This document shows positions 1 through 37,281 of a stretch of DNA of 37,281 bases, one piece after another; positions within the stretch are counted from its first letter, which is position 1; each line of letters begins with the position of its first letter. The notes beneath the pieces were generated by a model. The model was not told the DNA's origin and did not search any database. It saw nothing but the letters and a program-made list of their open reading frames with translations. This stretch comes from Gaiellaceae bacterium (GTDB lineage: Bacteria > Actinomycetota > Thermoleophilia > Gaiellales > Gaiellaceae). The position numbers were made by a program, and so were the translations under genes. Location: contig DATIER010000026.1 in the NCBI GenBank assembly GCA_035455605.1, positions 1-37,281 of the forward strand, written 5' to 3'.

Positions 1-1
1 C

Positions 2-301
2 GACCTGCTGCGCTCGCGCTACGGGATCGTGATCGCCGGCGGGATGCAGACGATCGAGCCGACCGTGACCAACGAGGAGGAGTCCGAGGCGCTCGGCGTC
101 CCGCTCCACTCGCCGGCGTTCCTGTTCGAGCGGGTGACGCGCTCCGAGCGGGGCGAGATCGTCGAGTTCGTGCACTCGATCTACCGCGGCGACCGCTACC
201 GCCTCGTCACCGACCTGAGCGCGCTGCCGTCGCCGCACAGGCCGGCGCTCGCAAGCGCCGCTGGTCAAGACCAACGCAACGCAAGGACTCCTGTCGTTTG
301 A
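2..301 (+). CDS. GntR/HutC-subfamily transcriptional regulator, C-terminal UTRA effector domain only (5' end lies outside the window)
   Basis: The reading frame is open from the window edge. The sequence ...IEPTVTNEEESEALGVPLHSPAFLFERVTRSERGEIVEFVHSIYRGDRYRLV is typical of the UTRA domain of HutC/DasR/NagR-type regulators. Stop TGA is at 299-301. Confidence 0.8.
   Translation, partial: DLLRSRYGIVIAGGMQTIEPTVTNEEESEALGVPLHSPAFLFERVTRSERGEIVEFVHSIYRGDRYRLVTDLSALPSPHRPALASAAGQDQRNARTPVV
260..275. promoter_or_regulatory. dre-like (DasR/NagR-type) palindromic operator candidate 1
   Basis: GCTGGTCAAGACCAAC has a core TGGTCAAGACCA (262-273) with perfect TGGTC/GACCA arms. It matches 12 of 16 positions of the Streptomyces dre consensus ACTGGTCTAGACCACT. 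It lies in the last codons of the GntR gene. Confidence 0.45.
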
Positions 302-314
302 GCGGTTTGTCCGG

Positions 315-330
315 AATTGGTCTTGACATG
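315..330. promoter_or_regulatory. dre-like operator candidate 2, overlapping the -35 box
   Basis: AATTGGTCTTGACATG has a core TGGTCTTGACAT (318-329). The left half-site is perfect and the right half is degenerate. It overlaps TTGACA at 323-328. Confidence 0.35.
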
Positions 331-350
331 CAGTCGCAGAGTGTGCGAAT
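323..350 (+). promoter_or_regulatory. candidate sigma-70-type promoter of the sugar importer operon
   Basis: There is a perfect -35 TTGACA at 323-328 and a 16-nt spacer. TGT-GCGAAT at 342-350 resembles an extended -10. The site is about 115 nt upstream of the binding-protein ATG. Confidence 0.35.
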
Positions 351-366
351 GTCCGCGCCGTGGCCA

Positions 367-382
367 AGTGGTACAAACCAAT
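367..382. promoter_or_regulatory. dre-like operator candidate 3 (downstream of the promoter)
   Basis: AGTGGTACAAACCAAT has a core TGGTACAAACCA (369-380) with TGGT/ACCA arms. It matches 12 of 16 positions of ACTGGTCTAGACCACT. Confidence 0.5.
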
Positions 383-466
383 CGTGCGGCCGTTCGCCGC
401 GTCCCCCGGCCACCGCGTGGGAGCGCAGCAACCGCAGGCCGTCGACCGAGTGGTAGGGAGAAGTCG

Positions 467-1708
467 ATGAAGAAAGCACGGCTCTTCGCCGCCGCCGCCC
501 TCGCCGCGTCGCTCGCGGTTGCGGCCTCCACGGCGTCCGCGCGGACCGACCGCGCTGCGGCGAGCAAGATCACCGTCTGGCTGCAGGTCGACGCGCAGAC
601 GGGCTGGCCCGACCTCGTGGCCGCGGCCAACCAGGCCTTCCAGGCCAAGCACCCCGGCGTCAGCGTCGACGTGCAGTACCAGACCTGGGGCGACCACCTG
701 AGCAAGTTCGACGCCACCCTCGCCGGCGGCAACGTGCCGGACGTCATCGAGATGGGGAACACCGAGATGACGAAGTACATGGCGGCGGGCGCGTTCGCGA
801 ACCTGACCTCGCAGAAGGGCTCGTTCGCGAACTCGAAGAACTGGCTCAAGGGCCTCGCCGCGTCCGGGATCTACAACGGCAAGGTCTACGGCGTTCCGTA
901 CTACGCGGGGTCGCGCGTCGTGACGTACCGCTCCGACCTCTACAAGCGGGCCGGCGCGAAGGTGCCGACGAGCCTCGCGCAGTTCACCGCCACGGCCAAG
1001 CGGCTCAAGGCGAAGAACCCCAAGAAGGGCTTCTCGCCCGTGTACATCGCGGGCACCGACTGGTACTTCGCGATGAGCTTCGTCTACGACTACGGCGGCC
1101 AGATCGCCGCCCTCAAGCACGGCAAGTGGGTCGGGCAGCTCGAGTCGAAGAAGGCGCAGGCGGGCCTCGCGGCGTACAAGCGGTTCTTCATGGCCGCCTC
1201 GCGCGCCAGCAAGACCGGCACCGAGAACCGGCCGCAGCCGTACGACGTCTACGCACAGGGCCAGGCGGCCTCGATCGTCGGCCCGGCCTGGTTCAGCTGC
1301 TGCGTCGGCAAGAAGTACACGAAGGCGACGAAGCAGTTCGTGATGCCGAGCCACGTCAAGGGGCAAGGCATGCCGGGCTTCCTCGGCGGCTCCGACCTCG
1401 CGGTGCCGAAGGCCTCGGGCGACCAGTCGCTCGCGACCGACTGGATCCGGATCTTCACCAACACGGCCGGCGAGAAGGGCCTGCAGGCGAAGGGGAACAT
1501 CCCCAACGCGACCAACCTGCTCGGCAACAGCGTCAACGAGCGCGCCGCCAAACGGAGCTGGTTCGTGCCGACCGCGAAGAACTGGGTCAACGTCGAGAAC
1601 GGCAACGTGCTCCGCACGATGCTGGCCCGGATCCTCACCGGGAAGGCGAGCATCAAGGCCGCGACCGCCTTCGCAGACAGCAACATCGAGCTGACGCTCA
1701 ACCAGTAG
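467..1708 (+). CDS. ABC transporter extracellular solute-binding protein, family 1 (CUT1 sugar type, likely GlcNAc/chitobiose-like)
   Basis: ATG at 467 is preceded by GGGAGAAG. The signal peptide is MKKARLFAAAALAASLAVAAS. The body looks like a sugar-binding protein (KITVW..., YQTWGDH, VPDVIEMGNT, GVPYYAGSRVV). Operon context is two CUT1 permeases and a GH3 enzyme. I reject the 317-466 part of the ORF as a spurious extension. Confidence 0.9.
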   Translation: MKKARLFAAAALAASLAVAASTASARTDRAAASKITVWLQVDAQTGWPDLVAAANQAFQAKHPGVSVDVQYQTWGDHLSKFDATLAGGNVPDVIEMGNTEMTKYMAAGAFANLTSQKGSFANSKNWLKGLAASGIYNGKVYGVPYYAGSRVVTYRSDLYKRAGAKVPTSLAQFTATAKRLKAKNPKKGFSPVYIAGTDWYFAMSFVYDYGGQIAALKHGKWVGQLESKKAQAGLAAYKRFFMAASRASKTGTENRPQPYDVYAQGQAASIVGPAWFSCCVGKKYTKATKQFVMPSHVKGQGMPGFLGGSDLAVPKASGDQSLATDWIRIFTNTAGEKGLQAKGNIPNATNLLGNSVNERAAKRSWFVPTAKNWVNVENGNVLRTMLARILTGKASIKAATAFADSNIELTLNQ

Positions 1709-1732
1709 CGACGGGATGACCCGGGGAGCCGC

Positions 1733-2716
1733 TTGACACCGAGCGAGATTCCCGGCGGGACTGCATACGCCGCCGAGGCCGGTATCCGGTCTCGGCGGCG
1801 TCGCCCGTTGACCGTGGCGCGCGCCGTGCGCTGGGCGGCGCCGTACCTGCTGATTCTCCCGGTGGTCGCCGTCATCGTGGCGATCCTCGGCTACCCGCTG
1901 TACCACCTCGCGCGGCTCTCGTTCCAGAAGTACGGCCTGTTCGAGCTGATCGCCCGCCACGGGACGAGCGTCGGCTGGGCGAACTACCGCTCCGTCCTGC
2001 ACGACCCGGTCTTCTGGCACGTCCTCGTGCGGACGATCGTCTTCACCGTCGCGAACGTCGCCCTGACGATGGGGATCGGGACGCTGCTCGCCCTGCTCCT
2101 GACGAAGGTCAGCTCGGTCGTGCGCGTGCTGCTGACGGCCGGGCTCGTGCTCGCCTGGTCGATGCCGCCCGTCGTCGCGGTGCAGGTCTGGCTCTGGATG
2201 ACGAACTACGAGAACGGCGTCCTCAACTACACGCTGACGAAGCTCCACGTCGGCGACTACTTCCAGCACGACTGGTACGCGACCCCGTTCTCGCAGCTCT
2301 CGCTGACGACGTCGCTGATCGTCTGGGGCGCGATCCCGTTCGTCGTCGTCACCGTCTACGCCGGTTTGACCCAGGTGCCGCACGAGATCGTCGAGGCGGC
2401 GGAGATCGACGGCGCGCGGCCGTGGCGCGTCTTCTGGGACGTGACCGTCCCGATCATCAAGCCGATCTTCCTGGTGCTGACGAGCCTGTCGATCATCTGG
2501 GACTTCGGCGTCTTCACGCAGCCGTTCCTGCTGATCGACCAGACGAGGATCAACGCCTCGAACGAGCTGATGGGCGTGTACCTGTTCGAGGAGGGCTACC
2601 TGAAGACGGACTTCGGCCGCGGCGCGGCGATCTCGATCCTGATGCTGCTGATCGTCGCGGTGCTCTCGATCGTCTACGTCCGCAAGATGGTGCGGGCGGG
2701 GGACGAGGCCCAATGA
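1733..2716 (+). CDS. carbohydrate ABC transporter permease (MalF/UgpA-like)
   Basis: It has multiple TM segments and the EAA-loop region VPHEIVEAAEIDGARPWRVFWDVTVP. TTG start at 1733. Its stop overlaps the next start (ATGA at 2713-2716). The exact start is uncertain. Confidence 0.88.
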   Translation: MTPSEIPGGTAYAAEAGIRSRRRRPLTVARAVRWAAPYLLILPVVAVIVAILGYPLYHLARLSFQKYGLFELIARHGTSVGWANYRSVLHDPVFWHVLVRTIVFTVANVALTMGIGTLLALLLTKVSSVVRVLLTAGLVLAWSMPPVVAVQVWLWMTNYENGVLNYTLTKLHVGDYFQHDWYATPFSQLSLTTSLIVWGAIPFVVVTVYAGLTQVPHEIVEAAEIDGARPWRVFWDVTVPIIKPIFLVLTSLSIIWDFGVFTQPFLLIDQTRINASNELMGVYLFEEGYLKTDFGRGAAISILMLLIVAVLSIVYVRKMVRAGDEAQ

Positions 2717-3549
2717 GGGCGCGGCGTCGGCGCACCCGCCTCGTCTGGGACGCGATCGGCATCCTCGTCTTCGTCGTGATCGCGTTCCCCGTCTACTGGA
2801 TGGTCGCGAGCGCGTTCAAGCCCGACCACGAGCTGAACAGCCTGAGCCCGACCTGGTTCTCGCTCCACCCGACGCTGTCGCACTTCCGCGACGCGATCAA
2901 CCGGCCCTTCTTCTGGGACGGCGTCAAGAACAGCCTGATCGTCGTCAGCGTGACCGTCGCGCTCTCGATGGTGGTCGCCTTCCTGGCGGCGATCGCGCTG
3001 GCGAAGTTCCGCTTCACCGGGCGCAAGCTGTTCATCGTCCTGATCATCGGGATCCAGATGCTCCCGCAGGCGGGGCTGATCATCCCGCTGTACGTCGTGC
3101 TCGCCCGCTACCACCAGGTGAACGCGCTCTCCGGGGTGATCGTCACCTACATGACGTTCGTGCTGCCGTTCTCGGTCTGGATGCTGCGCGGCTTCCTGCT
3201 CGGGATCCCGAAGGAGCTCGAGGAGGCGGCGCTCGTCGACGGCTCGAGCCGCGTCGGCTCGTTCACGCGCATCCTGCTCCCGCTCGTCGCGCCCGGGCTC
3301 GTGGCGACCTCGATCTTCGCCTTCATCACGACGTGGAACGAGTACATCTTCGCCCGCGTCCTGCTCAACGACCAGGCCAAGCAGACGGCGACGGTCTGGC
3401 TCTCGTACTTCACCGGCACGAGCCGGAACACCGACTGGGGCGGCCTGATGGCCGGGTCGACGCTGATCGCGATCCCGGTGATCGTCTTCTTCCTGATCGT
3501 CCAGCGAAAGATCGCGTTCGGCCTGACGACCGGCGCGGTCCGCGGATGA
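2713..3549 (+). CDS. carbohydrate ABC transporter permease (MalG/UgpE-like)
   Basis: MRARRRRTRLVWDAIGILVFVVIAFPVYWMV... is followed by the EAA loop IPKELEEAALVDGSSRVGSFTRILLP. There are ATGA overlaps at both ends (2713 and 3546). Confidence 0.9.
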   Translation: MRARRRRTRLVWDAIGILVFVVIAFPVYWMVASAFKPDHELNSLSPTWFSLHPTLSHFRDAINRPFFWDGVKNSLIVVSVTVALSMVVAFLAAIALAKFRFTGRKLFIVLIIGIQMLPQAGLIIPLYVVLARYHQVNALSGVIVTYMTFVLPFSVWMLRGFLLGIPKELEEAALVDGSSRVGSFTRILLPLVAPGLVATSIFAFITTWNEYIFARVLLNDQAKQTATVWLSYFTGTSRNTDWGGLMAGSTLIAIPVIVFFLIVQRKIAFGLTTGAVRG

Positions 3550-4943
3550 GCGCAGGCGGGCTCGAGCCCGCCGCGGCGGCGTGCGTCTTCCCGGGCTTCC
3601 CGGGGACGACGGTGCCCGACTGGCTGCGGCGGGAGCTCGAGGGCGGGCTCGGCGGCGTCGTCCTGTTCGCGTTCAACGTGCGCGATCCGGATCAGCTCGC
3701 CGCGCTGACGGCCGAGCTGCGCGCGGAGCGGGACGCTCTCGTCGTCGCGGTCGACGAGGAGGGCGGCGACGTGACGCGGCTCGAGGCCGACCGCGGGAGC
3801 TCGTTCCCCGGCAACCTGGCGCTCGGGGCCGTCGACGACGTCGAGCTCACCCGGCGCGTGGCCGCGGCGATCGGCGGCGAGCTCGCGGCCGTCGGCGTGA
3901 ACATGAACCTCGCTCCCGTCGCCGACGTCAACGTCGACCCCGCGGCCGCGATCGTCGGCGTGCGGTCGTTCGGCTCGGACCCGCAGCTGGTCGCGCGGCA
4001 CGTCGCGGCGTACGTCGAAGGGTTGCAGGACACGGGCGTCGCGGCGTGCGCGAAGCACTACCCGGGGCACGGCGAGGTCACCGGCGACTCGCACCTCGAG
4101 CTGCCGACGGCGGAGACCGACCGTCAGACGCTGCTCGCACGGGCGCTGCCGCCGTTCGCCGCGGCCGTCGACGCCGGCGTCCGCTCGGTGATGACCGCCC
4201 ACATCCGCTTCCCTGCGATCGACCAGCAGCCGGCGACGATCAGCGCGCCGCTCATCGGCCTGCTGCGCTCCGAGCTCGGCTTCGACGGCGTGGTCATCAC
4301 GGACGCGCTCGAGATGCGCGCGATCGCCGGCACCGTCGGGCTCGAGGAAGGCGCCGTGCAGGCGATCGCCGCCGGCGCCGACGCTCTCTGCCTGGGCGCC
4401 GAGCGCTCGCCGGCGGAGGTGGCGCGCGTGCGGGACGCGCTCGTCGCCGCCGTCCGGGACGGACGGGTCGCCGAGGAGCGGCTGCACGAGGCGGCGGAAC
4501 GCGTCGCCGAGCTGGCCGCCTGGACGACGTCGCTGCAGCCGGGCCACGACCTCGAGGCCGGCGCCGAGGCGGCTCGGCGGGCCCTGCGCGCCGAGGGCGA
4601 CCTTGTACTGCCCGCGAACCCGCTCGTGGTCGAGCTCTGGCCCGAGGCGACGATTGCGGCCGGCCCTGCGCACCACGGGCTCGGCGAGCTGCTCGGGGCG
4701 GAGACGGTGCGCCTCCACGAGGGCGAGCCGTTCCCGCAGCCGGCCGACCCGGCGCGCGTGGTCGTCGTCGTCCGCGACGCCCATCGCCACGCCTGGCAGC
4801 GCGAGCTCGTGCCGGCCGGCGCGCTCGTCGTCGAGACCGGCGTGCCGGCGTGGCGGCCGCCGGAGGCGCGCGGCTACGTCGTCACGCACGGCGCCGGCCG
4901 CGCGAACCTGGCCGCCGCGGCCGGGCTGCTCGCGCCCCGCTAG
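3546..4943 (+). CDS. glycoside hydrolase family 3 beta-N-acetylhexosaminidase (NagZ type)
   Basis: The sequence contains VVAVDEEGGDVTRL and NLAPVADVN. It carries the NagZ-type signature KHYPGHGEVTGDSH (pattern KH[FIY]PGHG-x4-D[ST]H). It is translationally coupled to the permease gene. Confidence 0.88.
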   Translation: MSAGGLEPAAAACVFPGFPGTTVPDWLRRELEGGLGGVVLFAFNVRDPDQLAALTAELRAERDALVVAVDEEGGDVTRLEADRGSSFPGNLALGAVDDVELTRRVAAAIGGELAAVGVNMNLAPVADVNVDPAAAIVGVRSFGSDPQLVARHVAAYVEGLQDTGVAACAKHYPGHGEVTGDSHLELPTAETDRQTLLARALPPFAAAVDAGVRSVMTAHIRFPAIDQQPATISAPLIGLLRSELGFDGVVITDALEMRAIAGTVGLEEGAVQAIAAGADALCLGAERSPAEVARVRDALVAAVRDGRVAEERLHEAAERVAELAAWTTSLQPGHDLEAGAEAARRALRAEGDLVLPANPLVVELWPEATIAAGPAHHGLGELLGAETVRLHEGEPFPQPADPARVVVVVRDAHRHAWQRELVPAGALVVETGVPAWRPPEARGYVVTHGAGRANLAAAAGLLAPR

Positions 4944-4954
4944 CGTTCCGCGCC

Positions 4955-5554
4955 ATGCGACTCGTCCTCGACTGGGACGGCACCGTCACCGAGCGCGACA
5001 CGCTCGACCTCGTGCTGGAGCGGTTCGGCGACGCCGAGATCTACGAGCGCACCGAGCTCGATCTCGACGCGGGCCGGATGACCCTGAACGACGTGATCGC
5101 GGAGCAGTTCTCGACCGTCACCGCGCCGCTGGACGAGGTGGTCGCGTACGTGCTCGAGCACGCGCGCGTGCGGCCGGGCTTCGCCGGGCTCGCGCGGACG
5201 CGCCGGCCGCTGGTCGTCTCCTCCGGCTTCCACGAGCTGATCGAGCCGGTGCTGGAGCGCGAGGGCGTGCTCGGCGCGGTCGAGCTGCGCGCCAACCGCG
5301 TCGACGCGCTGCCGGAAGGCTGGGTCGTCCACTTCCGGGTCGCCGAGACGTGCGACGTGTGCGGCGAGCCGTGCAAACGGGCCGACCTCCCCGGCGGCGA
5401 GGTCGTCTACGCCGGCGACGGGCACTCGGACTACTGCGCCGCGCTGGCGGCGAAGCGCGTCTTCGCGACCGGGTCGCTCGCGCGGTGGCTGCGCGGCCGC
5501 GGCGTCTCGTTCACGCCGCTGACCGACTTCGACGCGCTCGCCTCAGAGCTGTAG
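4955..5554 (+). CDS. HAD-superfamily (subfamily IB-like) phosphatase
   Basis: MRLVLDWDGTVTERDTL carries the DxDGT motif I. It also has VVSSGF (motif II-like) and YAGDGHSDYCAA (motif IV-like). Only the last 200 codons of ORF 3581-5554 look protein-like. Confidence 0.8.
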   Translation: MRLVLDWDGTVTERDTLDLVLERFGDAEIYERTELDLDAGRMTLNDVIAEQFSTVTAPLDEVVAYVLEHARVRPGFAGLARTRRPLVVSSGFHELIEPVLEREGVLGAVELRANRVDALPEGWVVHFRVAETCDVCGEPCKRADLPGGEVVYAGDGHSDYCAALAAKRVFATGSLARWLRGRGVSFTPLTDFDALASEL

Positions 5555-6178
5555 TTGCGCGCGCGGCCTCGGGCCGCCGTGCGTGAGGAGCAGCAGCTCG
5601 GGCTCGCGCGCGAGCGCGCGCCGCACCGACGCCTCGAGCTCGTCCCTCGACTCGTCCTCGCGCAGCCAGCCTGCGGGACAGAGCTCCGCCCGGCCCTCGT
5701 AGCCGAGCACGGAGTCGCCGAGCACGAGCGCCCGGTGGCTCGGCAGCCAGAACGCGGCCTCGCCCATGTGGTGCATCGCGATCGCCTCGACGCCGCCCGC
5801 GAGCACGTCGCCGTCGACGAACGTCTGCGTCGTCGGCGCCCGCTTGGCCACCTCGGCGGCGGCCGGCTCGTGCGCGAAGAGCTCGGCGCCGTCGTAGCGG
5901 TCGAGGATCTCGCGCGCGCTGCGCGCGTGCCAGAAGACCGAGATCAGGATCCGCGGCGCGCCGTGCTGCTCGACGTCGCCGTCGAGCGCGGCCCAGAACT
6001 TCTCCTCGTCACCGGCCGGGACGAGCGGGTCGAACAGCACGAGCCCGTCGCGCTCGACGAGCGCGTAGCAGGAGACGTCGCGCTCCCAGCCCTGGCCGTC
6101 CTCGAAGTCGCGCGGGCCCCAGTCCGGGTGTGGCGCCGTCCACCACCAGAGGTGCGGCGCGATCTGCTCGATCTCCAC
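5543..6178 (-). CDS. hypothetical protein, possibly a degenerate MBL-fold/metallo-hydrolase-like protein
   Basis: Composition is natural (rich in W, D and E). GTG start at 6178. There are weak His-containing motifs (VFWHARSA, IAMHHMGEA, LLLTHGG). The 3' end overlaps the convergent HAD gene by 12 nt. The function call is weak. Confidence 0.6.
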   Translation of the reverse strand: MEIEQIAPHLWWWTAPHPDWGPRDFEDGQGWERDVSCYALVERDGLVLFDPLVPAGDEEKFWAALDGDVEQHGAPRILISVFWHARSAREILDRYDGAELFAHEPAAAEVAKRAPTTQTFVDGDVLAGGVEAIAMHHMGEAAFWLPSHRALVLGDSVLGYEGRAELCPAGWLREDESRDELEASVRRALAREPELLLLTHGGPRPRAQLQL

Positions 6179-6213
6179 GCAGCGGACGCTACCGCGGCGC
6201 GTACGGTTGCGCG

Positions 6214-7032
6214 ATGCCCGTGCTGCGGCTGCCCGAGCCGTTCGACTTCGAGCTCTCGACCGAGCGCTTTCGATCGTTCGGGTCCGACCTCGCGAACCTC
6301 TGGGCGGACGGCGCGATCCACCGCGTCGTCGGCGCGCGCGAGGTGCGCATCGAGCCGGCCGGCCGCGGCGTCCGCGTCGACCCGCTGGACGACGAGACGC
6401 GCCCGGTCGTGCTGAAGCTGCTCGGCGCCGAGTTCGACCTGCGCGCGTTCTACGACTGGGCGCAGGGCGACCCGGTGCTCGCGCGGCTGACGCGGGAGCT
6501 CGCGGGCTACCGGCCGCCGCTGGCGCCCGACCCGTTCGAGACGCTCGTCACCTCGATCACGGCCCAGCAGGTCTCGCTCTTCGCCGCGGTCGCGATCCGC
6601 AACCGGCTGGTCGAGCGCTTCGGCCGCCGGATCGGGCAGGCGTACTCCTTCCCCACCGCGCGCCGGCTGCGGCGGGCGAGCGAGAACGAGCTGCTCGCGC
6701 TCGGCTTCTCGCGGCGCAAGACGGAGTACGTGCTCGGCCTCGCGCAGGAGCCGATCGATCTCGCCGAGCTCGCGGCTCTTCCCGACGAGGAGGTGAAGCG
6801 GCGCCTGGTCTCGCTGCGCGGGATCGGCGCCTGGACGGCGGAGTGGTTCCTCGCCCGGCATCTCGCCCGGCCGCGCGCGTGGCCCGTCGGCGACATCGCG
6901 CTCGAGAAGGCCGTGCGCAGCTTCTACCCGGACGTGCGCGACCTCGAGTCGGCGCGCGACCGGTTCGCGCCGTTCCAGAACCTCTCGGCTCACTACCTCC
7001 TCACTGGGGCTAGGGTTGCGGCCGCCGCATGA
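6214..7032 (+). CDS. HhH-GPD superfamily DNA glycosylase (AlkA-like 3-methyladenine DNA glycosylase II)
   Basis: FETLVTSITAQQVSLFAAVAIRNRL is followed by the helix-hairpin-helix LVSLRGIGAWTAEWFL and the catalytic-Asp region WPVGDIALEKAV. ATG at 6214. Confidence 0.85.
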   Translation: MPVLRLPEPFDFELSTERFRSFGSDLANLWADGAIHRVVGAREVRIEPAGRGVRVDPLDDETRPVVLKLLGAEFDLRAFYDWAQGDPVLARLTRELAGYRPPLAPDPFETLVTSITAQQVSLFAAVAIRNRLVERFGRRIGQAYSFPTARRLRRASENELLALGFSRRKTEYVLGLAQEPIDLAELAALPDEEVKRRLVSLRGIGAWTAEWFLARHLARPRAWPVGDIALEKAVRSFYPDVRDLESARDRFAPFQNLSAHYLLTGARVAAAA

Positions 7033-7967
7033 ACGTTCGCGAAGCAACCGCCGCCGACGAGCAGACGCTGCTCCGCTTCACGCGCGAGCTCTTCGACGAG
7101 AACTGGCAGCGCCCGTGGCGTCCGCCCGAGGTCACGACGAGCATGTTCGAGGGCAAGCTCGTGCTCCTCGCCGAGGACGACGGCGAGCCCGTCGGCTACG
7201 CCTTCGGCGAGCTCGACCCGCATGGCTACGCGCACGTGAACCTCGTCTACGTCGTCCCCGAGCGCCGGCGCCGGGGCGCGACGACGGCGCTGCTGAAGGA
7301 GTTCGCCGCCCGTGCGCGCGAGGCCGGGATCGGGCACCTGACCCTCGACGTCGCGACCGACAACATCGTCGGGCGCGAGGTCTGGCGTCGGCTCGGCTTC
7401 AGCGAGTGGTCGCAGCGGCTGCTGGTGCCGGTCGAACGGCTCGAGCAGCACGGGCTGGCGGGCGAGTCGTACGCGTCGCTGCACGTGCAGACGGACGCGC
7501 GCGAGGCGGTCGAGGCGGCGGTCGCGAAGTACCTGCCGCGCTTCGGCGGCTCGGGCGCCGCGGTCGAGGGCCCGCGCAACGGCTGGGTCGCCGTCTACGC
7601 CGAGCTCGTCGACCGCGACCGCCGCGCGCGCGAGCGGCTCGCGTCGGAGCTCTCGAACGCGCTCGCCGCGGTCGTCTGCGCGATCGGCGTCGAGGACGGC
7701 GCCGTCGTGCGCTACGTGCTCTACGAGCGCGGCAGCGTCGTCGACGAGTACCAGTCCGTTCCGGAGCACTTCGGGCCGCTGCCGCCCGGTGACGTGGTCG
7801 CGCTCGGCGCCAACCCGACGGTCGTCTCGCGGCTGACCGGCGCCGACCCCGGCAGCGTGCGCGCGGTCGCACGCACGGCCCCCTCGCCGGACCAGCTGCC
7901 GCCCGCCGACGAGCTGCTCCAGCAGCTCGCCGAGGTGCTGGGGCTCGAGGGCGCGGGCCGCCGGTAG
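7029..7967 (+). CDS. GNAT-family N-acetyltransferase fused to an uncharacterised C-terminal domain of about 170 aa
   Basis: The N-terminal 140 aa has the GNAT core (VGYAFGEL..., VYVVPERRRRGATTALLKEF..., GREVWRRLGFSE). I do not recognise a family for the C-terminal half. ATGA overlap with the upstream gene. Confidence 0.8.
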   Translation: MNVREATAADEQTLLRFTRELFDENWQRPWRPPEVTTSMFEGKLVLLAEDDGEPVGYAFGELDPHGYAHVNLVYVVPERRRRGATTALLKEFAARAREAGIGHLTLDVATDNIVGREVWRRLGFSEWSQRLLVPVERLEQHGLAGESYASLHVQTDAREAVEAAVAKYLPRFGGSGAAVEGPRNGWVAVYAELVDRDRRARERLASELSNALAAVVCAIGVEDGAVVRYVLYERGSVVDEYQSVPEHFGPLPPGDVVALGANPTVVSRLTGADPGSVRAVARTAPSPDQLPPADELLQQLAEVLGLEGAGRR

Positions 7968-7976
7968 ATTCACGGG

Positions 7977-8546
7977 GTGCCGACGCTCTACACCGCCGAC
8001 CGCTGCCCGTACGCAGCCCGCGCGCGCATCACCCTCGCCGAGAAGGGGATCGCCTACGACGCGGTCGAGATCGACCTCGACGACCGGCCGGCGTGGATCT
8101 ACGAGAAGAACGAGCTCGGCCGCGTGCCGGTATGGGAGGAGGACGACGGCCTGCTCCTCCCCGAGTCCGACGTGATCATGGAGTACCTCGACGAGCGCTT
8201 CCCTGAGCCGGCGCTGTGGCCGGCCGACCCGGCCGAGCGGGCGCTCGGGCGGCTCTGGGTCGAGCGGTTCGACCGGCGGCTCGGGGACGCGTACTACGCG
8301 GCGCGCCGCGGTGACGGGCGCGAGGAGCTCGACACGCGCCTCGGCGACCTCGACCGCGCGCTCGAGGCGCAGCCCTGGCTCTCGGGCCGCGAGTACGGCC
8401 TCGCGGACATCGCGTACGTCCCGTGGATCCTGCGCGGCCTCGAGCGGTACGGGCTCGAGCTGGGGCCGTCGCTTGCGGACTGGCTCGCGCGCTGTTCCGC
8501 CCGTCCGGCGATCGCGCAGGAACGTGTGGTCGTGGCCGCGCTTTGA
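7977..8546 (+). CDS. glutathione S-transferase family protein
   Basis: LYTADRCPYAARARITLAEKGIAYDAVEIDL...GRVPVWEEDDGLLLPESDVIMEYLDERFP is the GST N-terminal thioredoxin-like fold. It is followed by a helical C-terminal domain. GTG start. Confidence 0.85.
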   Translation: MPTLYTADRCPYAARARITLAEKGIAYDAVEIDLDDRPAWIYEKNELGRVPVWEEDDGLLLPESDVIMEYLDERFPEPALWPADPAERALGRLWVERFDRRLGDAYYAARRGDGREELDTRLGDLDRALEAQPWLSGREYGLADIAYVPWILRGLERYGLELGPSLADWLARCSARPAIAQERVVVAAL

Positions 8547-8547
8547 T

Positions 8548-8711
8548 GAGCCTCTCCCGAGCCGAAGCGTTGTGCCGCCGGAGCGCGCTGTGTGACCCGT
8601 GGACGGCGTCCTCAGTCGCGCCCGTAGCCTCTGGCTACGCGCGCTCCCTGCGTCCTTGCCACGTGCCACCCATCGCGCTCCGGCAACGAAGCTTCAGCTC
8701 GGAAGAGGCTC
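8548..8711. other. 164-nt rod-like imperfect inverted repeat: candidate structured RNA or MITE-like element
   Basis: Arm 8548-8568 pairs with 8691-8711 at 19 of 21 positions. Then 8569-8571 pairs with 8685-8687, and 8577-8587 pairs with 8673-8683 at 11 of 11. Next come roughly 10-nt unpaired stretches on both sides, a 5-bp stem (8598-8602 with 8659-8663) and an internal hairpin at 8617-8643 (CGTAGCC-TCT-GGCTACG). The element fills the gap between the GST stop (8546) and the hydrolase GTG (8713) exactly. Confidence 0.55.
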
Positions 8712-8712
8712 T

Positions 8713-9399
8713 GTGAAAATCGTCCTGCTGCACGCGTTTCCGCTGGACGAGCGGATGTGGGAGCCGCAGCTCGAGCCGCTGGGCGAGCACGACCTCGCGG
8801 CGCCTCGTCTCTACGGCCGCGGCTCGACGATCGCCGAGATCGCGTCGTCCCTGTTCGACGAGCACGAGGGCGAGCTGGCGCTCGTCGGCGCGTCCTTCGG
8901 CGGCTACGTGGCGTTGGAGATGGCGCACCAGGAGCCTTCGCGGATCCGGGCGCTCGTCCTCGTCGGCGCGCGTGCGGATGCCGATACGCCCGAGCGGCGC
9001 GCGGCCCGGGCAGACACGATCGCGCTGATCGAGGACGGTGGCGCAGAGGCGCTCTGGGAGAAGCAGCGGCCGCTGCTGTTGCTCGAGGACGCTCCGGAGA
9101 CTGCCGTCGCGCACGCACGGCAGGAGGCGCTCGGCCGTTCGAGCGACGAGCTCGTGGCCGCCGTCGGCGCGCTGCGCGACCGCGCCGATCGCACGGACAC
9201 CTTGCGCGCCTTCGGCGGGCCGGTGCTGGTCGCGGTCGGCGAGGGCGACGGCTTCTTCCCGCCGGACGAGGCCCGGGCCCAGGCGCAGCTCGCGCGGCAC
9301 GGCCGGTTCCGCGAGTTCGCCGGCGCCGCGCACCTGCCGAGCCTCGAGCGGCCGGACGAGTTCAACGCGGCGCTGGCCCAGTTCCTCGGCGATGTCTGA
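8713..9399 (+). CDS. alpha/beta-fold hydrolase
   Basis: VKIVLLHAFPLDERMW... has the nucleophile elbow LVGASFGGYVAL (GxSxG) and a C-terminal His region GAAHLPSLERPDEF. GTG at 8713 is preceded by GGAAGAGG. I reject the 8599-8712 part of the ORF. Confidence 0.85.
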   Translation: MKIVLLHAFPLDERMWEPQLEPLGEHDLAAPRLYGRGSTIAEIASSLFDEHEGELALVGASFGGYVALEMAHQEPSRIRALVLVGARADADTPERRAARADTIALIEDGGAEALWEKQRPLLLLEDAPETAVAHARQEALGRSSDELVAAVGALRDRADRTDTLRAFGGPVLVAVGEGDGFFPPDEARAQAQLARHGRFREFAGAAHLPSLERPDEFNAALAQFLGDV

Positions 9400-10180
9400 G
9401 CTGCCGCCGCTCGTCGACGCGGCGTGGCTGCAGGAGCACCTCGGCGACGCGGACCTGCTCGTCGGCGACGTGCGCGGCCCGAACGCGCACCAGCGGGGAC
9501 ACCTGCCGGGGTCGATCCCGCTCGTGCTCGGCTCGCCGCCGCCGCTCGCGACGCGCGAGACGGTCGCGGCGTTCGCGACGGAGGTGCAGCGCCGGCTCGG
9601 CCGCCACGGCGTGACCGGCGAGGAGCGGCTCGTGCTCTACGACCGCGGCGACTGCGTCGGCGCCGCCTCCTCGGCGCAGGCGGCGCTCGCGGCCGGCCAC
9701 CCACGGGTCGGCGTCCTCGCCGGCGGCGTGGCGGCGTGGCCGGGCGAGCTCGAGCAGGGAGCGGCCGAGCTGCAGAAGACGAGGGTCAAGCTGGAGCCGC
9801 GGATCGACGCCGTTCCGACCTGGGAGGAGCTGCGCGACCGGCTCGGCGACGCGAGCCTGACGATCGTCGACGTCCGCAGCGAGGACGAGTACACCGGCCG
9901 CGGCGGCTATCCGTGCGATCCGCGCCAGGGCCACATCCCGGGCGCGCGGCTGCTGGAGGTCGAGCGCCTGTTCGCCGGCCCCGGCCGCCCGCACGAACCG
10001 TGGGGGATCCGCGAGCTGACGGGCCTGCCGGAGGGCGCGGAGATCGTGGCCTACTGCCACTCCGGCTCGCGCTCGGCGCTCGGCGCGCTCGCGCTCAGGT
10101 CGGCCGGCTACGACGCCCGCAACTACCCCGGCTCGTGGCACGAGTGGTCGCGCCACGACGACCTGCCGGCGGAACGCTGA
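9392..10180 (+). CDS. two-domain rhodanese (thiosulfate/3-mercaptopyruvate sulfurtransferase-like)
   Basis: There are two rhodanese modules. The active-site loop in the second is YCHSGSRSA. It also contains GHLPGS and GHIPGA. ATG at 9392 overlaps the upstream stop by 8 nt. Confidence 0.85.
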   Translation: MSELPPLVDAAWLQEHLGDADLLVGDVRGPNAHQRGHLPGSIPLVLGSPPPLATRETVAAFATEVQRRLGRHGVTGEERLVLYDRGDCVGAASSAQAALAAGHPRVGVLAGGVAAWPGELEQGAAELQKTRVKLEPRIDAVPTWEELRDRLGDASLTIVDVRSEDEYTGRGGYPCDPRQGHIPGARLLEVERLFAGPGRPHEPWGIRELTGLPEGAEIVAYCHSGSRSALGALALRSAGYDARNYPGSWHEWSRHDDLPAER

Positions 10181-10200
10181 GGGGCGCCCGCAGGCGCCCC
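10181..10200. terminator. bidirectional GC hairpin between convergent genes
   Basis: GGGGCGCC-CGCA-GGCGCCCC is a perfect 8-bp stem with a 4-nt loop. It starts 1 nt after the rhodanese stop and lies 14 nt from the convergent gene's stop. There is no U-tract. Confidence 0.55.
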
Positions 10201-10213
10201 TCGCTCGAGCGTT

Positions 10214-11302
10214 CTAGCGGTGCTTCCTGGGCTTCGGCTTGAGCACCTTGATCTGGTTGCTCGTGACCGCGGCGATGCGCTCCTCCCGGCACGGGATCGG
10301 CTGGCCGGACGGCGACGCCCCGCTGCAGTCGGTCGTGTAGTTCTCGAAGCGCGCCTGGAAGTACGTCGCGAACTTCACGTTCGGGCGCACGAACGTGAAG
10401 GTGCCGCGCGCCTTCAGCTTCGCGCTGCGCGCGACGCGCTTGCCCTTCCCGGCCGAGACCGCGTTCGGCGCGGGCTGCGGCTTCTTGCCGGCGTAGAGGT
10501 CGACGCGGATGCCGGCCGGGGAGACGCCTTGCACGAACAGCTTGCCGACGAGCGCGAAGCCGCGCTTGGCCTTCGCCCGCTTGAGCGTCAGCGTCGTCGG
10601 CAGGCCGACGTACGTCCGCGCCTCCTGCGTGCCCAGGGGGTTCGGCGTCGCGGTGCCGGGCGTGTACGGCGTGAAGTCGCTCGCCCACTCGTAGCCGCCC
10701 TTGGTGCCGGCGTTCGTGAAGACGTTCTTGATCGTGAAGTCGGCCGCCAGCAGCTGCGCGCCGAACTTCGCCCCGCCGGAGGCCTCGGGAACGTCGGGCG
10801 ACGGCAGGCAGACCTGCATCGTGACCAGCGGCCCCCTGCTGTCCACGAAGACGGGAATCGCGACCGTCTGTCCCTGAAGGCTCGTGTTCAGGACCCAGAT
10901 CGTGGTGTGGGTGGCCGTGCCGGTGCACTGCGTCGCCGCCAGCTGGATGGTCGGGTCGACCGGGTTTGCGACGAGGACGTTGCCGGACAGCGGCAGGATG
11001 CCGCCGCCGAGCGCCTTGGCCATCACGACGGCGGCCACGGATCCGATCTTCGTCCCCGGCGCGGCGGTGAGGGTCGCCTGGTAGCCGGGCGGCGAGAAGA
11101 TCGTCATCTTGGCCGTCGGATCGCCGGGGTTGTTCGGCGTCCCGATGGCGAGGAAGACGTCGGCGGTCGACGCCGCGCCGACCTTGTAGCTCGACTGCTC
11201 GATGATCAGTGACGGTGTGTAGGCGGCGAACGACGGCGCCGCGAATGCAAGCCCCGCGAAGCAGGCGCCCACCAGCAGCGCCAGGCGGAAAGACGTTCTC
11301 AT
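10214..11302 (-). CDS. secreted hypothetical protein (beta-rich, Lys/Arg-rich C-terminus), no family recognised
   Basis: ATG at 11302 is preceded by AAAGGGG. The signal peptide is MRTSFRLALLVGACFAGLAFAAPSFAA. The mature part is rich in Thr, Gly and Val. It has four Cys and a basic tail KVLKPKPRKHR. Confidence 0.75.
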   Translation of the reverse strand: MRTSFRLALLVGACFAGLAFAAPSFAAYTPSLIIEQSSYKVGAASTADVFLAIGTPNNPGDPTAKMTIFSPPGYQATLTAAPGTKIGSVAAVVMAKALGGGILPLSGNVLVANPVDPTIQLAATQCTGTATHTTIWVLNTSLQGQTVAIPVFVDSRGPLVTMQVCLPSPDVPEASGGAKFGAQLLAADFTIKNVFTNAGTKGGYEWASDFTPYTPGTATPNPLGTQEARTYVGLPTTLTLKRAKAKRGFALVGKLFVQGVSPAGIRVDLYAGKKPQPAPNAVSAGKGKRVARSAKLKARGTFTFVRPNVKFATYFQARFENYTTDCSGASPSGQPIPCREERIAAVTSNQIKVLKPKPRKHR

Positions 11303-11380
11303 GTTGTTGCCCCTTTGTTCTGGAGAGTCCCCTGGGTGACCCAGACTGAGACGAGTTCTCACCGGGATAGTTAACACCTG

Positions 11381-12589
11381 CTACCGCGCCTTGACCAGCG
11401 GCCCGAACAGGACCCACAGGCTCTTGCGGTAGCGGACCATGCGCGCCTTGGCGATCGGAAAGTAGTTCGTCGGCGTCGTCTGCACGAAGACGCCGGGAAG
11501 CAGGAATGGGTTCGTCCGCTCGTCCAGGTGTGTCATCGCCCTGCGCAGGCTCGCGCGGCTCGGGTTGCGCCCGGCGTGCTTGAGCGCGTCGACCATCGAG
11601 TAGGCGACGGTCATCCCGTACCAGTTGTAGACGTCGCTCGGCTTCCCGCCCGGGAAGTAGCGTTTCATGATCCGCTTGTAGAGCGCGACCGCCTTGTCCT
11701 TGCGCCACGCCGGCGAGGTCGGGTCCTTGACGAAGGCGACGCTGAGCGCGTTGTTCGTCTCCTTGCCGTTGGTCGCCGCGCGCGCGATGCCCATCACCGT
11801 CGGCTCGATCGAGACCGCGCTGACGAAGATCTGCGGGCGCCAGTTCAGCTTGTAGGCGTAGACGAACGACTGGATCGCCTGCTGCGGGAGCGCGAAGAGC
11901 ATGAAGGTGTCGGCCTTCGAGGCGCGCAGGCGTGCGATCTGCGAGTTGACGTCGGTGTCGGTCACCTCGTAGCTCTGCGTCGCGACGATCCGACCGGCCT
12001 TCTTGCCGAGCCCGCGCTTGAGCCCGTTCAGGAGGTCGGTGCCGTACGGGCTGTTCTCGTAGAGCACCGCGATCCGCGCCTTCGGCCGGTGCTGGACGAC
12101 GTAGCGGCCGTAGATCGCGCCCTCGCCCTCGAAGCTCGGCAGGTAGCCCATCGACCAGGGGTACTTCTTGTAGCCGCGGCCCATCGCGCTCACGCCGGTG
12201 CCGCCGAACACCTGCGGGACGCCGAGCGCGTTCAGGTACGCGCGGATGGCGAGGTTGTGCTCGGTCCCGACCGTGTTGAAGATCGCGAAGACCTTGTCCT
12301 GCTGGACGAGCTCGCGCGTCTGCTCGACCGTCTTGGCCGGGTCGTAGCCGTCGTCGCGGTAGAGGTACTTGATCTTGCGGCCGTTGACGCCACCGTGCGC
12401 GTTGACGTACTTGAAGTACGCGTTCGCGCCCGGGCCGACGGTGCCGAACGGCGAGGCCGGCCCGCTGAGGGGGACGGTGCCGCCGAGCAGGATCTGGGTC
12501 GCGCTGATGCCGGGGTCGCCCGCCGAGCCGCCGGCCGCCGGGAGCGCGAGCGCCGCTCCGGCGAGCAGGGCGAGGCCGAGCGCCTTCAC
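11381..12589 (-). CDS. ABC-type substrate-binding protein, LivK/Peripla_BP_6-like (branched-chain amino acid/amide type); orphan
   Basis: The signal peptide is VKALGLALLAGAALALPAAGG. It is followed by ILLGGTVPLSGPASPFG..., YFKYVNAHGGVNGRKIKYLYRDDGYDPAKTVEQTRELV and FAIFNTVGTEHN. The GTG start overlaps the upstream stop (GTGA at 12586-12589). The Arg-rich part of ORF 11381-13540 upstream of 12589 is rejected. Confidence 0.85.
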   Translation of the reverse strand: MKALGLALLAGAALALPAAGGSAGDPGISATQILLGGTVPLSGPASPFGTVGPGANAYFKYVNAHGGVNGRKIKYLYRDDGYDPAKTVEQTRELVQQDKVFAIFNTVGTEHNLAIRAYLNALGVPQVFGGTGVSAMGRGYKKYPWSMGYLPSFEGEGAIYGRYVVQHRPKARIAVLYENSPYGTDLLNGLKRGLGKKAGRIVATQSYEVTDTDVNSQIARLRASKADTFMLFALPQQAIQSFVYAYKLNWRPQIFVSAVSIEPTVMGIARAATNGKETNNALSVAFVKDPTSPAWRKDKAVALYKRIMKRYFPGGKPSDVYNWYGMTVAYSMVDALKHAGRNPSRASLRRAMTHLDERTNPFLLPGVFVQTTPTNYFPIAKARMVRYRKSLWVLFGPLVKAR

Positions 12590-13986
12590 CGCGACACCGG
12601 CGCGCGCAGGATCGGCAGCGTCAACTGTGCGTCGCCGACGGCGACTCGCGCCGTCCGCGGCATCGGCAGGTTCAGGTAGAGCAGGTTCCCTGAGTTCTGC
12701 GCGGTCGAGCTCGAGGCGAGCGTCAGGGTCAGGCGCGCGCCGCGCTTGATCAGGGTGGCGGTGTCGATCAGCCGGATCGTCAGCCGGCGCGTGCCCGTCA
12801 GCCCGGTCGTGTTGACGCCCCCCTCGCTCACGATCGTCTCCGAGCCCTTGCTCGCGGCGGAGAGCACGGCGACGAGCCTCGACCAGCCGCCGGAGAGCTT
12901 GACCTTCACGCGCACCGTCGCCGAGCCGAACGTCTCGGCACGACCGGTGAGCGGGCCGCTCGTCCGCTGCGCGCGACCCGCGCCGGCGAGGCGGTCGTCG
13001 CCCGGCAGCGGCACCGTCAGCGCACGCGTCGCCGGGAGCTTCGCGTAGGTCCGGACCTTTCCGCGCCAGGGGCTTGGCGCGAGCGAGAAGGGCGCGATCG
13101 CCGCCGAGCCGCCGTCGAGGTAGCGGGCGAACCACGCGAGCCCGAGCGACGTCATCTGGGCGAAGTCCGGGCCCGGAAAGGTCGACGGCGCGTGGCCGAA
13201 GTCGCCGACGTACAGCCGCTTCGGGCCCTTCAGCAGCGCGTAGCCCGCTTTCGCCTGCGAGATGTCGAAGGCGAAGTCGCGCCGGCCCTGGAACATGAAC
13301 ACGGGCGTCGTCACCTTCGAGAGCAGCGGCCGGCTCGAGCGCTCTGCGGCCCACGCCTTCAGCGCCTTGAGGTTCCGGCTCGCGAGCGCGTCGTCGCGGA
13401 TCGCGGTCACCGACGGGTCGAGCCGGTCGCTCGGCACCGAGCTGAGGAACTGGAAGACCGCTCCGGACTTGGCGAGGCCCTGTGGCGCCAGCGCGCTGTA
13501 GAGGTCGGTCCAGGTCTCGACCGTCTCGACCGCCTTCCACGGCACGCCCTGGACGAGCGAGCGCAGCACCGCGCCGCCGCCGAGCGAGATGCCCCAGGCG
13601 CCGATCCGCGTCCCGTCGATCTCCGGCCGCGCGGCGAGCTGGTCGTAGACCTCGCGCGCGTCCTGGATCTCGCGCGGCCCGTCGATCGAGACGAGGCCGC
13701 CGGACTGGCCGTGACCGCGCAGGTCGAAGGCGAGCACGGCGAAGCGGCTGTCGAAGCGCTGCGCGACCGCCGCCAGGTCCTGCCGCTTACCGCCGAGGCC
13801 GTGGAAGAGCACGATCGCCGGGAAGCCCGCGGGCGGCGGGGCGGCGTCCGGCTCGTACAGCGTCGCCGCGAGGTCGACGCCGTCGTCCATGTGCAGCGAC
13901 AGCTCCTGCGTCGATGCCGACGCACGGCCCGCGGCGGCGAGCGCAGCCAGTGCACAGCAGGCGATCAGGGCGACCCTCCGACCCAA
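12586..13986 (-). CDS. secreted alpha/beta-fold serine hydrolase (CocE/NonD S15- or S9-like peptidase/esterase) with a C-terminal beta-sandwich domain
   Basis: There is a signal peptide ALIACCALAALAAAGRASA. It is followed by DDGVDLAATLYEP...PAIVLFHGLGG. The nucleophile elbow is GAWGISLGG and the His region is YVGDFGHAP. A C-terminal non-catalytic domain of about 170 aa follows. TTG start at 13986. Confidence 0.8.
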   Translation of the reverse strand: MGRRVALIACCALAALAAAGRASASTQELSLHMDDGVDLAATLYEPDAAPPPAGFPAIVLFHGLGGKRQDLAAVAQRFDSRFAVLAFDLRGHGQSGGLVSIDGPREIQDAREVYDQLAARPEIDGTRIGAWGISLGGGAVLRSLVQGVPWKAVETVETWTDLYSALAPQGLAKSGAVFQFLSSVPSDRLDPSVTAIRDDALASRNLKALKAWAAERSSRPLLSKVTTPVFMFQGRRDFAFDISQAKAGYALLKGPKRLYVGDFGHAPSTFPGPDFAQMTSLGLAWFARYLDGGSAAIAPFSLAPSPWRGKVRTYAKLPATRALTVPLPGDDRLAGAGRAQRTSGPLTGRAETFGSATVRVKVKLSGGWSRLVAVLSAASKGSETIVSEGGVNTTGLTGTRRLTIRLIDTATLIKRGARLTLTLASSSTAQNSGNLLYLNLPMPRTARVAVGDAQLTLPILRAPVSR

Positions 13987-14005
13987 AGCCGGAACAGCCT
14001 ATCCC

Positions 14006-14011
14006 TAGAAT
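14006..14011 (+). promoter_or_regulatory. -10-like hexamer TAGAAT placed for a leaderless murI transcript
   Basis: TAGAAT (TAnnnT) ends 6 nt before the murI GTG at 14018. There is no Shine-Dalgarno sequence between them. The whole divergent intergenic region is only 31 bp. Confidence 0.4.
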
Positions 14012-14017
14012 CGGCCC

Positions 14018-14833
14018 GTGGATCCCCGGCCGGTCGGCGTGTTCGACTCGGGCGTGGGCGGGCTGACCGTCCTGCACGAGTGCCTGGTGACGATGCCGCA
14101 CGAGGACTTCGTCTACCTCGGCGACCACGCGCGGCTGCCGTACGGGCCGCGGCCGCTGGCGGAGATCCGGGGCTTCGCCCGCGAGATCGCCGCCTACCTC
14201 GCCGCCCAGGACGTGAAGCTCGTGCTCGTCGCGTGCAACTCGGCCACGGGCGCCGCGCTGCCGCAGCTGCAGGAGGAGCTCGAGGTGCCGGTCGTCGGTG
14301 TGATCACGCCCGAGGCGCACGCGGCGGTGCAGGCGACGCGCAACCGGCGGATCGGGCTGCTCGCGACCCAGGCGACGGTCGACGCCGGCCGCTACGCGGA
14401 GCTCGTGCACGCGCTCGACGCCGGCGCCGAGCTCGTCCCGGTCGCGTGCCCGCGGCTCGTGCCGCTGATCGAGAGCGACGACCCGTTCGCGGCCGAGACC
14501 ACCGAGGCCGTGCGCGAGTACGCCCGTCCGCTGAAGGACGCGGGCGTGGACACCGTGATCCTCGGCTGCACGCACTACCCGCTGATCCGCCCGATCTTCC
14601 AGCGCGTCTTCGGTCGCGGTGTCACGCTCGTCTTCTCGGCCGAGGAGACGGCGCGCGAGGTCGCCGAGACGCTCGCCCGCAAGGGGATTGAGAACGACGA
14701 GGGCCGCGAGGGCGCCTACCGCTTCCTCACCACGGGCCACCCGGCGGCGTTCCGCGCGCTCGGCGAGCGGTTCCTGCAGCTGCCGCTGGACGAGGTCGAG
14801 CACGTCGCCGTCTCGGATCTCGTGGCGGCATGA
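14018..14833 (+). CDS. murI: glutamate racemase
   Basis: It contains VFDSGVGGLTVL and the two catalytic-Cys motifs VACNSATGAAL and LGCTHYPL. Confidence 0.93.
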   Translation: MDPRPVGVFDSGVGGLTVLHECLVTMPHEDFVYLGDHARLPYGPRPLAEIRGFAREIAAYLAAQDVKLVLVACNSATGAALPQLQEELEVPVVGVITPEAHAAVQATRNRRIGLLATQATVDAGRYAELVHALDAGAELVPVACPRLVPLIESDDPFAAETTEAVREYARPLKDAGVDTVILGCTHYPLIRPIFQRVFGRGVTLVFSAEETAREVAETLARKGIENDEGREGAYRFLTTGHPAAFRALGERFLQLPLDEVEHVAVSDLVAA

Positions 14834-15534
14834 GGGAAGGCAGGCGTCATGACCAGCTGCGCCCGGTCGCGATCGAGCTCGACTACCTCGAGCAGCCGCT
14901 CGGCGCGGTGCTCTACTCGCAGGGCAAGACGAAGGTGCTGTGCACGGCGTCGCTCGACGAGGGCGTCCCGCGCTGGCTGCGGGACTCGGGCCGCGGCTGG
15001 CTGACAGCGGAGTACTCGCTGCTTCCGGCCTCGACCGGCGAGCGGACGCAGCGCGAGGCGAGCGCCGGCAAGCAGAAGGGGCGCACGGTCGAGATCCAGC
15101 GGCTGATCGGGCGCGCGATCCGATCCGTGCTCGACTTCGAGGCCCTCGGCGAGCGGACGCTCTGGCTCGACTGCGACGTGCTGCAGGCCGACGGCGGCAC
15201 GCGCTGCGCGGCGATCTCGGGCGCGTACGTCGCCGCGGCGCGCGCCCTCGGTAGAGCCGGGCTCTCGCGCGTGCTGCCGGACTCCGTCGCGGCCGTCTCG
15301 CTCGGGATCGTGGACGGTGAGCTGCTGCTCGACCTCGACTACGTGGAGGACTCGGGCGCCGAGGTCGACCTGAACGTCGTCATGACCGGCAGCGAGCGGC
15401 TGGTGGAGGTGCAGGCGACGGCCGAGCGCGCGCCGTTCGACCGCGACGCGCTGAACGAGCTGCTCGACCTCGCGGCGAAGGGCATCGCCGAGATCGCCGA
15501 GGCGCAGAAGGCCGCCCTCGATGCTGCTGCTTGA
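14830..15534 (+). CDS. rph: ribonuclease PH
   Basis: The sequence reads RRHDQLRPVAIELDYLEQPLGAVLYSQGKTKVLCTAS...GWLTAEYSLLPASTGERTQRE...DCDVLQADGGTRCAAISGAYVA. ATGA overlap with murI. Confidence 0.93.
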   Translation: MREGRRHDQLRPVAIELDYLEQPLGAVLYSQGKTKVLCTASLDEGVPRWLRDSGRGWLTAEYSLLPASTGERTQREASAGKQKGRTVEIQRLIGRAIRSVLDFEALGERTLWLDCDVLQADGGTRCAAISGAYVAAARALGRAGLSRVLPDSVAAVSLGIVDGELLLDLDYVEDSGAEVDLNVVMTGSERLVEVQATAERAPFDRDALNELLDLAAKGIAEIAEAQKAALDAAA

Positions 15535-16219
15535 GATCCCGTCGCTCTCGTGGCCCGAGGCGCTGCTGCGGATCGTGATCGCGGCCGCGCTCGGCGGCGC
15601 AGTCGGGATCGAGCGCGAGCTGCGCGAGCACGACGCGGGCTTCCGCACGCACATGCTGGTCGCGATCGGCTCGGCCCTCTTCACGATCGTCTCGGCCTAC
15701 GCGTTCCGCGACTTCCTCACCGGTGGCGGCGCCGTCGTCCGCGCCGACCCGACGCGGATCGCGGCGCAGATCGTGACCGGCATCGGCTTCCTCGGTGCGG
15801 GCGCGATCATCCGCCAGGGGCTGTCGGTGCGCGGCCTGACGACGGCGGCGACCCTGTGGGTCGTCGCGGCGATCGGGATGGCGGCCGGCGCCGGCTACTA
15901 CGGCGGCGCCGTGATCACCACGGCCGTCGTGCTGATCTCGCTGTGGCCGCTGCGGATCCTGGCGCAGAGGGGCACGGCCCGCTTCCGTCCCCAGACCAGC
16001 ATGCTCCTCGTCCAGCTGCCCTCCGGTGCGAGCCCCGGGCCGCTGATCGACGAGGTCGAGCACCTCGGTGCGCGCGTGAAGTCGCTCGAGATCAGCCACG
16101 AGGCCGACCGGCGGACGGTGCTGCTCGACGTGACGATGCCGCCGCGGGTCGACGCGCCGCGGGTGATCGCGCAGGTCGGCGACCTGGACGATGTGCTGGA
16201 GGTCCGCTGGAGCGACTGA
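15521..16219 (+). CDS. MgtC/SapB-family membrane protein with a C-terminal ACT-like domain
   Basis: It contains LLRIVIAAALGGAVGIEREL..., GFRTHMLVAIGSALFTIVS, QIVTGIGFLGAGAIIRQG and VRGLTTAATLWVVAAIGMAAGAGYY. It overlaps rph by 14 nt. Confidence 0.88.
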   Translation: MLLLEIPSLSWPEALLRIVIAAALGGAVGIERELREHDAGFRTHMLVAIGSALFTIVSAYAFRDFLTGGGAVVRADPTRIAAQIVTGIGFLGAGAIIRQGLSVRGLTTAATLWVVAAIGMAAGAGYYGGAVITTAVVLISLWPLRILAQRGTARFRPQTSMLLVQLPSGASPGPLIDEVEHLGARVKSLEISHEADRRTVLLDVTMPPRVDAPRVIAQVGDLDDVLEVRWSD

Positions 16220-16776
16220 GGATCGTCCTCTGCTCGCGTAACGAGAACAAGGCGCGGGAGCTGGCGGCGCTCGGGCTCGAGCTCGAGCTGCTCGGCGCCG
16301 ACGGCTACCCCGAGGAGGGCGAGGAGAGCTACGTCGAGAACGCGCGGGCGAAGGCACGCTACGGCCGCGAGGTCGGAGCGGCCGGCGCGTGGATGCTCGG
16401 CGAGGACTCGGGCCTCGAGGTCGTCGCGCTCGGCGGGGCGCCGGGCGTGCGTTCGGCGCGGTACGGGCCCGAGGGCGCCGGCGCGATCGAGCGCCTGCTG
16501 CGCGAGCTCGAGGGCGTGGCAGACCGCCGCGCGCGCTACGTCTGCGAGCTCGTCCTGCTCGGTCCCGAGGCGCAGGAGCTGCGCGGCTCGGGCGTGCTGA
16601 AGGGCCGCATCGCCGGCGAGGCGCGCGGCTCGGAGGGCTTTGGCTACGACCCGGTCTTCCTGCCCGGCGGCGAGGAGCAGACGGTGGCCGAGCTCGGGAA
16701 CGACTGGAAGGCGGAGAACTCGCACCGAGCGCGGGCCGCCGCCGACCTGCGCGCGTCCCTTTCGGCCCTGTTCTAG
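16216..16776 (+). CDS. rdgB: non-canonical purine NTP pyrophosphatase (RdgB/HAM1 family); start codon uncertain
   Basis: It contains RIVLCSRNENKARELAALG..., EDSGLEVVALGGAPGVRSARY, FGYDPVF and SHRARA. There is no in-frame ATG, GTG or TTG near the conserved N-terminus. The only plausible start is CTG at 16216, which overlaps the mgtC-family stop (CTGA). Confidence 0.8.
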   Translation: MRIVLCSRNENKARELAALGLELELLGADGYPEEGEESYVENARAKARYGREVGAAGAWMLGEDSGLEVVALGGAPGVRSARYGPEGAGAIERLLRELEGVADRRARYVCELVLLGPEAQELRGSGVLKGRIAGEARGSEGFGYDPVFLPGGEEQTVAELGNDWKAENSHRARAAADLRASLSALF

Positions 16777-16787
16777 GGACAGTCCCT
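16775..16787. repeat. AGGGACAGTCCCT palindrome (copy 1 of a recurring AGGGACWGTCCCT motif)
   Basis: It is a 6+1+6 perfect palindrome overlapping the rdgB stop codon. The same motif is seen at 27111-27123, and an extended variant at 16877-16895. Confidence 0.6.
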
Positions 16788-16816
16788 CGGCCGTGGCCGG
16801 AACGGACACGGCCGAG
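16786..16816 (+). terminator. hairpin downstream of rdgB
   Basis: CTCGGCCGTG-(11 nt)-CACGGCCGAG is a perfect 10-bp stem. There is no U-tract. Confidence 0.45.
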
Positions 16817-16876
16817 ACCCGCCGGTCGGCTTCACAGCGGAGCGGAGGCCGCGGCGGGCGTCCGGTTCGGCCAGGT

Positions 16877-16895
16877 CCCGGGGACTGTCCCCGGG
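16877..16895. repeat. CCCGGGGACTGTCCCCGGG, a 19-bp perfect palindrome (extended GGGACWGTCCC motif)
   Basis: It has 9+1+9 perfect dyad symmetry. It ends 1 nt before the stop codon of the convergent yihY-like gene. Confidence 0.6.
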
Positions 16896-16896
16896 C

Positions 16897-17721
16897 CTAG
16901 GCCAGACCGGCCGCTTCCTCGACCTCGGGGCGCCGCCGCCGCTCGGCGAGGTACCAGTTCACCTCGGCCCCGAAGACGATCACGTTCGCCATCACGTACA
17001 TCCAGACGAGCAGCAGCGCCGGCCCGCCGAACGCCTTCAGCGCGACGACGTTACCCGAGTAGCGCACGTAGAGCGGCAGCGCCTGGAAGCTCGCCTCGAG
17101 CACGACCGCGGCGACCACCGCGCCCGGGAGCACGTCCGAGAAGGTGTGCTCCACGTTCGTCAGCAGGTAGTAGACGGCCACGAGGAAGACGAACACCGCG
17201 AGCAGCGAGACCGCGACCGAGAGCCCGTAGGCGACGTAGGCGTTGCCGGCGAGGAAGTTCGCGTAGCGCCTCAGCAGGTCGAGGCCGACCGACCCGACGA
17301 GCAGCCCGACGAACAGCGTCACCAGCGAGAGCAGCATCAGGCCGACCGCCAGCAGCTTGCCGCGCAGGAACGAGCGGTTCGGCTGGCCGTAGACGATGTT
17401 GAACGCCGACTCGAGCACGCTGAAGAGCGAGAGCGACGCCCAGACGAGCGCGGCGCCGCCGATGATCCCGAGCGCGGTCGCGTGCTTCTGGATCTCGCGG
17501 ACCGTGTGGACGATGCTCGAGATCGAGCTGCCGGGGAACGCGTGCTTCAGCTCGGTGACGAGGTAGCTCGACTCGTCGGGCCGGCCGGCCAGCGAGAGCA
17601 GCGAGATCGTCAGGAAGAGCAGCGGCACGAACGAGAGCAGCGCGAAGTAGGCGATCATCGCCGCGAGGTGCGGGCCGCGGTCGGCGAAGAACTTGCCGAG
17701 CGGCTGCGGCAACGGCGGCAT
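16897..17721 (-). CDS. YihY/BrkB-family (virulence factor BrkB / former RNase BN-like) integral membrane protein
   Basis: MPPLPQPLGKFFADRGPHLAAMIAYFALLSFVPLLFL... has about 6 TM segments. It also contains GPALLLVWMYVMANVIVFGAEVNW. ATG at 17721. The rest of ORF 16897-18924 upstream of it is an Arg-rich shadow. Confidence 0.88.
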   Translation of the reverse strand: MPPLPQPLGKFFADRGPHLAAMIAYFALLSFVPLLFLTISLLSLAGRPDESSYLVTELKHAFPGSSISSIVHTVREIQKHATALGIIGGAALVWASLSLFSVLESAFNIVYGQPNRSFLRGKLLAVGLMLLSLVTLFVGLLVGSVGLDLLRRYANFLAGNAYVAYGLSVAVSLLAVFVFLVAVYYLLTNVEHTFSDVLPGAVVAAVVLEASFQALPLYVRYSGNVVALKAFGGPALLLVWMYVMANVIVFGAEVNWYLAERRRRPEVEEAAGLA

Positions 17722-17754
17722 CCGCCGGAGTATGGGCGTGTTAGCGTGACGGAC

Positions 17755-18195
17755 ATGGCGCCGCCCGCCGATGCGCTCGCCCACCTGACCGAGATCTCGA
17801 GCCAGATCGATGCCGCCGTCGTGCTCGACCGCGAGGGCACGGTAGTCGCCGCGACCGTCGACGACGAGCGCGCGGGGCGGATGGCCGGCGCGGCGCTCGA
17901 GCTCTTCCGCCGGGCCGACGAGCAGCGCGAGCAGGAGCTCGTCCAGCTCGACGCGGCGCTCGAGGGCGGGAGCGTCTTCGTCGTGCGCGACGCCGACCGG
18001 CTGATCGCCGCGACCACCCGGTCGGAGCCGACCGTCGGCCTCGTCTTCTACGACCTCAAGAGCTGCCTGCGCAGCCTCGGCGAGGCGCCGGCCGAGAAGC
18101 CGAAGCCCAAGCCGAAGCGCGCGCCCGCGAAGCGTCGCACGACCACGCCGCGGAGCCGCACGACGACGCGGAAGAAGAAGGATGAGAGCGGCTAG
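17755..18195 (+). CDS. Roadblock/LC7 (MglB-like) domain protein with a Lys/Arg/Thr-rich C-terminal tail
   Basis: LAHLTEISSQIDAAVVLDREGTVVAAT...GGSVFVVRDADRLIAATT fits the Roadblock/LC7 fold pattern. The tail is EKPKPKPKRAPAKRRTTTPRSRTTTRKKK. ATG at 17755. Confidence 0.7.
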   Translation: MAPPADALAHLTEISSQIDAAVVLDREGTVVAATVDDERAGRMAGAALELFRRADEQREQELVQLDAALEGGSVFVVRDADRLIAATTRSEPTVGLVFYDLKSCLRSLGEAPAEKPKPKPKRAPAKRRTTTPRSRTTTRKKKDESG

Positions 18196-18385
18196 GGCCC
18201 TGGCCGTCGGGGCCGCGCTCGGCTCGGCGGCGGGAGCGATCTTCCTCCGCCGGCGCTCGCGCAGCCGCGACCGCGTCGCGCTGTACTTCGACGACGGCTC
18301 GCTCGTGACGGTCGCGAAGGGGCAGCCCGAGGGCGAGCGGCTGCTCGCGCCGGCGCGCGAGCTCCTGGCCGCAGCGCGCGGGTGA
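18182..18385 (+). CDS. small hypothetical protein (67 aa) with an N-terminal hydrophobic segment
   Basis: It fills the gap between the Roadblock gene and pyrE. It overlaps them by 14 nt and 4 nt (GTGA). The second half, RVALYFDDGSLVTVAKGQPEGERLL, looks like a folded protein. I recognise no family. Confidence 0.5.
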   Translation: MRAARALAVGAALGSAAGAIFLRRRSRSRDRVALYFDDGSLVTVAKGQPEGERLLAPARELLAAARG

Positions 18386-18930
18386 ACCGCGACGAGCTCG
18401 GCGCCGCGCTGCGCGAGCACGCGTACCTCGAGGGCGACTTCGTGCTGCGCTCGGGCCGCCGCTCGCGCTACTACCTCGACAAGTACCGCTTCGAGACGCG
18501 ACCCGACCTGCTCGGGCCGCTCGGCGGCCTGATCGCGGGGACGGTGCGCGAGCACGAGCCGGACGCGGTGCGCCTCGCCGGGCCGGAGCTGGGTGCGGTC
18601 GCGCTGGTCGCCGCTGCGTCGCTCGAGTCCGGGCTGCCGTTCCTGATCGTGCGCAAGGAGGCGAAGGAGCACGGCACCGCCAACCGGCTCGAAGGCGTGT
18701 TCGAGCGGGGCGAGCGGGTGTGCCTGGTGGAGGACGTGGTCACCTCCGCGGGCGCCGCGCTCGAGGCGGTCGCGGCGCTGCGCGAGGCCGGTCTGCAGGT
18801 CGAGACGGCGATCTGCGTGCTCGACCGGGAGGAAGGCGGCGCGGCGGCCCTGTCGAAGAAAGGCGTGCGCTTGCAGGCGCTTTACACGGCCTCCGAGCTG
18901 GTGGGAAACACCGCAAACCCGCATGGTTGA
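18382..18930 (+). CDS. pyrE: orotate phosphoribosyltransferase
   Basis: It contains LEGDFVLRSGRRSRYYLDKY and the PRPP-binding motif VCLVEDVVTSAGA. Confidence 0.92.
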   Translation: MNRDELGAALREHAYLEGDFVLRSGRRSRYYLDKYRFETRPDLLGPLGGLIAGTVREHEPDAVRLAGPELGAVALVAAASLESGLPFLIVRKEAKEHGTANRLEGVFERGERVCLVEDVVTSAGAALEAVAALREAGLQVETAICVLDREEGGAAALSKKGVRLQALYTASELVGNTANPHG

Positions 18931-18955
18931 GCCGAAAGGCGAACCCTGCTAGGGT
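18927..18955 (+). promoter_or_regulatory. candidate promoter of the HU gene
   Basis: -35 TTGAGC (18927-18932), an exact 17-nt spacer, then -10 TAGGGT (18950-18955). The start codon is about 45 nt downstream and has a GAGGAG Shine-Dalgarno sequence. Confidence 0.5.
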
Positions 18956-19001
18956 CTTGCGCCGTGGTTTCAGCAAGCCAAGCGGGAAGAGAGGAGCGAT
19001 T

Positions 19002-19301
19002 GTGACGAAGCAAGAATTCGTCGACCGGGTGTCACAGAAGGCGAACCTGTCGCGCCGCGACGCGGCCGAGGCAGTCGATGCGGTGCTCGAGTCGATCACC
19101 GACGTCCTGCGCGGCGGCGGCGAGGTCAACTTCACCGGCTTCGGAAAGTTCTCGACCCAGCACCGCAAGGAGCGGCAGGGCGTCAACCCTCGCAACCCGA
19201 GCGAGAAGGTGACGATTCCGGCGGCCACCGTGCCGAAGTTCTCGGCCGGCAGCACGCTGAAGACCGCCGTCAAGGGCGGCGGGGGCGGCGGCGGGTTCTA
19301 G
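19002..19301 (+). CDS. hup: HU-family nucleoid-associated DNA-binding protein with a short poly-Gly tail
   Basis: The sequence reads VTKQEFVDRVSQKANLSRRDAAEAVDAVLESI...NFTGFGKFSTQHRKERQGVNPRNPSEKVTIPAATVPKFSAG. It ends KGGGGGGGF. The GTG is preceded by GAGGAG. Confidence 0.92.
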   Translation: MTKQEFVDRVSQKANLSRRDAAEAVDAVLESITDVLRGGGEVNFTGFGKFSTQHRKERQGVNPRNPSEKVTIPAATVPKFSAGSTLKTAVKGGGGGGGF

Positions 19302-19324
19302 CGCCCGCTGGTCCCGGAGGTTTC

Positions 19325-19351
19325 GTGAGGGCCGCGTGTAGCGGCCCTCAC
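19325..19351 (+). terminator. intrinsic-terminator-like hairpin after the HU gene
   Basis: GTGAGGGCCGC-GTGTA-GCGGCCCTCAC is a perfect 11-bp stem with a 5-nt loop. It is followed by TGTCT. Confidence 0.65.
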
Positions 19352-19398
19352 TGTCTCGCCGGCTCCCGGCCGAGGCTCGCGCTACGGTCCTGTCCGAG

Positions 19399-20316
19399 TT
19401 GGCGGCCGAGCCGGCACTGACGACAGCGCTCTTCCCCGACCGCCTCGCCGACGCGGTCGAGCGGAAGCGCTCCCAGCTTCTCGTCGGGCTCGATCCGCGG
19501 CCCGATCTGCTGCCGGTCGAGCTCGCCGGCGACGCGCACCTCTCCCGCGAGGCCGCGGCCGAGGCGAGCGCCCGCTTCTGCTGCGGAATCGTCGACGCGG
19601 TCGCCCCGCACGCCGTCGGCGTCAAGCCGCAGCTCGCCTTCTTCGAGGCGATGGGCTCGCACGGGCTGCGTGCCCTCGAGGACGTCTGCACCTACGCGCG
19701 CGCGGCCGGCCTGATCGTGCTCGCCGACGCCAAGCGCGGCGACATCGGCTCCACCTCGAGAGCGTACGCGGCCGCCTACCTCGAGCCGCTGGGCGACGAC
19801 CCGCCCCTCGCCGACGCGATGACGGTCAACCCGTACCTCGGCCGCGACTCGCTCGAGCCGTTCCTGCGCGCCTGCCGGCGCCACGGAGCGGGCCTCTTCT
19901 GCCTCGTCAAGACCTCGAACGAGGGCGGCGCCGACGTGCAGGAGCTGGTCCTGACGGACGGCCACCCCGTCTGGCACCACGTGGCGCTGCTCGTCCACGA
20001 GCTCGGCGAGGAGCTCGTCGGCGAGCGCGGCCTCTCCGCGGTCGGCGCGGTCGTCGGCGCGACGCACCCGCGCGCGGTCGGCGAGGCGCGGCGGCTGATG
20101 CCGCAGGCGATCCTGCTGCTCCCCGGCGTCGGCGCGCAGGGCGCGACCCCCGCGGATCTCGCACGCGCCTTCACGAGCGGCCCCGCCAGCGCGCTCGTGA
20201 ACGCCTCGCGCAGCGTCATCTACGCGTTCCGCAGCGGGCGTGAGGACTGGCGCGCCGCCGCCTCAGCCGAGGCGGCGCGGCTGCGGCGCGAGGTCTGGGC
20301 CGTCTCCGGCTGGTAG
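19399..20316 (+). CDS. pyrF: orotidine 5'-phosphate decarboxylase (long, type 2)
   Basis: It contains LLVGLDPRPDLLP and VLADAKRGDIGSTSRAYAAAYL, and has the long actinobacterial-type architecture. TTG start at 19399. Confidence 0.9.
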   Translation: MAAEPALTTALFPDRLADAVERKRSQLLVGLDPRPDLLPVELAGDAHLSREAAAEASARFCCGIVDAVAPHAVGVKPQLAFFEAMGSHGLRALEDVCTYARAAGLIVLADAKRGDIGSTSRAYAAAYLEPLGDDPPLADAMTVNPYLGRDSLEPFLRACRRHGAGLFCLVKTSNEGGADVQELVLTDGHPVWHHVALLVHELGEELVGERGLSAVGAVVGATHPRAVGEARRLMPQAILLLPGVGAQGATPADLARAFTSGPASALVNASRSVIYAFRSGREDWRAAASAEAARLRREVWAVSGW

Positions 20317-20318
20317 CC

Positions 20319-20651
20319 GTGGAGCGCGGCTGGCGGACGTACGGCAAGCGCTTCGCCGCTCCGGCGGCCTTCTTGCTCGCCGCGACCGTGGCCGTGCTGC
20401 TCGTTCGGTCCGGTCTCGAGGGCACGCGCGCCGCCGAGACGACGACCGTGCGCACGCGAACCGTCGTGAACACGCCCGCGGCGACGACGACCGCCGCGCG
20501 CAAGCGCAGGCGCTACTACCGGCTGAAGGCGGGCGAGACGCTCAGCGACGTCGCGATCAGGTTCCAGACGAGCGTCGAGCGGCTGCTCGCGCTCAACCCG
20601 GGGATCCAGCCGACCAACCTCACGGTGGGCGAGCGCGTCCGCGTGAAATAA
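20319..20651 (+). CDS. membrane-anchored LysM peptidoglycan-binding domain protein
   Basis: An N-terminal TM segment (AAPAAFLLAATVAVLLV) is followed by the C-terminal LysM YYRLKAGETLSDVAIRFQTSVERLLALNPGIQPTNLTVGERVRV. Confidence 0.85.
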   Translation: MERGWRTYGKRFAAPAAFLLAATVAVLLVRSGLEGTRAAETTTVRTRTVVNTPAATTTAARKRRRYYRLKAGETLSDVAIRFQTSVERLLALNPGIQPTNLTVGERVRVK

Positions 20652-20662
20652 CATCGCCCCGC

Positions 20663-21778
20663 TTGAAGGGCCTCATCGTCGCCGCCGCGGCCCTCGCGCT
20701 CGCGGCTCCCGTGCTCGCAGCGCCGCCGAAGGTGACGGCGCATGCCTTCGTGGTCGAGAACGGCGCGACGGGCGAGGTGCTCGCGTCGAGCAACGCGCAG
20801 GCGCGCGTCCCGATCGCGAGCATCACGAAGCTGATGACGGTGCTGCTGACGCTCGAGCGCACGAAGCCGTCCGACGTCGTCACCGTCGCCCGCGACGCGG
20901 CCGACGTCGGCGAGTCGACGGTGAACCTGCGCGCCGGCGAGCGCCTGACCGTGCACGACCTGCTCGAGGCGGCGCTCGTCCAGAGCGCGAACGACGCCGC
21001 CGACGCGCTCGCCGACTACGTCGGTCACGGCAGCGAGCAGCGCTTCGTCGCGCTGATGAACCAGCGCGCGCGCCAGCTCGGCCTGCGCCAGACGCACTAC
21101 GTCCGGCCCGACGGGCTCGACGCTCCCGGCCACGTCTCGAGCGCGCACGACGTGACGCTGCTCGCGCGGATGCTGATGCACCGGCCGCTGGTGCGGCAGA
21201 TCGTGCGGCAGCGCACCGCCTCGATCGCCGGCGGCCGGACGCTGCACACCTGGAACGACCTGCTCTCGAGCTACCCCGGCGTCTTCGGCGTCAAGACGGG
21301 CCACACCTCCGCAGCCGGCTGGTCGCAGGTCGCCGCGGCGCGGCGGGGGCCGCTGACGATCTACGCCACCCTGCTCGGCAGCCCCGACCGCTCCGAGCGG
21401 AACGCCGACCTGGCGAAGCTGCTCGACTGGGGCTTCTCGCGCTACGCGCCGGCGCAGGTCGCCGTGCAAGGGCGCGCCTACGGACGCGCCGAGCTCGGCT
21501 ACGGGCGGAAGCCGGTCGCGCTCGTCGCCGCAGCGTCGCTGCGGCCGTGGCTGCGGGTCGACTTCCCGGTCGTCCGCCACGTGGTCGCCGCGCGCACGGC
21601 GCGCCTGCCGGTGACGAAGGGCGAGCGCCTCGGCGAGGTGCGCGCCTACCAGCGCGGCCGCCTCGTCGGCACGGTCCCGCTCGTGGCCGAGCGCTCGGTC
21701 GCGCGGCCGGGGCTCGCCGGGCGCGTGCGGTGGTACGCGACGCGTACCCTGGAGCACGTGGGCGGGTGGTTCTCCTGA
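20663..21778 (+). CDS. D-alanyl-D-alanine carboxypeptidase (S11, PBP5/6-like)
   Basis: It has a signal peptide and the motifs SITK (SxxK), SAN (SxN) and KTGHT (KTG). A PBP5 C-terminal-like domain follows. TTG start at 20663. Confidence 0.88.
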
Positions 21779-21780
21779 TC

Positions 21781-22728
21781 GTGACCGTGACCATGAACGC
21801 GGCGATCGACCGCACGCTCACCGTCCCGAACTTCCAGCGCGGCCAGCGCCACCGCGCGAGCGCCGGGCTCACGCTCGCCGGCGGCAAGGGGATCAACATC
21901 GCGCGCGCGCTGAAGCGGCTCGGCGTGCCGGTCGTCGCGACCGGCCTCGCGGGCGGGCGCACCGGCACGCGCATCGTCGAGGAGCTGACCTCCGAGGCGA
22001 TCCTGAACGACTTCGTCCGCATCGACGACGAGTCGCGCACCTCGACCGCGATCGTCGACCCGACGGGCGGCAGCTACACCGAGGTGAACGAGTGGGGGCC
22101 GCACGTCTCGGGCGAGGAGCTGGAGATGCTGCTCGAGAAGCTGGTCTACCTCTCGCAGGGCGCCGACTACGTCGTCTTCGCCGGCTCGCTGCCGCGCGGG
22201 ATCGAGGACGACTTCTACGCCGAGGCCGTCCGCGAGCTGAACCGCCGCGGCGCACAGACGGTGCTCGACTCGGAAGGCGAGCCGCTCCGCCTCGGCGTCC
22301 AGGCCGAGCCGCTGCTCGTCTCGCCGAACGAGCGCGAGGCCGAGGCGCTCGTCGGGCAGGAATTCAACGACGACGACGACTTCCTGACGGGGCTCGAGAC
22401 GATCGCCGAGCTCGGCGCGCGCAACGTCCTGATCACGCGCGAGTCCGGCTGCTGGGCGCTGCTGCGCTCGGACCGGCACGCGAGCCGCTACCGCGCCGAG
22501 GCGCCGCGCGTCGAGCCCGTCTCCGCCGTCGGCTCGGGCGACGTGCTGCTCGCGGCCTTCGTCGCCGCCCGCCTCGACGGCCGCTCCGACGAGGAGGCGC
22601 TGCGGGCGGCCGTGGCCGCCGGCGCGGCGTCGACGTTCGAGATTGGCGCGGGCCGCTTCGAGCCGCGGGAGGCCGGGCGCCTCGTCGGCTCGATCGAGGT
22701 CTCGCAACTCGAGCCCGTCGCGGACTAA
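21781..22728 (+). CDS. PfkB-family sugar-phosphate kinase (1-phosphofructokinase / tagatose-6-phosphate kinase-like)
   Basis: It contains (V)[36 protein letters not shown] and [14 protein letters not shown]. The start is either GTG at 21781 or ATG at 21793. Confidence 0.85.
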
Positions 22729-22763
22729 AGGGCTTTCCGGGACGCGCCGATATCTGGCTGGCG

Positions 22764-24257
22764 ATGAATCGCCAGCGCCTGCCCGTGGTGCTGTCTGCGG
22801 CGGCTCTTCTGATCGCCCTGCTCAGCGCCACCCCGAACGGGGTCGCCGCGCTCACCGGCGGCGCCGCCCGCGTCGCCCTGTTCGCGAAGAACGCGGCCAA
22901 GGTCGGCGGCATCGCGGCCTCGAAGAAGCCCAGGGCCGGCAAGCTGCTCCCGCTGGGCAAGAACGGCAAGTTTCCGGCGTCGGTGATCCCGCGCGGCGGC
23001 GCGGCCGGACCGGCCGGCCCCGAGGGCGCGCGCGGCCCCGCCGGCCCGATCGGGCCGCAGGGCCAGCAGGGCATCCCCGGCCAGAAGGGCGCCAGGGGCG
23101 CCACCGGCCCAGCCGGGCCGCAGGGCGCGACCGGCCCGCAAGGCTCCGTCGGGCCCCCCGGCGGCTTCGGGCTCCTGAACCTCGCCCGCGCGAACGTCGT
23201 CAGCCGCGCCCTCGCTGCCAACGGCGCCCATTCGTCCGTCGTCGCCGGCGCGGACGGCCTCCCGCTCGTCGCCGTCTTCGCCTCCGGCCCCGACGACCTG
23301 CAGGCGGTGCACTGCGCCGACGCCACGTGCGCCTCGGCGACCACCACGACCCTGGACTCGAGCGGCAACGTCGGCGACTTCCCCTCGGCGACGGTCGGCG
23401 CCGACGGGCTCGGCGTGATCTCGTACGTCGATCTCACGAACGGCACGCTGAAGGTCGCGCACTGCACGAGCCTCGCGTGCACCGCCGCCGGCCTGACCAC
23501 GCCGGACGCCTCGGGCAACGTCGGCGCGCAGACCTCGATCACGGTCGGCACCGACGGCCTGCCGCTGATCAGCTACTACGACGCCGCGAACAAGAACCTC
23601 GTCGTCGCCCACTGCTCGACCCTCGCGTGCTCGAGCGCGACGCCCACGGCGATCGACAGCACCGGTGACGTCGGGCAGGACTCGTCGATCGCGATCGGCG
23701 CCGACGGGCTCGGCCTCGTCAGCTACCGCGACGCGACGAACGGGCACCTCAAGGTCGCGCACTGCGCCGACGTGGCGTGCAGCTCCGCGACCGCGACGAC
23801 GCTCGACTCCGGCACGAGCGTCGGCGGCTCCACCTCTGTCACCGTCGGCGCCGACGGCCGCGGCCTGGTGGGCTACTTCGACAACGGCAACGCGAACCTG
23901 AAGGTCGCCCACTGCTCGGACGTCGCGTGCAGCGCGGCCATGGCCGCGACGGTCGACTCCGCGAGCCTCGTCGGGGAGTACGCGTCGATCTCCGTCGGGA
24001 TCGACGGCCTCGGCGTCGTCTCCTACTGGGACCACTCCGCCGCGCGGAACCTGAAGGTCGCGCACTGCGTCGACGTCGCGTGCTCGGCGGCGACGACGGC
24101 GGTGGTCGACAGCCCCAACGACGTCGGCTCGTTCAGCTCGCTCGCGATCGGCGCCGACGGCCTGCCGCTCGTCACCTACCGCGACGTGACGAGCAACGAC
24201 GTCCGGGTCGCGCACTGCCCGAACGCCTTCTGCGTCGGGTACCTCCGGCGACGCTGA
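22764..24257 (+). CDS. membrane-anchored/secreted collagen-like protein with a C-terminal array of seven 50-aa Cys-pair repeats (predicted beta-propeller)
   Basis: The N-terminal hydrophobic anchor is [17 protein letters not shown]. It is followed by [17 protein letters not shown] and 18 uninterrupted G-X-Y triplets (aa 79-132). Then come 7 repeats of the type DSxGxVGxxxSxxVGADGLxLxSYxDxxNxxLKVAHCxxxxC. Confidence 0.85.
22998..23162 (+). repeat. collagen-like G-X-Y triplet repeat (coding)
   Basis: The stretch reads [55 protein letters not shown]. Gly occurs at every third residue without interruption. Confidence 0.9.
23211..24254 (+). repeat. seven tandem repeats of about 150 nt (50 aa), coding
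   Basis: The H-C dipeptides fall at aa 183/184, 233/234, 283/284, 333/334, 383/384, 434/435 and 484/485. The period is 50,50,50,50,51,50. Each is followed by a second Cys at exactly C-x4-C. Confidence 0.85.
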
Positions 24258-24320
24258 GCCGTCTGGGGACGGTGCTACGATCGCCGTCCACTTGAGAGAC
24301 GGCAAGAGACAGGTTTCCTC

Positions 24321-24350
24321 GGCCCAGGCGATCCCAGCGCCTGGGCCTTT
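24321..24350 (+). terminator. intrinsic terminator (hairpin plus short T-tract)
   Basis: GGCCCAGGCG-ATCCCAG-CGCCTGGGCC is a perfect 10-bp stem. It is followed by TTTGT. It lies 64 nt after the collagen-like gene's stop and 24 nt before the guaB3 start. Confidence 0.65.
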
Positions 24351-24373
24351 GTGCATCAAGGGGAGGTAGCGGG

Positions 24374-25531
24374 GTGGAGATCGAGATCGGGCGAGGAAAG
24401 AAGGCGCGGCAGGCGTACGGGTTCGACGACATCGCGATCGTGCCGTCGCGGCGCACGCGCGACCCGCAGGACGTCGACATCGGCTGGAAGCTCGGGCCGC
24501 ACCTGCTCGAGCTGCCGCTGCTCGCGTCGGCGATGGACGGGGTCGTCTCGCCGCAGGTGGCGATCAAGCTCGGCGAGCTCGGCGGGCTCGGGGTGCTGAA
24601 CCTCGAGGGCATCTTCACGCGCTACGAGAACCCGGAGCGCGAGCTGGAGAAGATCGCCAAGCTCTCGAAGGAGAAGGCGACGGCGGGCATGCAGGAGATC
24701 TACGCGCGGCCGGTCGAGCCGAAGCTGATCGCGAAGCGGATCGAGCAGATCAAGGCCGCGGGCGTCCTGGCCGCCGGCTCCCTGACCCCGCAGAAGGTGC
24801 GCGACCACTACGAGATCGCGCTCGAGGCGGGGCTCGACGTCCTGGTCATCCAGGGCACGGTCGTCTCGGCCGAGCACGTCTCCTCGAACGGCCACGCGCT
24901 GAACCTGAAGGAGTTCATCTCGGCGCTGCCGATCCCGACCATCGTCGGCGGCTGCGCCTCGTACCAGACGGCGCTCCACCTGATGCGCACCGGCGCGGAG
25001 GGCGTGCTCGTCGGCGTCGGGCCCGGACAGGCGTGCACCACGCGCGGCGTGCTGGGCGTGGGGGTGCCGCAGGCCACGGCGATCGCCGACGCGGCGGCCG
25101 CCCGCGTGCAGCACCTGCTCGAGACCGGCAAGTACGTGAACGTGATCGCGGACGGCGGCATGCGCACCGGCGGCGACATCTCGAAGGCGGTCGCCTGCGG
25201 CGCGGACGCCGTGATGGTCGGCTCGCCGCTCGCGCGGGCGAAGGAGGCGCCGGGCCGCGGCTTCCACTGGGGCATGGCGACGTTCCATCCGACACTCCCG
25301 CGCGGGGCGCGCGTGGCGGTCGAGCAGAACGCGACGCTGGAGGAGATCGTGATCGGCCCGGCCCGCGAGAACGACGGCACGCTCAACCTGATGGGCGCGC
25401 TGCGCACGTCGATGGCGACCTGCGGCTACGAGTCGATCCACGACTTCCAGAAGGCCGAGGTGATGCTCGCTCCGGCGATCAAGACGGAGGGCAAGTCGCT
25501 CCAGCAGGCCCAGCGGATCGGGATGGGGTAG
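24374..25531 (+). CDS. guaB3: GuaB3-type IMP dehydrogenase-related protein (no CBS insert)
   Basis: It begins [36 protein letters not shown]. It has TIM-barrel IMPDH-like motifs ([30 protein letters not shown]). The length and lack of a CBS pair are typical of actinobacterial guaB3. The GTG is preceded by AAGGGGAGG. Confidence 0.85.
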
Positions 25532-27108
25532 TGGCGGAGGTCCTGCCGTTCCCGGAGCCGGAGCCGTCGGCCGAGGACCGGCCCGTGCTCGTGCTCGACT
25601 GCGGCGGCCAGTACGCGCAGCTGATCGCGCGGCGGATCCGGGAGGCGCGGGTGTACTCGGAGCTCGTCCCGCACTCGCTCACGGCGGCGCAGGCGCGGGC
25701 GCGGCGGCCGCGGGCGCTCGTGCTCTCCGGTGGGCCGGCGTCGGTCTACGCACCGGGAGCGCCGCGGGTCGACCCGGAGCTGTTCTCGCTGGGCGTGCCG
25801 ACGCTCGGCATCTGCTACGGGATGCAGCTGATGGCGCAGGAGCTCGGCGGCTCGGTCGAGCGCACCGGCGTCTCGGAGTTCGGCAAGACCGACGTGCGCG
25901 CCGAGCCGGAGAGCGCGTTGTTCGCCGGGTTGCCGGAGGAGCAGGTCGGCTGGATGTCGCACCGCGACTCGGTCGCGGCGCCGCCGGCCGGCGCGCGCGT
26001 GACGGCGGGGTCGCCGGCCGCGCCGATCGCAGCCTTCGAGGACGGCGAGCGCGGGCTCTACGGCGTGCAGTTCCACCCCGAGGTCGTGCACACGCCGCAC
26101 GGGCAGGAGGTGCTGAAGAACTTCCTCTACGGCGTCGCCGACGCGCCCCCCACCTGGACGGCCGCGGCCGTGATCGAGGAGCAGGTCGAGCGGATCCGCG
26201 CGCAGGTCGGCTCGGCGCGCGTGCTGTGCGCCCTGAGCGGCGGCGTCGACTCGGCGGTCGCGGCGCTGCTCGTGCACAAGGCGGTCGGCGACCAGCTGGT
26301 TTGCGTCTTCGTCGACCACGGCCTCTTGCGCAAGGACGAGGCCGCTCAGGTCGTCGAGACGTTCGAGGGGCATTTCCACGTCCCGCTCGTGCACGTCTCC
26401 GCCGAGGAGCGCTTCCTCGCGCGGCTGGACGGCGTCTCCGACCCGGAGCTCAAGCGGAAGGCGGTCGGCGAGGAGTTCATCCGCGTCTTCGAGGAGGAGT
26501 CCCGGCGGCTGGGCGAGGTCAGATACCTGGTGCAGGGCACGCTCTACTCGGACGTGATCGAGTCCGGTGGCGACGCCTCGGTGGCGGCGACGATCAAGTC
26601 GCACCACAACGTCGGCGGCCTGCCCGAGGACATGGAGATGGAGCTGGTCGAGCCGTTGCGGCTGCTGTTCAAGGACGAGGTGCGGCGGGTCGGCGAGGAG
26701 CTCGGGCTGCCGGAGCGGATGGTCTGGCGCCAGCCGTTCCCGGGCCCGGGGCTCGCGATCCGGATCATCGGCGAGGTCACGCGCGAGCGGCTCGAGATCC
26801 TGCGCGAGGCCGACGCGATCCTGCAGGAGGAGATCCGGCGTGCCGGCCTCTACCGCGAGCTGTGGCAGTCGTTCGCGGTGCTGCCTGCGATCCGCTCCGT
26901 GGGCGTGCAGGGCGACGAGCGGACCTACGGCTACCCGGTCGTCGTGCGGGCGGTGACGAGCGACGACGCGATGACGGCCGACTGGGCGCGGCTGCCCTAC
27001 GACCTGCTCGAGACGATCTCGTCCCGGATCGTCAACGAGGTGCCGGCGGTGAACCGCGTCGTGCTCGACATCACCTCGAAGCCGCCGTCGACGATCGAGT
27101 GGGAGTAG
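25531..27108 (+). CDS. guaA: GMP synthase (glutamine-hydrolysing)
   Basis: The GATase domain shows [29 protein letters not shown] and VQFHPEV. The ATP-PPase P-loop is [12 protein letters not shown]. The C-terminus is [12 protein letters not shown]. The GTG start shares 1 nt with the guaB3 stop (TAGTG). Confidence 0.95.
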
Positions 27109-27110
27109 TC

Positions 27111-27123
27111 AGGGACTGTCCCT
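27111..27123. repeat. AGGGACTGTCCCT palindrome (copy 3 of the AGGGACWGTCCCT motif)
   Basis: It is a 6+1+6 perfect palindrome 2 nt after the guaA stop. Like the copy at 16775-16787, it is followed by CG. Confidence 0.6.
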
Positions 27124-27199
27124 CGCGGTTCGCCGTTTCGGACCGGTCGTTCGTGCAGAAGGTGTGACGATTCGTCCACGGTCGGCGTCCTGACGACGG

Positions 27200-28258
27200 C
27201 TACGAGCGAGAATCGAGGCGGGCGCCGACGGCGGGATACCGCTGACGCACTTCGTCGACGTACGCGCTCAGACGGCCGGCCAGCCCGGCGTCGGCGAGCT
27301 CGAGCACGTTCTCGGCGTTCTTCTCGCCGGAGTGCGAAAGGTTGAACGAGCCGACGAAGACCGTCTCGTCCGCGACCACCACCTTCGCGTGCATGAAGTC
27401 GTGCAGGCTGCCCGGCTGCCACGGCTCCGAGCGCTTGCCGGTGAAGTCGCCCGCGAGCACCTGCTCGAGCAGCGGGATCTTCCACGCCACGCTGCCGTTC
27501 TCGTGCCATTGCCTGATCACGTCCTCGACCTGCGTCGCGTCGACGCAGCCGGCCACGTCCCCGCGGCCGTCGGCGATCCGCTGGGCGAGCGTCCCGAGCA
27601 CCGGCGCCGAGGTGATCACCGGCGAGCAGATCCGCACCTTCTGCGCGTGGCCGATCTTCTTGGCGATCCGGTGCGTGAGCGCGTCCGCGAAGCCCGGCGT
27701 GAACCACGGCCGCACCCTCACGCCGTCCACCTCCACCGGGCGCGGCTCGACGAAGCCGCTGCGCTCGACGTCGCCGTCCTGCCACAGCGCGTCGAAGTCG
27801 AGTGTGAACGCCTTCGCCAGCTCCTCCGACTCGACCGTGACGACGACGTTCTCCTGCCGCGACCACGAGTCGTCCGTCCAGTTGGTCGAGCCGGTCCAGA
27901 CGGCCGAGCCGTCGCGGATCACGTACTTGTGGTGCATCAGGTCGGGCACGCCCGCGACCGCCTTCGCCGGCAGCCCGAGCGCCGCGATCAGCTGCACGTC
28001 CGGTTCCGGCGGCGGCGGCACCGGGATCGGGTTCGCGTGGTCGACGTTGTAGAGGATCCGCACGGCGACGCCGCGCGCGTTCGCCGCGCGCAGGGCCCCG
28101 GTCACGATCGGCGCCGTCTCGCCCCCGAGGTTGAAGTCGTACTGCGCGAGGTCGAGCGACCGCTCGGCCGCTCCGAGGAAGGCCGCGACCTCGCGCGCCA
28201 GCTCGACCGGCTGCTGGCCGCCGTCCGTCAGAGTCCGGATGGTGATCGAGGAGCTCAT
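27200..28258 (-). CDS. phospholipase D-superfamily protein with two HKD motifs (PLD/Nuc-like phosphodiesterase), cytoplasmic
   Basis: HKD 1 is [24 protein letters not shown] 2 is [20 protein letters not shown]. There is no signal peptide. ATG at 28258, with an alternative ATG at 28297. Confidence 0.85.
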
Positions 28259-28799
28259 CGAGCGCTTGCGCCGTGCCCGGATCGGCGCGACCTTCAACTT
28301 CTATCGCGACGGCGAGCGCGCTGCCGAGCGATGCGAGCGGCTTGCCGCGTACCTCGGCGCCCGGGAGCAGGCGCCCCTCCTGCTCGTCGGCGAGGCCGCG
28401 GGGTACCGCGGCGCCCGCGTCTCGGGCATCCCGTTCACCTCCGAGCGGCAGCTCACGGGCAGCGGCCCGGGCGAGGCGACCGCGACGATCGTGCGGCGGA
28501 CGCTCGCCGAGCTCGGCCTCGAGGAGGAGACGCTCTGCTGGAACGTCGTCCCGACGCACCCGCACCTGCCCCGCCGGCACGACACCAACCGCCGCCCGAC
28601 CCGGGCCGAGATCGAGGCCTCGCGTCCGTTCCTGCGCGAGCTCGCCCGCGGGCGCTCGGTGGTCGCCGTCGGGCGCCTCGCGGAGCGCGTCACGGGTGCG
28701 CCCTACCTCCGGCACCCGAGCCACGGCGGGGCGGCCGAGTTCCGCGCGGGGCTGCTAGCATTCCGGCCCGGCGGACGGCGAGTCTGCCGCTTTTTATGA
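28239..28799 (+). CDS. uracil-DNA glycosylase superfamily protein (family 4/5-like motifs)
   Basis: [23 protein letters not shown] resembles UDG motif A (GEAPG...G.PF). The C-terminal HPSHGG resembles motif B (HPS). ATG at 28239. Its stop overlaps the rplM start (ATGA at 28796-28799). The start is uncertain because it overlaps the divergent PLD start by 20 nt. Confidence 0.65.
28770..28795 (+). promoter_or_regulatory. hairpin plus T5 tract immediately 5' of the rplM start codon (terminator/attenuator-like or leader structure)
   Basis: GGCGGAC-GGCGA-GTCTGCC is a 7-bp stem with one G.U pair. It is followed by GC and TTTTT (28791-28795), then ATG at 28796. A run of five T is conspicuous in this GC-rich DNA. 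No purine-rich Shine-Dalgarno sequence is present. Confidence 0.4.
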
Positions 28800-29233
28800 A
28801 CAGGACCTGGAACGCAAAGCCGGGCGAGGTCGAGCGCCGCTGGTACCTCGTCGACGCCGAGGGGAAGACCCTCGGGCGACTGGCGACGCAGATCGCGGAC
28901 ACGCTGCGCGGCAAGGGCAAGCCGCAGTACACGCCGCACGTCGACACGGGCGACTTCGTGGTGGTCGTCAACGCCGAGAAGATCGCCGTCACCGGCAAGA
29001 AGCTCGACGACAAGCTGTACCACCGCCATTCCGGGTACCCGGGCGGGCTGAAGAGCCGGCCGCTCCGCGACGAGCTCGAGCGCCGGCCGACGGAGGTGCT
29101 GCGCAAGGCGGTCAAGGGCATGCTCCCGCGCAACCGGCTCGCGCGCGCGCAGATGCGCAAGCTGAAGATCTACGCCGGCCCCCAGCACCCGCACGAGGCG
29201 CAGGCGCCGCAGGAGCTGGAGCTGAGGACCTGA
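28796..29233 (+). CDS. rplM: 50S ribosomal protein L13
   Basis: The sequence reads [63 protein letters not shown]...[12 protein letters not shown]. Confidence 0.95.
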
Positions 29234-29628
29234 TGAGCGAGCTGGCGCAGTACAGGGGAACCGGGAAGCGCAAGACCTCGGTCGCGCGCGTGATCCTCCG
29301 GCCCGGCGACGGCACGACCTGGTTCAACGGCCGGACGATCGAGCAGTACTTCCCGCGCGCGACGCACCGCGAGCTGGCGCTGTCGCCGCTCAAGGTCGCG
29401 GGCGCCGAGGGCACGTTCGACGTCCGCGTGCGCGTGCACGGCGGCGGCCCGACGGGCCAGGCGGGCGCCGTCCGCCACGGGATCGCCCGCGCGCTCGTCG
29501 AGGCCGACCCGGAGCTGCGCGTGCCGCTCAAGCGCGCCGGCTTCCTGACGCGCGACGCCCGGATCGTCGAGCGCAAGAAGGCCGGCCTGCACAAGGCGCG
29601 CAAGGCGCCGCAGTTCTCCAAGCGCTAG
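29233..29628 (+). CDS. rpsI: 30S ribosomal protein S9
   Basis: It contains [56 protein letters not shown]. The start shares 1 nt with the rplM stop (TGATG). Confidence 0.95.
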
Positions 29629-29684
29629 CGCCGCCCGGCGGGTTGCGCGCCGCCTTCGCTCTGTCACCATGAGCGCGGGGCACG

Positions 29685-32465
29685 ATGCCGATCGAGATCG
29701 TCGGCCGCGACCAGGAGCTCGCCTCCGTTCGCGCCTTCGTGGAAGGAGCAGCGGAGCGGCCCGCCGCGCTCGTGCTCGAGGGCGAGCCCGGCATCGGCAA
29801 GTCGACGCTGTGGCTTGCCGGCGTCGAGCAAGCGCGCGTCCAGGGCCTGCGCGTGCTCCGCGCGCGTCCCGCCGAGACCGAGCGCGGCCTAGCGCACGTC
29901 GCGCTCGGCGACCTGCTCGAGGACGTCGCCGACGACGTGCTGCCCGCGCTCCCGGCACCGCGCCGGCACGCGCTCGAGCTCGCGCTCCTCCGCGTCGAGC
30001 AGGACGACGATGCCGTGGACGCACGCGCTCTCGCCGTCGCGATGCGCACCGCCCTCGAGCTCCTCGCGGGCGAGCAGCCCGTTCTCGTCGCCATCGACGA
30101 CGTGCAATGGCTCGACGACTCGTCGGCGCGCGTGCTCGCCTTCGCGTTGCGCCGGCTCCACGGGGCCAACCTGCTCCTCCTGCTCACCAGGCGCGTCGGC
30201 GAAGGCTCGTCGCCGGCGGAGGTCGAGACGGCGCTCGGCCCCGATCGTCTCGAGCGCCTGCGCGTCCGGCCGCTCAGCGTCGGCGCCGTCCAGCGGCTGC
30301 TGCAGACGCGGCTCGGGATGGCGTTTCCTCGACCGTTGCTCGTCCGGATCCACGAGACCTCGGGCGGAAACCCGTTCTACGCGCTCGAGCTCGCGCGCGC
30401 GCTGGCCGTCGAGCCGGCAGCCGATCCGTCCGAGCCGCTTCCGGTTCCCGAGAGCCTGGAGGGCGTCGTGCACGACCGCCTCGCCGGGATCCACGGGAAG
30501 ACGCGGGCGGGCCTGGCCGTGGTCGCAGCCGCCGGGCGCGCGTCGCGGACGCTGCTCCGCGCCGCCGGCGTGGGGGACGAGACGCTCGAGCCTGCGTTCG
30601 CAGCCCGCGTGATCGAGGTTCACCGCGAGGTCGTCACGTTCACGCACCCGCTGCTCGCGTCGGCGTTCTACCAGGAGCTGCTTGCGGAGGAGAGGCGACG
30701 GGCGCATCGGCTCCTGGCCGGAGTCGCCGACGATCCACTCGCCCGAGCGCGGCACCTCGCTCTCGCCGCGCCACGAGCGGACGCCGATGTCGCCTCGGCC
30801 GTCGAACGGGCCGCGACGGAGGCCGCGAGCCGCGGTGCGAGCGTGGCGGCCGCGGAGCTCGCCGAGCACGCGCTTCGTCTGACCCCCCGAACTGCCGACG
30901 GCGATCGCCGCCGGCGCGCGATCCAGGCTGCGCGCGCGCAGCTGCTCGCCGGCGACGGGCGCGGCGCCCGCGCGCGCGCCGACCGGCTGCTCGCGACGGC
31001 CGAGCGGGGCCGGCAGCGCGCCGAGGCGTTGATTCTGATGAGCGACCTCGAGGCGGCAGGCAGCCTCGAGCGCGCGATCACGCTGCGCCGTGAGGCGCTC
31101 GAAGAGGCCGAAGCCGATCCCGCCTTACGCGCCGCGATTCACCAGTGGCTCGGGTTTCAGGTTCGGTCCAGCGAAGGCTTTTCGGCCGCCGAGCAGCACG
31201 CTCGCGCCGCGCTCGAGCTGGCAGAGCAGCTCGGCGACGACCCGCTGCGGGTGATGAGCCTCGCGACGCTCGGGTTCCTCCGGTTCAACGCCGCGGATCC
31301 GAACGCAGTCGGAATGGTCCGGCGCGCCTACGAGCTGGCGGCCGACGTCGACGCTCCCCGGGAGCGCCTCGAGGCGAGGTTCCTCTACGCCCGCGTCCTG
31401 CTCTGGTCCGGCCGGGTCGACCACGCGCGCACGCTGCTCGAGGAGCTCTACGGCGACCTGAGCGAGCGCGACGAGCGTCTGAGCGCCGATGCGCTCTGGT
31501 ACCTGAGCCTCGTCGAGCTGACCGCCGGGCGGCTGGATCTGGCGGCCAACCATGCCGAGCGCCAGCTGGAGATCAGCAACCAGTACGCGATCGACCACGA
31601 GGATCCCCTTGCGATCTGGGTGGTCGCGCGCATCGCCGCCCACCGGGGCGAGCTCGACCGTGCCCGGGAGCTTGCGAAGCGAAGTCGGGCGCTCGCGCAT
31701 GCCCAGCCGCTGTTCCTGGCCGGCCAGGAGGGTGTGCTGGGCCTCGTCGAAGCCTGGAGCGGGAGGCCGCACGAGGCTGTCGCTCGCTTCGCCGCCGCCG
31801 ACCGGGCCAGGTACGGCACCGGCGTTCGCGACCCGAGCGACTTCTGGTGGCGTGCCGAGTACGCGGAGGCCCTGCTCGAGGTCGGGCGGGTGGGCGACGC
31901 CGTCGACTTGCTCGACCGGTGGGCGGCGGACGCGGCACGCCTCGAACGTGAGCGTGTGCTCGTGCAGGTGAGCCGCTGCCGCGGCCTGGTCGCCGCAGCC
32001 GAGGGTGACGTCGAGGAGGCGCTCGCGCTGCTCCGGCGGGCAATCCGTCAGCATGAAGCGGTCGGTGATCCCTTCGGCCGGGCACGGGCACTGCTGGCGC
32101 TCGGGATCGTCAGGCGCCGCGCCCGTCAGAAGCGGAAGGCGCGCGAGGCTATCGAGGCGGCGATCCACGGGTTCGAGGCGATCGGTGCCCCCGGCTGGGC
32201 CGCGAAGGCGCACGCGGAGCTCGGCTCCATCGGCGGGCGTGTGCGCGAGCGCGGCCTGACCTCGGCCGAGCGCCGGGTCGCGGCGTTGGTCGCCGAAGGG
32301 CGGACGAACCGCGAGGTCGCGGCGGCGCTGTTCCTCGGCGAGCGGACGGTCGAGACGCACCTCTCGCACGTGTACGCGAAGCTCGGCGTGCGCTCCCGGA
32401 CGGAGCTCGCGCGGATGTACCGGCCCGACGAGCAAAGTTCCGGGGGTCTCGCGATTTCAAGCTGA
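29685..32465 (+). CDS. LAL-type (large ATP-binding LuxR family) transcriptional regulator: N-terminal AAA/STAND-like NTPase, central TPR-like helical repeats, C-terminal LuxR HTH
   Basis: The Walker A motif is LVLEGEPGIGKSTL and the Walker B-like motif is VLVAIDDVQWLD. A long alpha-helical middle region follows. The C-terminal HTH is LTSAERRVAALVAEGRTNREVAAALFLGERTVETHLSHVYAKLGV. Confidence 0.9.
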   Translation: MPIEIVGRDQELASVRAFVEGAAERPAALVLEGEPGIGKSTLWLAGVEQARVQGLRVLRARPAETERGLAHVALGDLLEDVADDVLPALPAPRRHALELALLRVEQDDDAVDARALAVAMRTALELLAGEQPVLVAIDDVQWLDDSSARVLAFALRRLHGANLLLLLTRRVGEGSSPAEVETALGPDRLERLRVRPLSVGAVQRLLQTRLGMAFPRPLLVRIHETSGGNPFYALELARALAVEPAADPSEPLPVPESLEGVVHDRLAGIHGKTRAGLAVVAAAGRASRTLLRAAGVGDETLEPAFAARVIEVHREVVTFTHPLLASAFYQELLAEERRRAHRLLAGVADDPLARARHLALAAPRADADVASAVERAATEAASRGASVAAAELAEHALRLTPRTADGDRRRRAIQAARAQLLAGDGRGARARADRLLATAERGRQRAEALILMSDLEAAGSLERAITLRREALEEAEADPALRAAIHQWLGFQVRSSEGFSAAEQHARAALELAEQLGDDPLRVMSLATLGFLRFNAADPNAVGMVRRAYELAADVDAPRERLEARFLYARVLLWSGRVDHARTLLEELYGDLSERDERLSADALWYLSLVELTAGRLDLAANHAERQLEISNQYAIDHEDPLAIWVVARIAAHRGELDRARELAKRSRALAHAQPLFLAGQEGVLGLVEAWSGRPHEAVARFAAADRARYGTGVRDPSDFWWRAEYAEALLEVGRVGDAVDLLDRWAADAARLERERVLVQVSRCRGLVAAAEGDVEEALALLRRAIRQHEAVGDPFGRARALLALGIVRRRARQKRKAREAIEAAIHGFEAIGAPGWAAKAHAELGSIGGRVRERGLTSAERRVAALVAEGRTNREVAAALFLGERTVETHLSHVYAKLGVRSRTELARMYRPDEQSSGGLAISS

Positions 32466-32490
32466 GGCCGGCGCCGTAGCGTCGGCCCGC

Positions 32491-32763
32491 GTGCGGAAGT
32501 ACCTCGTCGAGACCTTCCTCGCGCGTGGCGCAGCAGGCGAGCGCCGCGCGCGGGATCGGCGAGCGTGCTCGGCCGCCGAGGCGATGACGCGGGAGGGGAC
32601 GAGCGTCTGCTTCGAGGGATCGATCCACGTCCCCGAAGACGAGATCTGCTTCTTCACGTTCGCGGCTCCATCGGGGCGGACGGCCGCCCTCCTCGCCCAC
32701 CGTGCGGGGCTCGAGCCGCTTCGCGTCGTCGAGGCGATCGACTCGCGAGAGGAGGAATCGTGA
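32491..32763 (+). CDS. small DUF4242/SCO4226-like protein (family assignment from memory of the motif pattern)
   Basis: MRKYLVETFL...VCFEGSIHVPEDEICFFTFAAPSGRTAALLAHRAGLEPLRVVEAI follows the W/F-x-x-S-x-V...D...C-x-Y-x-A...G-x-P pattern of that family. GTG start. Its stop overlaps the next start (GTGA). Confidence 0.55.
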   Translation: MRKYLVETFLARGAAGERRARDRRACSAAEAMTREGTSVCFEGSIHVPEDEICFFTFAAPSGRTAALLAHRAGLEPLRVVEAIDSREEES

Positions 32764-34091
32764 AGCCGAGACTGGCTCTTCTGGCCGTTCTCCTGACCGC
32801 GCTCGCGTTCGTCGGCGCCGGGCCGAGCGCCGGAGCACCGACAACGCAATGCGCACCCGCGGCGGCCTACCCCGCCGCGCAGACCCCTGTCGCCTTCTGG
32901 AGCACCGAGGCGCGGTGCGCGATCGTCCCGGCCGGCGCCGGCCCCGAGAACTTCGGCAACAAGTTCCCGGGCGAGGCGGCGGTGTACATGGGCATCGTCC
33001 ACGCGGCGATCTACGACGCCGCAGTTGCGATCGAGGGCGGATACCGGCCCTATGCGCCCACGCCGCCCGCGCCCGCGAACACCTCGCCGGAGGCCGCGGT
33101 CGCGACGGCCGCGTACGGCACGCTCATCGGCCTGCAGCCTGCGCTCGGGCTCGACGCGAGCAGGCTGGCGATCCTGGACGGCGACTACGCCGCGTACCTG
33201 GCATCCGTTCCGGACGACGAGGCGAAGCTGAACGGGATCGCGGTCGGAGCACAGGCCGCGCAGGGCGTGCTCGCGACCCGAGCGGACGACGGCCGTGGCT
33301 GCAGCACGACGCTGCAGGATCTCGGCCCGCCGCCCGCCGGGCCGGGCGTGTGGCAGCCGAACGCCGTCGGGCCGGTGCTGGGGCTCTGCCTGCCGGGCAT
33401 GCGGCCGCTCGCGTTGCGGAGCGCGTCGCAGTTCCGCCCAGGACCGCCGCTTCCCCTGAGGAGCGGCGCCTACGCGGCCGACTTCGACCTGGTCAAGGAG
33501 CTCGGCCGGGACACGAGCACCGGCAGGACGCCCGAGCAGACGACGGAGGCGCGTTTCTGGACCGACCACGACATCCGTCAGTGGAACGACGGGCTGCTGC
33601 GGCTCGCGGCAGATCGCGGGCTGGGCCTCGTGCAGACGGCGCGCATGCTCGCGATGGCGCACGTCGCCGGCGGCGACGCGATGATCGCCTGCTTCGACGC
33701 CAAGTTCCACTACTGGGCGTGGCGGCCCTACCAGGCGATCCAGCACGCGGACGTCGACGGCAACCCGGCGACCGTGGCCGACCCGGGCTGGCTGCCGCTC
33801 GGCGCGACGCCGAACTTCCCGGAGTACCCGTCGGCGCATGCGTGTCACAGCGGGGCGGTCGTGCGCGCCCTGGAGGCGTTCTTCGGCAGCGACCGGATTC
33901 CGTTCTCGCTCGACAGCCGCGTCACCCGCACGACGACTGCCTACGCGCGTCTGCACGACGTCGTCGAAGACGTCGACCTGGCGCGCGTGCTGGTCGGCTT
34001 CCACTTCCTCCGCTCCGACGTGCGGGGCTCGAGGCTCGGACGCGAGGTGGGCGAGTACGTCGCGGCGCACGACTTCCAGCCGACGGGCTGA
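32760..34091 (+). CDS. secreted PAP2-superfamily protein, vanadium-dependent haloperoxidase / acid phosphatase-like
   Basis: The signal peptide is VKPRLALLAVLLTALAFVGAGPSAGA. The PAP2/VHPO motifs are KFHYWAWRP (K-x6-RP), EYPSAHA (PS-x-H) and ARVLVGFHFLRSD (R-x5-H). The GTG is preceded by GAGGAGGAA. Confidence 0.8.
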   Translation: MKPRLALLAVLLTALAFVGAGPSAGAPTTQCAPAAAYPAAQTPVAFWSTEARCAIVPAGAGPENFGNKFPGEAAVYMGIVHAAIYDAAVAIEGGYRPYAPTPPAPANTSPEAAVATAAYGTLIGLQPALGLDASRLAILDGDYAAYLASVPDDEAKLNGIAVGAQAAQGVLATRADDGRGCSTTLQDLGPPPAGPGVWQPNAVGPVLGLCLPGMRPLALRSASQFRPGPPLPLRSGAYAADFDLVKELGRDTSTGRTPEQTTEARFWTDHDIRQWNDGLLRLAADRGLGLVQTARMLAMAHVAGGDAMIACFDAKFHYWAWRPYQAIQHADVDGNPATVADPGWLPLGATPNFPEYPSAHACHSGAVVRALEAFFGSDRIPFSLDSRVTRTTTAYARLHDVVEDVDLARVLVGFHFLRSDVRGSRLGREVGEYVAAHDFQPTG

Positions 34092-34102
34092 GCCCTTCGG
34101 GC

Positions 34103-34140
34103 GCGCGGCGGGCGGCGTCTCCACGAGCTGCCCGCCGCGC
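34103..34140 (+). terminator. GC-rich hairpin after the haloperoxidase-like gene
   Basis: GCGCGGCGGGC-(16 nt)-GCCCGCCGCGC is a perfect 11-bp stem. It starts 12 nt after the stop. There is no U-tract. Confidence 0.5.
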
Positions 34141-34181
34141 CTCGCGCGGCACGGCGGCGTCGCAGGGTACGCTCCGCCGCC

Positions 34182-35447
34182 GTGCCACGACGCTACTTCG
34201 GAACGGACGGCGTTCGCGGGGTCGTCGGCCAGGATCTGACGCCCGAACTCGTCGAGCGCCTCGGCCGCGCGGCCACGCTCTGGTCGCGCGGTGGCCGTGT
34301 CTTCGTCGGACGCGACACGCGGGCCTCCGGCGAGGAGCTCGAGGAGGCGTTCGGCCGCGGGATCGTCGCGGCGGGCGGGAATGCGGTGCTCGCGGGCGTG
34401 CTGCCGACGCCCGCGGTGGCGCTGCTCGCGCTCGACCTCGGCGCCGTGATCTCGGCTTCGCACAACCCGCCCGAGTACAACGGCGTCAAGTTCTTCGACG
34501 GCGACGGGCGCAAGCTGACCGACGAGGCGGAGGAGGAGATCGAGGCGCTCCTCGACGCGCCGTACGTCGGCGTGCCCGGCCAGGTCGACCACGTCGGCGT
34601 GGCGACCGACAGCTACCTCGAGCACATCGTCGAGCGCTTCGGCACCGACCTCTCCGCGCTGAACATCGTCGTCGACTGCGCCAACGGCGCGTACTCCGGG
34701 ATCGCCCCGGCGGCGTTCGAGCGGCTGGGCGCGGACGTGGCCGCGATCGGCTCGTCGCCGGACGGCACGAACATCAACGTCGGCTGCGGCGCGACCGACC
34801 TGACGGCGCTGCAGGCCGCCGTGCCGGCGGCCGGCGCCGACCTCGGCGTCGCCTTCGACGGCGACGGCGACCGGATGCTGGCCGTCGACGCGCGCGGCGA
34901 GGTGGTCGACGGCGACCAGATCCTGGCGATCCTGATGCTGCACCTCGAGGTCGACCTCGTTGCCGTGACCGTGATGGCGAACCTCGGTCTGCACCGGCTC
35001 GCCGAGCAGCACGGCGTTCGCGTCGTCACGACCGACGTCGGCGACCGCTACGTGCTCGAGGCGCTCAGACGGGAGGACGGCGTGCTGGGCGGCGAGCAGT
35101 CGGGCCACATCATCTACCTGCGCGACCACGTGACCGGCGACGGGCTGGCGGCGGCGCTGCTCCTGTGCGGCGCGCTCGAGGGGCGGACCCTCGCCGAGGC
35201 GGCGGCTGCGATGCCCAGGCTGCCGCAGGCGAAGGAGAACATCCGCGTCGCCCGGCAGGAGCTCCCGGAGGCCGTGCACGAGGCCGTGAACCGCTTGAAC
35301 ACGGGTTTCGACGGGCGCGGCCGGGTGCTCGTGCGCCCCTCCGGAACGGAGCCCGTGATCCGGGTGCTGGCCGAGGCGGAAACGGCACAGGAGGCGGCGG
35401 AGGCCTGTGCTACCATCTCCGCTCTCGTAAGACGAGAGCTCGGCTGA
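34182..35447 (+). CDS. glmM: phosphoglucosamine mutase
   Basis: It contains YFGTDGVRGVVG, the phosphoserine loop ISASHNPPEYNGVKFF, the metal loop AFDGDGDRMLAVD, GEQSGH and RPSGTEPVIRV. GTG start. Confidence 0.93.
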   Translation: MPRRYFGTDGVRGVVGQDLTPELVERLGRAATLWSRGGRVFVGRDTRASGEELEEAFGRGIVAAGGNAVLAGVLPTPAVALLALDLGAVISASHNPPEYNGVKFFDGDGRKLTDEAEEEIEALLDAPYVGVPGQVDHVGVATDSYLEHIVERFGTDLSALNIVVDCANGAYSGIAPAAFERLGADVAAIGSSPDGTNINVGCGATDLTALQAAVPAAGADLGVAFDGDGDRMLAVDARGEVVDGDQILAILMLHLEVDLVAVTVMANLGLHRLAEQHGVRVVTTDVGDRYVLEALRREDGVLGGEQSGHIIYLRDHVTGDGLAAALLLCGALEGRTLAEAAAAMPRLPQAKENIRVARQELPEAVHEAVNRLNTGFDGRGRVLVRPSGTEPVIRVLAEAETAQEAAEACATISALVRRELG

Positions 35448-35508
35448 CCGGTCCGACGAGGGGCTGGGGACGCAGCCGGGCTTTCGCGTTCTACAAGGGG
35501 GTTTCGGC

Positions 35509-37281
35509 GTGTGCGGGATCATCGGATACGTCGGCCAGAGGGCCTGTAAGGAGCTTCTGCTCCAGGGGCTCGAGCGGCTCGAGTACCGCGGCTACGACTC
35601 CGCCGGGATCGCGCTCCGCGAGGACGGCGGGCTCGACTACGTCCGGTCGGTCGGGAACCTCCAGGAGCTGAAGCGCGAGGCCGGCCCGAACGGCTCGCTG
35701 GCGACGACGGGGCTCGGGCACACGCGCTGGGCGACTCACGGCGCCGTGACCGAGCAGAACGCCCATCCGCTGACCGGCTGCGACGACGGCCGGATCGCGA
35801 TCGTGCTCAACGGAATCGTGGAGAACTACCGCGAGCTGAAGGCGTCGCTCGCCGCCGACGGCCACACGTTCTCGACCGAGACCGACGCCGAGGTCGTCGT
35901 ACACCTCGTCGAGCGCCACTACGACGGCGACCTGCTCGAGGCGACGCGCGCGGCGTATGGCGAGCTCGAGGGCCACTTCGCCTTCGTCGTCATCCACCAC
36001 GACCACCCGGGCGAGCTCGTCGGCGCCCGTCACCAGTGCCCGCTGCTCGTGGGCGTCGGCGAGGGCGAGATGTTCCTCGCGTCGATGGCCGCCGCGTTCA
36101 TCGGCGAGACGCGCTCGATCCAGCTGATCGAGGACGGCGAGGTCGTGCTGATCACGCCGGCGGGCGCCCGCTTCGTGTCCGTCGAGGACGGGGAGCTCGA
36201 GCGCGAGGTGGTCGAGGTCGACTGGGATCTCGACGCCGCCGAGAAGAGCGGCTACGAGACGTTCATGCTGAAGGAGATCTACGAGCAGCCGGAGGCCGTG
36301 GCCGAGACGCTCGGCGACCGCATCCGCCACGGCGAGCTCGTGCTCGAGAGCCTCGGCATGACCGAGGTCGAGCTGCGCAACCTGCGCCGGATCGTGGTCG
36401 TCGCGGCCGGCACCTCGTACCACGCCGGCGTCGTCGGCCGCTACATGATCGAGGAGTGGGCGCGGCTCCCGGTCGAGCCCGACATCGCGAGCGAGTGGAT
36501 CTACCGCAATCCGGTGCTCTCGAAGGACACGCTCGTGATCGGGATCTCGCAATCCGGCGAGTCGCGCGACACCGTCAACGCGATCCGGCTCGCACGCGAC
36601 CTCGGCGCCCGCACCGTCGCGATCACGAACCTGATGGGCTCGCAGATCACGCGCGAGGCGGAGTCGGTGCTCTACACGCGCTGCGGCCTCGAGATCGGCG
36701 TCGCCGCCTCGAAGACCTTCACGGCGCAGGTCGCGCTGCAGGCGCTGATCGGCCTCAAGCTGGCGCAGGTGCGCAGGACGCTGCCGCCGGACGAGATCGA
36801 GTTCATCCTCGACCAGCTCTACGAGCTGCCCGCGAAGATCGAGGCGTTCCTCGACGGCGACCACCCGGTCGAGGAGATCGCGCAGCGCTTCTACGAGAAG
36901 CAGTTCTTCCTCTACCTCGGCCGGCACATCGGCCTGCCGGTCGCGCTCGAAGGAGCGCTCAAGCTGAAGGAGATCTCCTACATCCCGACCGACGCCTACT
37001 CGGCGGGCGAGATGAAGCACGGGCCGATCGCGCTGCTCGACGAGGGCACGCCGGTCGTGTGCGTCGCGACCGACCAGAAGGTGATCTACGACAAGGTCGT
37101 CTCGAACATCCAGGAGACGAGGGCCCGCGGCGCGCACGTGATCGCGATCGCGACCGACGGCAACGAGGACATCCAGCACCACGCCGACGACGTGATCTAC
37201 GTTCCGCGCTCGCCGGCCTTCCTGCAGTCCGTGCTCGCCGTGGTGCCGCTGCAGCTGCTCGCCTACCGGATCGCGCGCCTG
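35509..37281 (+). CDS. glmS: glutamine--fructose-6-phosphate aminotransferase (isomerising); 3' end outside the window
   Basis: This ORF is not in the supplied ORF track because it has no stop in the window. My own translation from GTG 35509 gives (M)CGIIGYVGQRACKELLLQGLERLEYRGYDSAGIALRED...GHTRWATHG... Two SIS domains follow (GTSYHAG, ISQSGESRDT). The frame stays open to 37281 (591 codons). Confidence 0.93.
   Translation, partial: MCGIIGYVGQRACKELLLQGLERLEYRGYDSAGIALREDGGLDYVRSVGNLQELKREAGPNGSLATTGLGHTRWATHGAVTEQNAHPLTGCDDGRIAIVLNGIVENYRELKASLAADGHTFSTETDAEVVVHLVERHYDGDLLEATRAAYGELEGHFAFVVIHHDHPGELVGARHQCPLLVGVGEGEMFLASMAAAFIGETRSIQLIEDGEVVLITPAGARFVSVEDGELEREVVEVDWDLDAAEKSGYETFMLKEIYEQPEAVAETLGDRIRHGELVLESLGMTEVELRNLRRIVVVAAGTSYHAGVVGRYMIEEWARLPVEPDIASEWIYRNPVLSKDTLVIGISQSGESRDTVNAIRLARDLGARTVAITNLMGSQITREAESVLYTRCGLEIGVAASKTFTAQVALQALIGLKLAQVRRTLPPDEIEFILDQLYELPAKIEAFLDGDHPVEEIAQRFYEKQFFLYLGRHIGLPVALEGALKLKEISYIPTDAYSAGEMKHGPIALLDEGTPVVCVATDQKVIYDKVVSNIQETRARGAHVIAIATDGNEDIQHHADDVIYVPRSPAFLQSVLAVVPLQLLAYRIARL

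What the first reader, a model, noticed from the sequence alone, without database searches (positions are those of the whole stretch)
8548..8711. 164-nt rod-like inverted-repeat element exactly filling the GST/hydrolase intergenic gap: candidate structured RNA or MITE
Pairing seen by hand:
- 8548-8568 pairs with 8691-8711 at 19 of 21 positions.
- 8569-8571 pairs with 8685-8687.
- 8577-8587 pairs with 8673-8683 at 11 of 11 positions.
- A roughly symmetrical internal bubble follows, about 10 nt per side.
- Next is a 5-bp stem, 8598-8602 with 8659-8663.
- An apical hairpin lies at 8617-8643, with a perfect CGTAGCC-TCT-GGCTACG core.

The element begins 1 nt after the GST stop and ends 1 nt before the hydrolase GTG. 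The hydrolase Shine-Dalgarno sequence (GGAAGAGG, 8701-8708) is base-paired to an anti-SD-like CCTCTCCC (8551-8558).

Both mismatches in the outer stem are C.A on the plus strand. They would be G.U wobbles on the minus strand. This hints, from only 2 observations, at an RNA transcribed antisense.

The closing stem, central bubble and terminal stem, together with the length, are reminiscent of 6S-like RNAs. I see no diagnostic sequence motif, however. Alternatives are an SD-sequestering translational control element such as an RNA thermometer, an RNase III processing site within an operon mRNA, or a non-autonomous MITE. No ORF here looks protein-like.
Basis: partly seen in the sequence, partly recalled or inferred. 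Interest (0 to 1): 0.65.

Follow-up and report, generated by a model that had tools for sequence, protein, structure and literature searches.

The report
Palindromic insert bridging two coupled genes
A 170-base hairpin-forming insertion sits exactly where two neighbouring genes of a soil actinobacterium normally overlap by four bases, and it carries a small bridging reading frame that probably lets ribosomes still pass from one gene to the next; it is a tolerated, MIRU-like piece of selfish DNA, not a new RNA gene.

Summary
Window 8548-8711 is a 164-nt rod-like palindrome. It folds at -101 kcal/mol on the + strand and -120 on the - strand (z -8.7 and -10.8).

It is the core of a 170-nt insertion (8543-8712). 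In all 10 independently sampled related lineages the GST stop and hydrolase start overlap by 4 nt (CT|GTGA), with no gap. Only four carriers were found: the window, two MAGs and one metagenome contig. All four carry the insert at this same junction, with hairpins of 164, 164, 104 and 56 nt.

One frame (8546-8716, 56 codons) is open across the insert in every carrier.
- Its start overlaps or abuts the GST stop (TGATG, TAATG, TAAATG, GTGA).
- Its stop overlaps the hydrolase GTG (GTGA).
- Both internal deletions are in frame.
- The peptide itself is not conserved.

The best reading is a MIRU-like/MITE-like palindromic insert that preserves translational coupling. The hairpin buries a weak Shine-Dalgarno (SD) sequence. 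6S-like RNA and RNA thermometer are rejected, and no Rfam family matches. It is not a detectable multicopy family.

Two things remain unexplained:
- The element is more conserved (89-94%) than the flanking genes.
- All 10 wobble-type sites favour pairing on the minus strand.

The parts
7977..8546 (+). GST-like gene (189 aa). Its stop TGA is at 8544-8546, followed by a second in-frame TGA at 8547-8549.
   Evidence: Pfam GST_N_3 5.9e-21 and GST_C. The ORF is listed. Orthologues are 189 aa.
8543..8712 (+). The 170-nt inserted segment relative to the empty site CT|GTGA. It reads T + TGA (new GST stop) + T + 164-nt palindrome + T.
   Evidence: Filled and empty junctions were compared side by side in 4 carriers and 9 empty loci.
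8538..8546 (+). Left copy of the flanking direct repeat, GCGCTTTGA (tetranucleotide version TTGA, 8543-8546).
   Evidence: 7 of 9 positions match the right copy GCTCTGTGA, read directly from the sequence. This is a possible target-site duplication that duplicated the overlapping stop/start.
8708..8716 (+). Right copy of the flanking direct repeat, GCTCTGTGA (tetranucleotide version GTGA, 8713-8716). It contains the hydrolase GTG and the bridging ORF's TGA.
   Evidence: It is identical to the GST 3' end of empty sites L003 and L041 (GCTCTGTGA).
8548..8711 (.). The 164-nt rod-like palindrome (the finding).
   Evidence: Folds. It is 91% identical to L006:3490-3653. Shortened derivatives of 104 nt and 56 nt occur in L012 and L008.
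8548..8568 (+). 5' arm of the outer stem. It includes the anti-SD-like CCTCTCCC (8551-8558) and is the most conserved part of the element.
   Evidence: 20 of 21 positions are invariant in the 4 carriers.
8691..8711 (+). 3' arm of the outer stem, containing the SD-like GGAAGAGG (8701-8708).
   Evidence: The motif has decayed to GGAAGAGA in L012.
8546..8716 (+). Bridging ('relay') ORF of 56 codons, MSLSRAEALCRR...SEEAL*. Its ATG overlaps the GST stop (TGATG) and its TGA overlaps the hydrolase GTG (GTGA).
   Evidence: The frame is open, with the same overlaps, in all 4 carriers (56, 56, 36 and 20 codons). In the window all five other frames contain stops; in L006 and L012 the hydrolase frame is also open across the element. 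The 60-nt and 108-nt deletions are in frame. The peptide has no database homologue.
8598..8663 (.). Apical third, including the CGTAGCC-TCT-GGCTACG hairpin at 8623-8639. It is dispensable (absent from L012 and L008) yet 97% identical to L006.
8713..9399 (+). Alpha/beta-hydrolase gene (228 aa, GTG start).
   Evidence: Pfam Abhydrolase_6 9.8e-17. Of the 120 best homologues, 115 are 228 aa and all align over 100% of the query. Empty sites have no SD-like sequence upstream of the start.

Best explanation
The hairpin is the core of a 170-nt palindromic insertion (8543-8712). It landed in, or was copied into, the 4-nt stop/start overlap (CT|GTGA) that joins a GST-like gene and an alpha/beta-hydrolase gene in one operon of a Gaiellaceae-like actinobacterium. 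It is best described as a MIRU-like/MITE-like selfish or relic element. It persists because it rebuilds the translational coupling that it interrupted.

Shown by the sequence:
- The insert supplies a new stop codon for the GST.
- It supplies a small ORF (8546-8716) whose start overlaps that stop (TGATG).
- The small ORF's stop overlaps the hydrolase start (GTGA, the ancestral -4 arrangement).
- The hairpin pairs the weak SD-like GGAAGAGG with an anti-SD-like 5' arm and places the stop and start codons 1 nt from the base of the helix.

Inferred:
- The element is co-transcribed with the operon.
- Ribosomes finishing the GST re-initiate on the bridging ORF, unwind the rod as they translate it, terminate on the GTGA and re-initiate on the hydrolase.
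- On untranslated mRNA the rod keeps the hydrolase start closed, so the hydrolase stays dependent on upstream translation, as in the empty-site relatives, which have no SD at all.
- The encoded peptide is a by-product with no function of its own.
For: Insertion, not a conserved spacer:
- All 10 related hydrolase lineages fetched by protein look-up (22 contigs) have GST and hydrolase overlapping by 4 nt (junctions).

One locus only:
- Exact-arm scans of genome contigs and metagenome contigs gave 3 further real copies (L006, L008, L012). All are at this same junction. Every other hit is a lone arm with no partner.

Bridging ORF:
- In all 4 carriers one frame is open from a start codon that overlaps or abuts the GST stop (TGATG, TAATG, TAAATG, GTGA) to a TGA that overlaps the hydrolase GTG.
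- In the window the five other frames contain stops.
- The two internal deletions (60 and 108 nt) are both multiples of 3.
- In L012, TGA changed to CAG and ATG to GTG together, which re-created a GTGA overlap.

Peptide is unconstrained:
- 9 of 56 residues differ for 15 nt differences, and it has no homologue among 5.8 billion proteins.

Coupling is needed here:
- Empty sites have no SD-like sequence before the hydrolase start, and L012's SD has decayed.
- -4 overlaps recur along the contig.

Co-transcription is plausible:
- No promoter-like or terminator-like site was found on either strand in 8200-9100.

Precedent:
- MIRUs insert at start codons so that an internal ORF is coupled at -4 nt. 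They have tetranucleotide direct repeats and GC-rich internal inverted repeats (PMC12548453 and PMC3184786, both citing Supply et al. 1997).
- Here the flanks are TTGA/GTGA, or GCGCTTTGA/GCTCTGTGA at 7 of 9 positions.
Against: - There is no expression data of any kind. Translation of the bridging ORF is inferred only.
- An open 56-codon frame in 70%-GC DNA is not rare by itself. My rough estimate, from base composition and not from a tool, is about 0.3. In L006 and L012 the hydrolase frame is also open across the element.
- The four carriers are related, so their shared features are not four independent observations.
- A ribosome would have to unwind a -100 kcal/mol rod.
- If only the frame mattered, the sequence should drift. 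Instead the element is 89-94% identical between carriers whose flanking genes are 78-84% identical.
- The dispensable apical 66 nt are 97% identical between the window and L006.
- Non-Watson-Crick transition pairs all favour the minus strand, 10 sites to 0. That is not what selection for an mRNA hairpin predicts, although it would fit selection to weaken one.
- No source family or transposase is known, and mobility is not demonstrated.
- Covariation is not significant with 4 sequences: 177-181 of 500 shuffles do as well.
Confidence: 0.55

Rival explanations
1. It is a cis-acting mRNA structure that works without translation of the small ORF. The rod sequesters the SD and start region, and the ribosome terminating at the GST stop (1 nt from the helix base) melts the outer stem and frees the SD. 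This is the 'RNA unfolding' model of coupling. Alternatively, the rod is an RNase III or other processing site, or a stabiliser, that uncouples the two halves of the operon mRNA.
For: - The anti-SD/SD pairing and the 1-nt spacing on both sides are conserved in all carriers.
- The outer stem is kept in the 56-nt and 104-nt derivatives, while the interior is lost.
- The RNA-unfolding model is well documented (PMC12548453).
Against: - The SD is weak (GAGG with a 4-nt spacer) and has decayed in L012.
- The mismatches that accumulated are C.A on the mRNA strand, not G.U. So mRNA pairing is being eroded, not maintained: 83% of cells are standard pairs on the + strand against 92% on the - strand.
- This model does not explain the in-frame deletions or the conserved start codon on the GST stop.
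Confidence: 0.2
2. The biologically relevant hairpin is on the minus strand. It could be an antisense structured RNA, or the active single strand of an element that moves or recombines as ssDNA, as in IS200/IS605-type elements, REP/RAYT or integron attC sites. That would explain a site-specific, patchy distribution.
For: - In a register fixed by geometry, 10 sites carry C.A on + (which is G.U on -) and 0 carry G.U on + (p = 0.002).
- The minus-strand folds are 6-29 kcal/mol more stable in all four variants.
- The outer helix is 96% standard pairs on - against 84% on +.
- Background synonymous changes run the opposite way: C>T 4 against G>A 0 on +.
- One pair runs A-T / A.C / G-C.
- The element is more similar between carriers than their flanks are, and the window's flanks are native up to the junction: 93-94% to empty-site L038 against 76-84% to the carriers.
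Against: - No promoter-like site on the minus strand, and no neighbouring minus-strand gene.
- Transversion mismatches (9 sites) are about as common as C.A sites, which is not expected if the minus-strand helix were strongly selected.
- The interior is deleted in two carriers.
- No other copy, donor copy or associated transposase or recombinase was found. There are no attC core sites by inspection and no HEARO or other Rfam match.
- The same asymmetry is predicted if selection simply weakens the + strand mRNA hairpin.
Confidence: 0.12
3. It is an ordinary non-autonomous MITE of a multicopy family whose other copies were missed. The bridging ORF and the SD are incidental.
For: - 21-nt terminal inverted repeats, no coding capacity for a transposase, filled versus empty sites and a possible target duplication.
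- It folds into a long stable RNA hairpin, as is typical of MITEs (PMC3184786).
- The scans needed an exact 21-mer, and the MAGs are incomplete.
Against: - The two species-representative MAGs that carry it (L006 and L008 records) gave one hit each across all their contigs.
- 241 million metagenome records added only one further copy, at the same locus.
- There is no second copy in about 55 kb of carrier DNA or about 420 kb of related and other fetched loci.
- The 5' arm 21-mer is invariant in all known copies apart from one C/T position that the scan patterns allowed, so diverged copies should often have been caught.
Confidence: 0.1
4. It is a stand-alone regulatory RNA of a known class: a 6S-like RNA or an RNA thermometer.
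For: Only the overall shape (a rod of about 164 nt) and the SD pairing.
Against: - No 6S or thermometer family appears even at E <= 10. The only hit is a generic long-hairpin match to plant MIR1437, 44 bits against a gathering score of 168.
- There is no open central bubble.
- The element is absent from nearly all relatives, and its interior is deleted in two carriers.
- The outer stem is still paired at 80 C in silico.
Confidence: 0.02

Closest known systems
MIRU (mycobacterial interspersed repetitive units; Supply et al. 1997, as summarised in PMC12548453 and PMC3184786)
   Same: - The host is an actinobacterium.
- The element sits in an intergenic junction inside an operon.
- Empty sites exist in relatives.
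- It has short (tetranucleotide) flanking direct repeats.
- It has GC-rich internal inverted repeats.
- An internal ORF has ends that overlap the flanking genes' stop and start, so the downstream gene is coupled at -4 nt.
   Different: - MIRUs are 40-100-bp units, often in tandem, at about 40-50 copies per genome.
- This element is one 164-nt near-perfect palindrome, with 104-nt and 56-nt deletion forms.
- It was found at a single locus only, in Thermoleophilia.
- Sequence relatedness to MIRUs was not tested.
Bacterial MITEs that fold as long RNA hairpins and are co-transcribed with neighbouring genes (Correia/NEMIS, ERIC, Nezha, Chunjie; PMC3184786)
   Same: - Size of 100-200 nt.
- Terminal inverted repeats and a rod-like RNA fold.
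- Filled and empty orthologous sites.
- Internal-deletion size variants.
- A location next to stop codons in transcribed spacers.
   Different: - Those are dispersed families with tens to hundreds of copies and a defined target duplication (often TA).
- Here no second locus was found, the duplication is ambiguous, and the insert exactly bridges a stop/start overlap.
Translational coupling by RNA unfolding or by a short 'delivery' ORF (review PMC12548453)
   Same: - The downstream start is closed by a structure that upstream translation opens.
- A short ORF has the sole role of delivering ribosomes to a -4 overlapped start.
   Different: - Known natural cases use short local structures or native leader ORFs.
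- Here both features are carried by an inserted palindrome, and the structure is extreme (about -100 kcal/mol).
Rickettsia palindromic elements (RPE; Ogata et al. 2000, listed in PMC3184786)
   Same: A palindromic insert of 105-146 nt is tolerated because it keeps a reading frame open. The peptide it encodes is incidental.
   Different: - RPEs insert inside protein-coding genes and are multicopy.
- This one lies between two genes as a separate mini-cistron.
REP elements close to stop codons (my own recollection of Liang, Rudd and Deutscher 2015; not checked here)
   Same: A stable hairpin starting within a few nucleotides of a stop codon can interfere with the terminating ribosome and alter expression of the upstream gene.
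   Different: REPs are about 35 nt and highly repeated, and they are not known to carry a bridging ORF. No such effect was tested here.

Membership tests
MITE | Terminal inverted repeats and no transposase gene, size about 50-500 bp. | tested here: met
   The 21-nt arms match at 19 of 21 positions. The element is 164 nt and holds only a 56-codon ORF with no homologues.
MITE | Filled versus empty orthologous sites. | tested here: met
   There are 4 filled loci. The 10 related lineages sampled by protein look-up (22 contigs) are all empty.
MITE | Target-site duplication flanking the inverted repeats. | tested here: inconclusive
   The candidates are TTGA/GTGA (3 of 4 positions) or GCGCTTTGA/GCTCTGTGA (7 of 9 positions). 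They are not adjacent to the inverted repeats in a unique way, and part of the repeat is functionally constrained as a stop or start codon.
MITE | Multiple dispersed copies per genome. | tested here: not met
   Exact-arm scans found one copy per carrier MAG, and all copies are at one locus. There is no second copy in the fetched DNA. Caveat: the scans required an exact 21-mer.
MIRU | Lies between co-transcribed genes, and an internal ORF's start and stop overlap the flanking stop and start (-4 coupling). | tested here: met
   The left overlap is TGATG, TAATG, TAAATG or GTGA, and the right overlap is GTGA, in all 4 carriers.
MIRU | Units of 40-100 bp, often in tandem, at about 40-50 copies per genome. 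| tested here: not met
   It is a single 164-nt palindromic unit at a single locus.
MIRU | Sequence similarity to the mycobacterial MIRU consensus. | not tested
6S RNA | Match to the 6S covariance models; a large open central bubble; conserved as a gene across relatives. | tested here: not met
   There is no 6S hit at E <= 10, no open bubble, and the element is absent from all 10 sampled related lineages.
RNA thermometer (ROSE, fourU and similar) | A weak SD-masking helix that melts in the physiological temperature range. | tested here: not met
   The MFE is -101 kcal/mol at 37 C, and the outer stem is still paired at 80 C at -31 kcal/mol. There is no Rfam match.
REP / RAYT-associated repeats | Hairpins of 20-40 bp with a GTAG or CGTC tag, at high copy number. 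| tested here: not met
   The element is 164 nt and single copy. A GTAG does occur in the apical hairpin (8624-8627), but that hairpin is deleted in two carriers.
Integron attC site | Inverse core RYYYAAC and core GTTRRRY at the ends; bottom-strand-specific fold. | tested here: not met
   The ends are GAGCCTC...GAGGCTC, with no AAC/GTT core sites by inspection. The strand asymmetry is the only shared trait.

The most novel reading that the evidence does not exclude
The element is a strand-specific, site-specific mobile hairpin. On this reading it is propagated or recombined through its minus strand (ssDNA or RNA) and homes to this one operon junction in different Gaiellaceae lineages. That would account for three observations: it is younger-looking than its flanks, it is patchily distributed with native flanks, and it carries only minus-strand wobble pairs. 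This would be a new kind of single-target mobile element whose bridging ORF is its way of being harmless.
Probability: 0.1. Interest if true: 0.75.

Novelty: new variant of a known kind. Interest (0 to 1): 0.4.

Why it matters
If the reading is right, this is a natural experiment in translational coupling. An operon junction that normally relies on a 4-nt stop/start overlap has been split by 170 nt of extremely stable hairpin. It appears to have kept its coupling through a peptide-irrelevant bridging ORF.

A graded series of in-frame deletions (164, 104, 56 and 0 nt) is available in nature. It extends the MIRU principle, in which elements survive in operons by carrying a coupled ORF, outside mycobacteria and to a palindromic element.

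For annotation, it warns that such rods between genes in GC-rich actinobacterial MAGs are more likely to be tolerated insertions than small-RNA genes.

The unexplained conservation and the strand-biased wobble pairs are worth a follow-up once more carriers or transcriptomes are available.

Tried and rejected
- **Rfam, whole window at gathering thresholds:** nothing.
- **Rfam, local permissive scan:** only a generic GC-rich long-hairpin match to plant MIR1437, 44 bits against a gathering score of 168.
- **Second copies:** repeat search and a 3-mismatch arm search in the window, and sensitive blastn against all fetched loci. None found.
- **Window proteins in the contig index:** not on record.
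- **Viral/mobile contig scans:** arm, apical and middle motifs. No real match, only chance 18-mers.
- **Protein searches for more carriers:** Nothing found.
- **Spread by homologous recombination with flanks:** rejected for the window. Its +/-120-nt flanks are 93-94% identical to an empty-site relative and 76-84% identical to the carriers.
- **Mutation bias as the cause of the C.A excess:** not supported. Four-fold-site changes run the other way, although the counts are small.
- **Covariation test:** not significant with 4 sequences, so I do not claim covariation support.
- **Promoter and terminator scan:** nothing on either strand.
- **Thermometer:** rejected.
- **The lone 21-mer in a Rhodothermales MAG (L007) and in 28 metagenome contigs:** chance matches without a partner arm.
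- **A covariance model of the core hairpin:** considered but not built. Only DNA already held could have been searched, and blastn had already covered it.
Full report
**1. The observation**

The region was read directly and folded on both strands.
- The + strand gives one rod-like hairpin of -101.4 kcal/mol (z -8.72 against 200 dinucleotide shuffles, none as stable).
- The - strand gives -119.5 kcal/mol (z -10.76).

- 8548-8568 pairs with 8691-8711 at 19 of 21 positions, and both mismatches are C.A on the + strand.
- 8577-8587 pairs with 8673-8683 at 11 of 11 positions.
- There is a 5-bp stem, 8598-8602 with 8659-8663.
- The apical CGTAGCC-TCT-GGCTACG hairpin is at 8623-8639.

The element starts 1 nt after the GST stop (8544-8546) and ends 1 nt before the hydrolase GTG (8713). 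GGAAGAGG (8701-8708) pairs with CCTCTCCC (8551-8558).

The arm 21-mer occurs exactly twice in the window, as the inverted pair, against 0.02 expected by chance.

Two corrections are needed.
- The 'bubble' is a series of short helices with single mismatches, not an open loop.
- The + strand energy alone is not exceptional for this 73%-GC contig. 164-nt windows average -78 +/- 10 kcal/mol, and several coding windows reach -103 to -111.

**2. Context**

The flanking genes are a GNAT acetyltransferase (7029-7967), a GST-like protein (7977-8546), an alpha/beta hydrolase (8713-9399) and a rhodanese. All are on the + strand.
- Of the 120 best homologues of the hydrolase, 115 are 228 aa and all align over 100% of the query, which confirms the GTG at 8713.
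- The one named homologue is from a Gaiellaceae MAG, in the Thermoleophilia of the Actinomycetota.
- No Rfam family reaches its threshold anywhere in the window.
- A permissive local scan gives only a generic match of the whole rod to a plant microRNA precursor model, 44 bits against a gathering score of 168.
- No promoter-like or terminator-like sites occur on either strand between 8200 and 9100.

**3. It is an insertion into a stop/start overlap**

I fetched the orthologous locus from ten hydrolase lineages at 74-89% amino-acid identity, 22 contigs in all. In every one the GST and hydrolase genes overlap by 4 nt.

The junctions compare as follows.
- Empty sites read ...GCN CT|G TGA..., or CTT TGA with a TTG start in L001, L002 and L051.
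- The window reads ...GCG CT + [T TGA T + 164-nt palindrome + T] + GTGA....

So 170 nt (8543-8712) are extra. The insert brings its own stop codon for the GST, the leucine codon changes synonymously from CTG to CTT, and the original GTGA remains as the hydrolase start.

The flanks form an imperfect direct repeat. This can be read as TTGA/GTGA, or as GCGCTTTGA (8538-8546) against GCTCTGTGA (8708-8716), which matches at 7 of 9 positions. That is what a target duplication spanning the overlapping stop/start would look like. It would also explain why both genes stayed intact. The duplication cannot be delimited unambiguously, however.

**4. Distribution**

Exact-pattern scans with the arm sequence gave the following.
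- Across 185,579 species-representative genomes there were three hits.
- Across 241 million metagenome records there were 29 hits.
- Only three hits are real, meaning the partner arm is present. All three lie at the same GST/hydrolase junction:
  - L006, an uncultured Actinomycetes MAG, 164 nt, 91% identical;
  - L012, a metagenome contig, 104 nt;
  - L008, a Gaiellaceae MAG, 56 nt.
- The remaining hits are lone 21-mers in unrelated contexts.

No copy was found in viral contigs. Sensitive blastn found none elsewhere in about 420 kb of fetched DNA.

Within the reach of these scans the element is therefore single-copy and locus-specific, not a dispersed MITE family.

The shorter forms are internal deletions. 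In L012, 60 nt are lost between CTGCG repeats. In L008, 108 nt are lost. Both keep the outer stem.

**5. The bridging ORF**

The window has TGATG at 8544-8548. The ATG at 8546 opens a frame that runs through the whole insert and ends with the TGA of the hydrolase's GTGA (8714-8716). This gives 56 codons, MSLSRAEALCRR...SEEAL.

The same frame is open in all four carriers (56, 56, 36 and 20 codons).
- Its start overlaps or abuts the GST stop in four different ways: TGATG, TAATG, TAAATG, and GTGA in L012. In L012, TGA became CAG and ATG became GTG together.
- Its stop always overlaps the hydrolase GTG.
- In the window the five other frames all contain stops; in L006 and L012 the hydrolase frame is also open across the element.
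- Both deletions are multiples of three.

The peptide is not conserved. Nine of 56 residues differ for 15 nucleotide differences between the window and L006. It has no homologue among 5.8 billion proteins.

Empty sites have no SD-like sequence at all upstream of the hydrolase start. The SD-like GGAAGAGG of the carriers has decayed to GGAAGAGA in L012. The stop/start overlaps are therefore the conserved feature, not the SD.

This is the architecture described for MIRUs in mycobacteria. Those elements insert at start codons so that an internal ORF is coupled to the downstream gene at -4 nt. They have tetranucleotide direct repeats and GC-rich internal inverted repeats (PMC12548453 and PMC3184786, both citing Supply et al. 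1997).

**6. Mechanism proposed**

Shown:
- the geometry of stop, ORF, hairpin, SD and start;
- the empty sites in relatives;
- the in-frame deletion series.

Inferred:
- The rod is co-transcribed with the operon.
- Ribosomes terminating on the GST re-initiate on the bridging ORF and unwind the rod while translating it.
- They terminate on GTGA and re-initiate on the hydrolase.
- On untranslated mRNA the rod keeps the weak SD and the start region closed.

Both recognised coupling models apply here, RNA unfolding and re-initiation (PMC12548453). The element would then be a tolerated selfish or relic insertion, not a regulator evolved for the host. I put this at about 0.55.

**7. What does not fit**

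*(a) Conservation.*
- The element is 89-94% identical between carriers. Their hydrolase genes are 78-84% identical, with 82-91% at codon positions 1 and 2 and 61-70% at position 3.
- The apical 66 nt, which are dispensable, are 97% identical between the window and L006.
- Positions unpaired in both folds differ at only about 13%.

*(b) Phylogeny.*
- Carriers are scattered on the hydrolase tree, and each has empty-site lineages as its nearest sampled relatives.
- Segment trees disagree, which indicates recombination in the region.
- Even so, the window's immediate flanks are native. They are 93-94% identical to empty-site L038 and 76-84% identical to the carriers.
- The pattern of shared substitutions (window apart from L006 and L012, with L008 only loosely placed) agrees with the GST tree.
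- This leaves two options:
  - an old insertion under unexplained constraint with many precise losses, which palindromes flanked by direct repeats are prone to;
  - a younger element that reaches this one site repeatedly.

*(c) Strand bias.*
- In a register fixed by geometry, 10 sites carry C.A on the + strand (equivalent to G.U on the - strand). None carries G.U on the + strand, and 9 carry transversion mismatches (p = 0.002 for 10:0).
- The pair-count tool gives 83.0% standard pairs on the + strand and 92.3% on the - strand. For the outer helix the figures are 84% and 96%.
- Lineage-private changes at four-fold sites of the flanking genes run the other way, C>T 4 against G>A 0. Background bias is therefore not the cause, although the counts are small.
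- Three readings remain:
  - selection for a minus-strand RNA or ssDNA hairpin;
  - selection to weaken the mRNA hairpin so that ribosomes can pass, which also fits the shrinking in-frame deletions;
  - strand-specific repair of G.T in hairpin DNA.
- Covariation proper is not significant with four sequences. Two pairs changed on both sides, and 177-181 of 500 shuffles do as well.

**8. Rejected identities**

- *6S-like RNA.* There is no 6S model hit at E <= 10, no open bubble, the interior is deleted in two carriers, and the element is absent from nearly all relatives.
- *RNA thermometer.* The outer stem is still paired at 80 C in silico.
- *attC, REP and HEARO-type elements.* The defining motifs are absent and there are no Rfam hits.
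- *Ordinary multicopy MITE.* This is not supported by the scans. It cannot be excluded without the complete carrier genomes.

**9. Verdict**

Its interpretation is partly right: the element is an insertion-like inverted repeat that masks the SD.

The element is best filed as a new variant of a known kind. It is a MIRU-like, MITE-like palindromic insert that bridges a translationally coupled gene pair with a peptide-irrelevant ORF. So far it is known from four uncultured Gaiellaceae-like genomes and only at this locus.

Interest is moderate (0.4). It is a neat natural case for translational coupling, with two real oddities, the conservation and the strand bias. About a 10% chance remains for something more unusual.

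Noticed in passing
window 22092-24257 (+), repeats 22990-23136 and 23296-24242: A 721-aa ORF has a collagen triple-helix repeat match (PF01391, 4e-07), followed by about five diverged 150-nt (50-aa) tandem repeats. Its GC-rich Gly-X-Y-type repeat DNA is the most stably folding stretch of the whole window on the minus strand (-123.6 kcal/mol per 164 nt).
   Followed up: partly
L018:3615-3720 and the same place in L022, L027, L031, L037: Five AT-rich (34-41% GC) metagenome contigs are the same locus from closely related organisms. They share a fully conserved GC-rich island of about 60 nt (GGAGCCTCTTCCGAGCCGAAGCCCAGAGCGAAGCGAGGGGTCAGTGAGGAATCTCCCC) in the spacer after a membrane-protein-like gene. 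It contains the same 21-mer as the element's arm, by chance. L018 has no Rfam match. It could be a small structured RNA or a terminator.
   Followed up: partly
L006 vs L012 (GST and hydrolase genes); segment trees: The locus is mosaic between lineages. L006 and L012 have 92% identical GST 3' regions but only 81.5% identical hydrolase genes. GNAT, GST, hydrolase and rhodanese give different trees. This points to recombination among these soil actinobacteria.
   Followed up: partly
L001:3971, L002:4667, L051:1501: One empty-site lineage uses TTG instead of GTG as the hydrolase start (CTT TGA overlap). This is exactly the sequence that would result from deleting the window's insert between its two TGA triplets. 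It could be a footprint of a precise loss, or just a G-to-T change.
   Followed up: no
L001:4657-4943: In L001 the rhodanese gene is called as 150 aa after a 285-nt gap. L002 encodes an identical hydrolase, and there (as in all other relatives) the rhodanese gene is 262 aa and overlaps the hydrolase by 8 nt. This is probably a frameshift or an assembly error in L001.
   Followed up: no
GST and hydrolase genes of window, L001, L003-L006, L008, L038, L040, L041: At four-fold degenerate sites, 23 of 30 lineage-private changes are G<->C transversions. All majority bases are G or C. Synonymous sites here are far from neutral, because A/T-ending codons are almost excluded.
   Followed up: no
window 7029-7032, 14830-14833, 28690-28693: Several other co-oriented gene pairs in the contig overlap by 4 nt, so stop/start-overlap coupling is the usual junction type in this genome. 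This comes from a rough GC3-based gene map.
   Followed up: no

Follow-up and report, generated by a model that had tools for sequence, protein, structure and literature searches.

In this work, a complete coding sequence at 22764–24257 (+ strand; 497 codons and a TGA stop) in the window, i.e., the whole 37,281-nt stretch of DNA that was analysed, from a soil actinobacterium of the family Gaiellaceae, was found to encode a 497-aa product with a hydrophobic N-terminus, a basic neck, a collagen-like stalk, and a C-terminal domain of seven repeats. All the elements that an initial annotation had listed for this gene are visible in the translation. Based on the modelled fold, the product is probably a multivalent lectin-like surface binder. 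We hypothesize by analogy, and with a chance of being right that we consider about even, that it is an extracytoplasmic fibre-and-head protein, most likely one that binds, with low affinity and high avidity, a ligand of repetitive build, a polysaccharide being the most plausible candidate.

According to AlphaFold2, Foldseek, and a blade HMM, the C-terminal domain (aa 139–490; 23178–24233, +) is predicted with high confidence to be a seven-bladed beta-propeller. The AlphaFold2 propeller model, built on an alignment of 79 sequences, has a pLDDT of 94.5, a pTM of 0.92, and 28 strands (7 × 4) in the C-terminal 350 aa, and the same 7 × 4-strand propeller was reproduced in the full-length AlphaFold2 model. 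The best solved structures matched by Foldseek are the seven-bladed Photorhabdus lectins PLL/PHL/PLL2-5 (TM 0.70–0.79, E ~1e-14), aligned over their full length in 335–347 columns. Both the strand count and these matches uphold the seven-bladed propeller proposed in the initial annotation. At the sequence level, the domain consists of ~50-aa units on the + strand at 23181–23330 (unit 1, aa 140–189), 23331–23480 (unit 2), 23481–23630 (unit 3), 23631–23780 (unit 4), 23781–23930 (unit 5), 23931–24083 (unit 6), and 24084–24233 (unit 7), with periods of 50, 50, 50, 50, 51, and 50 aa. All of them end in H-C-x4-C, with the HC at aa 183, 233, 283, 333, 383, 434, and 484, and there are exactly 14 cysteines, every one in a C-x4-C pair, just as had been claimed for each repeat. 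The count, periods, and cysteine positions of the seven repeats therefore stand, whereas the consensus ascribed to all of them does not extend to unit 1, which is degenerate and has neither the DSxGxVG nor the SYxD motif. The blade HMM, run on the six-frame translation of the window, detected seven units in the gene and zero outside it. The propeller is acidic (pI 4.4) and is followed by the C-terminal tail VGYLRRR (aa 491–497; 24234–24254, +). By comparing the tails of 120 homologues, the form ...FC[VI][PG]Y[FL]RRR-COOH was found to be conserved across phyla, and R495–R497 are at least 90% conserved among the orthologues.

The repeat had been regarded as lying outside the described families, and the searches agree. 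In Pfam-A (E up to 10), aa 139–497 matched only DUF4911 and DUF1936, far under the cut-offs, and none of the curated propeller families (WD40, Kelch, NHL, FG-GAP/VCBS, PQQ, BNR/Asp-box, PD40, YVTN, LVIVD, SBBP, etc.) gave a Pfam match near threshold; eight relatives likewise showed no match of the repeat to a propeller family in Pfam-A. No match to the propeller was found in NCBIfam with E up to 10, nor to the propeller or the neck in PHROGs, and the PDB sequences returned only collagens or nothing, whether phmmer with the single protein or the 79-sequence profile was used (E up to 10). Furthermore, tblastn with blades 2–7 and the tail (aa 190–497) gave zero matches in 50,697 phage records and zero in 72,556 plasmids, and literature searches yielded nothing relevant on this repeat, on Gaiella collagen-like proteins, or on propellers with per-blade disulfides. 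The blade family is abundant, with at least 11,656 representative clusters at 50% identity, and is spread over Gaiellaceae (Actinomycetota), Nitrospira (Nitrospirota), Chloroflexota, Acidobacteriota, and one archaeon (Thermoplasmata). The repeat number is seven in 196 of 262 relatives, and 34 of the other 66 carry 13–14, 20–21, or 27 repeats, so that seven, or a multiple of it, recurs as the count in nearly all relatives. Both members of the Cys pair occur in every complete repeat (2065 of 2065). In 72% of 2212 repeats they are preceded by His, and in ~15% this position is taken by Lys or Arg. The blade motif is conserved as D, G-x-V-G, S, G-x-D-G, S-Y-x-D, and N, including the polar and aromatic unit positions D9, S19, Y32, D34, and N37, the aromatic one being the Tyr of S-Y-x-D. 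This seven-fold motif conservation could be purely structural.

Relatives that do not have the collagen part display the same seven blades behind different N-terminal regions, which start with a hydrophobic segment, followed in several cases by AQA-type motifs. In large relatives, the repeat stands alongside PKD, DUF11, CBM_4_9, and Laminin_G_3 domains, and the giant ones reach 7237 aa. The genomic context of five non-orthologous relatives revealed no recurrent functional neighbour, save for one relative located in an envelope-glycan cluster (GT2, Wzy_C, PMT_2, Bac_transf). It may tentatively be suggested, as a possibility that we ourselves rather doubt, that the H-C-x4-C blade family is a large undescribed group of disulfide-stapled propellers and a new class of multivalent lectin or adhesin heads. 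Such heads would be interchangeable among several kinds of mount (collagen stalks, giant PKD/CBM scaffolds, or other N-terminal regions), and their blades would undergo repeated homogenisation within lineages, with no change in the count of seven or in the ...FCVPYFRRR tail.

To our knowledge, PLL proteins carry neither a signal peptide nor a collagen stalk. The PLL/PHL structures (PDB 8Q83, 6RG2, 5MXG, 5C9L) resemble the propeller described here in their seven blades, ~340 residues, and seven very similar four-stranded repeats of ~50 aa, but there is no detectable sequence homology, and the identity in the structural alignments is 14–18%. In PLL-family lectins, sugar binding is multivalent and takes place between the blades, where Trp forms the sugar sites, and only a flexible N-terminus and no stalk was described for the PLL lectin (PMC6943638). 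While the PLL sites use CH-pi stacking of Trp, there is a single Trp in the whole Gaiellaceae propeller. Moreover, the PLL cysteines form inter-subunit bridges, in contrast to the one C-x4-C per blade of the Gaiellaceae protein. A lectin function is suggested by the resemblance of the predicted fold; the profile search of the PDB gave no sequence-level link to any lectin.

The N-terminus (aa 1–29; 22764–22850, +) is a putative signal peptide or signal anchor, judging from its sequence, predicted helix, and conservation. It comprises a basic n-region (MNRQR), a 17-aa h-region, and the c-region TPNGVAA, with a helix predicted at aa 3–21 in the full-length AlphaFold2 model, and the membrane anchor or signal reported at first is recognisable in the basic and hydrophobic stretches. 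In an N-terminal alignment with 46 orthologues, by which the start codon was also borne out, A29 never varies, and conservation reaches 90% or more at A28 and G26; the near-invariant Ala-Ala at 28–29 suggests that signal peptidase I cleaves after A29. No recognised cell-wall anchor, either LPXTG or lipobox, was found. Judging from the sequence, the protein may well be exported out of the cytoplasm and displayed on the surface. Next to this segment lies a conserved neck of 49 aa (aa 30–78; 22851–22997, +), described here by charge count and homology search, which contains 10 K/R and zero D/E, as well as a 17-residue segment at aa 60–76 and another of 14 residues. Across the window protein and 8 orthologues, the neck charge is in the range of +8 to +12, with no acidic residues, so there is a polarity of charge between the basic neck and the acidic propeller. 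The homology search with the neck recovered only fragments from the same Gaiellaceae orthologue group, to which the neck is therefore restricted, and tblastn with aa 32–78 gave no match in the 50,697 phage records. The 17-residue neck segment was also considered as a phage tail-fibre motif, which was rejected because there was no phage match, no PHROG match, and only Gaiellaceae homologues.

The collagen-like run (aa 79–138; 22998–23177, +) was defined by a Pfam Collagen match and the triplet count. The 18 uninterrupted G-X-Y triplets that had been read at aa 79–132 are genuine and clean, 20 being reached at aa 138 with the inclusion of GGF and GLL, and the match to PF01391 (32.4 bits, E 7.9e-8) exceeds the cut-off of 27.2 bits. 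Pro occupies position X in 9 of the 18 triplets. In the orthologues, the stalks have 15–20 triplets, and their length changes are whole-triplet indels. If wound as a triple helix, the stalk would be about 15–17 nm long. Stalk and neck have a pLDDT below 50 in the full-length monomer model, and no trimerisation domain was recognised in the protein; the triplet run is consistent with trimerisation of three chains.

The coding sequence starts 35 nt 3' of the stop codon of a pfkB-family gene. The upstream neighbours are pyrF, LysM, Peptidase_S11, and PfkB, and the downstream ones are IMPDH, GuaA, and PLD, with glmM and glmS farther downstream in the syntenic orthologue loci. Synteny is kept in Gaiellaceae orthologues with 65–69% identity, the flanks have the same GC content as the gene, and dN/dS is ~0.15 versus close orthologues, which indicates purifying selection. 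The whole architecture is kept in orthologues with 58–94% identity, and, taken with the dN/dS value, the retention of all its parts means that it is not due to chance. From these sequence comparisons, the gene is a vertically inherited, single-copy core gene in Gaiellaceae. It had been described as wedged between housekeeping genes; the flanks are indeed of this kind, but the position of the locus is conserved among Gaiellaceae, and it is therefore a resident core gene and not an insertion. An island or prophage insert was likewise rejected on synteny, GC content, and dN/dS. No hint about the ligand was obtained from the genomic context, the neighbours being housekeeping genes of nucleotide metabolism and the cell wall, and the Rfam and tRNA scans of the entire window gave no match.

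In the mechanism that we propose, the protein would be exported by Sec via its N-terminal hydrophobic segment, which would then be cleaved after Ala29 or kept as an anchor, and the basic 49-residue neck (10 Lys/Arg and no acidic residues) would fix the molecule at its base to the anionic cell envelope. The 18–20 G-X-Y triplets of three chains would wind into a triple helix ~15 nm long, and each chain would be tipped by a seven-bladed propeller in which every blade has the hairpin loop between two of its strands stapled by a Cys-x4-Cys disulfide. As judged from the sequence, the per-blade Cys pairs would be disulfides rather than metal clamps, because Cys is invariant and His is kept in 72% only, which disfavours a His-Cys-Cys metal site. 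Since the same polar and aromatic motif occurs in all the blades, the trimer could present up to 21 near-equivalent sites. The ligand may be part of the envelope of the cell itself or come from the surroundings, and the mode of action would resemble that of propeller lectins and of collagen-stalked lectins, e.g., collectins.

Several other readings of the same data have to be weighed against this one. The protein could be a structural component of the envelope (a fibril, spacer, or sheath element) in which the propeller is a disulfide-hardened block without a specific ligand and the motif conservation reflects folding constraint only. A syntenic single-copy core gene under purifying selection, adjoining LysM and D-Ala-D-Ala carboxypeptidase genes and with glmM and glmS farther downstream, would suit such a role. 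Moreover, conserved Gly/Asp in turns and hydrophobic residues in strands are typical structural motifs, and the giant relatives, the longest of which has 7237 aa, look like scaffolds of surface layers or adhesins. Nevertheless, we regard this reading as unlikely, given that D9, S19, Y32, D34, and N37 are conserved beyond the needs of turns, that the nearest folds are lectins and no structural proteins, and that carbohydrate-binding modules co-occur in the relatives. A stalked enzyme at the cell surface, e.g., a GH145- or sialidase-type glycoside hydrolase or lyase, is suggested by the second tier of Foldseek matches (E 1e-11 to 1e-8), which includes sialidases, a rhamnose-glucuronate lyase, and the GH145 enzymes BT3686 and its relatives. 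These matches score lower in TM (0.5–0.68), however, and many are six-bladed, the same motif in all seven blades leaves no unique active-site blade evident, and no enzyme match was found in Pfam or NCBIfam with E up to 10, so an enzymatic propeller appears improbable.

The invariant Cys pair, preceded by His in most repeats, could also mark metal or redox sites in a multivalent metal-binding or thiol-redox surface protein, metal clamps having been allowed for in the initial annotation. We consider this very improbable, as Lys or Arg stands in for the His in ~15% of the repeats while the Cys never vary, three ligands with one set per blade form no standard site, and the predicted extracytoplasmic location favours oxidised cysteines. 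A ring closed by C-x4-C is, furthermore, a known disulfide geometry (the oxytocin-type ring), which counts against metal or redox sites. Only a slight chance is given to a receptor-binding protein of a phage or eCIS tail fibre, whether still in that role or domesticated recently. Among the PHROGs, tail-fibre families match the collagen part (phrog_5073, E 2.5e-17), phage proteins are among the structural matches in BFVD, and eCIS fibres join collagen shafts and propeller lectins (PMC12923769). Yet the PHROG matches are limited to aa 63–136, essentially the collagen run, and the neck and propeller have none. The tblastn searches were empty both in phage records (neck and aa 190–497) and in plasmids (aa 190–497), the GC content equals that of the flanks, and the housekeeping gene order, conserved across Gaiellaceae, includes no tail, baseplate, or sheath neighbours.

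Returning to the fibre-and-head binder, its overall plan is alike to that of BclA of Bacillus anthracis, Scl1/Scl2 of Streptococcus, and Lcl of Legionella, which likewise have an N-terminal export or attachment region, a G-X-Y stalk, uninterrupted and without hydroxyproline, and a globular head. At the sequence level, there is a weak match between the collagen part and bacterial collagen-like proteins of this type: NCBIfam NF038329, NF038330 (Scl1/Scl2), and NF046116 (Lcl) gave 28.9–35.7 bits versus cut-offs of 325–500 (35.7 bits standing against 325), and in the collagen part only. The predicted head is a beta-propeller, in contrast to the C1q/TNF-like jelly roll of BclA and the helical V domain of Scl, and the LPXTG sorting signal of Scl1/Scl2 is absent from the Gaiellaceae protein, which ends in ...CVGYLRRR. 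In collectins, ficolins, and C1q, a collagen triple helix presents three binding heads, with avidity for repetitive surfaces; this is a functional analogy only, as the heads are unrelated in fold (C-type lectin, fibrinogen-like, and C1q, respectively), and the proteins are neither homologous nor alike in their biology. The architecture has more precedent than had been implied, since the joining of a beta-propeller lectin to a collagen shaft was already reported in eCIS tail fibres (PMC12923769). Compared by module description, the eCIS fibres are alike in combining a collagen triple-helix shaft and a propeller lectin-like domain in one bacterial fibre protein, but they belong to contractile-injection-system loci and have a TNFR-like C-terminal domain, whereas the Gaiellaceae protein has a housekeeping neighbourhood and ends with the propeller.

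If the model is true, it would open a functional approach to an extracytoplasmic domain that is very abundant and unannotated, and whose carriers (Gaiellaceae, Nitrospira, Anaerolineae, and SAR202) dominate soils, sediments, and nitrifying systems and have an almost unknown surface biology, because few of them are cultured. A symmetric, disulfide-stapled seven-bladed propeller would also be of interest for lectin discovery and protein design. The family merits its own profile model, its members being named at present "collagen-like protein", "hypothetical", or spuriously.

Downstream of the gene, an alignment of 19 Gaiellaceae intergenic regions revealed a conserved block, CGGTGCTACGATCGCCGTCCACTTGAGAGACGGC (24270–24303, +), in which TACGAT at 24276–24281 resembles a –10 element. 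From its sequence, this block probably serves the IMPDH-like/guaA genes that follow, as their promoter or leader, and does not form part of the propeller gene. It is followed on the 3' side by a GC-rich hairpin, GGCCCAGGCG / CGCCTGGGCC, with a variable loop and then TTTGTG (24321–24353, +). The strong terminator of its own that had been ascribed to the propeller gene is weak in this light, given that only TTTGTG follows the stem, the hairpin is located downstream of the promoter-like block, and the terminator and promoter consensus scan around the gene yielded none, the hairpin failing the T-tract rule. The hairpin could be a terminator or an attenuator; its 10-bp GC stem (24321–24347) folds as RNA with z = –3.0, and in 17 of the 19 aligned loci the stem is invariant while the loop varies.

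Translation of the ORF at 22764–24257 (+) yielded a protein of 497 aa, and the elements listed for it in the initial annotation were each reproduced by script. Residues 1–22 consist of a basic n-region followed by a hydrophobic stretch of 17 residues, the 17-residue segment pointed out earlier is located at aa 60–76, and the G-X-Y run begins at aa 79 and comprises 18 clean triplets (20 if GGF and GLL are included). The H-C anchors of the seven repeats lie at aa 183, 233, 283, 333, 383, 434, and 484 (periods of 50, 50, 50, 50, 51, and 50), and repeat 1 (aa 140–189) is degenerate. All 14 Cys of the protein fall into C-x4-C pairs at the annotated positions. Pfam recognized the collagen run alone (32.4 bits vs. 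a cut-off of 27.2), as did the NCBIfam and PDB sequence searches. The protein belongs to the collagen-repeat proteins; no curated propeller repeat family of Pfam or NCBIfam was matched. An HMM built from the seven blades found 7 units in the target, whereas the rest of the window, translated in all six frames, gave none.

The blade repeat belongs to a large family that is absent from all libraries searched. A phmmer search with the propeller domain against 1.84 billion cluster representatives returned 11,656 proteins at E 1e-3, 7,436 at E 1e-10, and 2,821 at E 1e-30, the longest blade-bearing proteins reaching 7,237 aa. Among GTDB species representatives, 275 loci carry the repeat, and they belong to Gaiellaceae, Nitrospira/Nitrospiraceae, Anaerolineales, Dehalococcoidia/SAR202, Thermoanaerobaculia, and one Thermoplasmata archaeon. 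The repeat has no model in Pfam-A (2025 copy), NCBIfam 20.0, or PHROGs, the family profile matched no PDB sequence, and no description of the repeat was found in the literature, in agreement with the earlier remark that it was not recognized as a described family. In the databases, the relatives are called "hypothetical" or "collagen-like protein," or bear names that are obviously spurious.

The head at 23178–24233 is confidently predicted to be a seven-bladed propeller, as had been proposed. AlphaFold2 modeling of aa 130–497 with a 79-sequence alignment gave a mean pLDDT of 94.5 and a pTM of 0.92, with 28 strands in a strict 7×4 pattern. The full-length run reproduced the head and predicted a helix at aa 3–21; pLDDT was below 50 over aa 24–141, as would be expected of a single collagen chain. 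In Foldseek searches against the PDB, ranks 1–22 were all seven-bladed Photorhabdus lectins of the PLL/PHL/PLL2-5 type (E 3e-15 to 3e-12, TM 0.66–0.79, identity 14–18%), with alignments spanning 332–362 columns against ~340 residues. The structural matches of the head in BFVD were for the most part uncharacterized phage proteins. The repeat counts of the family independently point to a closed seven-fold unit: exactly seven H-C-x4-C motifs occur in 99 of 120 close relatives, the blade HMM counted seven units in 196 of 262 proteins, and 34 of the remaining 66 have 13–14, 20–21, or 27 units.

We hypothesize, giving this reading about half of our confidence, that the target is an exported, trimeric, collagen-stalked protein whose three disulfide-stapled seven-bladed heads multivalently bind a repetitive ligand, for which a glycan is the most plausible candidate. 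In this scheme, of which we infer export, surface display, trimerization, disulfides, polarity, and ligand class, the N-terminal segment would export the chain, three chains would trimerize via the collagen stalk, and each disulfide would close a ring of six residues, fastening the loop that connects two strands. A purely structural envelope fibril is a rather unlikely alternative. GH145 enzymes and sialidases follow the lectins in the Foldseek list, and a stalked propeller enzyme of one of these types is an improbable reading. The H-C-x4-C motifs could also be metal or redox sites, which we regard as slightly less probable again. The consensus of the unit, derived from 2,212 instances of the repeat, is [ST][SA]AT.TT[VL]D S.G.VG.[YF][TS]S[ILV][TA][ILV]G.DG[L][PG][LV]ISY.D.TN.DLKVAHC.[ND]..C. 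Conservation is highest at the two Cys, which occur together in 2065 of 2065 complete repeats, whereas the His ahead of the first Cys is retained in 72% and gives way to Lys or Arg in ~15%. Because the Cys pair is invariant while the adjacent His varies, a structural disulfide is favored over a His-Cys-Cys metal site.

The least probable of these readings is a phage or eCIS fiber. A 2026 catalog describes eCIS fibers in which a propeller lectin is linked to a collagen shaft (PMC12923769), and the combination of both elements is therefore not unprecedented. The genomic setting of the target is neither phage nor eCIS. The target can be likened to a PLL-family lectin placed on a bacterial collagen stalk, but it is not a member of that family because it has no sequence homology to it and lacks its Trp-based sugar sites (PMC6943638). 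The stalk resembles those of BclA and Scl, and collectins and C1q are analogous; the target is not an equivalog of Scl/Lcl. What is shown for the target is its domain architecture, its propeller fold (as a prediction), the size and conservation of its family, and its non-mobile context. It leads on good grounds to a domain family that is abundant but unannotated, and is not a categorical surprise.

At 0.286 nm per residue, the 54–60 collagen residues would form a triple helix ~15–17 nm long. The stalks of orthologs comprise 15–20 triplets in all and vary by whole triplets. The neck (aa 30–78, 22851–22997) contains 10 Lys/Arg and no acidic residue, and the necks of eight orthologs are likewise basic (+8 to +12) with no acidic residue, whereas the propeller is acidic (pI 4.4). 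This charge bias suggests that the neck would be bound electrostatically to the anionic envelope and that the acidic heads would lie at the far end. In homology searches, the neck sequence was limited to the ortholog group of the target. A suspected likeness to a phage tail-fiber motif was not supported, as the neck had no PHROG match and its aa 32–78 had no tblastn match in the phage collection. Ala-Ala at aa 28–29 is invariant or almost so and is preceded by a Pro/Gly-containing c-region, which suggests cleavage by signal peptidase I; alternatively, the signal may be retained as an uncleaved anchor. The n-regions of many orthologs contain Arg-Arg (MDRRHLP, MIRRALP, MVRRTLP; columns 13–18 of the ortholog alignment) where the target has RQR, but with so hydrophobic an h-region, export by Sec seems more likely than by Tat. 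Neither an LPXTG motif nor a lipobox occurs in the target protein.

Orthologs 58–94% identical to the target keep the signal, neck, collagen, seven blades, and RRR tail, and all those with a taxon name are Gaiellaceae. Two ortholog loci on megabase contigs (69 and 65% identical) share the order pyrF-LysM-Peptidase_S11-PfkB-[target]-IMPDH-like-guaA-PLD(-)-UDG-rplM-rpsI-glmM-glmS, and Pfam confirmed the identities of the immediate neighbors in the window. The GC content of the target is in line with that of its flanks, and dN/dS against two close orthologs is ~0.15. These features indicate that the gene is a vertically inherited part of the core genome under purifying selection, and they rule out island or prophage cargo. 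Blades 2–7 plus the tail (aa 190–497) gave no tblastn match in the phage or plasmid collections. The genes that precede the target on its own strand (20319–22728) encode a small LysM protein, a Peptidase_S11 D-Ala-D-Ala carboxypeptidase, and a PfkB-family kinase. The start of the target, 35 nt downstream of the PfkB gene, has no obvious Shine-Dalgarno sequence ahead of it, and co-transcription with the upstream cell-wall genes is possible. A minus-strand ORF of 544 aa (22725–24359) and further long ORFs in other frames overlap the target; these are the usual artifact of ~73% GC and not genes.

Between the target and the IMPDH-like gene lies a 116-nt spacer (24258–24373) that folds more stably than its shuffled versions (z = -3.0) and is highly conserved over its whole length, with long invariant blocks, in ~19 aligned Gaiellaceae loci. 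Its block CGGTGCTACGATCGCCGTCCACTTGAGAGACGGC contains a -10-like TACGAT upstream of a GC hairpin (24321–24347), and CCGTCCA occurs twice in most aligned spacers, the first copy in the window being CCGTCTG. The 10-bp stem of the hairpin is invariant and its loop varies; a short T-run and then the SD AAGGGGAGG come after it. The hairpin is missing in two orthologs that retain the upstream block. The initial annotation assigned the target its own strong terminator. The GC stem does exist, but the terminator scan around the target found no terminator, and only TTTGTG follows the stem. Given the conserved block, the invariant stem, and the two loci without the hairpin, the hairpin may be an attenuator or leader of the IMPDH-like/guaA genes as much as a terminator of the target, and the spacer may combine a promoter and an attenuator for these genes. 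Rfam had no match in the spacer.

The head is modular. In relatives it is joined to a signal peptide alone, a ~200-aa non-collagen region (FTYQG... type), or shorter collagen runs, and large relatives carry additional PKD, DUF11, CBM_4_9, or Laminin_G_3 domains, which are typical extracellular modules. Alongside these domains, giant proteins of up to 7,237 aa among the relatives P0121–P0261 have 13–14, 20–21, or 27 units; some proteins have 10–12, which is no multiple of seven. When the target domain was compared with those of P0014, P0021, P0025, and P0054, blades within Gaiellaceae were positionally orthologous (identity of 64% on the diagonal vs. 46% off). Across phyla, blade-to-blade correspondence is absent and blade identity inside one protein reaches 60–72%, which suggests that the blades have been repeatedly homogenized by concerted evolution or re-amplified, with a fixed count of seven and the RRR tail preserved. 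This C-terminal tail, ...FC[VI][PG]Y[FL]RRR-COOH (aa 491–497, 24234–24254 in the target), is common to Gaiellaceae, Anaerolineales, and Dehalococcoidia relatives, and RRR forms the C-terminus of ~75 of 120 relatives. Known sorting signals do not fit the tail because no transmembrane segment comes after it. Small ORFs of 98–113 aa without a Pfam match occur at Chloroflexota loci (L004/L005, 7544–7885 and 9794–10093; L089, 3818–4114) and may encode a dedicated partner or chaperone of the stalk-plus-propeller gene. Large genes without a Pfam match, possibly paralogs, also adjoin the Chloroflexota stalk-plus-propeller genes, and each is accompanied by one of these small ORFs. P0014 sits inside an envelope-polysaccharide cluster (L006/L007, 2829–15476) with genes for GT2, UDP-GlcNAc 2-epimerase, Bac_transf, Wzy_C/TPR, PMT_2-like, and DUF2079 proteins, and an unannotated 477-aa gene lies immediately 5' of P0014.
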